From: a virus
Strand: one strand, 5' to 3'
Length of the DNA: 45,752 nucleotides
Virus record (IMG/VR): IMGVR_UViG_3300030613_000004
Shown here: piece after piece, positions 1 through 45,752 of the stretch
Position numbering within the stretch: the stretch's first letter is position 1
How the letters are laid out: each line of letters opens with the position of its first letter
Position numbers and translations under genes: made by a program
The notes under the pieces: generated by a model
Database searches by the model: none
What the model was told of the DNA's origin: nothing
The model's input: the letters and a program-made list of their open reading frames with translations, nothing else

Positions 1-127
1 TTCCAGGGCTCCTTACTGCCTCTAAAGGACACGATTTCGCTGTCGTCGTGGATACGCTGGCCGACATCGGGTTCGGCCTGGCGTGGCGCATACTCGACTC
101 TCAATACTTCGGAGTCCCACAGAGGCG
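1..127. repeat. Terminal direct repeat, copy 1 (identical to 45626..45752); circular-assembly overlap
   Basis: Bases 1-127 match the last 127 bases exactly. The repeat lies inside an ORF that continues in frame across the junction. Confidence 0.95.
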
Positions 128-818
128 CCGCCGTGTCTACATTGTCGGACATCTTGGAGCCCCATGCCCACCCGAAATACTCTTTGAGCCCGAAGGCGGC
201 GGCGGGGATACTCCGGCGGGCGGAAAGGCGGGGGAGAGCGTTGCCCACGCACTTAGAAGCAGCCCTCGTGGCGTTGACGAACACACCGGCACAACCTACA
301 TCGCCGAAGTCTGCCCAGTCTTACGGGCTGGCAAGAACCGAACGGGTGGGGATAGACCCCCAGGAACAGATGTCGATACCTGCGAAAGCCTCATCGCCCA
401 GCCACTGCGCTCCAACCGCTGGGGAGGGAGCGACAGCCACGGAGACGAGGGGAATGTCGTTTGCGCCCATGCACTCAGCGCCAGTGCCAACGCCGGTCTC
501 TCCCACCGAGAGGACAGCGGCAACTATGTGTGTGCGCCGGCTGACCCCAACGGAATGCGAGCGCCTACAGAGCTTCCCCGATGGCTGGACCCACACACAC
601 GGGAAGGCGATGGCATGAAAGATGATGTTCTCGTGCAAGAGCCAAGCGGGATATGGCGTCCAATCAAGGAGAGCGATTGGCAGCACCTTGAGCCATGTCC
701 ACGATGTCCCGATGGTAGGCGGTACGCCGCCCTCGGAGATGCCGTCACGGTGAACGTGATCCAGTGGATCGGAGCCAGGTTGCTGAAAGCGCATGAGGCA
801 GCGCCATGCTACAGGTAA
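1..818 (+). CDS. DNA (cytosine-5)-methyltransferase, C-terminal part; 1..127 duplicates 45626..45752
   Basis: Frame of ORF 48..818. QRRRRVYIVG (motif VIII-like) at ~120-150 and PDGRRYAALGDAVTVNVIQWIG (motif X-like) at 708-773. Stop TAA 816-818. The motif IX block is in another frame (see findings). Confidence 0.75.
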   Translation, partial: PGLLTASKGHDFAVVVDTLADIGFGLAWRILDSQYFGVPQRRRRVYIVGHLGAPCPPEILFEPEGGGGDTPAGGKAGESVAHALRSSPRGVDEHTGTTYIAEVCPVLRAGKNRTGGDRPPGTDVDTCESLIAQPLRSNRWGGSDSHGDEGNVVCAHALSASANAGLSHREDSGNYVCAPADPNGMRAPTELPRWLDPHTREGDGMKDDVLVQEPSGIWRPIKESDWQHLEPCPRCPDGRRYAALGDAVTVNVIQWIGARLLKAHEAAPCYR

Positions 819-1009
819 CTTGCACCCGCTGCCAAGGTCCTCTCTGGCCCTGGGACCCCAACGGTGGCTGCCATACGTGCCGGATACGGCCCGATGAGCG
901 GCTGGTGGGAGCCTGGCGACGGGCCTACGCCTATGAAGCGGGCATGGAATGCCGCCTGGGGCGGGACGGTAAGCGGCGGGCAGTGCGGTTGAACGGGAGG
1001 AAGGCATGA
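806..1009 (+). CDS. small Cys-cluster (zinc-ribbon-like) protein
   Basis: ATG 806 overlaps the MTase 3' end. Contains CTRCQG...CHTC. The stop overlaps the next ATG (ATGA). Confidence 0.4.
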   Translation: MLQVTCTRCQGPLWPWDPNGGCHTCRIRPDERLVGAWRRAYAYEAGMECRLGRDGKRRAVRLNGRKA

Positions 1010-1224
1010 CGCTTTCACCTGGGGCTGTCTGTTCACATCGGGCGCGGCTTTTGAGGGCGCTGGCCGGGGAGGAGACGCTACACCTCCACCTGAGTAACAC
1101 CCGCACCAGCGTTGCCGGTGCCTGGTGCTTGGTCTTTCAGCGTCGTGAGGGTATCTGCGACACGGATAGGTGCATCCCACTGGTGAACCTACCGCGCTTG
1201 CGGCGAGGGAAGGCACGGGCATGA
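1006..1224 (+). CDS. hypothetical protein
   Basis: ATGA overlaps at both ends link it into the operon. No recognisable motif. Confidence 0.3.
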   Translation: MTLSPGAVCSHRARLLRALAGEETLHLHLSNTRTSVAGAWCLVFQRREGICDTDRCIPLVNLPRLRRGKARA

Positions 1225-1532
1225 CCACCATCAAGGTTCGGGGGCAGTGTCAGGAATGCCACACCCGCTTTGAGACGACGGTGCCCGTGACCGGCTACGA
1301 CCCACCCCTGATCGCTTGCCCTTGGTGTCATGTCGTTGCGCCCTTGGTGGTAGAGCCAGCGGATGAACACTGGTGGACGTGGGTAACGAAGCAACCGGGG
1401 TTTGGAGAAATCAAGAAGGCGTTGGCGTCATTGCAGACAAAGGAGAAACCCGCGCCGCCAGCCAAGAAGCCAGCCATAGAGGCCGCGCCTAGCAAGCGAG
1501 GAGAGTTCAAGCGGCAAATGCCGAATGAATGA
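1221..1532 (+). CDS. zinc-ribbon-like protein with a Lys/Pro/Ala-rich tail
   Basis: ATG 1221 is in frame within ORF 1170..1532. Contains CQEC...CPWC. The stop overlaps the next start. Confidence 0.5.
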   Translation: MTTIKVRGQCQECHTRFETTVPVTGYDPPLIACPWCHVVAPLVVEPADEHWWTWVTKQPGFGEIKKALASLQTKEKPAPPAKKPAIEAAPSKRGEFKRQMPNE

Positions 1533-2709
1533 ACGGCAGTCCTTCATGTCGAGTTATTGCGCGTGGGCGCGCGAGGGCACGGATGCCCCAGCAGACTTTC
1601 ATCCGTTTGTGGCCCTAGCCATGCTATCGACGGCCCTAGGTAAGAACATCTGGATTGAGGCCGCTTGGGGGCGCATCTATCCACACCTGTGGCTCTGCCT
1701 CGTGGCTCCATCCGGGGTCCGCAAGTCCTCGGCCATCTGGATCGGTGCCCACATTCTCACGGACGCGGTGCCCGAGGCCATGCTGGTAGACGACTTCAGC
1801 CGTGAGGCACTGGTCTCATCCTTGATGAAGCAATCGGCTGGCGTGTTCATATGGGATGAGTTCGCCGAGAAGCTGGAGATGATGAAGCGGGACTACATGA
1901 AGGGCTCGATGGAGTTCATCACCCGCCTCTACGACTCGCGGCCTGTGAAGCGCCGGACACAGAAGGACGGCACGGTGCAGGTAGAGGATACGGCCGTGGG
2001 CATCCTCGCCGCCACAACGGTTGAGTGGCTGGAGGAACGGCTACGCCTGCGCGATCTCGCCGGCGGCTTCATCGCCCGGATGCTCTTCATTGCGGCCGAC
2101 GCGGGACAGCGCACGGCCTCTAAGCCGCCGTTCTACATGGGGAAGGCTGCGAGTTGGCAAGTAAGAGAGAGCCTTGTGCAGTACCTCCAGGGCATCACTG
2201 GGCTGCATGGCTGCGTCGAGGTGGAAGACAAGGAAGGCTTCATTGCCTGGCAGCAGAAGTTTGAGAACGAGATGCACAACGACGGCCCGATGGCGCCGTT
2301 CGTCAACCGCGCCTCGGTGCAGGCTCTCAAGCTGGGCATGGCCTACCAGGCGAGCGCGGGTTTCCCCCACATGATGGGCGGTGGTCTGCTACTTGGCAAA
2401 GAGGCGATGGGCAAGGGCATCCGCGCCTACGAGAGCGCTTATGAGCGGACCCGGTACATCATCACGGAGAGGGTAGCACCAGATCGGGACTCCCTCCTCC
2501 TGCGGAAGATGCGCGACATGATGGAGGAAGCACAGCAACGGGGCGAACCTCTCTGGGAACGGGAAGTCTACCGGCGGATGCACATGAGATCGGATGCCTT
2601 GAAGCGATACATCGAGACGTTGATCCGAGGCGGGGAGTGGAAAGCACACGTTGAGAGACCAGCGGGGGGCGGGCCTACGAAGACAGGCTACCTCATTGTG
2701 GAGGATTGA
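1525..2709 (+). CDS. DUF3987-like P-loop protein (putative replicative helicase-associated)
   Basis: 394-aa ORF. YPHLWLCLVAPSGVRKSSAI resembles the DUF3987 Walker-A-like block and FIWDEF is Walker-B-like. This is the only replication-type gene I can recognise. Confidence 0.6.
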   Translation: MNERQSFMSSYCAWAREGTDAPADFHPFVALAMLSTALGKNIWIEAAWGRIYPHLWLCLVAPSGVRKSSAIWIGAHILTDAVPEAMLVDDFSREALVSSLMKQSAGVFIWDEFAEKLEMMKRDYMKGSMEFITRLYDSRPVKRRTQKDGTVQVEDTAVGILAATTVEWLEERLRLRDLAGGFIARMLFIAADAGQRTASKPPFYMGKAASWQVRESLVQYLQGITGLHGCVEVEDKEGFIAWQQKFENEMHNDGPMAPFVNRASVQALKLGMAYQASAGFPHMMGGGLLLGKEAMGKGIRAYESAYERTRYIITERVAPDRDSLLLRKMRDMMEEAQQRGEPLWEREVYRRMHMRSDALKRYIETLIRGGEWKAHVERPAGGGPTKTGYLIVED

Positions 2710-2882
2710 GCGATTGTCACAGGGAGCTGTCCAAAGTGTGACAAACGTGACAAACGTTTCGAGTCTGCGGGCTATTATGGTCAGCTTCAGACTCCGTTTG
2801 TCACCATCCCCCTACTGGGTACCCAAAATCCGTCTTTGTATCTATAAAGAGAGAAGAGAGTCTTAAGGGGTGTGACAATCGC
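2710..2882. promoter_or_regulatory. Cluster of five GTGACAA(A/T)C motifs (iteron- or operator-like) around an AT-richer core
   Basis: Copies at 2713-2721 (inverted), 2737-2746, 2746-2755 (direct, tandem), 2796-2805 (inverted) and 2871-2880 (direct). The outer 12-mers GCGATTGTCACA (2710-2721) and TGTGACAATCGC (2871-2882) are exact reverse complements. Confidence 0.6.
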
Positions 2883-2930
2883 TAGGGGTAGCGTGGTGAA
2901 GCCGCTAGCGAGCCTGCTGAAGGAGGCGTG

Positions 2931-3149
2931 ATGACGATTGAAGAGAAGTATGAGGCTGTCTTGGCAACGTCTCACCATTGGCGTGGTCCTCTGCGGCGGG
3001 GTGAAACGAACAAACGATTAGAGGCCCACAAGGCCGCCGTCCTCGCCCTCTGCCATGCAGCCTACGAGTTAGGCTGGTATGCGGGCGATGGTGAGTATGA
3101 GGAACAGAAGGCTCGCATCGACGCGCTGGGGAAGGGGGAAGCGCAATGA
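2931..3149 (+). CDS. hypothetical protein
   Basis: AGGAGG at 2921-2926 followed by ATG 2931. The stop overlaps the next ATG at 3146. Confidence 0.55.
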   Translation: MTIEEKYEAVLATSHHWRGPLRRGETNKRLEAHKAAVLALCHAAYELGWYAGDGEYEEQKARIDALGKGEAQ

Positions 3150-3637
3150 CCAACATCTTCGACCACAACGACCCGTACCGGAACCAGCGGCTCCGTGAAC
3201 GGTTCGCCGGCAAGCCCACTGACGACGTGGCCCCAGTGACGCTGGAGCGTGCCCTGATGGATTTGATGGAACACTGTTGCCGATATGGTCGGTCTGCGGA
3301 TGTTCTAGAGCAGACGGTCTATGATGCGGCCTGCGCCATGACGATTGCGGGAAGGAGCCACCGGATGAAACCAATCGACCCCAAGACTGAGGGCCTGTTC
3401 GTGAACTTCGCAGCCGACCAGCCTGAGTATCATCCGCTGCCGGCACGAGTTCAAGAGGGCATCGTCCATACTCGCTGGAGGCCGACTTGGCGGGAGCGGT
3501 TGGCCGTCCTCTTCGGTCGGTGCGTTGACATCGAACTGATGACGTTCGGCAGGCCGCTTCAGCCAATCCTGCCCTACGTCCAGGGCATGGAGCCCAAGGA
3601 GGAACCCGTGCGCGATTCTGAAGAAGGACACCGCTGA
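3146..3637 (+). CDS. hypothetical protein
   Basis: 163-aa ORF coupled to the upstream gene (ATGA). Confidence 0.55.
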   Translation: MTNIFDHNDPYRNQRLRERFAGKPTDDVAPVTLERALMDLMEHCCRYGRSADVLEQTVYDAACAMTIAGRSHRMKPIDPKTEGLFVNFAADQPEYHPLPARVQEGIVHTRWRPTWRERLAVLFGRCVDIELMTFGRPLQPILPYVQGMEPKEEPVRDSEEGHR

Positions 3638-3709
3638 GTCGGGCTTTGGGGGCGGCGCTTCTGCTTCTAGCCGTCGCTGCCCTCGCTGGAACGATTATGG
3701 AGGCTGCTT

Positions 3710-3898
3710 GTGAAAACAATCGTGACGCTATCGGTGTGGGGAGTCATCGGCCTACTGACTGGCTGGATCAACCCTTGGTTCCTCTTGGGCGGCTGTGTCG
3801 GTCTGCTGATACCGGATGCCCTGGAACTGTCAGTAGGTTGGTGGCGACTGCGACACCCTGGCGACAAGCGCGCGCGGCAGACGCTCAGGAGGCGATAG
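3710..3898 (+). CDS. small membrane protein (two hydrophobic helices)
   Basis: GTG 3710 lies ~8 nt after GGAGG. Hydrophobic stretches VWGVIGLLTGWI and FLLGGCVGLLI. The stop abuts the next ATG. Confidence 0.5.
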   Translation: MKTIVTLSVWGVIGLLTGWINPWFLLGGCVGLLIPDALELSVGWWRLRHPGDKRARQTLRRR

Positions 3899-4513
3899 AT
3901 GCTGGAGATGGCACAGAACCTCAGGGAGATGGCGGACAGGCTGGAGGCCGAAGCCTTAGCCCTTCGCAACAATGCGTCGGCTTTGGTTCTAGCCAATTCG
4001 CCCTGCCCTCACTCCAACTCCAAGGTGCTCAAGAACGACTCAGGGCACTTTGTCCGCTGGTGCAACGACTGCAATCGGGTGCAGGCGGAGGGTGGGCCGT
4101 CCTCGGGTGCAGAGGCGTCGGAATCAGTGCGGATACCGCCTGGGGGCTGGCCCGAGAACCCGCTGGCCTGGAAGGGAACGGCTACAGCGTCCTCGGACGC
4201 CGAGGTGCCGGCATCGAGCCCGCCAGAGCGAGTGATAGGCCAGGAACTAAACCCCCTGTCGCGGCTGCGGGATTTGGAACGACGGATGGGGGTGCTGGAG
4301 GCAGAACGCAAGCTGGAGCAGGCGGGCCGGTCGCAGTCGACTCGGAAGATAACTTGCCCGTACTGCCTGGTAACGTACGACGAGATGAATTTCCCTGTTG
4401 GCCCGAATCCCTCTGGCCCGCCGTCCAGCGAGTCGCTGCCTGTGAGTCAGGGAACGGCAGCAACCCTAACACCTACAGGCTCGACAGGGGACACGGGGGG
4501 CCGCTTCAGTTGA
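3899..4513 (+). CDS. coiled-coil / Cys-cluster protein; the last ~130 nt are probably not coding in this frame
   Basis: Begins MLEMAQNLREMADRLEAEALALR. Contains CPHS...WCNDC and CPYC. After YDEMNFP the translation becomes low-complexity while the -1 frame carries a recognisable domain. Confidence 0.5.
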   Translation: MLEMAQNLREMADRLEAEALALRNNASALVLANSPCPHSNSKVLKNDSGHFVRWCNDCNRVQAEGGPSSGAEASESVRIPPGGWPENPLAWKGTATASSDAEVPASSPPERVIGQELNPLSRLRDLERRMGVLEAERKLEQAGRSQSTRKITCPYCLVTYDEMNFPVGPNPSGPPSSESLPVSQGTAATLTPTGSTGDTGGRFS

Positions 4514-4662
4514 GCAAGAGCACGTGGGAGCCGTACTTCCAGGCGACGCGGGGCTGGACTTGGGCCAGTGTGGTTAATGATCCCGTGCGGCATTACTGCG
4601 CAGCCTACGAGGTATTCCTGAGGAGCAGCGGCTGGAGTCCCTGGCCGAACTGCCAGCCGTGA
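4354..4662 (+). CDS. Rpf-like transglycosylase-like domain protein (start uncertain: TTG 4354 or fusion to the upstream ORF)
   Basis: WPAVQRVAACESGNGSNPNTY..GHGGPLQLSKSTWEPY matches the W..A.CES.GN...GG.QF...TW pattern of the transglycosylase-like (Rpf) domain. GGAAG lies 5 nt before TTG 4354. There is no ATG or GTG nearby. Confidence 0.55.
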   Translation: MPVLPGNVRRDEFPCWPESLWPAVQRVAACESGNGSNPNTYRLDRGHGGPLQLSKSTWEPYFQATRGWTWASVVNDPVRHYCAAYEVFLRSSGWSPWPNCQP

Positions 4663-4746
4663 AGAAGCGCCGCTCCAAGACGCAACGGCGAACGCCACCC
4701 AGCAACGTGTGGCGCTGGCCGCTCTCGCACCCTTCCAGGTGAAGCC

Positions 4747-5058
4747 ATGACCATCGACCGCGTATACCTTCAACAACGAGTCTTCGAACTCTTGGCGCTA
4801 CAGATACGCCTCCTCCGCGAGAACCGGGGGTGGTCTCAGGCTGAATTAGCCGAGCGGGCGGGCCTGAGTTGTCGAGCCGTCCAATACGCCGAGGATGCGG
4901 TCGTTGGTAGGGTGAGTGTGCGGACACTGAAGAAGATAGCCACCGCCTTTGATGTCGCCTTGATCCTCCGCTTCACGAGTTGGTCCGACCTGCTTCGGTG
5001 GTTGGCGGTAATCGACGCCTGGCTAGCCACGCCGAGTTACGAGGAGGAGAAGCCATGA
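4747..5058 (+). CDS. XRE-family helix-turn-helix regulator
   Basis: LRENRGWSQAELAERAGLSCRAVQYAE...LKKIATAFDVAL is a typical HTH_3 pattern. AGGTGAAG precedes the ATG. Confidence 0.7.
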   Translation: MTIDRVYLQQRVFELLALQIRLLRENRGWSQAELAERAGLSCRAVQYAEDAVVGRVSVRTLKKIATAFDVALILRFTSWSDLLRWLAVIDAWLATPSYEEEKP

Positions 5059-5345
5059 CTGATGCGATCACAGAGGCACAGGCGGCGCTGGAGGAGGCAC
5101 TGGGCCTAGCTAGATACCGTGGGGCAGACGCGCTCGATGCACTGCCACTTGCCCGCAAGCTGGCGCTGGTGGTACACGACGCCTGCGCTGAGGCCAGCAC
5201 CTGTAACGAGCGGCCGGAGCGGTTCTTCGACCCCTGCGTCCACAACGAAGGGATAGAGCCGGGGACGCGCGGCACCCGTATCTGCCGGCTGGCTATCCGC
5301 GAGCGGCTGCTAGCGCCAGGCGAGGCCAGACATCGTGCGCCGTAG
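5055..5345 (+). CDS. hypothetical protein
   Basis: ATG 5055 follows GAGGAGGAG (5041-5049). It converges on the recombinase 3' end and overlaps it by 36 nt. Confidence 0.45.
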   Translation: MTDAITEAQAALEEALGLARYRGADALDALPLARKLALVVHDACAEASTCNERPERFFDPCVHNEGIEPGTRGTRICRLAIRERLLAPGEARHRAP

Positions 5346-6116
5346 CCGCTTGGTGGTTAGCTTGCCACGTGCCGCCATCAGGCAGTCCGCCACCATCTGC
5401 CCCTGCTCCATGACGGTGGACTCCCCGTTGATGTACCTGGCAGTGGTATCCACGCGACAGTGCCCGAGGAGCTGCATCAGGCTGATGACATCGGCTCCGT
5501 TCTCGTGCATGGCGGTCGCGTAGGCGTGTCTCAGCATGTGTGGGCTAACGTGAAACCCCAACCGAGAGTCCAGCGCCCGGAGCCGGTCGCGGACCTGTTG
5601 GGTGCTCAGGCTGAAGACAGCCGCTCGGCCACCCTCTGCGCCTGCTTCTCCGTGTCGAAGAACCCCAGGCTGCCACCGGGGAACACCGCCCGCCATCCCC
5701 AAGACGTGCGGATCGCCGCGCATATCGTCGTGGGTGCCCCTAGAGGGCTCTGTGGTGGCGCTGGCGTGGCCTTGACCTTCGCTGGTGATGTCGGAGCCGT
5801 CGTTCTTTTCATCACAGATTCCCCCAGACTCGCTTTCTCGCTGCGCCTTCCATGACGCCAGCGCCATTGTAGCGGGTCGCCCGATGGGGCACACCCGCGT
5901 CTTGCGCCCCTTCCCTGTCACCCGGATGGTGCCCGCCTCCAAGTCTACGCAGTCCCACGTTAGCCCCACGAGTTCAGCCACACGACAGCCCGAACCGTAG
6001 CAGACTTCACAGAATACCCGCGTCTCGCCCGTGGCGACTTCGAGGAGCCGGCGCACGTCGTCGAGAGAGAGGTAACGCCGGGAGCGGTGTTGGTGGTAAG
6101 CCGAGAGTTGTTTCAC
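5310..6116 (-). CDS. Xer-like tyrosine recombinase: catalytic domain only, with a ~70-aa insertion
   Basis: GSGCRVAELVGLTWDCVDLEAGTIRVTGKGRKTRVCPIG is the Arg-containing Xer-like block. SPHMLRHAYAT...LLGHCRVDTTARYI supplies H-x-x-R, H and Tyr. There is no SAM-like core-binding domain before the catalytic domain. Confidence 0.8.
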   Translation of the reverse strand: MKQLSAYHQHRSRRYLSLDDVRRLLEVATGETRVFCEVCYGSGCRVAELVGLTWDCVDLEAGTIRVTGKGRKTRVCPIGRPATMALASWKAQRESESGGICDEKNDGSDITSEGQGHASATTEPSRGTHDDMRGDPHVLGMAGGVPRWQPGVLRHGEAGAEGGRAAVFSLSTQQVRDRLRALDSRLGFHVSPHMLRHAYATAMHENGADVISLMQLLGHCRVDTTARYINGESTVMEQGQMVADCLMAARGKLTTKRLRRTMSGLAWR

Positions 6117-6331
6117 GCCTTCGCCTCCCGTACGGCCTCTTGGGCCTGCTCATAGGCTGAATTATCCTTGTCAACTCGCGCAGCCATCGTCCAGCACGCA
6201 CCGTCCTCAAATGTACATACGTCGGCACCAGCCAGCAGCGCCTCCAGCGCGGCGAGGAGCTTGGCGTTGACGCGCTCCAAGTCCTCACATCGCGCTTCGT
6301 AGTCCATGATGTCCGGTGTGTGCTCGCTCAT
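6113..6331 (-). CDS. hypothetical protein
   Basis: ATG 6331 is preceded by GAAAGGTAAGG on the minus strand. The stop overlaps the recombinase start. Confidence 0.5.
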   Translation of the reverse strand: MSEHTPDIMDYEARCEDLERVNAKLLAALEALLAGADVCTFEDGACWTMAARVDKDNSAYEQAQEAVREAKA

Positions 6332-6409
6332 GACCTTACCTTTCTGCGGCTGATTCCCGCGAACGCTCCCCGGCGTTCCCACTCTTGCCGGTCCCACTGA
6401 CTGACGCGC

Positions 6410-6928
6410 CTAGCCGATGTCCCAGTCGGCCTCGTCATAGCCGGGAAGGGCATTGATGGCTGCATGCCGCAGGGCTTCGCAGAACGCTTTGGACTCGCTG
6501 CCCTCCCAGTCTGGGTGCTCGCAACTCTGGTACTCGTAGCACGCGATGGCCTTTAGGACTGCGACGGGCTCCAGGAGCGGCGTGTGCATTGCGACATGGA
6601 AGGAGCTGAACGTCGCCTCTGCCAGCGAGAAGCCGACCGGCCCTGGTAGGTCCGTGCTGTCCATCGGCTCATCATACCGATGACATACGCTGCGGACATT
6701 CTCGGTTAGCAGCATCCGCCCCGTCTCGTTGAGCGTGTCGCTGTCCAGCTCTCGCCGGCACCGCCGCGCGGTGGCCACCGATGTGGGACCCCAAACCTGG
6801 CCCCGTTCGAAATCGCTATCTGCCCTAGCCTCAGGCGCGAGCCAATGGAAGCCCCCCTGGCGGCCGTAGGTCATGGCCGCCTTCAGCATGGCCTCGATGT
6901 GTTGCTGGCTAACTACGAATGCACTCAT
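6410..6928 (-). CDS. hypothetical protein
   Basis: The internal ATG at 6928 (MSAFVV...) is preceded by GGAGAAGGGGAAGGGA. 172 aa, no motif I can name. Confidence 0.55.
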   Translation of the reverse strand: MSAFVVSQQHIEAMLKAAMTYGRQGGFHWLAPEARADSDFERGQVWGPTSVATARRCRRELDSDTLNETGRMLLTENVRSVCHRYDEPMDSTDLPGPVGFSLAEATFSSFHVAMHTPLLEPVAVLKAIACYEYQSCEHPDWEGSESKAFCEALRHAAINALPGYDEADWDIG

Positions 6929-7011
6929 TGTCCCTTCCCCTTCTCCAGAGCTATCGGCCCTGGCCCCTACCAGCGACTGTCGCAAGTAGGGGCGAGCGCC
7001 GAAGCGCCCCG

Positions 7012-7188
7012 CTAGTAGTCTGATTCCTTCTCGCCCATGTCATGGACGATTCTCGTGAGTTCCTTTGCGAGCTCAGCGATGTCGGCAAACGGATTGTAGT
7101 TGTTTGCGACTCTGTAGAGGGTGGACCGATATTCGCGGGCCATCTTCTCCAGGTGACCCGCCATGTCCTTTGCAGTCTGTGGTTTCAT
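7012..7188 (-). CDS. hypothetical 58-aa protein (below the ORF-track cutoff)
   Basis: Minus strand reads AGGAGAAGAACG-ATG. Translation MKPQTAKDMAGHLEKMAREYRSTLYRVANNYNPFADIAELAKELTRIVHDMGEKESDY. It fills the gap in the leftward cassette. Confidence 0.5.
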   Translation of the reverse strand: MKPQTAKDMAGHLEKMAREYRSTLYRVANNYNPFADIAELAKELTRIVHDMGEKESDY

Positions 7189-7263
7189 CGTTCTTCTCCT
7201 GCCCTATCATCCGCCCGCTGCCATCAGTGGGCGAGTGAGGCGGCAGGAAGCCGCCCGGGGGCG

Positions 7264-7563
7264 CTAGGATACTTTGGCTATCTCTTGCATCACGCACACA
7301 GCCTGGGGTTTGGTCGGAGCCCAGATCAGGCGGTACATGAGGACTGTTGGCGGTAGCATGTCCCGGATGTGTTCCCACGGCTCGTTGAACGTCGGGTAGG
7401 CGTTGAACCGTGGCCCCTTCGAGGGATAGGCTGGGCGGTCGTAGTAGGCCAGGTACTCGCGGACGCGCTCGCCGTCCTTAGTGGTGATCCATATCGGCCC
7501 GCCCGTCTCACGATCCGCATCGGCAGGGTCAATCCTGGTCAAGTCTAGTATCGTCAGTGTCAT
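7264..7563 (-). CDS. hypothetical protein, first gene of the leftward cassette
   Basis: ATG 7563 is preceded by GGAGGG. Confidence 0.55.
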   Translation of the reverse strand: MTLTILDLTRIDPADADRETGGPIWITTKDGERVREYLAYYDRPAYPSKGPRFNAYPTFNEPWEHIRDMLPPTVLMYRLIWAPTKPQAVCVMQEIAKVS

Positions 7564-7582
7564 CACACCCTCCATAACACAA

Positions 7583-7677
7583 CGCCCCGGCTCCTAGCTG
7601 TCCATTCTGTGAGGTCCGGACGGCCGGTGGAACCGGGGCGAAGTGTCTAACTTAAAACAGCCGTCCCGAACCTCACA
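7583..7677 (-). promoter_or_regulatory. Interleaved inverted repeats in the leftward leader / divergent control region
   Basis: CGCCCCGGCTCC (7583-7594) versus GGAACCGGGGCG (7629-7640), 11 of 12 complementary. TGTGAGGT-CC-GGACGGC (7608-7624) versus GCCGTCC-CGA-ACCTCACA (7660-7677). The order is A, B, A', B'. Confidence 0.5.
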
Positions 7678-7682
7678 CTGCC

Positions 7683-7711
7683 AGTATCGGACCCATCCCC
7701 AGTCTTGTCAA
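7683..7711 (-). promoter_or_regulatory. Sigma70-like promoter for the leftward cassette
   Basis: Minus strand reads TTGACA (7711-7706), a 17-nt spacer, then GATACT (7688-7683). Confidence 0.5.
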
Positions 7712-7755
7712 GGCCTTTTCACACGACTTTTCGATTACGTAGTTGTTTCGGTCAA

Positions 7756-7785
7756 TTGTTGGCTTATTCCCCCTTGTGGTACACT
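7756..7785 (+). promoter_or_regulatory. Promoter-like element abutting the terS-like start (leaderless geometry)
   Basis: TTGTTG (7756-7761), then TGgTACACT (extended -10, hexamer 7780-7785). The ATG at 7792 begins 7 nt after the hexamer. Confidence 0.4.
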
Positions 7786-7791
7786 CTGCCC

Positions 7792-8223
7792 ATGACCACC
7801 GACTTGCAGCCCCAGCCCGATAGCCTCGCCCTAGACCCGAAGCTTGAACAGGCCGCGAAAGTGATTGCATGGGGCGGCACTAGACAGCGCGCAGCCCAGG
7901 TTGCCGACTGCTCGCAACGCTACCTGTACTACCAGCTCGCTAATAACGAGCCCTTCCAGCAACGTATCGCTGAACTCCAGGACGGCGAAACTTCCCGCCT
8001 CACTCGCATCGCCAGAGGCAAGGGCGGCATCGCTCTCTCCCTCCTCGTCGGCATCGCTAAGGGCCACATCCAAGCTAACCCTGAACGCCTACGCGCTATC
8101 TTCCGCCTCCTCGATTACTCCCTCGGTTCCCCTTCCCAGGCTGGCGCTAACCTCGCCGCTGAAGTCCAGGGCGCAGACGGTAGCATCATCCGCGTCATGG
8201 TAGGCCATAGGCCTAAGACGTAG
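7792..8223 (+). CDS. HTH protein, putative terminase small subunit
   Basis: 143 aa. TRQRAAQVADCSQRYLYYQL is HTH-like. It is the first gene of the late block, upstream of terL. The call rests on position and size only. Confidence 0.45.
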   Translation: MTTDLQPQPDSLALDPKLEQAAKVIAWGGTRQRAAQVADCSQRYLYYQLANNEPFQQRIAELQDGETSRLTRIARGKGGIALSLLVGIAKGHIQANPERLRAIFRLLDYSLGSPSQAGANLAAEVQGADGSIIRVMVGHRPKT

Positions 8224-8485
8224 GGCGCAGAGTGAGCCAGATACGGGAGACTGGTTAGCCCTGTGCGTTGTGCAGGCCACAGCATATCGCTACCCCCACC
8301 CGCACACAGCTACGATTCCCCCTTCCCAAGCCTCTTGTTTATGGCTGTTATGTGAACTAGAGACTCGGCCCATGCCCCACCAGGCAGGGGGTAGGGGGAG
8401 GGCAGCACCCCCAATGGCACTCCCTGTAGTAGTAGTCTGGTGTAGTGTCTTGGGTTCAAAGAAAAAAGACCCCGTGACGGGCATA

Positions 8486-8514
8486 TTGACCTAGCGTGAC
8501 AGGCATGCTAGGGT
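8486..8514 (+). promoter_or_regulatory. Promoter-like element abutting the homing-endonuclease start (leaderless geometry)
   Basis: TTGACC (8486-8491), 17 nt, TAGGGT (8509-8514). ATG 8521 begins 7 nt after the hexamer and has no SD. Confidence 0.4.
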
Positions 8515-8520
8515 AGGCTC

Positions 8521-9003
8521 ATGCTAGAGACGGACCTAGGCTGGGCAGCGGGCTTCATTGATGGAGAAGGCAGTATTTCCATCTTTCGCTGCAATGGCAA
8601 GACTTGGCGGTCGGCGGACAAGTATCGACTGGAACTAGAGGTCACCCAATGCGACACGTTACCGCTGGAGCGGTTAAAGGAAATTCTCGGTGGGTACATC
8701 GAGCCTCGTCGACAGCGGTTAAACCCAAACTGGAGTCCGGCGTGGCGCTGGAAGCTAAGGGGTTGGACAACTATCCCAGTGCTGCAACTGCTGATGCCGT
8801 ATCTGGTGGTAAAGCGGCCTCAGGCTGAGTTGGCTCTCAAGTTCTATCGGAATCGCCAAACAATGGCTGGTGCGGGCGCATGGTACAAGGCTGAGATGGG
8901 AAAACTTAACGTGAGGGGTCGTGCTCGGCACGTCGCGGGATCAGGTGTGGGGGCTACGGTCAGGTTACATCAGCAGGCCGAGTTGAATTTAGAGAGAATC
9001 TGA
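8521..9003 (+). CDS. LAGLIDADG-family homing endonuclease (single motif)
   Basis: LGWAAGFIDGEGSISI near the N-terminus is the LAGLIDADG motif. 160 aa. Free-standing between the terS-like gene and terL. Confidence 0.75.
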   Translation: MLETDLGWAAGFIDGEGSISIFRCNGKTWRSADKYRLELEVTQCDTLPLERLKEILGGYIEPRRQRLNPNWSPAWRWKLRGWTTIPVLQLLMPYLVVKRPQAELALKFYRNRQTMAGAGAWYKAEMGKLNVRGRARHVAGSGVGATVRLHQQAELNLERI

Positions 9004-9155
9004 TGGCATGGAAAGGGAAGAAGCCGGAGGCTGTCTGGCACAACTGCCAGGAGTGTGGGGCGTCGTTCAAGGGACAGAAGGGCGCGAAGTTCTGTAGCCA
9101 CGCCTGCCGGAGTCGGGCGTGGAGGAAGAGGCATGGGGGCACCTTGACACCCTAG
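9003..9155 (+). CDS. 50-aa zinc-ribbon protein (below the ORF-track cutoff)
   Basis: ATG overlaps the upstream TGA. Translation MAWKGKKPEAVWHNCQECGASFKGQKGAKFCSHACRSRAWRKRHGGTLTP. CxxC...FCSxxCR is a common phage small-protein pattern. Confidence 0.55.
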   Translation: MAWKGKKPEAVWHNCQECGASFKGQKGAKFCSHACRSRAWRKRHGGTLTP

Positions 9156-9173
9156 GCCTGACCGTGTGATAGT
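9144..9173 (+). promoter_or_regulatory. Late promoter-like element upstream of terL
   Basis: TTGACA (9144-9149), 18 nt, GATAGT (9168-9173) preceded by TGT. The 14-mer GTGTGATAGTGCGA (9164-9177) is identical to 19187-19200. Confidence 0.5.
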
Positions 9174-9190
9174 GCGATCCGAGGGGCGCG

Positions 9191-10582
9191 GTGCTACAGG
9201 CCGCGCCTTTGCCTGTCTACTTCGAGTTCGAGCCCCTTCCGGGTACGGCCCAGGAAGCGTTCTGGTGGGCCTGTACCAACCCCGTCCTCACTGAGCGCCC
9301 AGGGTTCCCGGCGCTCATTGGTGCGCCTGGCGTGGGCAAGACCCACTGCGGCGGTGCCGCCAACATGATGAACGGCATCGAGTATCCCTCTGTCTATCAG
9401 GTGCTGGCCCCCTCCTACCGTAACCACATGCTGATGGCGACTCTCCCCAAGTACAAGGAGTTTCTCTGGTCCCTACACCAGCAGAGCCTCAAGGAGTTCA
9501 AAAAGCCCTTCATCAGCCTCACGGCGGACGGGAAGATATACCACGAGACGAAGCAGCAGATAGAGCTGACGAACGGCAGCGTCTTCTACTTCCGGTCCAC
9601 CGACGACCCGGACAAGCTCTACGGCGGCACCATGGGAGGCATTCACGCCGACGAGGCGGGGCTCATGCCCGAGCAGGTCGTGGCCATCCTCCCGGCCCGT
9701 CTCCGGGCGCCGGGCACACCCCAGCAGTTCATCGTGACGTTTACACCCAAGGGATCGGGGAAGCACTGGACGAACCGATGGTATGGGCGACAGGTGAAGC
9801 AGGCCAAGGAAGCCCTGGCGCGAGGGGAGCCGGGGTTAGGAATAGACAGGGATTACCCCGTCTTCGGCCTCAACATGAAGGACAACCCCAACAACTCGGC
9901 CCGCATGATCGCCCGTCTGGAAGAGGAGTCCAAGACCAACCCCTTCGCCCGCCAGGAACTCTACTGGGACTGGATGGACGTGGGAGGGCTCATCTACGCC
10001 GCCTTCCAGGAATCCACCCACGTCCGGCCCAAGCCCCTTGACCTCATCTTCACCCGCTACGCGGCGGGCATCGACTTCGGCATGAGTTCGCCTACCGTGA
10101 TTGAGGTGGCGGCCGAGGACACGAACGGGAGACGGTGGTTCACGGGCGAGTTCTCGCGGACCTTCTGTTCGGGTGAGCAGCTCCTCAAGGCCTGCTTCGA
10201 CACCATGGATCAGTATCCGGGCATCCGGTTCTACTGCGACCCCCACGACCCCGCCAAAATCGACTGGCTGCGCCGCAACATGGTGCCGGCCGTCAAGGCC
10301 GACCCTTCTCTAAACAGCAGGGTTACGCTGACTTGGGATTACCTCACCATTAAGCCCGATGGCCTTCCCGGACTCTTCTACACCCCCGACTGCGTGAACC
10401 TCATCGCGGAGGCGGAGTCCTGGTCATGGAAGGCCACGGCGGGACCGGGGGGGCAGGTGACATATGACGACGTGGAGCCCCACGCCCACCACTCGGACGC
10501 GGCGGGATACGCCATGGTGGCCCTGGGACGGACATTCGAGCCCATGCGGGTCGTGTGGGGCAGGGAGAAGGTGACAGCCTGA
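9191..10582 (+). CDS. terL: terminase large subunit
   Basis: ALIGAPGVGKTH (Walker A), GGIHADEAG (Walker B-like) and AAGIDFG (start of the nuclease domain). 463 aa, directly upstream of the portal-sized gene. Confidence 0.85.
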   Translation: MLQAAPLPVYFEFEPLPGTAQEAFWWACTNPVLTERPGFPALIGAPGVGKTHCGGAANMMNGIEYPSVYQVLAPSYRNHMLMATLPKYKEFLWSLHQQSLKEFKKPFISLTADGKIYHETKQQIELTNGSVFYFRSTDDPDKLYGGTMGGIHADEAGLMPEQVVAILPARLRAPGTPQQFIVTFTPKGSGKHWTNRWYGRQVKQAKEALARGEPGLGIDRDYPVFGLNMKDNPNNSARMIARLEEESKTNPFARQELYWDWMDVGGLIYAAFQESTHVRPKPLDLIFTRYAAGIDFGMSSPTVIEVAAEDTNGRRWFTGEFSRTFCSGEQLLKACFDTMDQYPGIRFYCDPHDPAKIDWLRRNMVPAVKADPSLNSRVTLTWDYLTIKPDGLPGLFYTPDCVNLIAEAESWSWKATAGPGGQVTYDDVEPHAHHSDAAGYAMVALGRTFEPMRVVWGREKVTA

Positions 10583-12435
10583 TGCTGAACGATAAAGAGG
10601 CGTCTGAACTCATCACCGAACTCTACAACGGGTTCGGGGGCTTCCGAAGCGCCTGCGACGACAACGACAAAATCCGCAAGGGAAAGCAGGCAATCCCCCT
10701 CCCTGAACTCTACAAGGACGAGTTTGTGCCCCTGCATCACTCCTATGAGGGCCAGCACGCCTACAACGTCCTCATGCAGGAGCGAGCCCGCGCAAACCCC
10801 GTTTACTCCATCTACTCCAGGGCCATACAGAGCGAGAGACAGGAGGGCGCTCAGAACTTCGAGCACTACATGAACCGCCAGCTCGTCATCTGGTTCGAGA
10901 CCCCGATTTTTGACCTCACAGGGGCCGACCAGATAGGACGCGGGGCGGGCATGTACAAACTCGACCTGCGGACAGCCCCAACCGAAAACGGCAAGTACGA
11001 CGTGTGGCCGGATAAGCCCTCTAAGAACGGGCAGGAACCCAAGGACTGGGCCAAGGAAGTCGATGGGTACAAACTCAGGACTCCCACACCCTTCGTCCTG
11101 GAGGCCGTGGACATCCGGGCCGTGGCCTGGGAGAGGGGCCGCGACGAGCGGGTAGTTAGCGCCGCCGAGAAGTCAAAGCGCAAAGTGCTGAACATCGCCC
11201 AACTCTATGGGTGGGAAGTCAGAAACGGCCGGATTGCCCAGTTGGGGCCGGCGCTTCCTGAGGGTTATGCCGTTGATCCCAACCACAAGAGCGTCGAGTT
11301 CGCCGAACTCTGCACCGCCGACCGGATTTACCACGTCATCGCCAACGTGGGGGACCAGGGTGGCCCCTCACACCGCATCGTCGGCAGTTACCCTAACCCC
11401 TTTGGAGCCTGCCGCTACATCCTGGCCCCCGGCCTGGTTCGTCAGGAAACCCTGCCCGAGGAGCGCTACATTCCGCTCATTGAGGGCGCACTCAAAGTGG
11501 CCGACGAGCGCTCCTACTTCGGCACCATGCGGAAGTTCGCCGCCGCCATCAACGCCCTGCCTATCCCTGACATCCTGACCGACGAGAACGGTGTTGTCCA
11601 ATACGATACGAAGACAGGCAAGCCCGTCACTATCAAGTTGGGCGTCTTCACCCCCAGCGAGTACCAAATTCCTCCGGGTTCCAAAATCCAGCCTCGGTTT
11701 CAGGGCGTCGTGACTGAGATGGACCGCTACGACGCCATGCTCCAGCAGGAACTCCAGCGCTACGGTCCCTCCGAGGTGTTGACGGGCGGGAGCGCCGGCG
11801 AACGTGAGGCCGCCTGGGCACTGGCCCTCCGGGGCGAGAAGGCTGAGGGCGGCATCGCCCCCGTCATCGAAGGCCAGCGGAAGGCCCTGAGAGAGATCGC
11901 CCGCCAGACCGCCTGGTGCGTCAAGAACTACCTCAAGGAGGACGTGCTGATCTGGACCGTGCTCACGGACGAGTTCGGCAAGCAGAACCGTGAGCAAGTC
12001 AGGGTCAAGCCGGACGACATCGAGGAAGACTTCGACATCGACGTGGACATGGGGTACAAGAACACCGCCCTCCAGCTCGCCAACCGAGGCTCACTCAGGG
12101 AAGGGTGGGTCGACGGCAATATCAGCCGCCGCAGGGTTCAGGAGGAAGGCTGGAACGTCTCCGACGCCGCCGCTGAAGACCGGCAGATCGAGTTGGAGAA
12201 AATAGAGGAAGTTCTCAAGCAGATCGTCCTCTGGCCCGCTATCCAGGCTGCCGTCCCTGCCGCCAGAGAAGCGCTGGGCCTTCCCCCTGCCCCACCTGAG
12301 GAGATCGCGGCCATGCAGGCGGCCGTCTTCGGGCTGGAGACCCAACCTCAGCCTGGTAAGCGGGAGGCGGCCGGCGGCGTCCATACGACGGGTGAAGCCG
12401 CTCCAACACCCATCCGGCAGAGGATATTGCAGTGA
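10582..12435 (+). CDS. portal protein (putative)
   Basis: 617-aa ORF. ATG 10582 overlaps the terL stop. The call rests on position and size. Confidence 0.6.
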   Translation: MLNDKEASELITELYNGFGGFRSACDDNDKIRKGKQAIPLPELYKDEFVPLHHSYEGQHAYNVLMQERARANPVYSIYSRAIQSERQEGAQNFEHYMNRQLVIWFETPIFDLTGADQIGRGAGMYKLDLRTAPTENGKYDVWPDKPSKNGQEPKDWAKEVDGYKLRTPTPFVLEAVDIRAVAWERGRDERVVSAAEKSKRKVLNIAQLYGWEVRNGRIAQLGPALPEGYAVDPNHKSVEFAELCTADRIYHVIANVGDQGGPSHRIVGSYPNPFGACRYILAPGLVRQETLPEERYIPLIEGALKVADERSYFGTMRKFAAAINALPIPDILTDENGVVQYDTKTGKPVTIKLGVFTPSEYQIPPGSKIQPRFQGVVTEMDRYDAMLQQELQRYGPSEVLTGGSAGEREAAWALALRGEKAEGGIAPVIEGQRKALREIARQTAWCVKNYLKEDVLIWTVLTDEFGKQNREQVRVKPDDIEEDFDIDVDMGYKNTALQLANRGSLREGWVDGNISRRRVQEEGWNVSDAAAEDRQIELEKIEEVLKQIVLWPAIQAAVPAAREALGLPPAPPEEIAAMQAAVFGLETQPQPGKREAAGGVHTTGEAAPTPIRQRILQ

Positions 12436-12686
12436 AACGCAACAAGCACGACATCCTCATGCAAGAGGCGGTGAAGAGGGTAGTGGAATCGGCGGAGTTC
12501 TGGGTGAATTACATCACAGACGGCGGGAAAACCTTGCCCATCGGTGCCTCCCCAGAAACCAAGGGTGAGAGGGCACAGCGACTCGCCATGGAGGCCGGTA
12601 TGTTGCCACAACTCATGGCTGAGAACCCGCAACATGCCCAGGATGTAATGGCGGAAATCAACCGCTTTATGGGTGAGGAAGAATGA
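12432..12686 (+). CDS. hypothetical protein
   Basis: GTG overlaps the portal stop and the stop overlaps the next ATG. Confidence 0.5.
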   Translation: MKRNKHDILMQEAVKRVVESAEFWVNYITDGGKTLPIGASPETKGERAQRLAMEAGMLPQLMAENPQHAQDVMAEINRFMGEEE

Positions 12687-15600
12687 GCCCAGGTGCCGTC
12701 AGCACCGTAGACCGCATCCTCGAAGACGAGCGGGCCAAGAGACGCAAGAAGGCCCGATTCCGCCAGGTCGAGGCGGAACTTCAGCCGGTGGCTCCGCCGC
12801 AGATGGCTCCCTCCGCTGCGGCTGTTGAGCCTGTGGGGGCCGCCCCCGCTCCCCTATCTTCATCGCTCCCAACCGGGGCGGCCCCCACCACACCACGCGA
12901 GACCCTGCGGAAGGTGGAGCAACTGCTTCAGCCCAGCGCTACGCCCAGCGTGCGGGAGATGCTCAGTCCTCAGCAGCAACGTGTCTTGGGCGCGGGCCAG
13001 CAGATGATGGCGACGGCGGAGACGGTGCGCGGGCGCTACGCGCAGGAGAAGGCAACACAACTCGCGGCTACCCCCGGCGGGCCTTCCCTGGGCGAGCGCC
13101 AGGCGGCGGGCATACCAGGCACCCGCGAGGAGGCCGTGCCCCCGCTCACTCGCGCTGTTGCTCCGCCCTCCAGGGGCGAGAACCCGCTGGGCGCGCTGGA
13201 GATACTGGACAAGCCCCGTCAATTCGTGAAAGAGAACATCATCGAGCCCGCGTTGCCCTACACGCCGATGGCCCTTACCGTTGACGCTCTCAAGAAGATC
13301 GGCGTATCCGACAAGATTGCTGGTCCTCTTTACGGTTTCGTATCAGGTGGCCCGATTGGCGGCCTCCTGGGTTCGCTCTCAGAGGACCAGCAGGCCGAGG
13401 CCCTGTCTTATGTGCTCGACCCTGCCAATGTTGCCTTCATGCCAGGCAAGAGCTTGGAGGCGGCACGGGTGCTCGTGCGGGCAACACCTAAGCTGGGGGA
13501 ACGCCTGGCCGTGCGTCTGGGCGAGAGCAAGCTGGCCCAGGGGTTGGGTGAGGCCGTTGTGCGCGGCGAGGCGGGGATGCTGGGGAAGCCTGCCAGAATC
13601 CCAACGCCCGAAGAGTTGGACGATGCAGGTGCCATTCTTATGAAGGCGCGTACAGGAGAGCCAGTCGGCCCTGTAGTAGTAATGCGAGGGCGAGGCGGGC
13701 CGACCGCCACGGGCCGAACAGGCACCTTTCTCACGACTAATCCCGTTGAGGCATCTGGATTCGCAACTGTGCTTCGCGGAGGTGGCCGTGAATTGCCGAT
13801 AGGCTCACGAGTCACGGGTTACACATTCTCGGCCCAGAATCCTCTCGTTGTGGATCAGAAAAAGACTGCCTTCAAGGCTCTTCAGAGATTGGGTGCCATT
13901 CCTCAAAATGTTCCGGCGAATATCGCTGAAATCGAGTTCGATACCCTGCTGGCTACTGGGGCCAGAAATCAAGGCTATGACGCCATACTCTTCACGGGGA
14001 AGGCGGGCAAACTACCTGGATTTCGCCGTGTGGAGGTATTAGACCTTGGCTCTTTGCGCGAGGCCGTCGTGAAGGGGGAGGCGGGTGGCCTGGATTTGGG
14101 CGGGGTCTTCGGCTCGCTGCCAGAAGGCGAGGCCATGCGGCCGCTTTCTGCCTTGGATGACACGACACGCGCCCTAGACTACTTCCTTGGAGCCCCGAAG
14201 TCTGAGGAGGCCCAGCGTACACTCATCCGTCGCTATGAGGGTGAGGTGACGGCGGATTTGAGTCTCTACAAAGCTGAAGCCGATGGTCTCCGCTCCCGCG
14301 CCACAGCAACAGGCCTGAAGTTCGCCAACAAGCCGACCCGTGACGTGCCGCCCATCGTTCAGGCTCTTGATTACGAGGGTTCGATTGACGACGCCGTGCG
14401 GGCCTTGAACCTGACGCCGGAAGAAGAAGGACTTGCCCGTGAACTCCGCCGTGTTATGGACGCTGAGAGTGCGCTGCTCAAGCGCGATGTGCCCAACTTC
14501 AGCTTCCGTGAGTTCTACTGGCCGCACGAGTTGACTGTTCCACCCAAGCCTCTGAGGACCTTTCGGGGTCGGCCTGTTGGTGCAAAGCCTGGGTTCACTA
14601 AGGCGCGGCGATTGCAAGGGACACTTGTCGAGAAGTTGGAACAGCGACCCGATCTGGCACTCTACACCGACGATCCTGTTGCTATGTTGGAGCGGCGCGT
14701 CTATCAAGGCACACTCTACCGTCAGCAATTCGTCCTGATAGACCAGATGAAGCGCGTCGGCTTGGCGGTACGGAAGTCGCAACTAGTTCCGGAGGCGGCA
14801 GGCACTTGGCGAACACCTAAGGATGTCCTCGCCTTTAACCCGCGTCCCGTGCCTGGGAAACCCGAACTTTTCACTGAGCCGTGGGTTGTGCCCAACGAGA
14901 TCGCCAGCGCCATCGAAGACAACTTCGGTGTGTCCGCCTTTTCCTCAACCATCTCACTGAAGGTTCTACGCGATACTGTAGCGGGCTTGAAGTTCGTCAA
15001 GACCTTCGGTGGGCTCTTCCAGCACATCGACTATGCCATGCGAACGCTGGCAGCGGCGACGCAGTACCGCGACATTAGCATGGTGGCGACGATCCCCAAG
15101 GCCTTCGGGAGGGGCTTCGTGCCCGGTCTCGACGCCAAGATGCTCGCCTGGGAGGCGAAGAGCATGGACGCAGGCGCCGTCGCCCGACGTGCTCTCTTGA
15201 AGCATGGGATCAACACACAGGCGGGCCTCGCCTTCATGGGCCGCGAGTACGAGGCGATGGCCCGCGAGTTCTTCCTGTACCGGACGCCGTTCATCGGTAA
15301 AGCCATCAAGGCGTTTGGGTCCGGCACGTTCGTCAACGCGCATCGTGAGTACATGCTGGACATCGGCCAGAAGATGGTCGCTGGCTACCGGCGAGGCGGT
15401 ATGAGCCTGGACGAAGCGGCGGCTAAGGTCGCCTTGGATATGAACGAGCGCTTTTCCTCGCTTCCAGCCTGGCAGAGCGTCTTCCGCAGTCCGACGCACC
15501 GCGACGTGATGCGGACGGCCTTTTTCTCGATGGCGGAGCAGGAATCATGGATCAGGATGCCGTTCCGCCAGAAGGCATTTTTTGCCAGCATCCTCGTCAA

Positions 15601-17038
15601 CACTATCGCTCTCTCGAACATGGTCAACCTGATAACGACGGGCAAACTCCTGCCGCCTGAAGCCTACGTGCCCTTCGTCAAGAACCCAGAATCACTGACG
15701 AAGTTCAGCTACAATGTGCGTTTTCTGCGCCCTGAGTTGCCCTGGAAGGGGCCGGATGGCCGGCTGCAGTACCTTGACCTTCTCGGACAGGCGGACACAC
15801 CGTTGAGGATGATCGGTGATCCTGAGATGGCGGCGGCTTCACGCCTGGGCCAGCTACCCTCGGCCATCGGGCAGATGGTGGCGGGCGAGACGGCCTTCGG
15901 TGGTGAGCCACTTGAAGACTTGGGTGAGATCGGCGGTTTCATCGCTGAGCAGATAAGCCCGATCCCATCTGCGGGCTTCTGGGGCGAGCAGAAACGCATC
16001 GGCTGGACGGGTGCCATCATTCAGGCCACCGGCCTCAATGTCAGCGCGGAGAGGCTACGCGACCTCCGCAATCGCACGGCGCAAGAAGAGGCCGGGAAGT
16101 CCTACGATGAGATGACCCGTCAGGAAAAGAAGGACTGGCGGGCGAAGCACCCAGAGCAATTCATCACGTCCGGGGAATTGCCCGAAGGTACACCTGCTCA
16201 ACAGGCTGTGGCCCTGAGTGAAAAGCGAACAACTCGCATGGCGGCTCTGGGCGTCCAACTAGAGAACGGTGAGATTGACGGTGGGCAGTACCGTGAAGGC
16301 CGGGGCACGATCCTTCAAGAGATCGCCGCCCAGCGTTCCGACATACCGCCCGCAGGGTACAAGCCCTCGACTGACGAGGAGAAGGCGCTAGATGTCTACT
16401 ATCGGGCGTTGGACGAAAGGCGGGCCGCCTCGGCGACGGGATTGCTGGCCTCTGAGGACTTCGACGCGGCTGACCGTGCGGTGCTGGAGGAACTGGGCGA
16501 GACAGGTCAGAAGGCGCTTATCAGCGCCCTGACCGCTTCCGGCGACAGGGTTGAGAAGCAGTACCTCATGGGCCGCCAGGTGGTTACGGATAGCTACTGG
16601 TGGGAACTTCAAGACATGATCTGGCAGGCGGCGGCTAAGGAACGAGGGGTCGCATCTGCCGATATGACCTACCAGCAGGTCATTGATTCTGTCGAGAACG
16701 CGCTTATCCAGTCGGGGATAGAGCCGACTCCTAGCCTTGTGGAGCGAACCCTGCGAGATCGTGGCTGGGGGCCGACTCTCGATGCTATAGAGACCGGGCG
16801 TGTTCAGTTTCGGGTGAACCATCCCGAAGTTGATGCGCAACTGCTGCGCTGGCGGTTCAGCGGCGTGACAACCGTTCGCTCTGAGGCCGCTATCGAGAAC
16901 TTCCGACGGTTGACCGGTCGTGATGCGAAGCCCGCCGCGACAGGTCTATTCAAGTTCAGCGATGGGCGAGTGGTAGACGGTCTGGGGAGCTGGTGCGACA
17001 CCAATGATCACCAAGTCTGTCGGCTGCTCAGCCCGTAG
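12683..17038 (+). CDS. very large (1451-aa) head-module protein, function unknown; probably virion-associated
   Basis: Uninterrupted ORF between portal and scaffold. The N-terminal ~170 aa are Ala/Pro/Gln-rich. No motif I can assign with confidence. Confidence 0.75.
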   Translation: MSPGAVSTVDRILEDERAKRRKKARFRQVEAELQPVAPPQMAPSAAAVEPVGAAPAPLSSSLPTGAAPTTPRETLRKVEQLLQPSATPSVREMLSPQQQRVLGAGQQMMATAETVRGRYAQEKATQLAATPGGPSLGERQAAGIPGTREEAVPPLTRAVAPPSRGENPLGALEILDKPRQFVKENIIEPALPYTPMALTVDALKKIGVSDKIAGPLYGFVSGGPIGGLLGSLSEDQQAEALSYVLDPANVAFMPGKSLEAARVLVRATPKLGERLAVRLGESKLAQGLGEAVVRGEAGMLGKPARIPTPEELDDAGAILMKARTGEPVGPVVVMRGRGGPTATGRTGTFLTTNPVEASGFATVLRGGGRELPIGSRVTGYTFSAQNPLVVDQKKTAFKALQRLGAIPQNVPANIAEIEFDTLLATGARNQGYDAILFTGKAGKLPGFRRVEVLDLGSLREAVVKGEAGGLDLGGVFGSLPEGEAMRPLSALDDTTRALDYFLGAPKSEEAQRTLIRRYEGEVTADLSLYKAEADGLRSRATATGLKFANKPTRDVPPIVQALDYEGSIDDAVRALNLTPEEEGLARELRRVMDAESALLKRDVPNFSFREFYWPHELTVPPKPLRTFRGRPVGAKPGFTKARRLQGTLVEKLEQRPDLALYTDDPVAMLERRVYQGTLYRQQFVLIDQMKRVGLAVRKSQLVPEAAGTWRTPKDVLAFNPRPVPGKPELFTEPWVVPNEIASAIEDNFGVSAFSSTISLKVLRDTVAGLKFVKTFGGLFQHIDYAMRTLAAATQYRDISMVATIPKAFGRGFVPGLDAKMLAWEAKSMDAGAVARRALLKHGINTQAGLAFMGREYEAMAREFFLYRTPFIGKAIKAFGSGTFVNAHREYMLDIGQKMVAGYRRGGMSLDEAAAKVALDMNERFSSLPAWQSVFRSPTHRDVMRTAFFSMAEQESWIRMPFRQKAFFASILVNTIALSNMVNLITTGKLLPPEAYVPFVKNPESLTKFSYNVRFLRPELPWKGPDGRLQYLDLLGQADTPLRMIGDPEMAAASRLGQLPSAIGQMVAGETAFGGEPLEDLGEIGGFIAEQISPIPSAGFWGEQKRIGWTGAIIQATGLNVSAERLRDLRNRTAQEEAGKSYDEMTRQEKKDWRAKHPEQFITSGELPEGTPAQQAVALSEKRTTRMAALGVQLENGEIDGGQYREGRGTILQEIAAQRSDIPPAGYKPSTDEEKALDVYYRALDERRAASATGLLASEDFDAADRAVLEELGETGQKALISALTASGDRVEKQYLMGRQVVTDSYWWELQDMIWQAAAKERGVASADMTYQQVIDSVENALIQSGIEPTPSLVERTLRDRGWGPTLDAIETGRVQFRVNHPEVDAQLLRWRFSGVTTVRSEAAIENFRRLTGRDAKPAATGLFKFSDGRVVDGLGSWCDTNDHQVCRLLSP

Positions 17039-17191
17039 AAGGCCAAGCCTCAAAGAAGCGCGCTAGCAGGAGGATGAGTCCGATCAGAGACCCAAACACG
17101 AGGCAGGCTATGAGCCAGTTGGGTATCGAAGTCATTGTCTGTTCCCTTCTGGCGGGGATCATAGTGTACCACCATTGTCAAGGAGGGCGTT

Positions 17192-19156
17192 ATGCCCGAA
17201 CCTAATGAGCAGCCGACCCTTGACGAGATACTTGGGACACCTGTAGGTCCAACGGAGGATGAAGATACCTCCTGGCGCAGGGCCAATCCCGATCTTGCCA
17301 TCGAACTCGACCGCTGGAACGCCAATCTGCCAAAGGGCGCGAGGAAACTCAGCGACTTTGAGGCCGAGCAGGCTCAGAAGTACGCCGCGTTGGGCCTCGA
17401 CTTCACCCAGCAATTGAACCTCATGTGGCACTACATCAACAACGAACAGGCCCCCGCTCCCAGCGCAGCGAAGGCGCTCTCGACGGCGCGAACAGATACC
17501 GGCGAGATGGCAGGGGAGATAGACAAGGTGCGCCGCCTGGCTGGGCTGCCCCCTGCGGGTGCCACCACCGGCCTACCCGCTGGCGCTGAGAGTACTGTTG
17601 TAGGCCAAGCGATCTTGGCTGCCACGGACAACCCGCGCACCCAAGCAGCCATGTGGCACGCTGTCGGCAGCGAAGGCGGATACAACGGCCCGTGGGGGGC
17701 TGCGGCTGGCGGCGCCCATGTCGGTGGCGCTGGCGAGGTTGGCCCCTGGCAGATTCACCCAATACACTTCGGGAACATCACTCCAGAGGACGCCGCCGAT
17801 CCCACAAAGGCCGCCGCCTACATGGCGACCACCTTCGAGGAAACTGTGCGCAGCGTTCCCGAGGATGTTTGGCAGAGCGATCCTGGTGGCGCGATTGCGC
17901 TGGCTACGGCTAGGGCTGAGAGGCCAGAGGCCTGGGGCAAAAGCGCCCAGACCCTTGAGGACGCGGTCGCCATCTATGGACGTCCAGAGACCGGGCCGCT
18001 TCAGGCTGGCCCTGGTGGCCTCCCCACAGGCTACCCGCAGGGCGAAGCTGCCCGCCGCGAACTCACCCCTGACCAGCAGAACCAGGCGACCTACCTGAAC
18101 CAAGTCTATGGCCTGCCCCATGACGTGTTCGTCTCAGCGGTTGACCAGGGCATCACGGACCCCGAAGCGATTGTAGCCTTCTGGCAGCAGATGAAGGGTG
18201 CGGCAACGGTAGAGGAACTCCGCGCCGTTGCGCCTGAAGGCTGGACTGAAGCTGACCTCCTCTACTTCATCGGCAAGGGGATGAGTATTGAGGAAGACCT
18301 GCCTCTCATCACCACTTCAGGCCAGAAGCCCCAGCAGTGGTGGGACGCCCAGATGAAGCAGACGGAGGACTTTCTGAAGGAACGGAACCTGACCTGGCAG
18401 GACCTCGACGTGATGGTGTCGGAGGAGATGACGATCCCTGAGTACCAGACTCTCAGCGAGATCACGGGGGGCGACATCGCAAAGATGCGGGCCATAAAAC
18501 AGACGTTCCCCGATCCAGAGACGGCCTGGCAGGCGGCCCAACTGGGCTACGACCCCTCCAAGATGTCGGTGACGCAGAGGGCGCGGTTTGCACTCCAGAC
18601 CGACCCTACCGTCGCTATCATGCGGGGCTGGGAGGGCATCCCTGAGAACATCAGGCCCGACGTGCCGACCGACAAGTTGGCGGCAGCGTATGACGTGGCG
18701 CGTGTCGAGGCTCGTGCCCAGGGCCGCTACCTATCCCCTGACGAGTTCCTGAGGGGCGACTTCCCCGGCCTCTTCGGCGGTGGCACGGTGCAGCAGCTTC
18801 GTCAGGACATGGCCCGGATACAGACTGCGCCACAAGCCAGCTACCGAGCCGCAGCCAAGGGCGAGGAAGGCCTGGCCGAGGCCTTGGTCTCCCCCTCAGT
18901 GCTTGGTGGCCTTCTGGGCCGACCTTCTCCTCAAACCGAACCCCGTGTGCGGACAGCCTGGGGTGAGATGCAGTTCCAGCGGGGGTTGGCTCAAAGCTAC
19001 CTGACGAACCCGAACCTCAACCCTGCTGCTACTCAGGCGGTTGCGGCCCGCTACCCTAAGCTGTTGGAGCGGGTTCGGGAAGAGGAAGAGACAGAGGAGG
19101 AACGGAAGCGGAAGCGGCGGCTGAACACCCTGACCCCCGCTGGCCCTGGGGTGTAA
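17192..19156 (+). CDS. virion protein with a lytic-transglycosylase-like segment (putative ejection / cell-wall-penetrating protein)
   Basis: AGGAGGG precedes the ATG. AMWHAVGSEGGYNG...GAGEVGPWQIHPIHFG resembles the SLT pattern E-S...G-x-x-Q. This is a weak motif-level call. Confidence 0.5.
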   Translation: MPEPNEQPTLDEILGTPVGPTEDEDTSWRRANPDLAIELDRWNANLPKGARKLSDFEAEQAQKYAALGLDFTQQLNLMWHYINNEQAPAPSAAKALSTARTDTGEMAGEIDKVRRLAGLPPAGATTGLPAGAESTVVGQAILAATDNPRTQAAMWHAVGSEGGYNGPWGAAAGGAHVGGAGEVGPWQIHPIHFGNITPEDAADPTKAAAYMATTFEETVRSVPEDVWQSDPGGAIALATARAERPEAWGKSAQTLEDAVAIYGRPETGPLQAGPGGLPTGYPQGEAARRELTPDQQNQATYLNQVYGLPHDVFVSAVDQGITDPEAIVAFWQQMKGAATVEELRAVAPEGWTEADLLYFIGKGMSIEEDLPLITTSGQKPQQWWDAQMKQTEDFLKERNLTWQDLDVMVSEEMTIPEYQTLSEITGGDIAKMRAIKQTFPDPETAWQAAQLGYDPSKMSVTQRARFALQTDPTVAIMRGWEGIPENIRPDVPTDKLAAAYDVARVEARAQGRYLSPDEFLRGDFPGLFGGGTVQQLRQDMARIQTAPQASYRAAAKGEEGLAEALVSPSVLGGLLGRPSPQTEPRVRTAWGEMQFQRGLAQSYLTNPNLNPAATQAVAARYPKLLERVREEEETEEERKRKRRLNTLTPAGPGV

Positions 19157-19167
19157 GCCGCTTACTA

Positions 19168-19196
19168 TTGACAAGCAGCCGCGCTAGTGTGATAGT
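19168..19196 (+). promoter_or_regulatory. Late promoter-like element upstream of the scaffold and capsid genes
   Basis: TTGACA (19168-19173), 17 nt, GATAGT (19191-19196). Shares the 14-mer GTGTGATAGTGCGA with 9164-9177. Confidence 0.5.
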
Positions 19197-19205
19197 GCGA
19201 ATCAA

Positions 19206-19241
19206 AGAGAGGGGTGCGCGATCCTTCGCGTATCCCTCTCT
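19206..19241 (+). promoter_or_regulatory. 16-bp stem-loop at the predicted 5' end of the scaffold/capsid mRNA
   Basis: AGAGAGGGGTGCGCGA-TCCT-TCGCGTATCCCTCTCT: 14 Watson-Crick plus 2 G-U pairs with a 4-nt loop. Two further hairpins follow at 19248-19278 and 19280-19293. Confidence 0.55.
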
Positions 19242-19316
19242 CCATATGTGCGGGCCGCCTTGGAGTAAGGCCGCGCACCCCGCCCCTCGGCGGCCCGCCT
19301 CAACAAAGGAGTCAAG

Positions 19317-20144
19317 ATGGTAACCGATGCCACAGCCAATCCCGACGCTTCGGGCAGCGCTCCGGCGGAACAGCCACCGGCTGAAAGTTCGCCGTCGCCA
19401 GCGGAGTCGCAGGGCGGGAACGGTGCAGGAATCGAAGCCTTCAAGACCTGGCTCGGCAGCATCCAGAAGCCGGAAGAGATTGAGGCCGTCCTCTCACTGG
19501 TGCCCAAGGATGCCAGGGAGGGGACAAGTTTCTTCAAGGACGCCCTGGAGCGTGGGCGGCATTCGGGCCGCCAGAGCGTGATCCATGACCTCGAACTCCA
19601 GAAGCGGGACATCGAGCAGCACGAGCAAGGCCGCCAGCGGTTGGAGGAGATTCAGCGCAGCCTCTCTTCAGAGGATGAACTGGACCCCGCCACCCGCAAG
19701 CGCCACGCCTCAACGCTCTTGGAAGCCGCGCGGGATGTTCGAGATCACGAGTTGCGCGAGGAAGCGCTCAAGGTCTTCAAGGGCGCTACGGACTTCGATG
19801 GCCTGTCGGATGAGCACTTCGACAGGCTGGCCCGTGTGAGCGGGCGGCGGTATGACACCTGGCTCCGTGAGTACGTAGAGGTTCACGGCGAGGTCCGTGA
19901 ACAGAAGGGCTACGAGCGCGGCGTCGAGGAGGCGCGTAGGAAGTTCGAGGGCGAGAGGAAGCTGGAGGCTTCGCTGAGTGGCAATCGGGAGGGGGCTGCG
20001 CCGCCCACTGGTGGCGGTACGCCCTCGGCGGGCATGACCTGGGAGACCTTCAGCGTACTCCCCATTGAGGAGAAGGCGAAGTTCTCCGATGCCGAGCGCG
20101 GACGCATATACCAAGAGCACTTACAGCGGCTTAGAGGTCGCTGA
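19317..20144 (+). CDS. scaffolding protein (putative)
   Basis: AAAGGAG precedes the ATG. 275 aa, acidic with charged heptad-like stretches, immediately upstream of the capsid-sized gene. Confidence 0.55.
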   Translation: MVTDATANPDASGSAPAEQPPAESSPSPAESQGGNGAGIEAFKTWLGSIQKPEEIEAVLSLVPKDAREGTSFFKDALERGRHSGRQSVIHDLELQKRDIEQHEQGRQRLEEIQRSLSSEDELDPATRKRHASTLLEAARDVRDHELREEALKVFKGATDFDGLSDEHFDRLARVSGRRYDTWLREYVEVHGEVREQKGYERGVEEARRKFEGERKLEASLSGNREGAAPPTGGGTPSAGMTWETFSVLPIEEKAKFSDAERGRIYQEHLQRLRGR

Positions 20145-20158
20145 TGAAGGGGAATTAG

Positions 20159-21061
20159 ATGGCAAGCACCGAAAGCTCTACTTATGTAGAAGCAACCACG
20201 ACTACGGGTGCCGTCTACCTCAAGCAGCACTACGCAGTCGAGGCGCAGTTGGCGGCTCGGAAGGCGCAGGTTCTTGCGGGTACGGTGGACACATCCTACA
20301 GCGCAGTGATGCAGTCGGGCGCGGCTCTCAAGATTCCGCATGTCGTGAACATGGCTGTCACGGCGAAGTCCGACAACACGACTGTCACTCCTGACTACCC
20401 GACGCCGACCGACCAGGACATCACCGTGTCCAGTTGGTACTACACGGCGATGTACGTCAACTCAAGACTCCAGGTTCAGAACGACTACGACTACATCACC
20501 CTCTACGGCGGACAGATCGGTTATGCCCTTGCTGGGCAGATCGAGACGGACTGCGCGGGTCTACCCGACGGCCTCTCGGACTCAGTGGGAACCTTCGGCC
20601 TGGAATTGACGATGGACGACTGGGAGTCAGCCTGGCAGAAGATGCAGATTGGCCTTGCACCGAGTAACGACCGCTTCGCCTGGCTGTCCTCGGCAGCGGT
20701 TAGCGCCATCCGAAAGTTGGGGACGCCGATCAGCGCGGACTTTACACGGTCCAACATTGCCGCCCTGGACGATGCCACTCTAGGCATGTTCCTCGGCTTC
20801 AAGATCGTCGAGTCTCAGTACCTTGAGGCACCGGCCACGGGTCAGCACGACTGCGGCGTTCACCAGCGCCAGCAGTACATCCTCATTCGCCAGAAGGACA
20901 TAACCGTTGAGCGCGACCGGATCGTGGGAGACCTCTCCGACCTCATCGTCGGTTGGGAACTCTACGTCACGGCGGAACGCGAAATCATCCCGGAGACGGC
21001 TGTTGCCACCGGCGGTGAGACAGTTGACGACAATTGGGCGGTATGGCTGAAGACAGTGTAG
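20159..21061 (+). CDS. major capsid protein (putative)
   Basis: 300 aa following the scaffold-like gene. Called from position and size only. Confidence 0.6.
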   Translation: MASTESSTYVEATTTTGAVYLKQHYAVEAQLAARKAQVLAGTVDTSYSAVMQSGAALKIPHVVNMAVTAKSDNTTVTPDYPTPTDQDITVSSWYYTAMYVNSRLQVQNDYDYITLYGGQIGYALAGQIETDCAGLPDGLSDSVGTFGLELTMDDWESAWQKMQIGLAPSNDRFAWLSSAAVSAIRKLGTPISADFTRSNIAALDDATLGMFLGFKIVESQYLEAPATGQHDCGVHQRQQYILIRQKDITVERDRIVGDLSDLIVGWELYVTAEREIIPETAVATGGETVDDNWAVWLKTV

Positions 21062-21071
21062 GGAGTCAAAC

Positions 21072-21266
21072 ATGAAGATGGTCGAGGCGGTGCCTGTCGG
21101 GATTTCACCCATTGGAACGGTCATTGTTTGTCACCTCGCTGGTACGCCTGACGCCGGCGGGAAGCTCACGCAGCACCGCTATGAGGTACGGGTAGGCAAC
21201 ACCCTGCACATCAAGAAGAAGACGAAGAAAGCGGCTCTGGCCGTTGCCGAGGCTTTGTGTGACTGA
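21072..21266 (+). CDS. hypothetical protein
   Basis: GGGAG precedes the ATG. 64 aa. Confidence 0.45.
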   Translation: MKMVEAVPVGISPIGTVIVCHLAGTPDAGGKLTQHRYEVRVGNTLHIKKKTKKAALAVAEALCD

Positions 21267-21357
21267 CAGGATTGCCCGACGGCACGCGCCCTCTATCGTT
21301 ATCCCTACACCCGGCGGTCCGCTGATTCGGTCAGTGCCTCCGCTTGGTTGGAAGTTG

Positions 21358-21756
21358 ATGAGGATCAAGGCAACGATACCCGTAGATGCTGACATGCCCA
21401 AAGAGAGGCGCAAGGATTACCTCTATCGGGCAACTCGGCAGTTCATTCGTGAGGAAGAGAAACTACGGGGGGCACGCTTCGCCGGGGGGATTGAATTGAG
21501 TGGGCCGCGTCCGCACCTAGAGGCTCGTCCGCCGGATATACAGGTGGGCGACCGGGGGGCGACGCGGCCCAAGGCCAGGAGTATAGCCGAGGACGCTACC
21601 AACAACGGGAAGGAAGCCTATGACATCTGGGGCAATTTCTGGGTCAAGGAGTGGGTTCAGGAAGTGAGGTCGGACATCATTCAGGAAATGTACCGTAAGC
21701 GTGTTCCTAGTGTCCGCCCGTTCAGAGAGAGGGATTATCCGTGGTTTCGACAGTAG
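21358..21756 (+). CDS. hypothetical structural-module protein
   Basis: Internal ATG of ORF 21244..21756. The upstream part of that ORF overlaps the previous gene. Confidence 0.45.
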   Translation: MRIKATIPVDADMPKERRKDYLYRATRQFIREEEKLRGARFAGGIELSGPRPHLEARPPDIQVGDRGATRPKARSIAEDATNNGKEAYDIWGNFWVKEWVQEVRSDIIQEMYRKRVPSVRPFRERDYPWFRQ

Positions 21757-22535
21757 ACGAAAAACCAACGCCTGTTCCCGTACCTGCCGAATGGATGAAC
21801 CGGCGGCCTACAACCGCAGGAAACAGGAACATCAATCCTATCTTCTGGCAGAAGAACAAGCGAGAGGGCTACTGGATCATCGTTGGCCCTGGGCTGGAGA
21901 CGGCTCAGGCTGACCACTGGATAAAGAAGGGGCGTCGACCACTTCTTGAGTACAGTCTTACCGATAGAGTGAGCGTGAAGACCGGCCTGCGTGACACCAT
22001 AGAACCTGTCGCGGATCGCCTCGGCACTACGTATCGGTACTACTGGCTCTTCAAGAACGGCGGGGCTCATCTTTTCCCTATCGAACAGATAGTTGCCCAC
22101 CACTGGCACATCGAGCCGCCCTACGGCCTGCCCAAGTCTGTCTTCCCCCAGTTGGAGGAGTACGACGTACCAGAGCCGTATTGGTGCGCTGCCTGTGTCG
22201 GCAACAGCAACCCTCTCAACTCTGAGAACGAACTTCTGACCCACGCCATGATCACGCACAGAATGACCTTGCCCCAGGCCCGTGACCTTCTGCCCTTCGC
22301 CCACGAGCGGCCAAAGGAGAGAGGGGCCGTGCTCGCTATTCGCAAGAAGTCGCAGGCTATCGAAGCCGAAGTAGAGAAGCGCGAGAGTGAATCCGCCCCA
22401 ACTTCTAAGCCTACGAAACTTGTGGTCTGCGAGTGCGGCCAGGCGTTCTCTAACGGTCTGGATAAGTACCGTCACCAGAAAGGGGGCCATTGCCCTCGCG
22501 CCAGCGTCTCGGCGAGTGAGGAGACGCAGGAGTAA
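21741..22535 (+). CDS. structural-module protein with two C2H2-like zinc-finger motifs
   Basis: GAGAGGGA lies 6 nt before GTG 21741. Contains CAAC-x15-H-x4-H and CEC-x12-H-x4-H (CECGQAFSNGLDKYRHQKGGH). Confidence 0.55.
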   Translation: MVSTVDEKPTPVPVPAEWMNRRPTTAGNRNINPIFWQKNKREGYWIIVGPGLETAQADHWIKKGRRPLLEYSLTDRVSVKTGLRDTIEPVADRLGTTYRYYWLFKNGGAHLFPIEQIVAHHWHIEPPYGLPKSVFPQLEEYDVPEPYWCAACVGNSNPLNSENELLTHAMITHRMTLPQARDLLPFAHERPKERGAVLAIRKKSQAIEAEVEKRESESAPTSKPTKLVVCECGQAFSNGLDKYRHQKGGHCPRASVSASEETQE

Positions 22536-22538
22536 TAG

Positions 22539-23351
22539 ATGCCTAAGCCTTCAATCGGAATGTTCAACGCCCCGCAGAGTTTGCGGCAACTGACGAGAGG
22601 ACGGGGCTGGAACTCGGAACTTACCGGCTTCCTGCTTCCATTCGCCCGCCAGGACTATGTGTACTGGGAGGATGACTTTCTCTCAGACACCCTTAGCACG
22701 GTGTACTGGGCCGTGGCCTCGACGGCCGCCGCCACGTCAATCACCGACTTCGCTCAGGGATCGTTGGAGAGTGGGACGCTCCGAGGCGACACAGGGACGG
22801 ACGATAACGCCCAGATTGCGATCTACTTTACAGGAGGCGCCACGGGGCCGCTCTTTGACGCGGCTAGGAATCCCGGCACGGAGATCAGGTTCAAGACGGA
22901 CGTGATCACTTCTTGGGACTGTGAGATTGCCTTCACCGACCCCAAGACCGACGAGGCGTTGACCGCCTGTGACCCGGACGCACCCGTGGCGGAAAACGGC
23001 GTGACGGACTTCGCGGGGCTCGTCTTGGACACGGACGACACGATCAAGACGTTCGTCGTTGCAGGGTACGGCACGACTGACACCACTGGTGTTGCTGTCT
23101 CAGCAGGAGCCTTCATGCCAGTGGCAGCGACGTACAGCACCTATCTCGTTCAAGCCGGTGCGAACAAGGTGTTCGGGATAATTGACAACAACTTCGCCTA
23201 CTCTGGTTATACACAGGCGCTCGCAGTGAGCCCCGTTGGCCCCGACACGGGGATCCTGATGCGCCCCTCCTACATCTTCGGAAGTCGGGTCGCCTCTGCT
23301 CAGAAGACCATCGACATCGACTACATCCGCATTTGGGCGGAAAGGTACTAG
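22539..23351 (+). CDS. 270-aa beta-rich structural protein, paralogue 1
   Basis: Aligns over its full length with 23362..24174. Ends TIDIDYIRIWAERY. Confidence 0.7.
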   Translation: MPKPSIGMFNAPQSLRQLTRGRGWNSELTGFLLPFARQDYVYWEDDFLSDTLSTVYWAVASTAAATSITDFAQGSLESGTLRGDTGTDDNAQIAIYFTGGATGPLFDAARNPGTEIRFKTDVITSWDCEIAFTDPKTDEALTACDPDAPVAENGVTDFAGLVLDTDDTIKTFVVAGYGTTDTTGVAVSAGAFMPVAATYSTYLVQAGANKVFGIIDNNFAYSGYTQALAVSPVGPDTGILMRPSYIFGSRVASAQKTIDIDYIRIWAERY

Positions 23352-23361
23352 GGGGTGAGCG

Positions 23362-24174
23362 ATGGGTAAGCCAGTAAATGGCAGGTTTCGCGCCCCGCAG
23401 AGTATGAGCCAGCTTTCCAAGGGTAGGGGTTGGAACTCTGAGTTGGTGGGGTTTCTACTCCCGTTTGCCCGTCGGGATTTCGTCTACTACGATGACGACT
23501 TCCTGTCGGACACTATGGACGCTACCCTCTGGAACCTTGATACGGACGCGGGCTCTACCGCCTTCGCCCAGGGGTCCCTGGAGTGTGGCAACCTTCGCGG
23601 AGTCACCCAGAACACGACTGGGGACAACATTGGGATTCACTTCTCCTACCCCATGTTCGACGCGGCCCGTAGTCCCGGTTGCGAGGTTCGCTGGAAGGTC
23701 GTGACGTACACGGCGGCCCAGCTCCTATTCGAGTTTGGACTGTGGGACGCGCCGACGGACGGCACCTTGCAGTGTGTGACGGACGTTGACACGCCCGCGA
23801 CCGGCAACGGTGTTACGGACTTGCTGGCTATCCACATGGACGGTAGCCAGACCTTCAAGACGTTCGCCCTCGTCAGCGATGGGACTACGCCGACGTGTAC
23901 CAAGACCGCCTTCCCGACCACCCTCATCCCCGTCGCCGACAAATGGATGCGGATGCTCGTGCAGTGTGGGGGTGCTGGCGGAATCGGGGCTATCAGGGGC
24001 GAGACCACTGTGGCAACAGGGGGACAGGGCTGGGAACAGGTCAGTGTATCTACCGGCCCGTCAACGGGCTACTTGATGCAGGCGGCCCTCATGGTAGGGA
24101 CGCTTGCGAATACGGCGCGGACTGTGGACATCGACTACTTCCGTGTCTGGTCTGAGAGGAGTCCGGCTGCGTGA
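23362..24174 (+). CDS. 270-aa beta-rich structural protein, paralogue 2
   Basis: Shares APQS..QL..GRGWNSEL.GFLLPFAR.D.VY..DDFLSDT and the C-terminal TVDIDYFRVWSER with paralogue 1. Confidence 0.7.
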   Translation: MGKPVNGRFRAPQSMSQLSKGRGWNSELVGFLLPFARRDFVYYDDDFLSDTMDATLWNLDTDAGSTAFAQGSLECGNLRGVTQNTTGDNIGIHFSYPMFDAARSPGCEVRWKVVTYTAAQLLFEFGLWDAPTDGTLQCVTDVDTPATGNGVTDLLAIHMDGSQTFKTFALVSDGTTPTCTKTAFPTTLIPVADKWMRMLVQCGGAGGIGAIRGETTVATGGQGWEQVSVSTGPSTGYLMQAALMVGTLANTARTVDIDYFRVWSERSPAA

Positions 24175-24404
24175 GCCTGACGCTAATCTTCAGACAACCG
24201 AGATTTCGCCCCGACCCCCGCCGGTTCCTAGACAGGGCGCAGGACATCGACTACGCCTATCAGAAGGCCGAAGAGGAAGTGGGCGAGAAGATCCCCCGGT
24301 CCCGTGACTACAAGGCATCGGTCTGTCGGGCACGGGCCAAGTTGATAGAAGAGGGCACCGACAGCGAGAAGAAGGCTATCTTCGAGATAGCGGACAGAAT
24401 GTAG
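24171..24404 (+). CDS. hypothetical protein
   Basis: GTG overlaps the upstream stop. 77 aa, charged. Confidence 0.45.
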   Translation: MSLTLIFRQPRFRPDPRRFLDRAQDIDYAYQKAEEEVGEKIPRSRDYKASVCRARAKLIEEGTDSEKKAIFEIADRM

Positions 24405-24428
24405 TTCAGCACAGGAGGTATAGCTGAA

Positions 24429-25100
24429 ATGGCTGACATGAGATTCAACGTAAACGAAGCCGTCTTGGACGCCGCTGGAGACGGTCAAGGATTCATGGCC
24501 GTGAAGGGAAGCCGAATGGGCTTCCCCTGCGTCATGGACTTCTTCACGTACATGGCGCTTACGGGCCACGCCTACCAGATTCGGGCCGGCACCGTCGCTA
24601 CGGGGCTTGCGGCTGACTCAACCCTGACCGACACGGCGGCGAATATGTGCGTGGATGCGGCGACCGGCTTGACCATCATCCCGTGCAGCATTCGCCTCGG
24701 TCTCCGTGACGTTGCGACTGCGACGACACTCCAGGCTGCCATGAAGGGAGTCGGCGCTGTCTCCTCGGCGGGCACCGCATTCGTTCCGCTGCCACTGTTA
24801 CAGGGAGGCGCTGCGGCCACGTCAACAGCGCGGGTAGCGACCGACGGGGGCGTGACGGTTACGGCTGAGTTGGCGACTACGACTAGGCGACTGTGGGAGT
24901 TTGAGGCGCTCCAGACCCAATCGGCGACCGTGCTGGCTGTCGGTGCGCTGGGCACAATCGCTTCTGCGAGCTACAGACCGATTCTCCCGTACATCGGCAA
25001 GGGACCGGCCTGTGTCTACGTGCAGATCGCGTCAACGACAGCGTTCACGCTGCACTTTGGGACGCTCGACTACATCGAGTTCCCGACAACCTCGCTCTAG
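24429..25100 (+). CDS. Ala/Thr/Gly-rich structural protein
   Basis: AGGAGGTA precedes the ATG. 223 aa. Confidence 0.6.
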   Translation: MADMRFNVNEAVLDAAGDGQGFMAVKGSRMGFPCVMDFFTYMALTGHAYQIRAGTVATGLAADSTLTDTAANMCVDAATGLTIIPCSIRLGLRDVATATTLQAAMKGVGAVSSAGTAFVPLPLLQGGAAATSTARVATDGGVTVTAELATTTRRLWEFEALQTQSATVLAVGALGTIASASYRPILPYIGKGPACVYVQIASTTAFTLHFGTLDYIEFPTTSL

Positions 25101-25109
25101 GAGTGAGCC

Positions 25110-25448
25110 ATGCCCCTCTATGACTACTGCTGTAATGAGGGACATGTGACCGAGGTGAAGGCAGGTTACGAGGTAACAGCCGTAGCCTGCCCCACCTGCG
25201 GCCGTGATGCCCGCCGCCTCTCGGTCTACGAGAGCCAGTACATCAACGGCGAGACCGTCGCCAAGGGGGTGACGAAGGCGACCCGCATGGGCAACGTCGT
25301 AGACAATCACGGGCGCTACCGTGTGGGGCTCTTCCAAGAGGCGTCGGCAGAAATAGCCCACGCCTGTGAGAAGGCTGAGAAGCCGGTGCCGCCATTGTGG
25401 CAGGAGGCGAAGAAGCGTGCCCGCAAAATCAGGGAAGCAGTACCGTAA
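25110..25448 (+). CDS. FmdB-like CxxC zinc-ribbon protein
   Basis: MPLYDYCCNEGHVTEV...VACPTCG..ARRL fits the MP.YEY.C..CGH...CP.CG pattern. Confidence 0.55.
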   Translation: MPLYDYCCNEGHVTEVKAGYEVTAVACPTCGRDARRLSVYESQYINGETVAKGVTKATRMGNVVDNHGRYRVGLFQEASAEIAHACEKAEKPVPPLWQEAKKRARKIREAVP

Positions 25449-25553
25449 GGCCGGGGCCGCCGCCGCCCGGGGTGAAGCCTGGGGCAAGGAAATGGTGAAG
25501 GCTACCCCTCCAGCCAAGCGTCGGGCCTGGACGAAGAAGGGTAAGCCTAAGAA

Positions 25554-27026
25554 GTGAGCACACAGGCGGCTCTCAGGCTGAAGGTAGGCCAGTTCAGCGG
25601 CCTGTGCCGGACGGGCACCGTCACGGCAGCGGGGAGCACCACCACTGCCATCGACGTGCTGCGGCTGGGAACCTACGCGGCCACCGTTCCTATCGGCTCC
25701 ATCTTCATCCTAAAGTTCACGGACGCTGCCACATCCTTCTACGACGGCGGGGCCAGCAACGACGAGATACGGGACTCAGGGAACGGGTTTGGGAGTTACC
25801 GCGTCGGTGACAAGGTAACGGTATCCGGCACCGTCAACAACAACGGCACCTACACGATCCTCACCGTCGCAGCGGGCGCTTTAGGCGTCGCAACTGGCTT
25901 GCTGACTAACGAGACGGTAGCCGCCACTCTTACTACCTACGAACAGTCTTGGGTGACGGATCATGTCGCTACTACGGGCACCCTGACCCTCTCCCCCGCC
26001 GGCAACGCTTCAGCCGTCGGGCAGACATACGAGTTGTGGGACAAGGCCGTGGAGAGCGTGACCAGGGTGAATGACGCCATGGACCGCGCCCTCACGCGCC
26101 GCTGCGCCTACTGGAAGAAGACGCCCCTGGGGCTGCTGACCAACGGCGATTGCCAGAGCGCAACGGGGTGGACGACAAGCAACGCGACACTCGTTGCAAC
26201 CGCCCTGGCTTTTCCTGAATGGCTCTTCGGCCGTTACTACTTGGCACTGACGGCAAGTGCCGCTGCTGGCTACGCCTATCAGGCCTTGACGGTTGCGGAG
26301 AACAAGACCTATCACCTGGCAATTCTCATGCGGAACGGGGTAGGGGCGACGGCGGCGACTGCATCGGTGACTGTCTACGACTCTGTAAACGCAGCCTACG
26401 TCACCCTGAGTGGTGACACGCTCTCCATAACCCAAGCCGCCACCTATGCGGAGCCCTGGCGGTTCCTGAAAGCACAGTTCACCGTGCCGGATGGGTGCAA
26501 CCGGGACTTGATCCGCCTCAACCTGGACCTGATAAACGCTGTGGGCGACTTTGGCATGGTCGTGGTGTGGCCCGCCGACTCTAGGGCCTTGCCGCTTCCT
26601 GCTCGCATCACAAGTGAGGAGCAGGTAGGCCGTATCTTCCTCATGCACGAGAAAGTGTCCGAGGACTTCACCCACTCCTGGGATTTGGAGGAGGTTTTCC
26701 ACCCCAAGCCAGTGCGGAACGCCTACGGGGGCCTGGAGATAGAGTTCGACGGGGCGCTGGGCAGTAAGGGTCCCTACCTCATTGAGGAACTCACCCACTA
26801 CGCGGCCCTGACCTCGGACACCGACACGACGGACTGCGACGACTTCTACGCGGGCTATCTGGGGGCCGATGAACTGATAGGCGACATCATCAAGCAGAAG
26901 CTCATCAGCGACACGCCTGAGGAAGCCAACGGCCTCAAGATTCTCAGGGATGAAGTCGCCAGGGAAGGTGGCCCTATCGTCGCCGAGAAGGCACCGGAAC
27001 GTCACATCGTAATCCGACGGGGATGA
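25554..27026 (+). CDS. tail/structural protein (490 aa)
   Basis: Long ORF in the tail region. NGDCQSATGWTTSNATL resembles the opening strand of CBM4/9-like jelly rolls. This is weak. Confidence 0.6.
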   Translation: MSTQAALRLKVGQFSGLCRTGTVTAAGSTTTAIDVLRLGTYAATVPIGSIFILKFTDAATSFYDGGASNDEIRDSGNGFGSYRVGDKVTVSGTVNNNGTYTILTVAAGALGVATGLLTNETVAATLTTYEQSWVTDHVATTGTLTLSPAGNASAVGQTYELWDKAVESVTRVNDAMDRALTRRCAYWKKTPLGLLTNGDCQSATGWTTSNATLVATALAFPEWLFGRYYLALTASAAAGYAYQALTVAENKTYHLAILMRNGVGATAATASVTVYDSVNAAYVTLSGDTLSITQAATYAEPWRFLKAQFTVPDGCNRDLIRLNLDLINAVGDFGMVVVWPADSRALPLPARITSEEQVGRIFLMHEKVSEDFTHSWDLEEVFHPKPVRNAYGGLEIEFDGALGSKGPYLIEELTHYAALTSDTDTTDCDDFYAGYLGADELIGDIIKQKLISDTPEEANGLKILRDEVAREGGPIVAEKAPERHIVIRRG

Positions 27027-27041
27027 GGGGAGAACGATTGA

Positions 27042-28838
27042 TTGGCCGTCAAGACAGTCAGCGACCAACTGGAGAAGGACGAGAAGGACTGGACCTACCG
27101 CCGCTCCAACTTCTCCGGCGGCTGCGGTACGCAACGTCTGACGGAAGACCGCAACGACCCCCGCAGCAAGAATGGCTACTGGTACGGGAAGGTTGACACC
27201 TTTATCCCCCGCCAGACAACGCTCCCTGTCCTCTCTACTCTCGGAACCTTCACCAACAAGACCGGCACCGCCAGCGCAGCTGATGCCACTACCCTGACTG
27301 AGGCTGGTGCCTTCGTTGCCGGCCTGTACGTCGGCTTCGTCGTCACCTGCGGCGGCAAGACCATGACCGTCACCTCCAACACCACGGGCGTTCTGACGGG
27401 ATCGGGTGGCTGGTCGGGAGGAGGTTCCCCGACGCCGGGGGCCTACACGATAACGCTCATACCGTCGCCCTCAGAGACAGACTACGTATCCTTCGCCGAG
27501 TTCTGTGACTCGACGGGCAGCCGCTACCTCTACATGGCGAAGGGGCCGAACGTCTGGCGGACTCAGGCCACAGCTTGGACGTTAGTACATACTAAGGCTG
27601 GTGGCCAGGGCCGACAACTGCATGTCTGCGAGGGGTACGCGAATATCCTCTTCTGGGCTGCGGGAGGCTCCGTCAACCTCCAGTACACAACCGACGGCAC
27701 GACCTGGGCCGACTATGACGTATTCGAGGATTGGACGCCTAGGCCCGCCCTGGCCTTCTGGACCCGTCCCCTAAGCACGGGCGCAAACTTCAGGACCAAC
27801 GCCATACGCTCTGACTACATCTTCCAGGCCACGGGCGACCCCAGAGGAACGCTAAATCCTCTTGGGAGCGTAGAGCCCTTCGTGGGAGGGCTGTTCTATG
27901 AGTCGAGCGGGCTGAGTTCAGCCTGGTGTACCGCATTCATTCCTACGGGGTCTGTGATCCATGAGGTGGTCGCGGCAGATGGTGCGTGGTTCAACGATCA
28001 CCGTCCTGGTTTCCTGGACGTAACCGCTGCCTGCGTCTACGGCGATGAACTGGCCATCGTGGACAGTGGGCAGGGACCGTTCCTCTGGTATCCGGGCCGA
28101 CCTGTGCGCGACATCTCTATCTGGAGGGACGACGGGTGCCCGCCGGATCTGAAGGGCCAGATCAAGGCCCTCATCACCGTGGGCTCCTACCTTCTGGCCT
28201 ACTGGCAACTGGACGGCTCCGACGTGACGATGATCTTCTGGGGCCGTATCAACGAGGCAGGGCAGTGGACGTGGCACTACCGGGCCGGTGACTACACGGG
28301 GGCACACCCTCTCGGCAACTCCGGTCTGTGGATGACCCACGGCACACTGGCCACCCATGATCGCCGCCGCCTCTGGACATGTACGGCGGACGGCACCACC
28401 TGCCGCCTGTACTACCAGGACTGGCCCCACGCAAGCTGGAACCCCCTCATGGAAACCTCATCCTGGATGCAGTATGAGGACGGCTATCGCTACCTCTACG
28501 ACTCCTGGGTAAATCTCCTGTTGATGGGCGACCAGGCCGGGGCCTTGACTGAGATTGAACGCCACGGCGACTTCACCGCTGCCACGAAGAACATGACGGT
28601 GGATTACCGATTGGATGATGACTCTACGGCTGAGGCATCGGCCACCTGGAAGAGTCTCCTTACCATCAATGACACAAGGCGCGTTCAGCCGATCCACCCG
28701 CAGCGTGGGATTCAGGCGCTGAGTTCACAACTGAAGATCGGGTTGGACCGTACCACGGCGACGCTGACGCCTGTGCTCCGCGACCTCGGCCTCACCATCG
28801 AACGTCAGGTCCGGCATCCTGTTCTGAGGCGGAAATGA
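27042..28838 (+). CDS. tail/structural protein (598 aa)
   Basis: TTG start after GAGGGGAG. Trp-rich repetitive beta-like sequence. Confidence 0.6.
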   Translation: MAVKTVSDQLEKDEKDWTYRRSNFSGGCGTQRLTEDRNDPRSKNGYWYGKVDTFIPRQTTLPVLSTLGTFTNKTGTASAADATTLTEAGAFVAGLYVGFVVTCGGKTMTVTSNTTGVLTGSGGWSGGGSPTPGAYTITLIPSPSETDYVSFAEFCDSTGSRYLYMAKGPNVWRTQATAWTLVHTKAGGQGRQLHVCEGYANILFWAAGGSVNLQYTTDGTTWADYDVFEDWTPRPALAFWTRPLSTGANFRTNAIRSDYIFQATGDPRGTLNPLGSVEPFVGGLFYESSGLSSAWCTAFIPTGSVIHEVVAADGAWFNDHRPGFLDVTAACVYGDELAIVDSGQGPFLWYPGRPVRDISIWRDDGCPPDLKGQIKALITVGSYLLAYWQLDGSDVTMIFWGRINEAGQWTWHYRAGDYTGAHPLGNSGLWMTHGTLATHDRRRLWTCTADGTTCRLYYQDWPHASWNPLMETSSWMQYEDGYRYLYDSWVNLLLMGDQAGALTEIERHGDFTAATKNMTVDYRLDDDSTAEASATWKSLLTINDTRRVQPIHPQRGIQALSSQLKIGLDRTTATLTPVLRDLGLTIERQVRHPVLRRK

Positions 28839-29257
28839 TACTGGGCGAGTCTAAGAACCCTGTGCCTTGGGTGGGCACGGTCTACGGCGAGCAGCCTGAA
28901 GGGTACATCGTCTCAGGCCCGACTCGCGGAAGCGTGCGCTACATTCACCGCGACCTGATGACCGGCTGGGATAGCCCCACCGTCACGCCTGAGATCGGGG
29001 AGGACTGGCGGGGCCGGTTCGACCAGCCAACAGGGCCGGTGTTTGAGAGCGTGACAGCCTCTCGCCCCAAGTTGGCGAAGCACCCGAAGCCCGCAGGCAG
29101 CGCTCATGTGGCCAGTCGTCGCCGGCCCCTCCTGACCATCAAGCTCAAAGGTGTCATTGTTATACAAGGCACTGAGGAGGCGGGGGTTAACATCAAGGCC
29201 CAGAACGTGAACGTGATCACAGGTGGCGCAGGAACGGTCGCGGTGAAGGGCACATGA
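28835..29257 (+). CDS. hypothetical tail-module protein
   Basis: ATGA overlaps at both ends. Confidence 0.5.
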   Translation: MILGESKNPVPWVGTVYGEQPEGYIVSGPTRGSVRYIHRDLMTGWDSPTVTPEIGEDWRGRFDQPTGPVFESVTASRPKLAKHPKPAGSAHVASRRRPLLTIKLKGVIVIQGTEEAGVNIKAQNVNVITGGAGTVAVKGT

Positions 29258-31596
29258 CGATTGAAGGGGCAACGATCCTCGATTTCCTGAGCGACTACTT
29301 CACTGTTGCTGCTGACCCAGAACAGGAAGCCAATATCACGCTCAAGACGGGAACGCCTGTCGCCATCGGGATTGCCAACAGCGAGGGTGATGGGGACGCC
29401 CTGGCCCGCGCCAACCACGTTCACAACCATGGCGATCTCTCGGCCACCCTGCCCGAGGCCCACCACCCTGTAACGGCCATAGTTCCCACGCTCGTCGTAG
29501 CCGCCTCAGATTCCTCGGCTGCGATGCAAGCAGTGGCAGACTACGTGTGCGATGGCACGGCCGACGAGGTGCAGATTCAGGCTGCTCTTGCTGCTCTCCC
29601 CGCCACGGCGGGTCGGGTGATCCTTAGCGAAGGGAACTTCGCCATCGCGGCCACTGTGACAATGACTGTGGACAACCACACCCTCCAGGGCGCGGGAACC
29701 GCCACCATCCTCAAGGCAGCGGCGGGCCTAGAAGCAGCGGATTTGATTCAAATAGGTGACGGCCTTACGCGCCAGAACTGGGTGACGGTGCGCGACTTCT
29801 GTATCGACTCGGCTGTCACCAAGACGGCAGGGGCAGCGGTTCATTTCCAGTTCACGCTCTCCTGTTCCGCCCGCAACGTTGTCGTCAAGCACCACTTCTG
29901 CGCCTTCGACTGGTCCGGCGGCTGCTACGGCACGCGCATGAGCAACATCGAGGCGCGGGATATGGAAGTCCTAGGGCTGGTGTTCAACATCAGCGATGAG
30001 GACGGTAGCCACCTCCCCGGGTCCGGCTACTTTATCGATCATCTCATCATCGACAACGAGGACGATGCCCAGCCCGCCTACGGTATCCGCATCCGGGCCG
30101 GCGAGGGGTTCTACTGGAGCAACATCGAAGTCCTGCACACCCAACAAGGGCTGACGATAGACCCCGACACCGGCCAGCGGGTTCGGTTTGGGTTCATCAA
30201 CAACCTCATCTGTGACCAGAGCAACGCCAACCCCATTCACATCATCCCTGTGAACACCGGCTGGGTGGAGGACATCCACTTTACGAACCTCTGGGGTACA
30301 GGCTCCAATACACTCGATGGGTTCGTTATCAACCCCCAGAATACGAGCATCGTTCGGGGTATCACTGTCGAGCAGGGCCGGTTCTTCGAGAACGACCACA
30401 GTGGCGTCTTTTTGGGCAAAGCTGCCGGGGCTACCGTAGCGGATGTTCGGCTCCACAACTGCTTTTCTATCGGGAACAGCGTGGAGGGGGCCAACAGCTT
30501 CGACGGGTTCCACATTCAGGATGCCGTCTCAGGCTGGCACATCACTCAATGTACGGCGACCAACGGCTGGAACTTCAGCGGCACCCAACGCTACGGCGTC
30601 TATGTGGAGGCGGCCGCCTCCAACAACTACACCATCAAGGACAATGACCTACGCGGGAACGGGACCGGCACACTCTCTGACGGTGGCACCGGCACGACCA
30701 AGGACATCAGGGGCAACCTGGGCCACGCGGGGGCGTGGAAAGCCCTCTACGCAGGTCTAGGCGCTCAGACAACAGAACTGGCACTGGGTGCGGCAGGAAC
30801 CTTCTTCAGAAGCGGCGGCGAGGCAGCAGCCCCCACCTTCTACGACCACGAGGGCGCTGCCGACCCCCACACACCCTACCTTCTGGCTGCCGGCACCCGA
30901 CTGGCAACCTACCTTGGGATAGGGGCTGCTGCGTCACCCTCTGCGGATAACCTTCTCTACATCTCCAAAACTCACCTCTCGCCAGCAGGCAGCCTGACCG
31001 GGTTCGGCATCTATCTGAACTCCGATGTTGAGCACATTGATGCAGGGACCATAAGCAGGAACCACATTGGGGCCTATCTCCTGCCTAGCCTGGACATAGA
31101 CAACACTGTCCTGAACGGGGAGCAAATGGGGCTAGTCTCCGGCTGGGTGGTCAACTTTGGGGACGAGGCTGTGACTATTGCTCAGGCGACGGCCTGGAAG
31201 GGGCTGATTGCCACGACTGGCAGCAACGGCGTCCTCACAACGGCCCGTGCTATCCACGTGGCTGACGCTCTTGTGACGGCGGGCTCCATTGGCACCCAGT
31301 ACGGCATCGACATCGACGCTCTGGCGGCGGCGACGCTGAACGTAGGTATACGCAACAACGCCACGAGCAGGCTGGTGGGTTCTACTAAGATGGGGGCGGA
31401 TGCTGCTCCTACCGAGATGCTGGATGTGGCTGGAAACATTGCTGTAACCGGCACCGTCGATGGCGTAGATGTGGCTGCCCATGCGGCCAACTCTGATGCC
31501 CACCACACCCGCTACACGGACGCTGAGGCGTTGGCGGCGGTGCCCTTTGTGACGGACATAGTTTTTGGCTCAGGGAGCCAAGTGTACTTCCCATAG
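29254..31596 (+). CDS. tail fibre / tailspike with a beta-helix-like central region
   Basis: 780 aa. DGTADEVQIQAALAAL...GRVILSEGNF is typical of the cap of pectate-lyase-fold tailspikes. His-rich fibre motifs HVHNHGD, ADPHTPY and AHHTRY. Confidence 0.65.
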   Translation: MTIEGATILDFLSDYFTVAADPEQEANITLKTGTPVAIGIANSEGDGDALARANHVHNHGDLSATLPEAHHPVTAIVPTLVVAASDSSAAMQAVADYVCDGTADEVQIQAALAALPATAGRVILSEGNFAIAATVTMTVDNHTLQGAGTATILKAAAGLEAADLIQIGDGLTRQNWVTVRDFCIDSAVTKTAGAAVHFQFTLSCSARNVVVKHHFCAFDWSGGCYGTRMSNIEARDMEVLGLVFNISDEDGSHLPGSGYFIDHLIIDNEDDAQPAYGIRIRAGEGFYWSNIEVLHTQQGLTIDPDTGQRVRFGFINNLICDQSNANPIHIIPVNTGWVEDIHFTNLWGTGSNTLDGFVINPQNTSIVRGITVEQGRFFENDHSGVFLGKAAGATVADVRLHNCFSIGNSVEGANSFDGFHIQDAVSGWHITQCTATNGWNFSGTQRYGVYVEAAASNNYTIKDNDLRGNGTGTLSDGGTGTTKDIRGNLGHAGAWKALYAGLGAQTTELALGAAGTFFRSGGEAAAPTFYDHEGAADPHTPYLLAAGTRLATYLGIGAAASPSADNLLYISKTHLSPAGSLTGFGIYLNSDVEHIDAGTISRNHIGAYLLPSLDIDNTVLNGEQMGLVSGWVVNFGDEAVTIAQATAWKGLIATTGSNGVLTTARAIHVADALVTAGSIGTQYGIDIDALAAATLNVGIRNNATSRLVGSTKMGADAAPTEMLDVAGNIAVTGTVDGVDVAAHAANSDAHHTRYTDAEALAAVPFVTDIVFGSGSQVYFP

Positions 31597-31606
31597 GAGG
31601 AAAGAC

Positions 31607-32044
31607 ATGGCGAACTTCGTCTACACCCACGCCAAGTACGCGCTCTTGGCTGGTGAACTGGACCTCAACGCGCACGACATCCGGGTGTTGCTGGTGATGA
31701 CCAACAGCACCGCCGACACCGAGAAGGACGTTGACACCATCAGCGCCTTCACGACTCTGGATGAGATGGACGGGTCGGGCTATGCGCGGCAGGCGCTGGC
31801 TGCTGAGGCCGTGGCTGAGGACGAGGCCAATGACAGGGCTGAGTTCGATGCTACCGACGCCACCTTTACGTCGGTTGGTGCCGGCACCCGCCAGGTCTTG
31901 GGTGCGGTCGTCTACAGGTTCATCACTAACGACACAGACAATGTGCCCATCGCTTGGATCGACACTGGTGGCTTCCCGTTCTCTGCCAACGGCGGCAACA
32001 TCGGCATTCAATGGAACGCAGAAGGAATCGTGCAGGCTACTTAG
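31607..32044 (+). CDS. hypothetical tail-module protein
   Basis: GGAGGAAAGAC precedes the ATG. Confidence 0.55.
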   Translation: MANFVYTHAKYALLAGELDLNAHDIRVLLVMTNSTADTEKDVDTISAFTTLDEMDGSGYARQALAAEAVAEDEANDRAEFDATDATFTSVGAGTRQVLGAVVYRFITNDTDNVPIAWIDTGGFPFSANGGNIGIQWNAEGIVQAT

Positions 32045-32053
32045 AGGACGAAA

Positions 32054-32455
32054 GTGTACGCCAAGATCGTTGAACTCCAGCGTGAGCGGGATACTCGCTG
32101 CCTCTACCTGCTTGTCTACTTCTGGCGCTACAAGTCCGACTACGACCTGGGGCGAGCGCCTATCCTGATCAACGACTTCCTCATGCACCTGAGCCCCGGG
32201 CCGGGTGTGGGACTAGCCATCCGCGAGAACATCCGCAACTATGTCCGCCGTGCCGTCCGCAAGAGGATCAGGGGCGACCACTCATCGGCGGGAGCGGAGT
32301 CCGGTACTGCCCTGACCATAGATGGCGTAGTCGTCCGGCCCAGGGGAGCCCGCATCTTCAAGCAGATCATCCGCAACATGAACGACCCCGACGGACTGCT
32401 GGCCCGACCAGAGGTGACGGCCCTGCGGGACGCTGACTTCGAGGTTGGCGAATGA
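32054..32455 (+). CDS. hypothetical protein
   Basis: GTG start. The stop overlaps the next ATG. Confidence 0.45.
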   Translation: MYAKIVELQRERDTRCLYLLVYFWRYKSDYDLGRAPILINDFLMHLSPGPGVGLAIRENIRNYVRRAVRKRIRGDHSSAGAESGTALTIDGVVVRPRGARIFKQIIRNMNDPDGLLARPEVTALRDADFEVGE

Positions 32456-33876
32456 CCACCCTAAACCTCCAGTGTGGAGCCAGCGCTCATGACGCCGAGG
32501 AAAACGTCAGCACGGGCGGCATAGGGCCACTTGCTGGCTACACCCTGCGAATCGGCTACCTCATCTCCGCACGCCATGTAGGTCTCTATTTCCCCAGCGT
32601 CTCCGGTCTGTCAGGCGCTACCATCAACAGTGCGACCCTTACTTTTCGCGCCTACACGAGTCAGTCCGGCTCCTTCATAGGCGACTGGTATGCTCATGAT
32701 GCCGCTGCTCCCGGTGTATTCACGACGGCTGCCTACAACATCAGCAGTCGGACGCGCACCACCGCGACCTGTGAGGGTGATGGGTCCGATTTTGGGAACT
32801 GGACTGATGCTCAGGATCAGACCTTCACAGGTGACGGCACTAACACGATAGCTAGCATCATTCAGGAACTAGCGGACTCCTACGATCCCTCGGCCATTGT
32901 CCTAGTGTGGATTTACACAAGCGGAACCGGTGCCCGTGCCGCGCATTCTTACGATTACCCTGGCGGTAGCGCCCCCAAGCTGGACATCGACTATACGGCC
33001 GGTGGAGGCGCGATCACTCTGACACCGGACCCCGCCACGACTGCCATAGTGGCCCCCAGTCCGACCCTGGTCTTCGGTGCGAAGACGCTGACGCCAGACG
33101 TGACCATCACCCAGATGGTAGCTCCGAGCGTGACCGTCTCCCTGTCGAAGACTCTGACCCCCGACCCAGCGAGCATTGGAATCACAGCGCCCGACGTGGG
33201 CGTGGCCCTCAGCATCACTCTGACCCCTGACCCCGCCATCGTCACAATGGCTACGCCATCCGTAAGCGTGTTCGTCGGCGGGGATACCATACTGACGCCC
33301 ACGCCTGCCATCACGTCATTGATCGCCCCAGAAGTAACGCTGGCCTTCGGGGCGAAGACCCTGACGCCCGACCCTGCAATCCTGACTCTCATGGCCCCCA
33401 GTGCCACTGTGGCGCTGGCGCTGACGCTCACTCCCGATGCGGCAATCACGGCACTCATCGCTCCGTCAGTAACCATCCTAGCAGGCGCGAAGACGCTCAC
33501 GCCGACCCCGGCCATCCTTGTGTTGAGCGCCCCTATAGTGGTGGTGGTAGGTGGCGGGGCTGTCAGTTACACGACTTATAAGACTGCCCGCACCTACGAT
33601 CCTGCTTGGTTCCCAACAGGCTCTCTCTTCCGCATCGTTGTCCTTCTCTCAACCACGAGCGTAAGCGCCTCAGTTGTGGCGCGGCTCTACAACGTCACCG
33701 ACGGGGCTATAGTCGCAGGGTCTGAGGTTAGTTCAACCAATACCGAACTTGCGGAGCTGATCAGTTCTTCCTTCAGCCTGCCCTCGGGCGAGAAGAGTTA
33801 CCGGATAGAGTTCGGCGGTGATCCGGGCGGCAGCTTTGAGTGTGAGTACGCGGCCGTCAGGAGGATATCCAGCTAA
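32452..33876 (+). CDS. fibre-like protein with eight tandem LTPDPA-type repeats
   Basis: 474 aa. The repeat block is at 33019-33558. Confidence 0.7.
   Translation: MTTLNLQCGASAHDAEENVSTGGIGPLAGYTLRIGYLISARHVGLYFPSVSGLSGATINSATLTFRAYTSQSGSFIGDWYAHDAAAPGVFTTAAYNISSRTRTTATCEGDGSDFGNWTDAQDQTFTGDGTNTIASIIQELADSYDPSAIVLVWIYTSGTGARAAHSYDYPGGSAPKLDIDYTAGGGAITLTPDPATTAIVAPSPTLVFGAKTLTPDVTITQMVAPSVTVSLSKTLTPDPASIGITAPDVGVALSITLTPDPAIVTMATPSVSVFVGGDTILTPTPAITSLIAPEVTLAFGAKTLTPDPAILTLMAPSATVALALTLTPDAAITALIAPSVTILAGAKTLTPTPAILVLSAPIVVVVGGGAVSYTTYKTARTYDPAWFPTGSLFRIVVLLSTTSVSASVVARLYNVTDGAIVAGSEVSSTNTELAELISSSFSLPSGEKSYRIEFGGDPGGSFECEYAAVRRISS
33019..33558 (+). repeat. Eight in-frame tandem repeats of 63-72 nt (21-24 aa)
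   Basis: Units start at 33019, 33088, 33154, 33220, 33292, 33361, 33427 and 33496. Each reads LTP(D/T)(P/V/A)A....(A/T)P.... Confidence 0.9.
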
Positions 33877-35525
33877 TGGTAGTCGCACAGCAACTAAAAC
33901 CGGCCCTCTTCTGGACTTGGACCACTGCCCAGCGCGCCGCGCAAGAGAACGTGCCCCAAGGTCTGACGATCCGCAACTCAGACACGAACACGCTCCAGTA
34001 TTACGACGGCCTTACATGGTACGACTTGGAGGTCAGAACCAACCTGGTCGCAACAGTGGCACCGACGGTGACTGACGATAACAGTTGGGAAAGGAACTAC
34101 AGCCCTGGTTCAGTCTGGGTCGATGTAACGGCAGACAAAGCCTACATCTGCGTGGACGCGACGGAGGGCGCGGCGGTCTGGCGCGAGGTAGACGTGGTGG
34201 CGCATGAGGCGGCTGCCGATCCGCATACCGGCTACCAGAAGAAATCGGAGAAGGACGCGGCCAGCGGCTACGCGGGCCTTACGGCGGGCACCAAGCTTAA
34301 TCTTGCCCAGATGCAGGAGGTCATGGCCTACGCGGACCTGACGGATCAAGCCGATGCATCCGGTGTTACCTACACTCCCGCCGTCGCTACAGACTGGGAC
34401 GGCGACGCCGACCCTGGCGACCTAGACGACGCGCTCAATCAACTTGCCGAGCGAACAGACGACCTAGAGGCCGCACCGCCAGCGCATGTCCATGATGCCG
34501 CCGACGTGACCTATACCCCTGCCGTTCTTACTGACTGGGATGGTGATGCTGACCCTGGAGACGCTGACAATGCCCTAGATCAGTTGGCTGAGCGAGTAGA
34601 CGATCTTGAAGGTGGGGCGGGCCATGCCGCTGTCACCCTTGCGGCGGACGCTGAGACCGTCCTGAACCTGTCTACCCAGGAGATAGGGCTGGTGGCTAAG
34701 GGCGCCAACACCATCTTCGCTGGGCCTGTCAACGGTGCCGACGCCGACCCCGCGTTCCGATCCCTCGTCGCTGCCGACATCCCCGACGTGAGCGCCACCT
34801 ACGTCCCCAAGGCTCTCTTCGACGCCCAATCCATCCTCGCTGCCACCGCCGACAACACCCCCGCTGCCGTTACCGTGGCCGAGCAGACCGTCGTAGCCAG
34901 ACTCACGGGAGGGAACATAGACGACGTTGCCATCGGCATTGCTGACGATAACATCCTCCAGGTGGATCAGTATGACGCTGCCGACAACGACTACGCCAAG
35001 TTCACGGCGGCCGGGCTAGAGGGCCGCTCCTACGCGGAGGTCAAGGCTGACCTGGACCTAGAGGCAGGCACCGACTTCCCCGCGCTGGCCACCTTCAATG
35101 ATCACTCGGCCCGCCACGAGGACGGTGGCGCCGACGAGATTAGCCTGACCGGCCTCGTGGGAGAACTGCGTTACCTCTTCTTCCACATAGACGGTGGCGG
35201 CGCAGAGATCGCGGACGGCATCGCAGCCGAGATCGGCGATATGCCCGCCTGTACCGTCGAAGGCTGGACGCTCGTGGGCAGTCCTTCCGGTTCGCTTGTC
35301 TTGGATTTGTGGTCGGACAGCTACGCCAATCACCCCCCGACCGTGGCCGACACCATGATCGCCACCGGCACCAAGCCTACGATCTCGGCTTCCACCAAGG
35401 GCCAGGATTTGACCGTGGACTGGGCCGACGTGACCATAGCGGCGGGGGCCACGCTGACGATCAACGTGGACTCTGCGACTACGATCGAGAAGGCCACGCT
35501 GACCTTAAGGTTGAGGATGACATGA
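33876..35525 (+). CDS. tail fibre-like protein
   Basis: 549 aa. ADPHTGY motif. Internal duplication VTYTPAV.TDWDGDADPGD.D.AL.QLAER.DDLE. Confidence 0.7.
   Translation: MVVAQQLKPALFWTWTTAQRAAQENVPQGLTIRNSDTNTLQYYDGLTWYDLEVRTNLVATVAPTVTDDNSWERNYSPGSVWVDVTADKAYICVDATEGAAVWREVDVVAHEAAADPHTGYQKKSEKDAASGYAGLTAGTKLNLAQMQEVMAYADLTDQADASGVTYTPAVATDWDGDADPGDLDDALNQLAERTDDLEAAPPAHVHDAADVTYTPAVLTDWDGDADPGDADNALDQLAERVDDLEGGAGHAAVTLAADAETVLNLSTQEIGLVAKGANTIFAGPVNGADADPAFRSLVAADIPDVSATYVPKALFDAQSILAATADNTPAAVTVAEQTVVARLTGGNIDDVAIGIADDNILQVDQYDAADNDYAKFTAAGLEGRSYAEVKADLDLEAGTDFPALATFNDHSARHEDGGADEISLTGLVGELRYLFFHIDGGGAEIADGIAAEIGDMPACTVEGWTLVGSPSGSLVLDLWSDSYANHPPTVADTMIATGTKPTISASTKGQDLTVDWADVTIAAGATLTINVDSATTIEKATLTLRLRMT
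34365..34610 (+). repeat. Two ~105-nt imperfect direct repeats, 141-nt period, in frame
   Basis: 34365-34469 versus 34506-34610 encode near-identical 35-aa blocks. Confidence 0.85.
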
Positions 35526-36001
35526 GCATCCGTCTAGCTACCGCCGCTGACATCCCCACTCTCCGCACACTCTACGCCGAGCGCCATGCTGAGCGCGTGG
35601 CGGAATGGGGACCGGAGCTGGACATCGACGGTCTACGCGCCGCCTGGGAGGCTGGCATCCTCCATGTCTACGTCGTTGAATTGGCTGGCATCATCCGTGG
35701 GGCGCTGGTCTGGGCACGCCATGAGGGTGCAGGCTGGCAGTGGATTACCGCCTGGTGGAGGGCTGCCTACACCGCCAACCAGATAAAGCAGCGGGGTGCT
35801 GAGGCGGTGCGCGACCTGGCTTCCCGGGTGCCGCCTGAAACCGAGATTTGGGGCAGCGCTCCTGCCGGAACCTTCTGGGCCACATTCTTTGATGCGGCAG
35901 CCCAGCGCATGGGGGGCTGGCAGATTCGGCGGCGCATGGGTGCTGACGACCGCGAGTGGGTCACCTACCGCACCACAGCGGGGAACATGGCGGGGCTCTG
36001 A
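35522..36001 (+). CDS. hypothetical protein (weak GNAT-like N-terminus)
   Basis: ATG 35522 overlaps the fibre stop. MSIRLATAADIPTLRTLY resembles the first strand and helix of GNAT acetyltransferases. No clear acetyl-CoA motif. Confidence 0.45.
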   Translation: MSIRLATAADIPTLRTLYAERHAERVAEWGPELDIDGLRAAWEAGILHVYVVELAGIIRGALVWARHEGAGWQWITAWWRAAYTANQIKQRGAEAVRDLASRVPPETEIWGSAPAGTFWATFFDAAAQRMGGWQIRRRMGADDREWVTYRTTAGNMAGL

Positions 36002-37212
36002 TGGCTGTTCTAGGCTTCCTCGACGCCATAGCCCAGGATGACAGGGAACAGCTCAGCACGGACATAACCACGCAGTCCAGCGAATACTGCTTCCGCATCA
36101 ACGACGAAGAGAGCGTGCCGTGCCTACCGGAGGAGTTTACCCTCGGCGTAGGCGATACTGCCTGGTGGTTCTGGCGCATGTACATCACCACGTGGTCGTC
36201 CATGACCGTTGATTTTGGCAACATCGTCGCATGGGCGAATGGGGCTCGTAATGGAGCAATCTTAACCAATCCCCGCTGCCTCCTCGTACTAGACGAGGAC
36301 CGCTATGCAAGGCTCTGGGGCGACGACAACAATGGTGGCGGTAACTATTCCACCGAGTCCTACCAGATACCCACCGGCACCTGGAGCGACTACTGCATGG
36401 AGCTAACGGTCGATTCCTCCACCCAGATGACGGGCAAACTGTACGTCTGGGAGGCTGGTGCGTGGGTACAGAAGCTCAGTGCCGTTTGCACTAATGCGGG
36501 CGGGCTTGGCACCCTCACCTTCAAGTCCTTCCTTACAGGGCTCAACCTCAGTGGCACGGGACTGCCGAAGGGCGCAACGGTCCTGATGTACACACGGGCG
36601 ATGAAGGTCCACGACTCATCCGGTTCCGGCGCAGGCGCAGCAATGCCCACCACTACCAGCCTCTTCCACGCGGCTTTGCCCAATGCGGACCCTGAAGAGG
36701 CTGAATGGCTGACGCAGGCCGCAGGTACGGGCACCTACACGACGGTTGACGACGCCCTGGGGACAGTCATAACCACCCGCGACGACGACTACAACGAGAG
36801 CACGTCTACGACCCTGGAGAAGGACCAGGCATATGGGTTCCCCGCTGGCCCCTCACCCGCCACGCCCCTAGCCGTAAGCTTCTGTGTAGATGGGATAAGC
36901 ACCGAGAGCGCAGCCGCTACTAAGAGCGTTGTGTTGGACGACGGCACCGAGTCGGAGAAGGATGTTTCCTTTGGCGTGGCAGGCTTCCCCGTAGGTACAT
37001 TAATCAACTTCAGCGGCCGTCGCATCTGGACAGCCATGCCCGGCGGTGGGGCCTTCACTGCGGGGAACATCACCAGCGCCAACTTCAAGGCGCGTCATGA
37101 GGCGGCCGGGTCTGCCTGGAACTGGCAGAACTACTCGGCGATACGGGTGATCTACTACGAGCCGAGCGCGCCACCAGCAGGTGGCGCACGGTCACAGGTG
37201 ATTATGATCTAG
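36001..37212 (+). CDS. tail/fibre-module protein (403 aa)
   Basis: ATG overlaps the upstream TGA. Beta-rich. Confidence 0.6.
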   Translation: MAVLGFLDAIAQDDREQLSTDITTQSSEYCFRINDEESVPCLPEEFTLGVGDTAWWFWRMYITTWSSMTVDFGNIVAWANGARNGAILTNPRCLLVLDEDRYARLWGDDNNGGGNYSTESYQIPTGTWSDYCMELTVDSSTQMTGKLYVWEAGAWVQKLSAVCTNAGGLGTLTFKSFLTGLNLSGTGLPKGATVLMYTRAMKVHDSSGSGAGAAMPTTTSLFHAALPNADPEEAEWLTQAAGTGTYTTVDDALGTVITTRDDDYNESTSTTLEKDQAYGFPAGPSPATPLAVSFCVDGISTESAAATKSVVLDDGTESEKDVSFGVAGFPVGTLINFSGRRIWTAMPGGGAFTAGNITSANFKARHEAAGSAWNWQNYSAIRVIYYEPSAPPAGGARSQVIMI

Positions 37213-37234
37213 CCTGATGGGAGGGTAACGTGAG

Positions 37235-37558
37235 GTGACGACCGAAGACGAAAGTAGTTTCGAGGCGCTACGGCATTTCCGAGCCCTCTCCGGCGACGAG
37301 AAGATTGAGTGTTTGTTCATGGACCTCCAGGACATCAAGAAGAGTGGCGCTGCCACGGCTACGCACCTGGGTATCCTGAACGGTACCACGAGCGGAACCG
37401 CCGCTTTGATCAATACCCATCTGGCGCTACACAAGACTTGGGCTGATCAGACTGCGGGCGTGAGCATATTCGGTTCCAATGTCCAGCGGGCGATAGTGGC
37501 AGCCTCAGCGGCAATTGCCCTGGCCCTAGCCATCTTCAATATACTGGAGCATCTGTGA
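37235..37558 (+). CDS. C-terminally membrane-anchored protein (lysis-cassette candidate)
   Basis: GTG start. C-terminal AIVAASAAIALALAIFNIL. Confidence 0.45.
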   Translation: MTTEDESSFEALRHFRALSGDEKIECLFMDLQDIKKSGAATATHLGILNGTTSGTAALINTHLALHKTWADQTAGVSIFGSNVQRAIVAASAAIALALAIFNILEHL

Positions 37559-37764
37559 TGCTTTCTACGACTGTCTTTCGAGTCGGCTGGGGCGTTCTCT
37601 TCGTCGCCATTGCACTCTGGGAGATACTGGCCCTGCGCCACGCTGGGGGTGGTGATGAACTTACCTCGCAGATCAGGTGGATCGTCAGTCACCCTTGGGC
37701 CTGGTGGGCAGGCGCAGGCGTCGCCATCTGGGCCTTCTTCCATCTGTTCTTCGGGTGGCGCTGA
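37555..37764 (+). CDS. holin-like small membrane protein (two TM helices)
   Basis: 69 aa. Hydrophobic stretches GWGVLFVAIALWEILAL and WAWWAGAGVAIWAFFHLFF. Upstream of the endolysin. Confidence 0.55.
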   Translation: MMLSTTVFRVGWGVLFVAIALWEILALRHAGGGDELTSQIRWIVSHPWAWWAGAGVAIWAFFHLFFGWR

Positions 37765-37965
37765 GCGGTGTGTCCTGCCGCACTGGAGCACCAGCCTGAG
37801 CCGCGACAATCCGTTCACGCCGGTAGGCTGGGGACGGTTCTGTGATGAGTGGAAGTGGCTGATGAGAAGAAGGGAGAGCGAGCGTGTGCTACCTCAGGAT
37901 CACGAAGGCTAGCCCCGCCATCTGGCGCTGGAGCTGGGGCGTGATGCCGGTGCTCAAGGTGAAGC

Positions 37966-38787
37966 GTGCTAGGGCTTGACGCTTCATTCGCCACGATTAA
38001 TCAGGCGACTTTCACACGGATGAAGGGTCTGGGCTACGGCATCTTCATCGAGGATTGCTGGACTGGGGGCTACGCTAACAACCCCAGCCTCCGCGCCGTG
38101 GCCGAACCCAACCTACGGAATGCCCAGGCAGCGGGCCTCATCATCGCCATCTACTCGAATGCGAATCCTTGGTATGACGTCCAAACGTCAGTCAGGGAGA
38201 CGAAGGCCAACGCCGGCGGTATGTGGGATGCGGTCAAGGTCGTGGCGGTGGACCTGGAGATCGCGGGGACGACGGAGCAACAGGCGTTCGACCTGGGGCT
38301 GGCCTTTGAGGCTGAGGGCAAGAAGGTCTGCGTCTACACGGCCCGCTGGGTCCACGACAGAGACGGCAATCCGCCCTGGACTCGGCTGGCTCGATGGCCT
38401 CTTTGGGTGTGCCAGGCCGACAAGAAGCCCGACATCGGGACGACCCGCCCGGTCGCATCCTGGTCAGCAACTCAGATTATAGGCAAGCAGTTCGACACGG
38501 ACACCGGTTTGTTCGGCAAGGCCGTAGACCTCAACATGTTTGAGGAAAGTTTCTTCGAGGAGGAAGACATGAACGAGACCCAACTGACCGCTATCCTGGC
38601 CGTGTTCAATGTCCTGGCGACCCCGCGTTCTGCGGGCCAGCCCCTTGACAGCTACTTCGACCCGCTGCCCGACGAGACGTGGGCCGCTGCCTGGCGCTGG
38701 CTGGGTGCGCCTACGCCGCCGCCGCAGCCCTCTATTGGTAGCGGGCGCAGATGGCTTGGACTCATTGCTGGGGATTTCAGGCGGTGA
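37966..38787 (+). CDS. endolysin, GH25-like muramidase
   Basis: GLDASF..IN...F..MKGLGYGIFIE, VAVDLEIAG (D-x-E), PLWVCQ, W..TQIIGKQFD....GKAVDLNMF fit the GH25 pattern. Confidence 0.65.
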   Translation: MLGLDASFATINQATFTRMKGLGYGIFIEDCWTGGYANNPSLRAVAEPNLRNAQAAGLIIAIYSNANPWYDVQTSVRETKANAGGMWDAVKVVAVDLEIAGTTEQQAFDLGLAFEAEGKKVCVYTARWVHDRDGNPPWTRLARWPLWVCQADKKPDIGTTRPVASWSATQIIGKQFDTDTGLFGKAVDLNMFEESFFEEEDMNETQLTAILAVFNVLATPRSAGQPLDSYFDPLPDETWAAAWRWLGAPTPPPQPSIGSGRRWLGLIAGDFRR

Positions 38788-39105
38788 GCGGGGAACCGCC
38801 CCATCGAAGTCCCTTTTCCCGGCTTATGGTTTGGGCCAGACCGAAAGATAAGGGTCCTAGGCCCGTGGCCGGAGCGCATCCGCCTGAGGAACAGCCAGAC
38901 CAGGGAGGTCAGCCCCATCTACGTAAGGGCTGGGTCCTCGCGGTCGCCCTTCCCTGCGGCGGGCTCGTCCTCTGTGAGCCGTGGTGGGTTCTTAGGCCGG
39001 GCGCTGCGCCGGTTGTGGAGTTCGAAGCGATAGGCGGGTTTCAGAACTAATCGCTTACCTAATAGGAGAATCGCCATACCTGAAGTAAGCTGCATCTATT
39101 CCCTC

Positions 39106-39134
39106 TTGACAGCGTTTGCCGCAAGTGCCACAAT
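39106..39134 (+). promoter_or_regulatory. Early promoter-like element
   Basis: TTGACA (39106-39111), 17 nt, CACAAT (39129-39134). ATG 39144 is only 9 nt downstream and has no SD. Confidence 0.5.
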
Positions 39135-39143
39135 CACACCGTT

Positions 39144-39479
39144 ATGCGGACGGTTAGAATCGGTGAAGTCGCCAGGGCACTCGGCCTGTCGGATGAGACG
39201 GTACGGCGGGCGGTCAAGCGCGGCGACTTCCTAGAGCCGTACAGAACCCCCGGAGGTCAAGTCTTCTGGGACTGGGAACGGTTAGAGCCGTGGCTCACTG
39301 AGCACGGCTACCCCTTCCACCCTCAGATGTCCCCGCCACACGCAATGGCCGCTGGGCATTGCAATCCATCGAATCAATCGTCCGGCGCGCCGAGTGGCTT
39401 GTCGAAGAATACGGCTTCGGCTCGGCGACGCTCTTCCAGAGGAGACTCAGAGTCAACAAGGCATTCGCCGAGTTCTTAG
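39144..39479 (+). CDS. excisionase/MerR-type HTH protein; only the first ~55 codons look genuinely coding in this frame
   Basis: MRTVRIGEVARALGLSDETVRRAVKRGDFLEPYRTPGGQVFWDWERLEPWL fits the HTH_17/Xis pattern. The Ser/Arg/Pro-rich tail overlaps a better-looking frame. Confidence 0.6.
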   Translation: MRTVRIGEVARALGLSDETVRRAVKRGDFLEPYRTPGGQVFWDWERLEPWLTEHGYPFHPQMSPPHAMAAGHCNPSNQSSGAPSGLSKNTASARRRSSRGDSESTRHSPSS

Positions 39480-39544
39480 TAGAGGAGTTGACGAATGGCG
39501 GAATCTTGCCGCGAACCCCACCGCGATGGCAAGAACCGAAATGA
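39359..39544 (+). CDS. FtsK-gamma-like winged-helix protein (TTG start, or fused to the upstream HTH)
   Basis: AEWLVEEYGFGSATLFQRRLRVNKAFAEFLVEELTNGGIL aligns by eye with E. coli FtsK gamma [40 protein letters not shown]. Confidence 0.55.
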   Translation: MQSIESIVRRAEWLVEEYGFGSATLFQRRLRVNKAFAEFLVEELTNGGILPRTPPRWQEPK

Positions 39545-39557
39545 CCGAACGGGCTAC

Positions 39558-39586
39558 TTGACAGAACATATAAAGTGTCCTGTTAC
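39558..39586 (+). promoter_or_regulatory. Weaker promoter-like element
   Basis: TTGACA (39558-39563), 17 nt, TGTTAC. The -10 is poor. Confidence 0.3.
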
Positions 39587-39763
39587 TAGCCAATCGCGGA
39601 CTAGTCTTTCTGGTATGAGTCCACCGTCGCGGGACAGCCTGGAAGGTGGGGCCAAGCTATCCCTGCAGGCGGTGGGCTCTTGTTGTGCCCCGCCCGTCGC
39701 CGTCTCCGGTTCTGGCGTAGTGTCCCAGGACCGGGGCGGCGGCACTACTTCTAGGAGCACGTA

Positions 39764-39958
39764 ATGAGCCCGCGCCTTCCACCAGAAGCCAAACGCCGCG
39801 TCTCGCTGACGCTCCTGAGGAACTACATCAATCGTGAGTGGCGACCAGGAACGTACGGACACAGCGTCGCCCAGAGGATATTGCGGGAGGCCGAGCAAAT
39901 AGCACGGGATGAAGAGAAGGCCGAGATTCTGGTTCTTCAGCAGAGGTTTCTCCCATGA
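39764..39958 (+). CDS. hypothetical protein
   Basis: TAGGAG precedes the ATG. Confidence 0.5.
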   Translation: MSPRLPPEAKRRVSLTLLRNYINREWRPGTYGHSVAQRILREAEQIARDEEKAEILVLQQRFLP

Positions 39959-40173
39959 CCCCGCGTGAGCCCGCCTACCGCCGCGCCGTTATCCGCTACG
40001 AATACTGCGGCCATTGGTGGGAAAGCGACTGCAACACCTGGTGGGAAACACCACCCGCCGGCGCTGTCGTCTCCCACGTCCTGGCGGACTGTACGCGCTG
40101 CCGGAAGGCGAAGGGCGAGGACAAGCACGGGCGGCTGCCGGACTTCGATTGGGGGGACTTCTCATGGCTGTAA
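39955..40173 (+). CDS. hypothetical Cys/Trp-rich protein
   Basis: ATGA overlap with the upstream gene. Confidence 0.5.
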   Translation: MTPREPAYRRAVIRYEYCGHWWESDCNTWWETPPAGAVVSHVLADCTRCRKAKGEDKHGRLPDFDWGDFSWL

Positions 40174-40478
40174 ACGAGACAACACCGGGACCGTGGACAG
40201 TTAAAGGGCCATCTCCAGGAGGATCGGATATCGACGATGGCGGAGACTACGCCATTCTAGATGAAGAACGGGCCATCCTCGCCGAAGTCTACCGGAAGGT
40301 TGCACGGAGCGGCGAGCGCCCTGCTGAGGCCAACGCCCACCTGATTGCCGCCGCCCCCAAGCTCCTCGCTGCGCTGAAGGCGCTCGTGCCACTGGCTGAA
40401 GCGGCATGGAGGTTGCTGCCCGACAGACGACCTCTTCTGGCGCAGGCCCGCGAGGCCATCAGGGAAGCAACCTCATGA
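40164..40478 (+). CDS. hypothetical protein
   Basis: GGGGGGA lies 6 nt before the ATG. The ANAHLIAAAPKLLAALKAL block recurs in many phage proteins of unknown function. Confidence 0.55.
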   Translation: MAVNETTPGPWTVKGPSPGGSDIDDGGDYAILDEERAILAEVYRKVARSGERPAEANAHLIAAAPKLLAALKALVPLAEAAWRLLPDRRPLLAQAREAIREATS

Positions 40479-40693
40479 CTGTCCTCTACCCGCCCCTGCC
40501 TGGTAGCGTCTCTGTGGGTCCCCGCCTCCAGAGGGCGCTACCAGGTATGCGGGCGGTTCGCCAGTGGCTACCGTGTCCGCGCTGTATCGGCGGGCAGATG
40601 GTAGAGCAGTGGGATGAGGCGGTCTGCCTTCAGTGTGGCTATCGACCGGTGACCTTGAAGAGACTCCCATACACGAGGGCGAAGTGGCAATAG
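40475..40693 (+). CDS. zinc-ribbon-like protein
   Basis: CPRC...CLQC. ATGA overlap. Confidence 0.5.
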   Translation: MTVLYPPLPGSVSVGPRLQRALPGMRAVRQWLPCPRCIGGQMVEQWDEAVCLQCGYRPVTLKRLPYTRAKWQ

Positions 40694-40701
40694 GAGGAAG
40701 C

Positions 40702-40890
40702 ATGAGTGAACTAGAGCGCCGCAAGTTGCTGGTAGACAAGTGGCTAATCCACGCTGAAGAAGCGGGCCACAACCTTGAGACAGCCCGACACGACGGCAAT
40801 CTTGCATGCACGTACATCATGTGTTGCGTCAAGGGCTGCAAGTGGGCGCACAGCCTGGCGCTGGAGAAGATGACGAAGGGGGAGTCATGA
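40702..40890 (+). CDS. hypothetical protein
   Basis: AGGAGGAAGC precedes the ATG. Confidence 0.5.
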   Translation: MSELERRKLLVDKWLIHAEEAGHNLETARHDGNLACTYIMCCVKGCKWAHSLALEKMTKGES

Positions 40891-41045
40891 GCAAGCAAGA
40901 TAACTACTGGCTGACCGTGGCCGGCCTGCTGGGCGTAGGCGCGTTCCTGTCGTTCCTGGCAGGGGAGCCCTGGCTGGGCGGGCTGGCGGGCGGGCTGGGG
41001 CTGGTGATGGTGGTGACGCCGGTGCCGGAGTGGTTCGATGGGTAG
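40887..41045 (+). CDS. 52-aa membrane protein
   Basis: ATGA overlap. Hydrophobic stretches WLTVAGLLGVGAFLSFLAG and GGLAGGLGLVMVV. Confidence 0.45.
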   Translation: MSKQDNYWLTVAGLLGVGAFLSFLAGEPWLGGLAGGLGLVMVVTPVPEWFDG

Positions 41046-41598
41046 AGTAGCAAAAGCCCAGGAGAAACTCACGGATAGGATTAACCGGTATGTGCAGCGA
41101 TGGGGTCTTGCGCCTGGCCGCGATGAGATGAACCTCTGGGAGTTGAAGGCCCTATGGGAACTCGCTAAACAAGAGGAGCAGGACCTCGCCCAGGAGCAAC
41201 TGGCGAACGCGGCCAACACCACCAGCCTCACCTGGCTCAGGGCCGTCATCATGCACTGGCACAACACAGGCGACGTACGGGGGCCGCTGCCAGAGACAGA
41301 GGAATACTTCATCGGGGCGACGGGCCCGGTGTACATGCATGGCGAGCGGGTGGCGCTGTACCCCGATGGCCCACCGCAGGTTGGGTACGCTGCCCGAGTA
41401 GCCAGCATTCAGGGCAGGATGGCTGAGGCGACCGAGGCCGAGATAGATGAAGCATTAGCCGGGGGCACGCAAACTGCAACACTCGGAGATTGCCGTGAGC
41501 CCTTCTCAGACCGCTACGACGCCGCGCACCCGGAAGAGGAGCACGACGGCGGGCTGGGAAGCGGCGACTGGATGGGGCCGTGGGAGGACAGGCGATGA
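41038..41598 (+). CDS. hypothetical protein
   Basis: 186-aa ORF overlapping its neighbours by a few nt. Confidence 0.55.
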   Translation: MGRVAKAQEKLTDRINRYVQRWGLAPGRDEMNLWELKALWELAKQEEQDLAQEQLANAANTTSLTWLRAVIMHWHNTGDVRGPLPETEEYFIGATGPVYMHGERVALYPDGPPQVGYAARVASIQGRMAEATEAEIDEALAGGTQTATLGDCREPFSDRYDAAHPEEEHDGGLGSGDWMGPWEDRR

Positions 41599-41795
41599 GC
41601 GAGCCTAAGCCTGAGTACGAAGTCGGCGAGACGCCAAGGACCTGGGCCAAGGTCACGAAGTCCAGCAGCAAGGATGGGAGTTTCGGCTTTGAATACGGGT
41701 GCAGTAACCCATCGGCGGACGCTGAGGGCATGGCGGCCACGCTGGAGAAGCTGAGGCGGGCCGTGAGGGCTGAACTGAAAGAGTGGCAAGGATGA
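41595..41795 (+). CDS. hypothetical protein
   Basis: ATGA overlaps. Confidence 0.5.
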   Translation: MSEPKPEYEVGETPRTWAKVTKSSSKDGSFGFEYGCSNPSADAEGMAATLEKLRRAVRAELKEWQG

Positions 41796-42214
41796 CTGAT
41801 GTACGCGGAGAATACCCCTTCCAGATTTCCTACGAGGACGCCCGCCTGCCCCGTTCCTTAGTCGTGCTCCGTGCCGAGACGGCTGAGGAGTTGGGCAAGC
41901 AACTGGTGGACGTGCAGGGAATCCTTGAGGAAGTCCTGAGCATCGGCAATGAACCGGCTGAGGAGTCGGCCCAAGAGGTCGTTCCCCCACCAGCCAACCC
42001 CGCATTCGTGAAGCCTGCCGCAGCCAACCGGCCCATCGCCGCGCTGCCTCCAGAGGCACTACAGGCCCTTCTCACGCAGAAGCGGCCGCTGTGCGCTTGT
42101 GCTGACAAATGGTGGGATAACAGGGCGACGAAGACGAAGGCGACGCAGCCTGATTTCAAATGCACCAAGTGCAACATGGGCATCTGGCTGACACCGCTGA
42201 AGAGTGAAGCGTGA
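41792..42214 (+). CDS. protein with a C-terminal zinc ribbon
   Basis: CACADKWWDNR...QPDFKCTKCNMGIW. Confidence 0.55.
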   Translation: MTDVRGEYPFQISYEDARLPRSLVVLRAETAEELGKQLVDVQGILEEVLSIGNEPAEESAQEVVPPPANPAFVKPAAANRPIAALPPEALQALLTQKRPLCACADKWWDNRATKTKATQPDFKCTKCNMGIWLTPLKSEA

Positions 42215-43068
42215 GCGATAGCGACCTCCACCTGACCTGCCTGCGATGTGGCGCTCCTGCGGCGCTTGGTCCCTACGGTGAAGGCGAGCACCACGAGCCT
42301 ATAGGGCGTTCGTCTAAGGGCGCTGGTGGCACGTCCGACGCCGTGACGGAGCACCTCATGTTGCCCTTCTGCCGTAAATGCCACCGCGACCGGCACCTCA
42401 AGGAGTTCACTGTGGAGCGCATCGGCGACGGTAAGGTAAAGATCACCGAGCGCAACGGCAAGGTGAGCATTGCGGCGCGACCCGATCCCATGACGGAGAC
42501 GGAGGTGGGGGAGTTCGCGCTGGCCTACCCCTACAACCAGGGCGGGGCTATGACCCTACGGGATGCCGCCCAGCGTCTACCCTACTGCGAGGACCGCGTG
42601 CTGGCCGACCTGTGGCACTGCGGGTCTATCCGCCAAGACGAGGGGAAGGCCCTGGAGGCGTTGGCTGCGAGGGCGTTCAGGATGCGCTACGCCCAGTACG
42701 GCCAGGACTGGTATGGGAAGGCGGCGCGGTACATCGGGGACGAGACGGGGGCGCAGGTATCGGCGGCGACGGTGTACGACCGCTACGCCTTGGCTATCGC
42801 CCTCGACGCCTGTGAGTGGGACTTGAATATGCTGCGTCATGTTGGCCCTGCGGCCCTCTCAGCGGCGGGGAAAGTGTGCAACGTGCCGGCGGCAGTGGAG
42901 AAGGTGAGGGAGTGGCGCGAGGACGAGCACCTATGCTCGCGGGAAGCGATCCACCTGGTACGCAAACATTTTCAGACGGATGAAGATTCCCGTGAGCCGC
43001 TGCCGGCGGAACAGTGGGACCCGTGCGCTGCCTGCGGGGGCACGGGAAGGATCAGGAGGGCGACGTGA
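42211..43068 (+). CDS. HNH-motif protein
   Basis: CLRCG...EHHEP...FCRKCHRDRH fits C-x2-C...HH...C-x2-C-H. The C-terminal 180 aa are unassigned. Confidence 0.55.
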   Translation: MSDSDLHLTCLRCGAPAALGPYGEGEHHEPIGRSSKGAGGTSDAVTEHLMLPFCRKCHRDRHLKEFTVERIGDGKVKITERNGKVSIAARPDPMTETEVGEFALAYPYNQGGAMTLRDAAQRLPYCEDRVLADLWHCGSIRQDEGKALEALAARAFRMRYAQYGQDWYGKAARYIGDETGAQVSAATVYDRYALAIALDACEWDLNMLRHVGPAALSAAGKVCNVPAAVEKVREWREDEHLCSREAIHLVRKHFQTDEDSREPLPAEQWDPCAACGGTGRIRRAT

Positions 43069-43340
43069 GGATAAAGGTTGACAGGGATGGCAGGGAACTG
43101 TCGTTCATTATTCCACCCCTACGACAGATTTCCCCTGGTCGCCGACAACTCAAGAGCCGCCTTCTCGGCGTGGCAGCAGGCAAAGCCGGTATCGCTATTA
43201 CGCTGACGAATCGAGTCCTCGTGACCCCATTGGAGTTGTGGGAAATCGGGGAGCGTATGAAGGCTCTGGCTGAGCGTGTAGAGCCAGCGGTTGGCCTCTT
43301 CGCTCCAGAGACGTTGCCAGAGGGCGAAACAGGAGACTGA
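43065..43340 (+). CDS. hypothetical protein
   Basis: AGGAGGG precedes GTG 43065. Confidence 0.5.
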   Translation: MRIKVDRDGRELSFIIPPLRQISPGRRQLKSRLLGVAAGKAGIAITLTNRVLVTPLELWEIGERMKALAERVEPAVGLFAPETLPEGETGD

Positions 43341-43344
43341 AGGC

Positions 43345-43509
43345 GTGACGCATCTACACTCGGCGCAGGTTTCCCGCTCGATACGCTGGCTCGTGGCTCT
43401 TGTAAACCTCCTCCCGCTTGAGTCGGGGAGTTGGACTGAGGCCGAACGGCAACGCTGGCTGACGTTGTGGACGACGGCGGTTGACTATCTGATTGAGGTG
43501 AAGGCGTGA
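43345..43509 (+). CDS. hypothetical 54-aa protein
   Basis: GTG start in ORF 43291..43509. Confidence 0.35.
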   Translation: MTHLHSAQVSRSIRWLVALVNLLPLESGSWTEAERQRWLTLWTTAVDYLIEVKA

Positions 43510-43713
43510 CTCGCGCTTCGCCTGGGGGACTGAAGAAGCTGTGACTCCCGAGTAGCCTGCGGTGCTCGGTGACAGCCAAGTGCAGGACAGTCCCCCTGGC
43601 GGTGGGTGAGGCCGAGGGTGGCCAGGTGCGGCCTGCTGTAAGTGGGCCGTGGGCTTGGAATCTGGTGCGGGAAGCTGCCGTAAGGCAGCGTGTAGGCCCC
43701 GCCCGCCGCACGT

Positions 43714-43758
43714 GCTGGGGCTCGGTTCTGAGCTACCAATCCAGGCCCGAGCCCCAGC
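43714..43758 (+). promoter_or_regulatory. 12-bp stem-loop immediately upstream of the DUF5131 SD
   Basis: GCTGGGGCTCGG (43714-43725) pairs with CCGAGCCCCAGC (43747-43758), with a 21-nt loop. GGAGGA follows at 43764-43769. Confidence 0.5.
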
Positions 43759-43773
43759 CGAATGGAGGAAGCG

Positions 43774-44622
43774 ATGAGTAAGTCGCCGCACGGCTACGAC
43801 ACGCGCTCCTGGAACCCCGTCACCGGCTGCTCGAAGGTGTCGGCCGGTTGCCGGTCATGTTGGGCAGAGGAGTACAGCCGCCGCATGGGCTGGCCGTGGA
43901 AGGTCACGCTGCACCCCGAACGGCTGGAGCAACCTTTCGGCTGGCCGAGTTCGCAAGTTGTAGCCCTCTGCTTCATGTCGGACATCTTCCACGAGGACAT
44001 CCCTTACGAATTTCAGGAGGGCGTCTGGCGGGTCATGATGATCGCCCAGCAGCACACGTTCTTGGCCCTCACGAAGCGCATCAAACCGCGAGTCGGCTAC
44101 GCGATGGATCACCCTATCTTCAGGCTCGTCCATGACTATGGCGTCCTGCCCAACGTCTTCTTGGGCGTCAGCGTCGAGAACCAGGCGACCGCCGACGAGC
44201 GCATACCGCTGCTGCTAGAGACGCCAGCGGCGCACAGGTGGGTGTCGGCAGAGCCGCTGCTGGGGCCTCTGAATTTGGAGGGGCCAGCCGATGGGCGCTG
44301 GCTTGTTCCCGATCACAACGCGCATTGGGAACGGGGCCACGTGGTCACTGTTGCTGACCTAGCGGCCGTTGCCGAGATCGCCAAGGCCTACTGTCGCAAA
44401 GAGGGATGGGCCGGTATCGATGGCGTCATCGTCGGTGGCGAATCGGGGGCTGGGCACCGCCCCATGGAGGTCGCCTGGGCGCAGAGCATCGTTGGCCAGT
44501 GCGACGCGGCGGGGGTGCCCGTGTACGTGAAGCAGGACAGCCACCGCTACCCAGGACGACAGGGCCGCATCCCTGACGCGCTGTGGACGAGGAAGCAAGT
44601 GCCGTGGGAGCCTGCGCTGTGA
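43774..44622 (+). CDS. DUF5131 (phage Gp37/Gp68 family) protein
   Basis: SWNPVTGCSKVSAGCRSCWAE is the family-typical W-N-P..GC...S.GC..C start (C-x6-C-x2-C). GGAGGA lies 4 nt before the ATG. Confidence 0.8.
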   Translation: MSKSPHGYDTRSWNPVTGCSKVSAGCRSCWAEEYSRRMGWPWKVTLHPERLEQPFGWPSSQVVALCFMSDIFHEDIPYEFQEGVWRVMMIAQQHTFLALTKRIKPRVGYAMDHPIFRLVHDYGVLPNVFLGVSVENQATADERIPLLLETPAAHRWVSAEPLLGPLNLEGPADGRWLVPDHNAHWERGHVVTVADLAAVAEIAKAYCRKEGWAGIDGVIVGGESGAGHRPMEVAWAQSIVGQCDAAGVPVYVKQDSHRYPGRQGRIPDALWTRKQVPWEPAL

Positions 44623-44882
44623 CCCGCCGACCGGTCGAAGTCTGGCCGCCCGCAGCCTACATCGATGAGGAACTGGCGGAGCGCGCAACAACACGCTACG
44701 ACATGCTAGAGGCAATCGGCTTGCCCAACCGGTGTCATGTTCTGGCTGTATTGGAAGGCCAACTAATGAGTGAGCGGGCCGCCCGTGAGTTGGCCCGTTT
44801 TTTTGGCACCAGTGTCGCCCTCTGGCGCAGCCTCGATGTTGTCTGGTGGGAGTTGCGGCGGAAGCGAGCGGAGAAGCCATGA
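44619..44882 (+). CDS. HigA/VapI-like XRE HTH protein
   Basis: GTGA overlap with DUF5131. IDEELAE...LEAIGLPNRCHVLAVLEGQLMSERAARELARFFGTSVALWRSL fits the HigA antidote pattern. Confidence 0.65.
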   Translation: MTRRPVEVWPPAAYIDEELAERATTRYDMLEAIGLPNRCHVLAVLEGQLMSERAARELARFFGTSVALWRSLDVVWWELRRKRAEKP

Positions 44883-45250
44883 CCGGCTGCACCCCGTTCA
44901 ACGAAGCAGAGACCTTGATGGGGGTCCACCTCCGGGAACTCGGCCTCCCTTACCAGCAGCACTACCGCTACGTGCCGGGCCGGAAGTTCGAGGCCGACTT
45001 CGCTGTCTGGTGGGCCACCTATGAGCAAGTACCAACGCATACGGTTGACCGTCGCTTCGCCCTCATCGAGGTGCAAGGCGGCGTGTACAGTCACCAGGCC
45101 CACGGGAGCATCACCGGCATCCTCAAGGACAACGAGAGATTATTCGAGGCATTCAAGGCAGGCTGGCCGATGATCCGCTTCACCCCAGACCAGGTGAAGT
45201 CGGGTGAGGCCAAGGCGATGATAGCCGCCGCACTCGGGCGCGAGCCATGA
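44879..45250 (+). CDS. small PD-(D/E)XK-like (DUF559/Vsr-like fold) nuclease
   Basis: ATGA overlaps on both sides. E..L...L..LGLPY....YVPGRKFEADFAV...ALIEVQGG...H.S..G..KD.E....A..GW.MIRFT. Confidence 0.55.
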   Translation: MTGCTPFNEAETLMGVHLRELGLPYQQHYRYVPGRKFEADFAVWWATYEQVPTHTVDRRFALIEVQGGVYSHQAHGSITGILKDNERLFEAFKAGWPMIRFTPDQVKSGEAKAMIAAALGREP

Positions 45251-45752
45251 CCCTGCACACGCCCCCGCTGTTCGGCTCGCTCTTCTCGGGCATAGGCGGC
45301 TTCGACCTTGGGCTGGAGCGGGCAGGATGGGAATGTAGGTGGCAAGTTGAAATCGACCCCTGGCGAAGACAAGTCCTTGCCCGACACTGGCCCGACGTGC
45401 CCCGATGGGGAGACGTGCGAACCTTTCCGAACACTGCGGGCACAGAGCCACCAAGACCCGTTCAACGAGGACTTGGTGTTGATCTCATCTGCGGCGGCTT
45501 CCCCTGCCAGGACCTCAGCGTCGCCGGCAAGCGGGCCGGACTTGCGGGGGAACGCAGCGGCCTCTTCTTCGAGTTCGCCCGCATCGCGCAGGAACTTCGG
45601 CCGACGTGGCTCCTCATCGAGAACGTTCCAGGGCTCCTTACTGCCTCTAAAGGACACGATTTCGCTGTCGTCGTGGATACGCTGGCCGACATCGGGTTCG
45701 GCCTGGCGTGGCGCATACTCGACTCTCAATACTTCGGAGTCCCACAGAGGCG
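45247..45752 (+). CDS. DNA (cytosine-5)-methyltransferase, N-terminal part; continues at 128..818 across the circular junction
   Basis: ATG 45247 overlaps the upstream stop (ATGA). Translation contains FSGIGGF (motif I), GGFPCQDLS (motif IV, catalytic Cys) and ENVPGL (motif VI). It is in frame with ORF 48..818. Confidence 0.9.
   Translation, partial: MTLHTPPLFGSLFSGIGGFDLGLERAGWECRWQVEIDPWRRQVLARHWPDVPRWGDVRTFPNTAGTEPPRPVQRGLGVDLICGGFPCQDLSVAGKRAGLAGERSGLFFEFARIAQELRPTWLLIENVPGLLTASKGHDFAVVVDTLADIGFGLAWRILDSQYFGVPQR
45626..45752. repeat. Terminal direct repeat, copy 2 (identical to 1..127)
   Basis: Direct comparison of the two window ends. Confidence 0.95.

Follow-up and report, generated by a model that had tools for sequence, protein, structure and literature searches.

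How a phage recombinase gene comes to carry a second open reading frame within an insert in its catalytic domain, and whether that frame is itself a gene, are the questions raised by this locus. The window (the entire 45,752-nt stretch of DNA analyzed here) is a complete circular phage genome, with a 127-nt overlap between its ends and genes for a terminase and a major capsid protein. The recombinase gene (6116..5310, minus strand; 268 aa, with matches to PF00589 and phrog_1) closes a short leftward gene run and lies tail to tail with rightward genes. The full explanation that we favor, with a probability of about 0.8, is that a small phage gene was inserted whole into a tolerant loop of the recombinase and left the host frame open.

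The recombinase and the insert in its loop

The first-pass annotation of this DNA described a Xer-like recombinase with a split catalytic domain. Profile searches confirmed this description, with the ORF at 6116..5310 matching PF00589 (E = 4e-29) in two stretches. All residues of the catalytic set (R45, K69, H193, R196, H219 and Y228) were present; in an alignment of 100 sequences K69 was conserved in at least 90% and the other five residues were invariant. The AF2 model displayed a confident catalytic fold (pLDDT above 90 on the flanks of the loop) and matched XerA (5hxy; E = 2e-10). Judged from its R-K-H-R-H-Y residues and predicted fold, the product is a catalytic-domain-only tyrosine recombinase. 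The N-terminal core-binding domain PF02899 was absent in a Pfam search, and the protein scored below every NCBIfam cut-off. Assignment to XerC/XerD proper was rejected on the lack of PF02899 and a score of 111 bits against an NCBIfam cut-off of 335. Assignment to the integron integrases was likewise rejected, on a TIGR02249 score of 69 bits against a cut-off of 265 and an insert that is not conserved at the protein level. A GTDB scan for the recombinase returned generic Xer-like genes only.

Four members of the recombinase family (P0132, P0135, P0146 and P0147) matched PF22823, the C-terminal domain of MrpR, and this match was graded weak where checked. MrpR is a phage repressor with a recombinase fold, and a regulatory role is conceivable for the recombinase family, though the catalytic residues are intact. 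Elsewhere in the window, a free-standing LAGLIDADG endonuclease gene (8521-9003, plus strand), a possible intron or homing gene, directly precedes the gene for the terminase large subunit. A DNA methylase gene (1-818, plus strand; PF00145, 398 aa in SRR8538899) spans the origin of the circle; its call differs in the Logan contig L016 (15299-16651), which suggests a frameshift or a variant between samples.

The length of the loop, measured from the PxGxP motif to the VF motif, was compared across a family of about 30 proteins defined by profile search (E < 1e-60; next matches at 1e-36). The loop spans 85 aa in the window, compared with 21 aa in the 21 of 30 members that have no insert. An insertion of ~70 aa had been proposed, together with a check against related phage recombinases; that check supports the presence of the insertion and puts its size at ~64 aa instead. 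The inserted segment (approximately 5619..5831, minus strand; recombinase residues ~96-166) is stop-free in the host frame and missing from most relatives. The host frame is predicted to form a disordered loop here, with pLDDT below 50 across most of residues 115-160. An assembly indel is unlikely, as contig L016 has an identical recombinase gene and records of the protein come from Logan, ENA and JGI assemblies alike. No Rfam match, tRNA, unusual fold (folding z -0.43) or flanking repeat was found in the insert, and the recombinase protein matched no intein family. Splicing itself aside, these searches argue that the insert is neither an intron nor an intein.

Selection was assessed by comparing the window with L015, the sole close relative with the same insert. 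Over recombinase codons 1-78 this one sequence pair gave a dN/dS of 0.27 (P = 3e-6), a value in keeping with selection on the recombinase after the insertion. The part 3' of the loop gave a higher value (0.56), and the same part is recombinant in L015. That higher value would suit a recombinase that is dead or split, with a frame left open by accident; in synonymous resampling of the cargo, moreover, the host frame remained open by chance at 0.28 in the window and 0.17 in L015, which is 17-28% for a sense cargo. The corresponding chance was 0.24 in L178 and 0.014 in L018, two relatives with other cargos in the loop. L017 and L018 came from a DNA scan that needs no open frame; most insert-bearing members came from full-length proteins, a bias towards open frames. 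The low chance for L018, combined with its discovery by a frame-independent scan, is reasonable evidence for maintenance of an open host frame. Set against this value, the complete catalytic set, the constraint upstream of the loop, the identity of independent assemblies and the lack of Rfam, folding or repeat signals, a dead or split recombinase, an intron or an assembly artefact is highly improbable.

An open +1 frame with its own putative start site

Within the insert the +1 frame is open from 5815 and encodes a 68-aa protein (P0122; 5606..5812, minus strand), with an ATG at 5812 and a TGA at 5608-5606. The first-pass annotation had located this ORF at 5815..5606 and remarked that it ends where the main-frame homology resumes; both statements agree with our analysis, in which the stop falls three codons into the VFSL motif. 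The higher third-position GC noted for the alternate frame was also reproduced. Over 5606-5720 a recount gave 32 of 38 codons ending in G or C in the +1 frame, compared with 24 of 38 in the main frame (33/38 and 26/40 in the original count).

In L015 the +1 ORF is open from the same ATG and has no indels besides those of 3 and 6 nt; it terminates at the same alignment column with another stop codon (TAA versus TGA). The kept stop is modest evidence, since the host sequence can supply it and L181 has the same TGA. Over nested codons 37-66 the dN/dS for this single pair of sequences was 0.13, with differences at 11 of 20.5 synonymous and 7 of 63.5 non-synonymous sites (Fisher P = 1.2e-4), compared with 4.3 in the recombinase frame over the same bases. 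This result upholds the earlier suggestion of coding in the alternate frame over the 3' half of the insert; a main-frame insertion conserved at the protein level, which had been named as contrary evidence, was not found. Conservation of the host-frame protein in the second half of the loop is best read as a by-product of selection on the nested frame over those bases. The N-terminal tail of the nested protein (5720..5812, minus strand) is Pro/Thr/Ala-rich, predicted to be disordered (pLDDT 51-60) and apparently unconstrained in both frames; codons 1-36 gave a dN/dS of 1.46 in the nested frame and 0.78 in the main frame, again from the one pair. Codon usage in the N-terminal half was closer to that of the host frame (0.30) than to its own (-0.20). 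Taken together, the comparison points to two open frames under divided selection, which falls on the nested C-terminal domain within the loop and on the recombinase elsewhere.

DNA identity between the window and L015 peaks three times, at a TACAAT block (20/21), at the SD-ATG block (28/30) and over the domain (80%), with 47-57% between. The SD-ATG block (5802..5831, minus strand) is flanked by sequence of 47% and 57% identity. Its SD (GGGGGA at 5825-5820 in the window, GGAGGA in L015) lies 7 nt before the ATG (5812-5810), a spacing as in the phage's other genes. The TACAAT block (5862..5882, minus strand; TACAAT at 5871-5866) retains 6/6 third positions versus 36/78 upstream and is also present in L017 and L018. 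Its core, GCTACAAT, preceded by TG, recurs in intergenic DNA of four relatives. The site lies 60 nt upstream of the nested start and is a possible -10 element of an internal promoter; a promoter scan detected no -35/-10 pair.

Further -10-like sites were observed in the window, with TACAAT at 7098 (minus strand) inside the leftward gene run and TGGTACACT at 7777 (plus strand) just 5' of an ATG near 7792; the latter may be a promoter for a transcript with a short leader or none. Three relatives have a conserved element directly after the recombinase stop (L015:4631-4700, L178:1888-1950 and L028:958-1020), and in L025 (4637-4700) it lies 1.3 kb downstream; none follows the window's gene. The element consists of TG-n-TAYAAT, a GCAG...CTGC stem with a variable interior and then CACCGA. 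It has no Rfam match and resembles a promoter that would drive a small, structured RNA complementary to the convergent genes.

A control on 27 kb of other genes of this phage, read in the alternate frames of the same strand, yielded no ORF of 60 aa or more with an SD-led ATG. This control and the synonymous excess in the C-terminal half indicate that the nested ORF is more than a chance frame; the peptide is missing from a collection of 15 billion proteins. On the comparison of the window with L015, we regard the +1-frame ORF as very probably a real nested gene.

The same frame could be entered by programmed recoding, in which a +1 shift, perhaps followed by a shift back, fuses an AP2-like domain to the recombinase. 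Such a fusion would suit a recombinase without an N-terminal DNA-binding domain, the fold of the nested domain resembles integrase arm-binding domains, and L015 has a run of seven A at the nested start. This run is missing in the window, however, and no slippery heptamer near either boundary is common to both genomes. Entry into the frame is accounted for by the conserved SD and ATG, and exit from it by a stop kept in both genomes; homologues of the nested protein are independent genes, and antisense cargos of the same loop are out of the reach of frameshifting. Recoding is thus very unlikely, and the recoded segment and compensating indels raised in the first-pass annotation lose their ground to the conserved start site and the lack of a shared slippery site.

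Free-standing homologues and predicted fold of the nested protein

Searches identified four free-standing homologues of the nested protein (P0124, with 48% identity, P0243, P0244 and P0246), 60-104 aa in length and sharing with it both the Pro/Thr/Ala-rich tail and the domain. The three that were checked on DNA sit on short contigs in the company of small genes, where no recombinase is annotated in the vicinity, and all three contain stops in the -1 frame. Because such homologues exist, the nested gene appears to have been captured rather than overprinted; an overprinted gene has no homologue outside the overlap, and here there are four. With one edge close to the SD and the other immediately ahead of VF, the insert has the extent of a gene lacking its stop. 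This extent and the stand-alone homologues argue that the inner gene is the older sequence. A second small gene and overprinting had been offered as one explanation, of which the small gene stands and the overprinting gives way to capture of a whole gene. The nested peptide matched nothing in Pfam, PHROGs, NCBIfam, a PDB sequence search or a tblastn search of cultured phages, and scans of viral contigs with the peptide, its family and P0125 revealed no close relative. A weak match of P0125 to L187/L188 was rejected as an off-frame chance match over another gene. Atlas feature matches were all below 0.9.

AP2 and arm-binding domains consist of three strands followed by a helix. AF2 predicted this arrangement for residues 32-67 of the nested protein (5612..5719, minus strand; dN/dS 0.13), with strands at 32-36, 39-44 and 47-52, a helix at 55-67 and pLDDT of 79-88; the alternate-frame product is thus modelled as folded and the host-frame product of the insert as disordered. 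Structural comparison with the GCC-box domain 2gcc gave a Z of 2.6 (rmsd 1.9 over 38 residues), a weak match that tied with dsRBD-like folds, and the match to 7wq5 was equally weak (Z 2.6). Foldseek returned nothing at E ≤ 0.001 for the domain. A profile search with the nested family reached an AP2-repeat protein at E = 2.6e-4; an hhalign match to the AP2 protein P0245 (E = 2.6e-5) is not independent, since P0245 came from the same profile search. None of the six nested-family members matched PF00847 or PF14657 at E ≤ 10 in Pfam. The AP2-like motif recognized in the first pass is therefore retained as a resemblance of predicted fold and not as family membership. We describe the nested protein as predicted AP2/arm-binding-like and do not class it as AP2. 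On balance, the models make it somewhat more likely than not that the protein contacts nucleic acid through this sheet of three strands and serves as a small regulator with no part in recombination.

Alternatively, the protein could be a dedicated partner of the recombinase, either a directionality factor or a detached arm-binding domain, and be embedded for that reason. The domain superposes on part of a phage integrase model over 38 residues with an rmsd of 1.1, a weak match at TM 0.50. The host lacks N-terminal binding domains, and nesting couples the inheritance of the two genes. Yet the loop is free of cargo in 21 of 30 relatives and carries an unrelated one in two, the free-standing homologues have no recombinase beside them on their short contigs, and folds of this kind are widespread in small phage proteins. 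A dedicated partnership is accordingly improbable.

Hidden out-of-frame HNH endonucleases have been described in actinophage DNA methylases, as the ShiLan domain and the Pacc40 gp60 insertion, and no clear SD was reported for ShiLan-type hidden ORFs (PMC11855218). The present layout is as in ShiLan, the family profile reaches the AP2-repeat protein and HNH genes lie near some relatives, features that would also suit what is left of a selfish ShiLan-type homing endonuclease with AP2 and HNH parts. Against this, no nuclease family was matched in Pfam, PHROGs or NCBIfam. The protein has 68 aa and an intact start, its C-terminal codons are under purifying selection rather than decay, and its stand-alone homologues, at 60-104 aa, are equally short. 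The decayed AP2-containing homing endonuclease put forward in the first pass therefore has very little in its favor. Nothing in the sequence at the insert points to homing, recoding or splicing.

The recombinase loop as a probable site of gene gain

Insertion of a whole gene, the reading that we prefer, is paralleled elsewhere in the family. Besides the window, long loops are found in P0002 (L015; 88 aa), L017/L018 (107 aa) and P0133/P0138 (102 aa), and shorter ones in P0134/P0139 (62 aa), P0147 (54 aa) and P0148 (43 aa). Insert sequence is common only to the window and L015 and to L179 and L180; the remaining inserts are unrelated. The L017/L018 loop contains an 83-aa ORF antisense to the recombinase (L018:568-819, minus strand), with AGGAG 7 nt before its ATG. 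A 78-aa antisense ORF with a CxxC motif is present in L178 (1208-1444, minus strand), with AGGAG 10 nt before its ATG and a 3' end that extends past the loop into the hairpin region. Both had the best or near-best codon score of the six frames, the host frame scoring poorly, and both were reported by gene callers on contigs without a recombinase start. No homologues of either were found, and each comes from one sequence type. These two antisense ORFs are probably genes.

Shorter in-frame inserts, with 22-41 extra aa and no clear nested gene, were seen at L179:1018-1176, L180:389-547, L181:2655-2789 and L182:1349-1450. The L179 and L180 inserts share 76% DNA identity, and that of L181 has a possible 22-codon +1 ORF. 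The family (P0126-P0152, P0250 and P0251) is mosaic, with different trees for the N- and C-terminal halves. One N-half with its insert is paired with several C-terminal tails, by true recombination or as metagenome chimeras.

Phylogenetic analysis joined the window with L018 and not with L015. This placement would suggest replacement of the cargo, with alternatives kept by AU tests (P = 0.116 and 0.077); the L018 cargo may have taken the place of the window's or have come in on its own. The carriers of the window-type cargo number two, and their sisterhood is compatible with the tree (p-AU 0.116).

We propose that a pre-existing gene, comprising SD, ATG and coding sequence, entered a surface loop of a compact tyrosine recombinase, and by its length and phase introduced no stop into the recombinase frame. 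Ribosomes would translate the recombinase through the insert, which would bulge out unfolded, and other ribosomes would initiate at the internal SD and the ATG at 5812 to make the separate 68-aa protein. The transcript for the nested gene may start from the TACAAT site, and its stop codon would be borrowed from the +1 frame of the host. The loop is probably a repeated landing place, as two other lineages carry unrelated SD-led antisense ORFs and three more carry short inserts. Non-homologous gene gain of the ordinary kind, in a region of accessory genes, probably accounts for these insertions; those that closed the recombinase frame would have been lost, and gain would have been helped by how seldom GC-rich genes contain stops when read out of frame. 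A more elaborate version, which we consider improbable, is that the loop is a cassette slot in the recombinase coding sequence into which whole genes, in either orientation and with expression signals of their own, are taken up and exchanged, perhaps through the activity of the recombinases themselves, while the arm-binding-like cargo acts in trans on the recombinase.

Several known systems resemble this arrangement in part. The window shares with ShiLan and Pacc40 a stop-free host frame, a predicted disordered loop, a second ORF in another frame and no signs of an intein or intron; as in Pacc40, the cargo has free-standing homologues. It differs from ShiLan in its 68-aa cargo, which has no HNH match in Pfam, PHROGs or NCBIfam, no His in the window peptide and no sign of homing, in its clear conserved SD and in its tyrosine recombinase host. 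The loop of the window's family also holds unrelated cargos, two of them on the opposite strand. In synthetic overlapping alternate-frame insertion (OAFI), an inner gene is placed in a flexible region of an outer gene and both are functional (bioRxiv 10.1101/2024.11.07.622342). The nested gene likewise occupies an alternate frame inside a flexible region of its outer gene; unlike OAFI, it is natural, not recoded by design, and the functions of its product and of the host's are predictions. Lambda Rz1 in Rz is a nested overprinted gene. In overprinting, as in phiX174 E in D, one frame arises de novo on existing sequence (PMC8227390). The window's gene resembles both in lying wholly within another gene in the +1 frame, and differs in that the inner gene appears to be older and the host loop the new reading.

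The nested protein has in common with AP2/ERF (PF00847) and arm-binding domains a W-x-A...LG-x-F-D-T-E-x-x-A pattern and the predicted three strands and helix. Unlike AP2/ERF it has no profile match, its Z of 2.6 ties with dsRBD-like and DUF2188/DUF1508-like folds and its hairpins are shorter. With XerC/D and the integron integrases, the latter known for a conserved extra domain near patch III (PMC4889954), the recombinase shares the RKHRHY set, the fold and extra sequence near patch III. It differs from XerC/D in lacking the N-terminal core-binding domain, and its insert differs from the IntI domain in being disordered, variable and missing from most relatives. Within the limits of the library searched, the literature contained no report of this layout for tyrosine recombinases or of an antisense cargo. 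The new elements are a recombinase host and one loop with three different cargos in both orientations.

The locus would thus be a natural nested overlapping gene that arose by insertion and not by overprinting, with the direction indicated by frame-specific selection and free-standing homologues, and a natural counterpart of the engineered OAFI design. It widens a hidden-gene layout described for homing nucleases in 2025 to a non-nuclease cargo, a recombinase host and an apparently antisense cargo, all in one loop. It also marks an insertion-tolerant site in the tyrosine recombinase fold. Annotation misses such genes, which is a reason to translate the long low-complexity loops of phage enzymes in all six frames.

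Follow-up and report, generated by a model that had tools for sequence, protein, structure and literature searches.

The overlapping reading frames at positions 39144-39544 of the virus record IMGVR_UViG_3300030613_000004 raise the question of whether two proteins or a single one are encoded there, and of what a relative of the FtsK gamma domain would do beside an excisionase-like protein. The sequence-only reading of the window, i.e., of the whole stretch of 45,752 nucleotides that was analysed, had announced in its headline a stand-alone FtsK-gamma-like winged helix next to an excisionase-type helix-turn-helix (HTH) protein, and had offered as its closing alternative a fusion of both by a frameshift near 39300-39358. 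It is the latter with which the comparative data agree, the junction being located at 39319-39337. Almost certainly, the overlapping frames belong to a single early gene of the phage, whose excisionase-type HTH is joined by a conserved -1 ribosomal frameshift to a module derived from FtsK gamma, the domain that turns on the Xer recombinase in bacteria.

The window corresponds to a circular genome of 45.6 kb (k-mer-overlap circular assembly, 127-bp overlap). The geometry of the locus was present as first described; ORF A (39144-39479) starts with ATG and encodes 111 amino acids, and ORF B (39359-39544) starts with TTG, encodes 61 amino acids and lies in the -1 frame relative to ORF A. This -1 frame, the gamma frame, is open from 39302 to 39544 and is preceded by the stop codon TGA at 39299-39301. 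The hand counts of G or C at third codon positions (GC3) that had accompanied the first description proved exact on recount, with 21 of 39 codons in the tail of ORF A versus 42 of 61 in the gamma frame; the head of ORF A has 44 of 60, and the reference value, taken from five long genes of the window, is 0.73. In a codon-usage log-odds scan trained on the long ORFs of the genome, the best frame changes from that of ORF A to that of ORF B between 39310 and 39325, and by a simple gene-calling score ORF A alone and ORF B alone both fail. The promoter-like site upstream (Table 1) has 10 of 12 matches to the consensus, two such sites being found in the region versus 0.3 expected from shuffles, and alignment and sequence reveal a TTGACA/-10 pair at the equivalent position in three related contigs (L002, L003, and L006). 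Since this site ends 10 nt upstream of the ATG at 39144, the transcript would be nearly leaderless; a Shine-Dalgarno sequence is absent ahead of this ATG.

Table 1. Positions of the features of the locus and of the recombinase in the window.
Feature	Position	Strand	Basis or remark
Promoter-like site, sigma-70 type	39106..39134	+	TTGACA, 17-nt spacer, CACAAT, TG ahead of the -10 box
Zero-frame coding part: excisionase/MerR-type winged HTH (residues 1-55) and start of linker, to Pro codon CCT 39321-39323	39144..39323	+	Pfam, phrog_66, PADLOC, and fold matches; GC3 44/60
Conserved junction element ACCCTCAGATGTCCCCGCC, candidate recoding signal	39319..39337	+	Pattern invariant among relatives
-1-frame coding part: linker (PSDVPATRNGRW) and FtsK-gamma-like three-helix module, stop TGA 39542-39544	39320..39544	+	Codon usage, GC3, conservation, gamma homology
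Zero-frame tail when no shift occurs: 51 aa, Ser/Arg/Ala/Pro-rich, out-of-frame reading of the gamma module	39324..39479	+	GC3 0.57, poor codon score
TTG proposed by the sequence-only reading as start of the gamma ORF; most likely an internal Leu codon	39359..39361	+	CAA in L002; L003, L004, L006 without a start codon here or close by
Conserved non-coding element ACTTGACAGAACATATAAAG, 12 nt 3' of the stop; candidate for a following promoter or for an operator	39556..39575	+	Found behind the gamma stop codon of L002, L003, L006; variant form in L004, L009
Only tyrosine recombinase found in the window	5310..6116	-	Pfam Phage_integrase E 4e-29 from residue 15; phrog_1 integrase

The same -1 offset recurs in four related metagenomic phage lineages (L002, L003/L004, L006, and L009), which makes five lineages from different metagenomes when the window is included. 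Identity of the HTH domain between lineages is 30-52%, with 87% in the close pair L003/L006, and the -1 translation is 41-82% identical, which is more than the HTH domain in the 10 pairs except L003/L006, where both exceed 80%. Substitutions relative to L002 and L003 concentrate at zero-frame codon position 3 within 39144-39323 and at gamma-frame position 3 further downstream; between the window and L002, the changes TCA to TCT and CGC to AGG are synonymous in the gamma frame, and so are the wobble changes from 39356 on. The downstream gamma frame is under purifying selection. The gene has a shared syntenic position in the window, L002, and L009, and a methylase and early genes then follow in L002, L006, and L009. 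More distant homologues are in-frame fusions. ORF 9734-10450 of contig L001 combines MerR/HTH_17 and the gamma-like domain in one frame, with a full Xer-like integrase located about 400 nt upstream, and the protein P0010, known from two independent contigs, carries the gamma-like domain in frame with Phage_int_SAM_1 (32.6 bits; gathering score 22.3).

At the frame junction, the pattern ACCCTC[AT]GA[AT]NNCCCCGCC is found exactly once in each of the window, L002, L003, L006, and L009; in L009 it is kept although its flanks cannot be aligned at the nucleotide level, while the in-frame homologue L001 does not contain it. Two C-CCN sites are present in the element, C-CCT at 39320-39323 and C-CCG at 39332-39335, which are candidates for re-pairing of a Pro-tRNA on CCC. 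A canonical slippery heptamer of the type X XXY YYZ was not found in 39302-39358, and inspection by eye revealed no conserved SD-like stimulator upstream. The search for a conserved stem-loop or pseudoknot downstream yielded none that was convincing (RNAalifold, -11.9 kcal/mol with almost no covariation; two covarying pairs, both outside the relevant helix; single-sequence fold z of -1.1 to -2.5), and a scan of the whole window with Rfam gave no family. What was found in all five lineages is the arrangement typical of a -1 frameshift gene, namely, a downstream domain kept in the -1 frame in diverged homologues; in three of the lineages (four contigs), it is preceded by no ATG, GTG, or TTG of its own frame. 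The conserved offset, the invariant junction, and the existence of in-frame homologues together argue for a programmed -1 frameshift, with an HTH-only form of 111 amino acids and a predicted HTH-gamma form of 133 amino acids.

Genes in which a -1 frameshift adds a C-terminal domain to an N-terminal protein are represented by orfA/orfAB of the IS3 family and also by dnaX (tau/gamma) and the phage tail chaperone G/GT. With IS3 orfA/orfAB, the locus shares the HTH ORF upstream, the -1 domain without a start of its own, two products per mRNA, and conservation in diverged homologues. It differs in that a heptamer of the A AAA AAG type is missing, the junction being C-rich instead (A CCC UCW GAW NNC CCC GCC), in that a stimulatory structure is not demonstrable in the window family, and in that the zero-frame product continues for 23-51 codons. 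A C-rich, non-heptameric site of this kind would be missed by standard frameshift finders and gene callers, and the public calls of these genes consist without exception of the HTH with a junk tail or of a truncated gamma ORF.

Such mis-calling would account for the rarity of the family in public protein sets. A word-indexed protein search with the first fused model found no member and a later profile search four proteins, while protein-pattern scans of IMG/VR and GTDB based on alignment A1 found none. The DNA pattern for EYG-x7-QRRLRV led to L009 in IMG/VR; in genomes, it matched only cellular ftsK genes and chance sequences, and no prophage. Among GenBank phages, there was no near-identity match to 38000-41000, and tblastn of the fused protein against phages returned only two weak HTH matches. 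Several candidates were discarded, i.e., L005, where WLVEEYG belongs to a hydrolase-like ORF and the match is therefore false, and P0001, P0002, and P0007 as spurious, repeat-driven phmmer matches.

The first 55 residues of ORF A are matched by Pfam MerR (PF00376; E 2e-6, 27.9 bits, gathering score 28.2) and HTH_17 (PF12728; E 4.5e-5, 24.1 bits, gathering score 27), both just under their gathering scores, which are exceeded by the L001 orthologue with 41.8 and 32.7 bits, respectively. The N-terminal domain is also matched by phrog_66, "excisionase and transcriptional regulator" (E 6e-8), and the sole PADLOC match is the generic HTH model mad1. The AlphaFold model of the HTH resembles BldC, RacA, gpNu1, and viral "Excise" proteins (rmsd 1.6-1.8 A), with Foldseek TM values of 0.7-0.8 versus BldC and the viral Excise proteins. 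Profiles and predicted fold agree on an excisionase/MerR-type winged HTH at the N-terminus of ORF A, as had been proposed from the sequence. The domain is thereby of the same fold and family as the recombination directionality factors (RDFs) of the excisionase/Cox/AlpA type (HTH_17, phrog_66), and an integrase is adjacent in L001. Classical RDFs are single-domain proteins of 55-100 amino acids that work together with a cognate integrase at att sites and are usually encoded next to int; to our knowledge, none is described that possesses an FtsK-gamma-derived C-terminal module or is made by frameshifting.

For the 61-amino acid translation of ORF B, no Pfam family other than FtsK_gamma (PF09397) is matched at E<10 (16.7 bits, E 0.006; gathering score of 30.6 not reached), and five of the six family members match it individually as top or only family, the best with an E of 1e-4 and all of them below threshold. 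The sequence-only reading had named FtsK_gamma and HTH_17 as the profiles expected to recognize the two parts; both did so, each with a score under the gathering value. A phmmer search versus 1.84 billion representatives led to bona fide tandem-gamma proteins (whole-library E 3e-5 to 7e-4). The hhalign comparison with true gamma domains gave a probability of 97.1% (P 5.6e-11, 46 columns), BLASTP versus the C-terminus of Ktedonobacter robiniae FtsK gave 21/51 identical residues (41%; E 6e-11 as a single pairwise comparison), and identity to Chloroflexota FtsK gamma over helices 1-3 amounts to 41-48%, whereby the comparison sets were partly picked by similarity to the query. A sequence search of the PDB with the family profile did not retrieve FtsK chains, its best match being eS25 (E 0.8). 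On the strength of the sequence matches, the -1 frame is considered to encode a real but divergent FtsK-gamma homologue, with a resemblance that is beyond chance and spans helices 1-3 only; the assignment made by eye in the sequence-only reading holds to this extent.

The module and the cellular FtsK proteins of Ktedonobacteria, Bacillota, and Acidobacteria have the signature EYG-x7-QRRLRV in common, and the hosts of the phage group are pointed to as Chloroflexota of the Ktedonobacteria type. For comparison with FtsK gamma, PF09397 and the structures 2VE9, 2J5P, and 5DCF served as reference. The counterpart of the family-invariant (Q/E)RRLRV in FtsK of E. coli is R1289-I1293, which is inside the 9-residue XerD-activating peptide RQFRIGYNR (FtsK 1289-1297), in which R1289 is critical (PMC5052618). 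RRLRV covers the first five positions of this peptide, so that the equivalents of R1289 and R1292 in the XerD-/KOPS-contacting turn are invariant in the phage family, while the last four positions (GYNR) are not conserved. Where helix 3 begins, every member of the family has N/S/T-K/R-A/L-F/L-A-E/A-F/Y instead of the KOPS-reading residues GY(N/S)RAAR, and the beta-wing (G..G.R.REVL) is absent; as the gamma-like sequence stops about 12 residues past helix 3, there is no room for a full wing. A structure prediction of the fusion, which had been proposed for confirming the winged helix, gives three helices in the gamma part (76-90, 95-102, and 106-118; pLDDT about 77-84) and no wing, and the winged helix is not independently confirmed by it. 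The low-quality model of the isolated domain consists of two long helices and has no PDB fold match, and in the fold search with the fused model the matches came mostly from the N-terminal HTH, so that it is no test of the gamma fold. Compared with FtsK gamma, the module is joined not to a translocase motor but to an excisionase-type HTH, its helix 3 is changed, its wing is missing, and its score remains below the Pfam threshold.

A possible partner of the HTH-gamma protein is the tyrosine recombinase of the window (Table 1). As had been recognized before, it lacks the N-terminal core-binding domain; it comprises the catalytic domain only, devoid also of an arm-binding domain, with an insertion of about 70 amino acids, and its translation retains the catalytic motifs R, K, HxxR, H, and Y. 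A different upstream frame as the source of the missing N-terminal domain was rejected, since ORFs 6113-6397 and 6410-6985 give no SAM-like match and a stop interrupts the frame of the integrase 11 codons before its GTG. Relatives of this integrase in IMG/VR were distant matches only, with no gamma-like gene in the fetched flanks, and no tRNA was found in the window, L001, L002, L006, L007, or L008, so that this clue to the att site is missing. In XerD, FtsK R1289 is bound through the acidic pair E183/E184 (PMC5052618). The pair is replaced in both phage integrases (PIGRPAT in the window, LGGIALE in L001), which makes it less likely that the contact between FtsK and XerD is copied directly. 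The distance of 11.4 kb between the gene and the integrase in the window and the loss of the GYNR half of the nonapeptide likewise speak against the proposed function. In favor of a link to recombinases are the likeness of RRLRV to the activating nonapeptide, the neighboring integrase in L001, and P0010, in which the module is fused to a SAM-like domain of an integrase. From the sequence data, a recombinase-accessory role of the HTH-gamma protein is plausible but unproven.

Positions 39144-39544 would be pictured as one gene with a nearly leaderless transcript, which opens the early operon, directed rightward, of a temperate phage with a circular genome of 45.6 kb. Ribosomes staying in frame would synthesize the 111-amino acid protein, consisting of the winged HTH and a junk tail, while those slipping back by one nucleotide within ACCCTCAGATGTCCCCGCC would synthesize the 133-amino acid protein, in which some 20 residues of flexible linker would connect the HTH to the three-helix module originating from the FtsK gamma domain. 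The likeliest slip would be that of peptidyl-tRNA-Pro from CCU to CCC at 39320-39323; alternatively, CCG to CCC slippage could occur at 39332-39335, before a Pro-Pro pair. Depending on the slip site, the junction peptide would read ...GYPFHPSDVPATR or ...QMSPATR. In the module, the wing is gone and so are the residues of helix 3 that read KOPS, while the turn between helix 2 and helix 3, (Q/E)RRLRV, is kept, corresponding to the FtsK segment around the XerD-contacting and -activating R1289. The long form would act as a DNA-anchored adaptor touching a tyrosine recombinase, which might be the phage integrase or a host Xer protein. Soon after infection or induction, it would thus govern integration or excision, with the frameshift setting the ratio of the plain DNA-binding form to the recombinase-contacting form. 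Of this picture, the anatomy of the gene, the conserved frame offset and junction, and the homology to gamma are shown by the comparisons, while the slippage mechanism and the contact with a recombinase, along with its consequence, are inferred.

This scenario of a frameshifted HTH-gamma early gene, the long form of which would serve as a recombinase-contacting adaptor, is the best explanation of the whole, and we consider the chances of its being correct about even. A more far-reaching version appears doubtful, according to which the XerD-activating face of host FtsK gamma was captured, stripped of KOPS reading, and tethered to an HTH (or to an integrase core-binding domain), to yield a DNA-anchored, FtsK-independent licensing subunit for a tyrosine recombinase, with a dose set by a non-canonical proline-codon -1 frameshift. 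The decision between integration and excision would thereby gain a point of control at translation. As the recombinase of the window is devoid of a core-binding domain, recombination would in that case need a two-component enzyme.

Possible, though on the unlikely side, is a frameshifted HTH-gamma gene that is real and unrelated to recombinases, its product being an early regulator or DNA organiser of the Cro, Cox, or BldC kind with two DNA-binding modules and with isoforms differing in operator specificity or oligomerisation. Such a role would suit a gene that leads the early operon directly behind a strong promoter-like site, in the same synteny in L002 and L009, and the conserved non-coding element 3' of the gene could be the operator. 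The N-terminal domain is as similar to BldC, RacA, AlpA, and PrtN as to excisionases, and the integrase of the window is 11.4 kb distant on the circular map. FtsK gamma itself is a DNA-binding domain, and the basic turn aligned with RRLRV also touches DNA in FtsK (PMC5052618). The positions with which helix 3 of FtsK reads DNA are, however, now hydrophobic or acidic, the wing is absent, and P0010 and L001 provide independent links to tyrosine recombinases.

Quite improbable are two separate genes, as implied by the "stand-alone" headline, with the HTH ORF read to the stop at 39479 and the gamma-like ORF started at the TTG at 39359 or at another internal codon. This TTG is the sole canonical start in the gamma frame of the window upstream of the gamma-like domain, where ATG and GTG are missing, but it is without a Shine-Dalgarno sequence, both of which had already been stated at first reading. 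It corresponds to CAA in L002, and the gamma frame contains no ATG, GTG, or TTG before the domain in L002, L003, L004, and L006 (three lineages, four contigs). An in-frame ATG does exist at the equivalent position in L009 and L001, and P0003 was begun at that ATG by the JGI gene caller; in L009, GGAG is located 7 nt upstream of it, and this lineage may additionally make the gamma module separately. Separate FtsK_gamma-like ORFs are also documented in other phages (PMC8190038). The tail of ORF A, on the other hand, has non-coding codon usage and a length varying across relatives (51, 50, 49, 23, and 26 amino acids), conservation of the gamma frame reaches upstream of the TTG (R-W, also in the in-frame L001; synonymous CGC/AGG), and the frame of L001 is unbroken from the HTH onward.

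Very improbable is a small-terminase-like subunit, in which a gpNu1-type winged HTH would be combined with an FtsK-gamma DNA reader as in the TerS of the Bacillus phages Sam46 and Sam112. It would be compatible with the match of the N-terminal domain to phrog_57 terminase small subunit (E 0.0012), with lambda gpNu1 among the Foldseek matches, and with the N-terminal FtsK_gamma domain documented in a TerS (PMC8190038); moreover, no TerS was identified in the window, which has an HNH endonuclease at 8521-9003, TerL at 9191-10582, and an ORF without match at 7792-8223. Yet the gene is separated from TerL by about 15.7 kb on the circular map and heads the early genes, a methylase and early genes being next in L002, L006, and L009. 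A separate Terminase_4 small subunit is encoded elsewhere on the L001 contig, an oligomerisation or Terminase_2-type domain is absent, and the DNA-reading residues of gamma are not conserved. Extremely unlikely is an artefact or decay, with the frame break resulting from an indel in a C-run of the assembly or from pseudogenisation of a fusion gene. The break does adjoin two CCCC runs (39311-14 and 39331-34), where one base missing from the assembly would be enough to explain the interrupted ORF, and L001 has an in-frame version. The circular k-mer-overlap assembly and the recurrence of the same offset in five diverged lineages from independent assemblies, however, make a sequencing error unlikely, the downstream frame is under purifying selection, and the junction nucleotides are invariant.

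The first reading had also not been aware of a described phage integration-control module of this kind, and had likened it in function to XafT of TLC-phi. The implied novelty needs tempering in that separate phage FtsK_gamma-like genes and a TerS-gamma fusion are already in the literature, with their role described as unknown (PMC8190038). The domains of the Sam46/Sam112 type and the window module are alike in being a captured host-type gamma joined or juxtaposed to another DNA-binding function. The former match Pfam with an E of about 2e-27 and keep the DNA-binding residues (PMC8190038), whereas the latter is divergent and wingless with an altered helix 3, has a different partner domain, and belongs to an early gene and not to a packaging module; frameshift expression is not reported for the Sam46/Sam112-type domains. 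XafT, a XerD activation factor encoded by the phage TLC-phi, is composed of an XRE-type HTH and DUF3653 and has no similarity to FtsK (PMC6744903). It resembles the HTH-gamma protein in outline, with an HTH followed by a small module possibly touching an Xer-type recombinase, and both are located on temperate elements; the logic, recombination freed from FtsK control, would be the same if the proposed function is right. The two are not homologous, as the window module is FtsK-derived and Pfam scans of the window protein at E<10 gave no match to DUF3653 or XRE. TLC-phi, which integrates at dif, does not encode an integrase, while the window phage encodes a tyrosine recombinase, and the function of XafT is demonstrated, while that of the window module is proposed from sequence.

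Summarizing, the locus would, if the proposed reading is true, be a comparatively well-supported case of a programmed -1 frameshift in a regulatory, not a structural, gene of a phage. It would provide a context for the phage FtsK_gamma-like genes, which are seen here joined to an excisionase HTH and, in relatives, to an integrase core-binding domain or in the neighborhood of an integrase. The best-conserved segment of the module corresponds approximately to the minimal XerD-activating peptide of FtsK. Licensing of a recombinase by an FtsK-derived module independently of cell division, for which XafT uses an unrelated fold, would thereby become a testable idea.

The two open reading frames of the locus (39144-39479, and 39359-39544 in the -1 frame relative to it) are present exactly where the sequence-only reading had put them. 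Very probably they form one gene, in which a helix-turn-helix (HTH) domain is joined by a conserved -1 frameshift to a module derived from FtsK gamma. The N-terminus of the first frame is an excisionase/MerR-type winged HTH, as had been proposed: Pfam matches to MerR (E 2e-6) and HTH_17 (E 4.5e-5), a match to phrog_66 'excisionase and transcriptional regulator' (E 6e-8), and superposition of the AlphaFold model on BldC, RacA, gpNu1, and viral 'Excise' proteins at 1.6-1.8 Å all agree. The earlier hand counts of codons ending in G or C, 21/39 in the tail of the HTH ORF versus 42/61 in the gamma frame, proved exact, and in a codon-usage log-odds profile trained on this genome's own long ORFs the best coding frame is that of the HTH ORF up to ~39300 and the gamma frame from ~39325 to 39470; so the gamma frame, rather than the Ser/Arg-rich tail of the HTH ORF, is coding sequence under selection.

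Related genes were collected from metagenomes and IMG/VR on the contigs L002 (24.6 kb; gamma frame 78% identical to that of the window), L003, L004, L006, and L009 (a viral contig of 40.7 kb, on which the gene keeps its syntenic early position). The -1 offset between HTH ORF and module is identical in all of them, and the junction element (see table) occurs in exactly one copy per sequence, being kept in L009 although the flanks there no longer align at the nucleotide level; the suggested HTH-gamma fusion by a frameshift near 39300-39358 is thereby upheld. The description of the gamma-like ORF as stand-alone had to be given up. The gamma frame is open from 39302 with TTG 39359 as its sole canonical start, which is CAA in L002, and between the upstream stop and the domain no ATG, GTG, or TTG occurs in L002, L003, L004, or L006. 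The -1 translations are 41-82% identical between lineages and, L003/L006 (both >80%) aside, better conserved than the HTH domain in each of the ten pairs. Substitutions are most frequent at third positions of the gamma frame; of the differences that separate the window from L002, TCA/TCT (39323), CGC/AGG (39341), and four wobble changes downstream of 39356 leave the gamma-frame translation unaltered but not that of the HTH ORF. Conservation and substitutions together show selection acting on the gamma frame. Zero-frame tails range from 23 to 51 codons, and the predicted fused proteins comprise 129-142 amino acids. Sequencing error or a pseudogene is excluded by the independent assemblies, the invariant junction nucleotides, and purifying selection. 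The zero-frame stop TAG 39477-39479, which corresponds to a rare gamma-frame Leu codon (TTA/CTA) plus G, falls on the same column when the window is aligned with L002 and L003, while the in-frame homologue on contig L001 has CTG; this placement may be a coincidence or may reflect selection for ending the unshifted product.

Coordinates of features in the window
Feature	Position	Strand	Remarks
C5 cytosine DNA methylase gene	48-818 (ORF)		apparently spans the circular junction; Pfam match at start of ORF
Minus-strand block	5310-7575	-	small; tyrosine recombinase at its end
Small-terminase candidate	7792-8223		143 aa, no matches; candidate by position; no small terminase recognised in the window
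HNH endonuclease	8521-9003		directly 5' of large terminase
TerL (large terminase)	9191-10582		HNH endonuclease in front
Structural genes	to ~37.8 kb
Lysin-like gene	37966-38787
Early genes	39.1 kb, across junction, to ~5.3 kb		DUF5131, DUF3987 primase/helicase-like, C5 methylase, XRE-type HTH
Promoter-like site	39106-39134		TTGACA, 17 nt, CACAAT
Junction element (19 nt)	39319-39337		ACCCTC[AT]GA[AT]NNCCCCGCC; common to all five lineages (window, L002, L003/L004, L006, L009)
Conserved non-coding element	39556-39575		ACTTGAC(A/G)GAAC(A/G)TATA, 3' of gamma-frame stop codon; kept in L002, L003, L006; variant CACTTCGCACTATATAT in L004 and L009
Nested GC-rich hairpin	39682-39748		-38.2 kcal/mol, z -3.8, 0/200 shuffles equally stable; just 5' of next ORF (ATG 39764); no clear U-tract, no Rfam match; similar GC-rich palindromic stretch at this position in L003, L004, L006

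No X XXY YYZ heptamer was found. The junction element holds two C-CCN sites, C-CCU (39320-39323) and C-CCG (39332-39335), at either of which a peptidyl-tRNA-Pro could slip back by one base and pair with CCC. In the zero frame another Pro codon comes after the second site, so that (S/A)-P-P is invariant there; such a motif is slow to translate. The silent TCA/TCT and GAT/GAA variation between the sites favours the first, albeit on tiny numbers. Instead of a slip, the shift may come from a short hop, from CCU to the CCC that lies 11 nt further 3'. No convincing conserved RNA structure was found downstream.

By its sequence, the product of the gamma frame is a divergent homologue of FtsK gamma helices 1-3. 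In the Pfam scan of the 61-aa product FtsK_gamma was the only family at E<10 (16.7 bits versus a gathering score of 30.6), and it was the top or sole family for five of six collected relatives searched singly. When 1.84 billion representatives were searched exhaustively with phmmer, one true family member, P0003, came back together with three bona fide tandem FtsK_gamma repeat proteins (whole-library E 3e-5 to 7e-4); aligned by hhalign with true gamma repeats, the family scored a probability of 97.1% (P 5.6e-11). Most telling among these comparisons is a scan of GTDB genomes with a DNA pattern for the family signature EYG-x7-QRRLRV, which proved to be the signature of cellular FtsK gamma in Ktedonobacteria/Thermogemmatispora, Bacillota, and Acidobacteria. 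The proposed gamma identity holds, with clear limits: the score is well below gathering, the KOPS-reading helix-3 residues GY(N/S)RAAR are replaced, and the beta-wing is absent. A PDB sequence search with the family profile did not retrieve FtsK, and the structure predictions disagree (the fused model has three helices at pLDDT ~80, the isolated one two long helices), which leaves the fold putative. The window module shares 41% identity with the FtsK C-terminus of Ktedonobacter robiniae over 51 residues, and the best FtsK match of all seven family members is from Chloroflexota (41-48%). The module would thus appear to have been acquired from an ftsK of host type, with Chloroflexota as the probable hosts.

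In two more distant homologues the module is encoded in frame. The L001 ORF 9734-10450 combines, in a single frame, MerR/HTH_17 (above gathering scores), the gamma-like module, and a C-terminal extension including a further HTH; the JGI gene call began at an internal ATG, and the junction element is absent from L001. A full Xer-like integrase (SAM_1 and catalytic domains) is encoded ~400 nt upstream of this gene. P0010, a 326-aa protein found on two independent contigs (L007 3443-4423, L008 1833-2813), consists of an integrase N-terminal SAM-like core-binding domain (Phage_int_SAM_1, 32.6 bits, above gathering score), an acidic linker, the gamma-like module, and a C-terminal HTH, without a catalytic domain. 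Its gene follows tail-fibre-like genes and adjoins opposite-strand DUF429/DUF5656 genes, a position where a prophage integrase normally sits. The extension common to L001 (10170-10450) and P0010 (residues 225-300), a helical segment (...L..W..LF..YA.LRG...) and then another short HTH, is absent from the window, L002, L003, L006, and L009. The window integrase (5310-6116, minus strand) is, as had been noted, the sole recombinase and lacks the core-binding domain; it comprises the catalytic domain only, with R, K, HxxR, H, and Y intact. It carries a Gly/Glu/Asp-rich insertion of ~70 aa (~residues 95-165) between the beta-hairpin Lys region and the HxxR box. The ORF 6113-6331, which overlaps the integrase start by 4 nt, was rejected as an N-terminal domain, as it is not SAM-like.

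Nucleotides 1-127 repeat exactly as 45626-45752, a terminal overlap from k-mer assembly, and the phage genome is therefore complete and circular (or circularly permuted), with 45,625 bp and a G+C content of ~61%. A near-identity search with 38000-41000 found no near relative among GenBank phages. Nearly all genes are on the plus strand. The HTH-gamma gene heads the early genes straight after the promoter-like site, which ends 10 nt before ATG 39144, so that a near-leaderless transcript would result; no Shine-Dalgarno sequence precedes this ATG. Likewise, the site stops 5-10 nt short of the ATG in all relatives (L002 ~5965-6003, L003 ~600-640, L006 ~470-510; window 39106-39146), again with no Shine-Dalgarno sequence, and the gene is probably translated from leaderless or near-leaderless mRNA. 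In the element at 39556-39575 the TTGACA-like and TATA-like parts are just 5 nt apart, too close for a standard sigma-70 promoter; it may serve as an operator or as a promoter of another type. In relatives a DNA methyltransferase gene follows (L002 6349-6984, DPPY motif, its ATG overlapping the gamma-frame end; L006 1268-1897, MT-A70).

Phages with stand-alone FtsK_gamma-like ORFs, and a TerS-gamma fusion, have been described, with a role stated as unknown (PMC8190038); a phage gamma-like domain by itself is therefore not new, and the novelty first claimed has to be tempered. In full-text literature searches, neither a connection of FtsK gamma with an excisionase nor a frameshifted gene of excisionase type turned up in any paper. 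Three points appear to be new: the module is joined to an HTH of excisionase type through a -1 frameshift that is conserved and non-canonical, it retains the XerD/KOPS turn but has lost KOPS reading and wing, and it is linked to components of integrases by fusion and by adjacency. The kinds involved are known (programmed frameshifting, phage capture of FtsK gamma, RDF-like HTH proteins), and no new category is required.

In the long form, the Xis-type HTH would be joined to the FtsK-derived module via a predicted disordered linker (residues 59-74, pLDDT <50). The most conserved segment of the module, the invariant (Q/E)RRLRV, aligns with E. coli FtsK Q1288-I1293. Residues 1289-1297 (RQFRIGYNR) of FtsK, in the helix 2-helix 3 turn, contact XerD and are sufficient to activate recombination; R1289 is critical because of its salt bridge to XerD E184, and KOPS is bound by the same surface (Keller et al., PMC5052618). 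The module keeps the equivalents of R1289 and R1292 without variation but has lost that part of helix 3 which reads DNA. Against a recombinase-accessory role stand the 11.4 kb between the HTH-gamma gene and int in the window and the lack, in the window and L001 integrases, of an acidic pair where XerD has E183/E184. An early regulator with two DNA-binding modules would fit the gene position equally well, and a pure transcription or DNA-organisation role is considered only slightly less likely than the accessory one. The conservation of (Q/E)RRLRV and the three tyrosine-recombinase links (L001, P0010, and the window integrase) favour the accessory role, which would be analogous in logic to that of XafT, an XRE HTH plus DUF3653 (PMC6744903), the latter being unrelated to the gamma-like module. 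Tentatively, and at somewhat less than an even chance, the HTH-gamma protein may thus act as a DNA-anchored recombinase accessory factor in the control of integration or excision.
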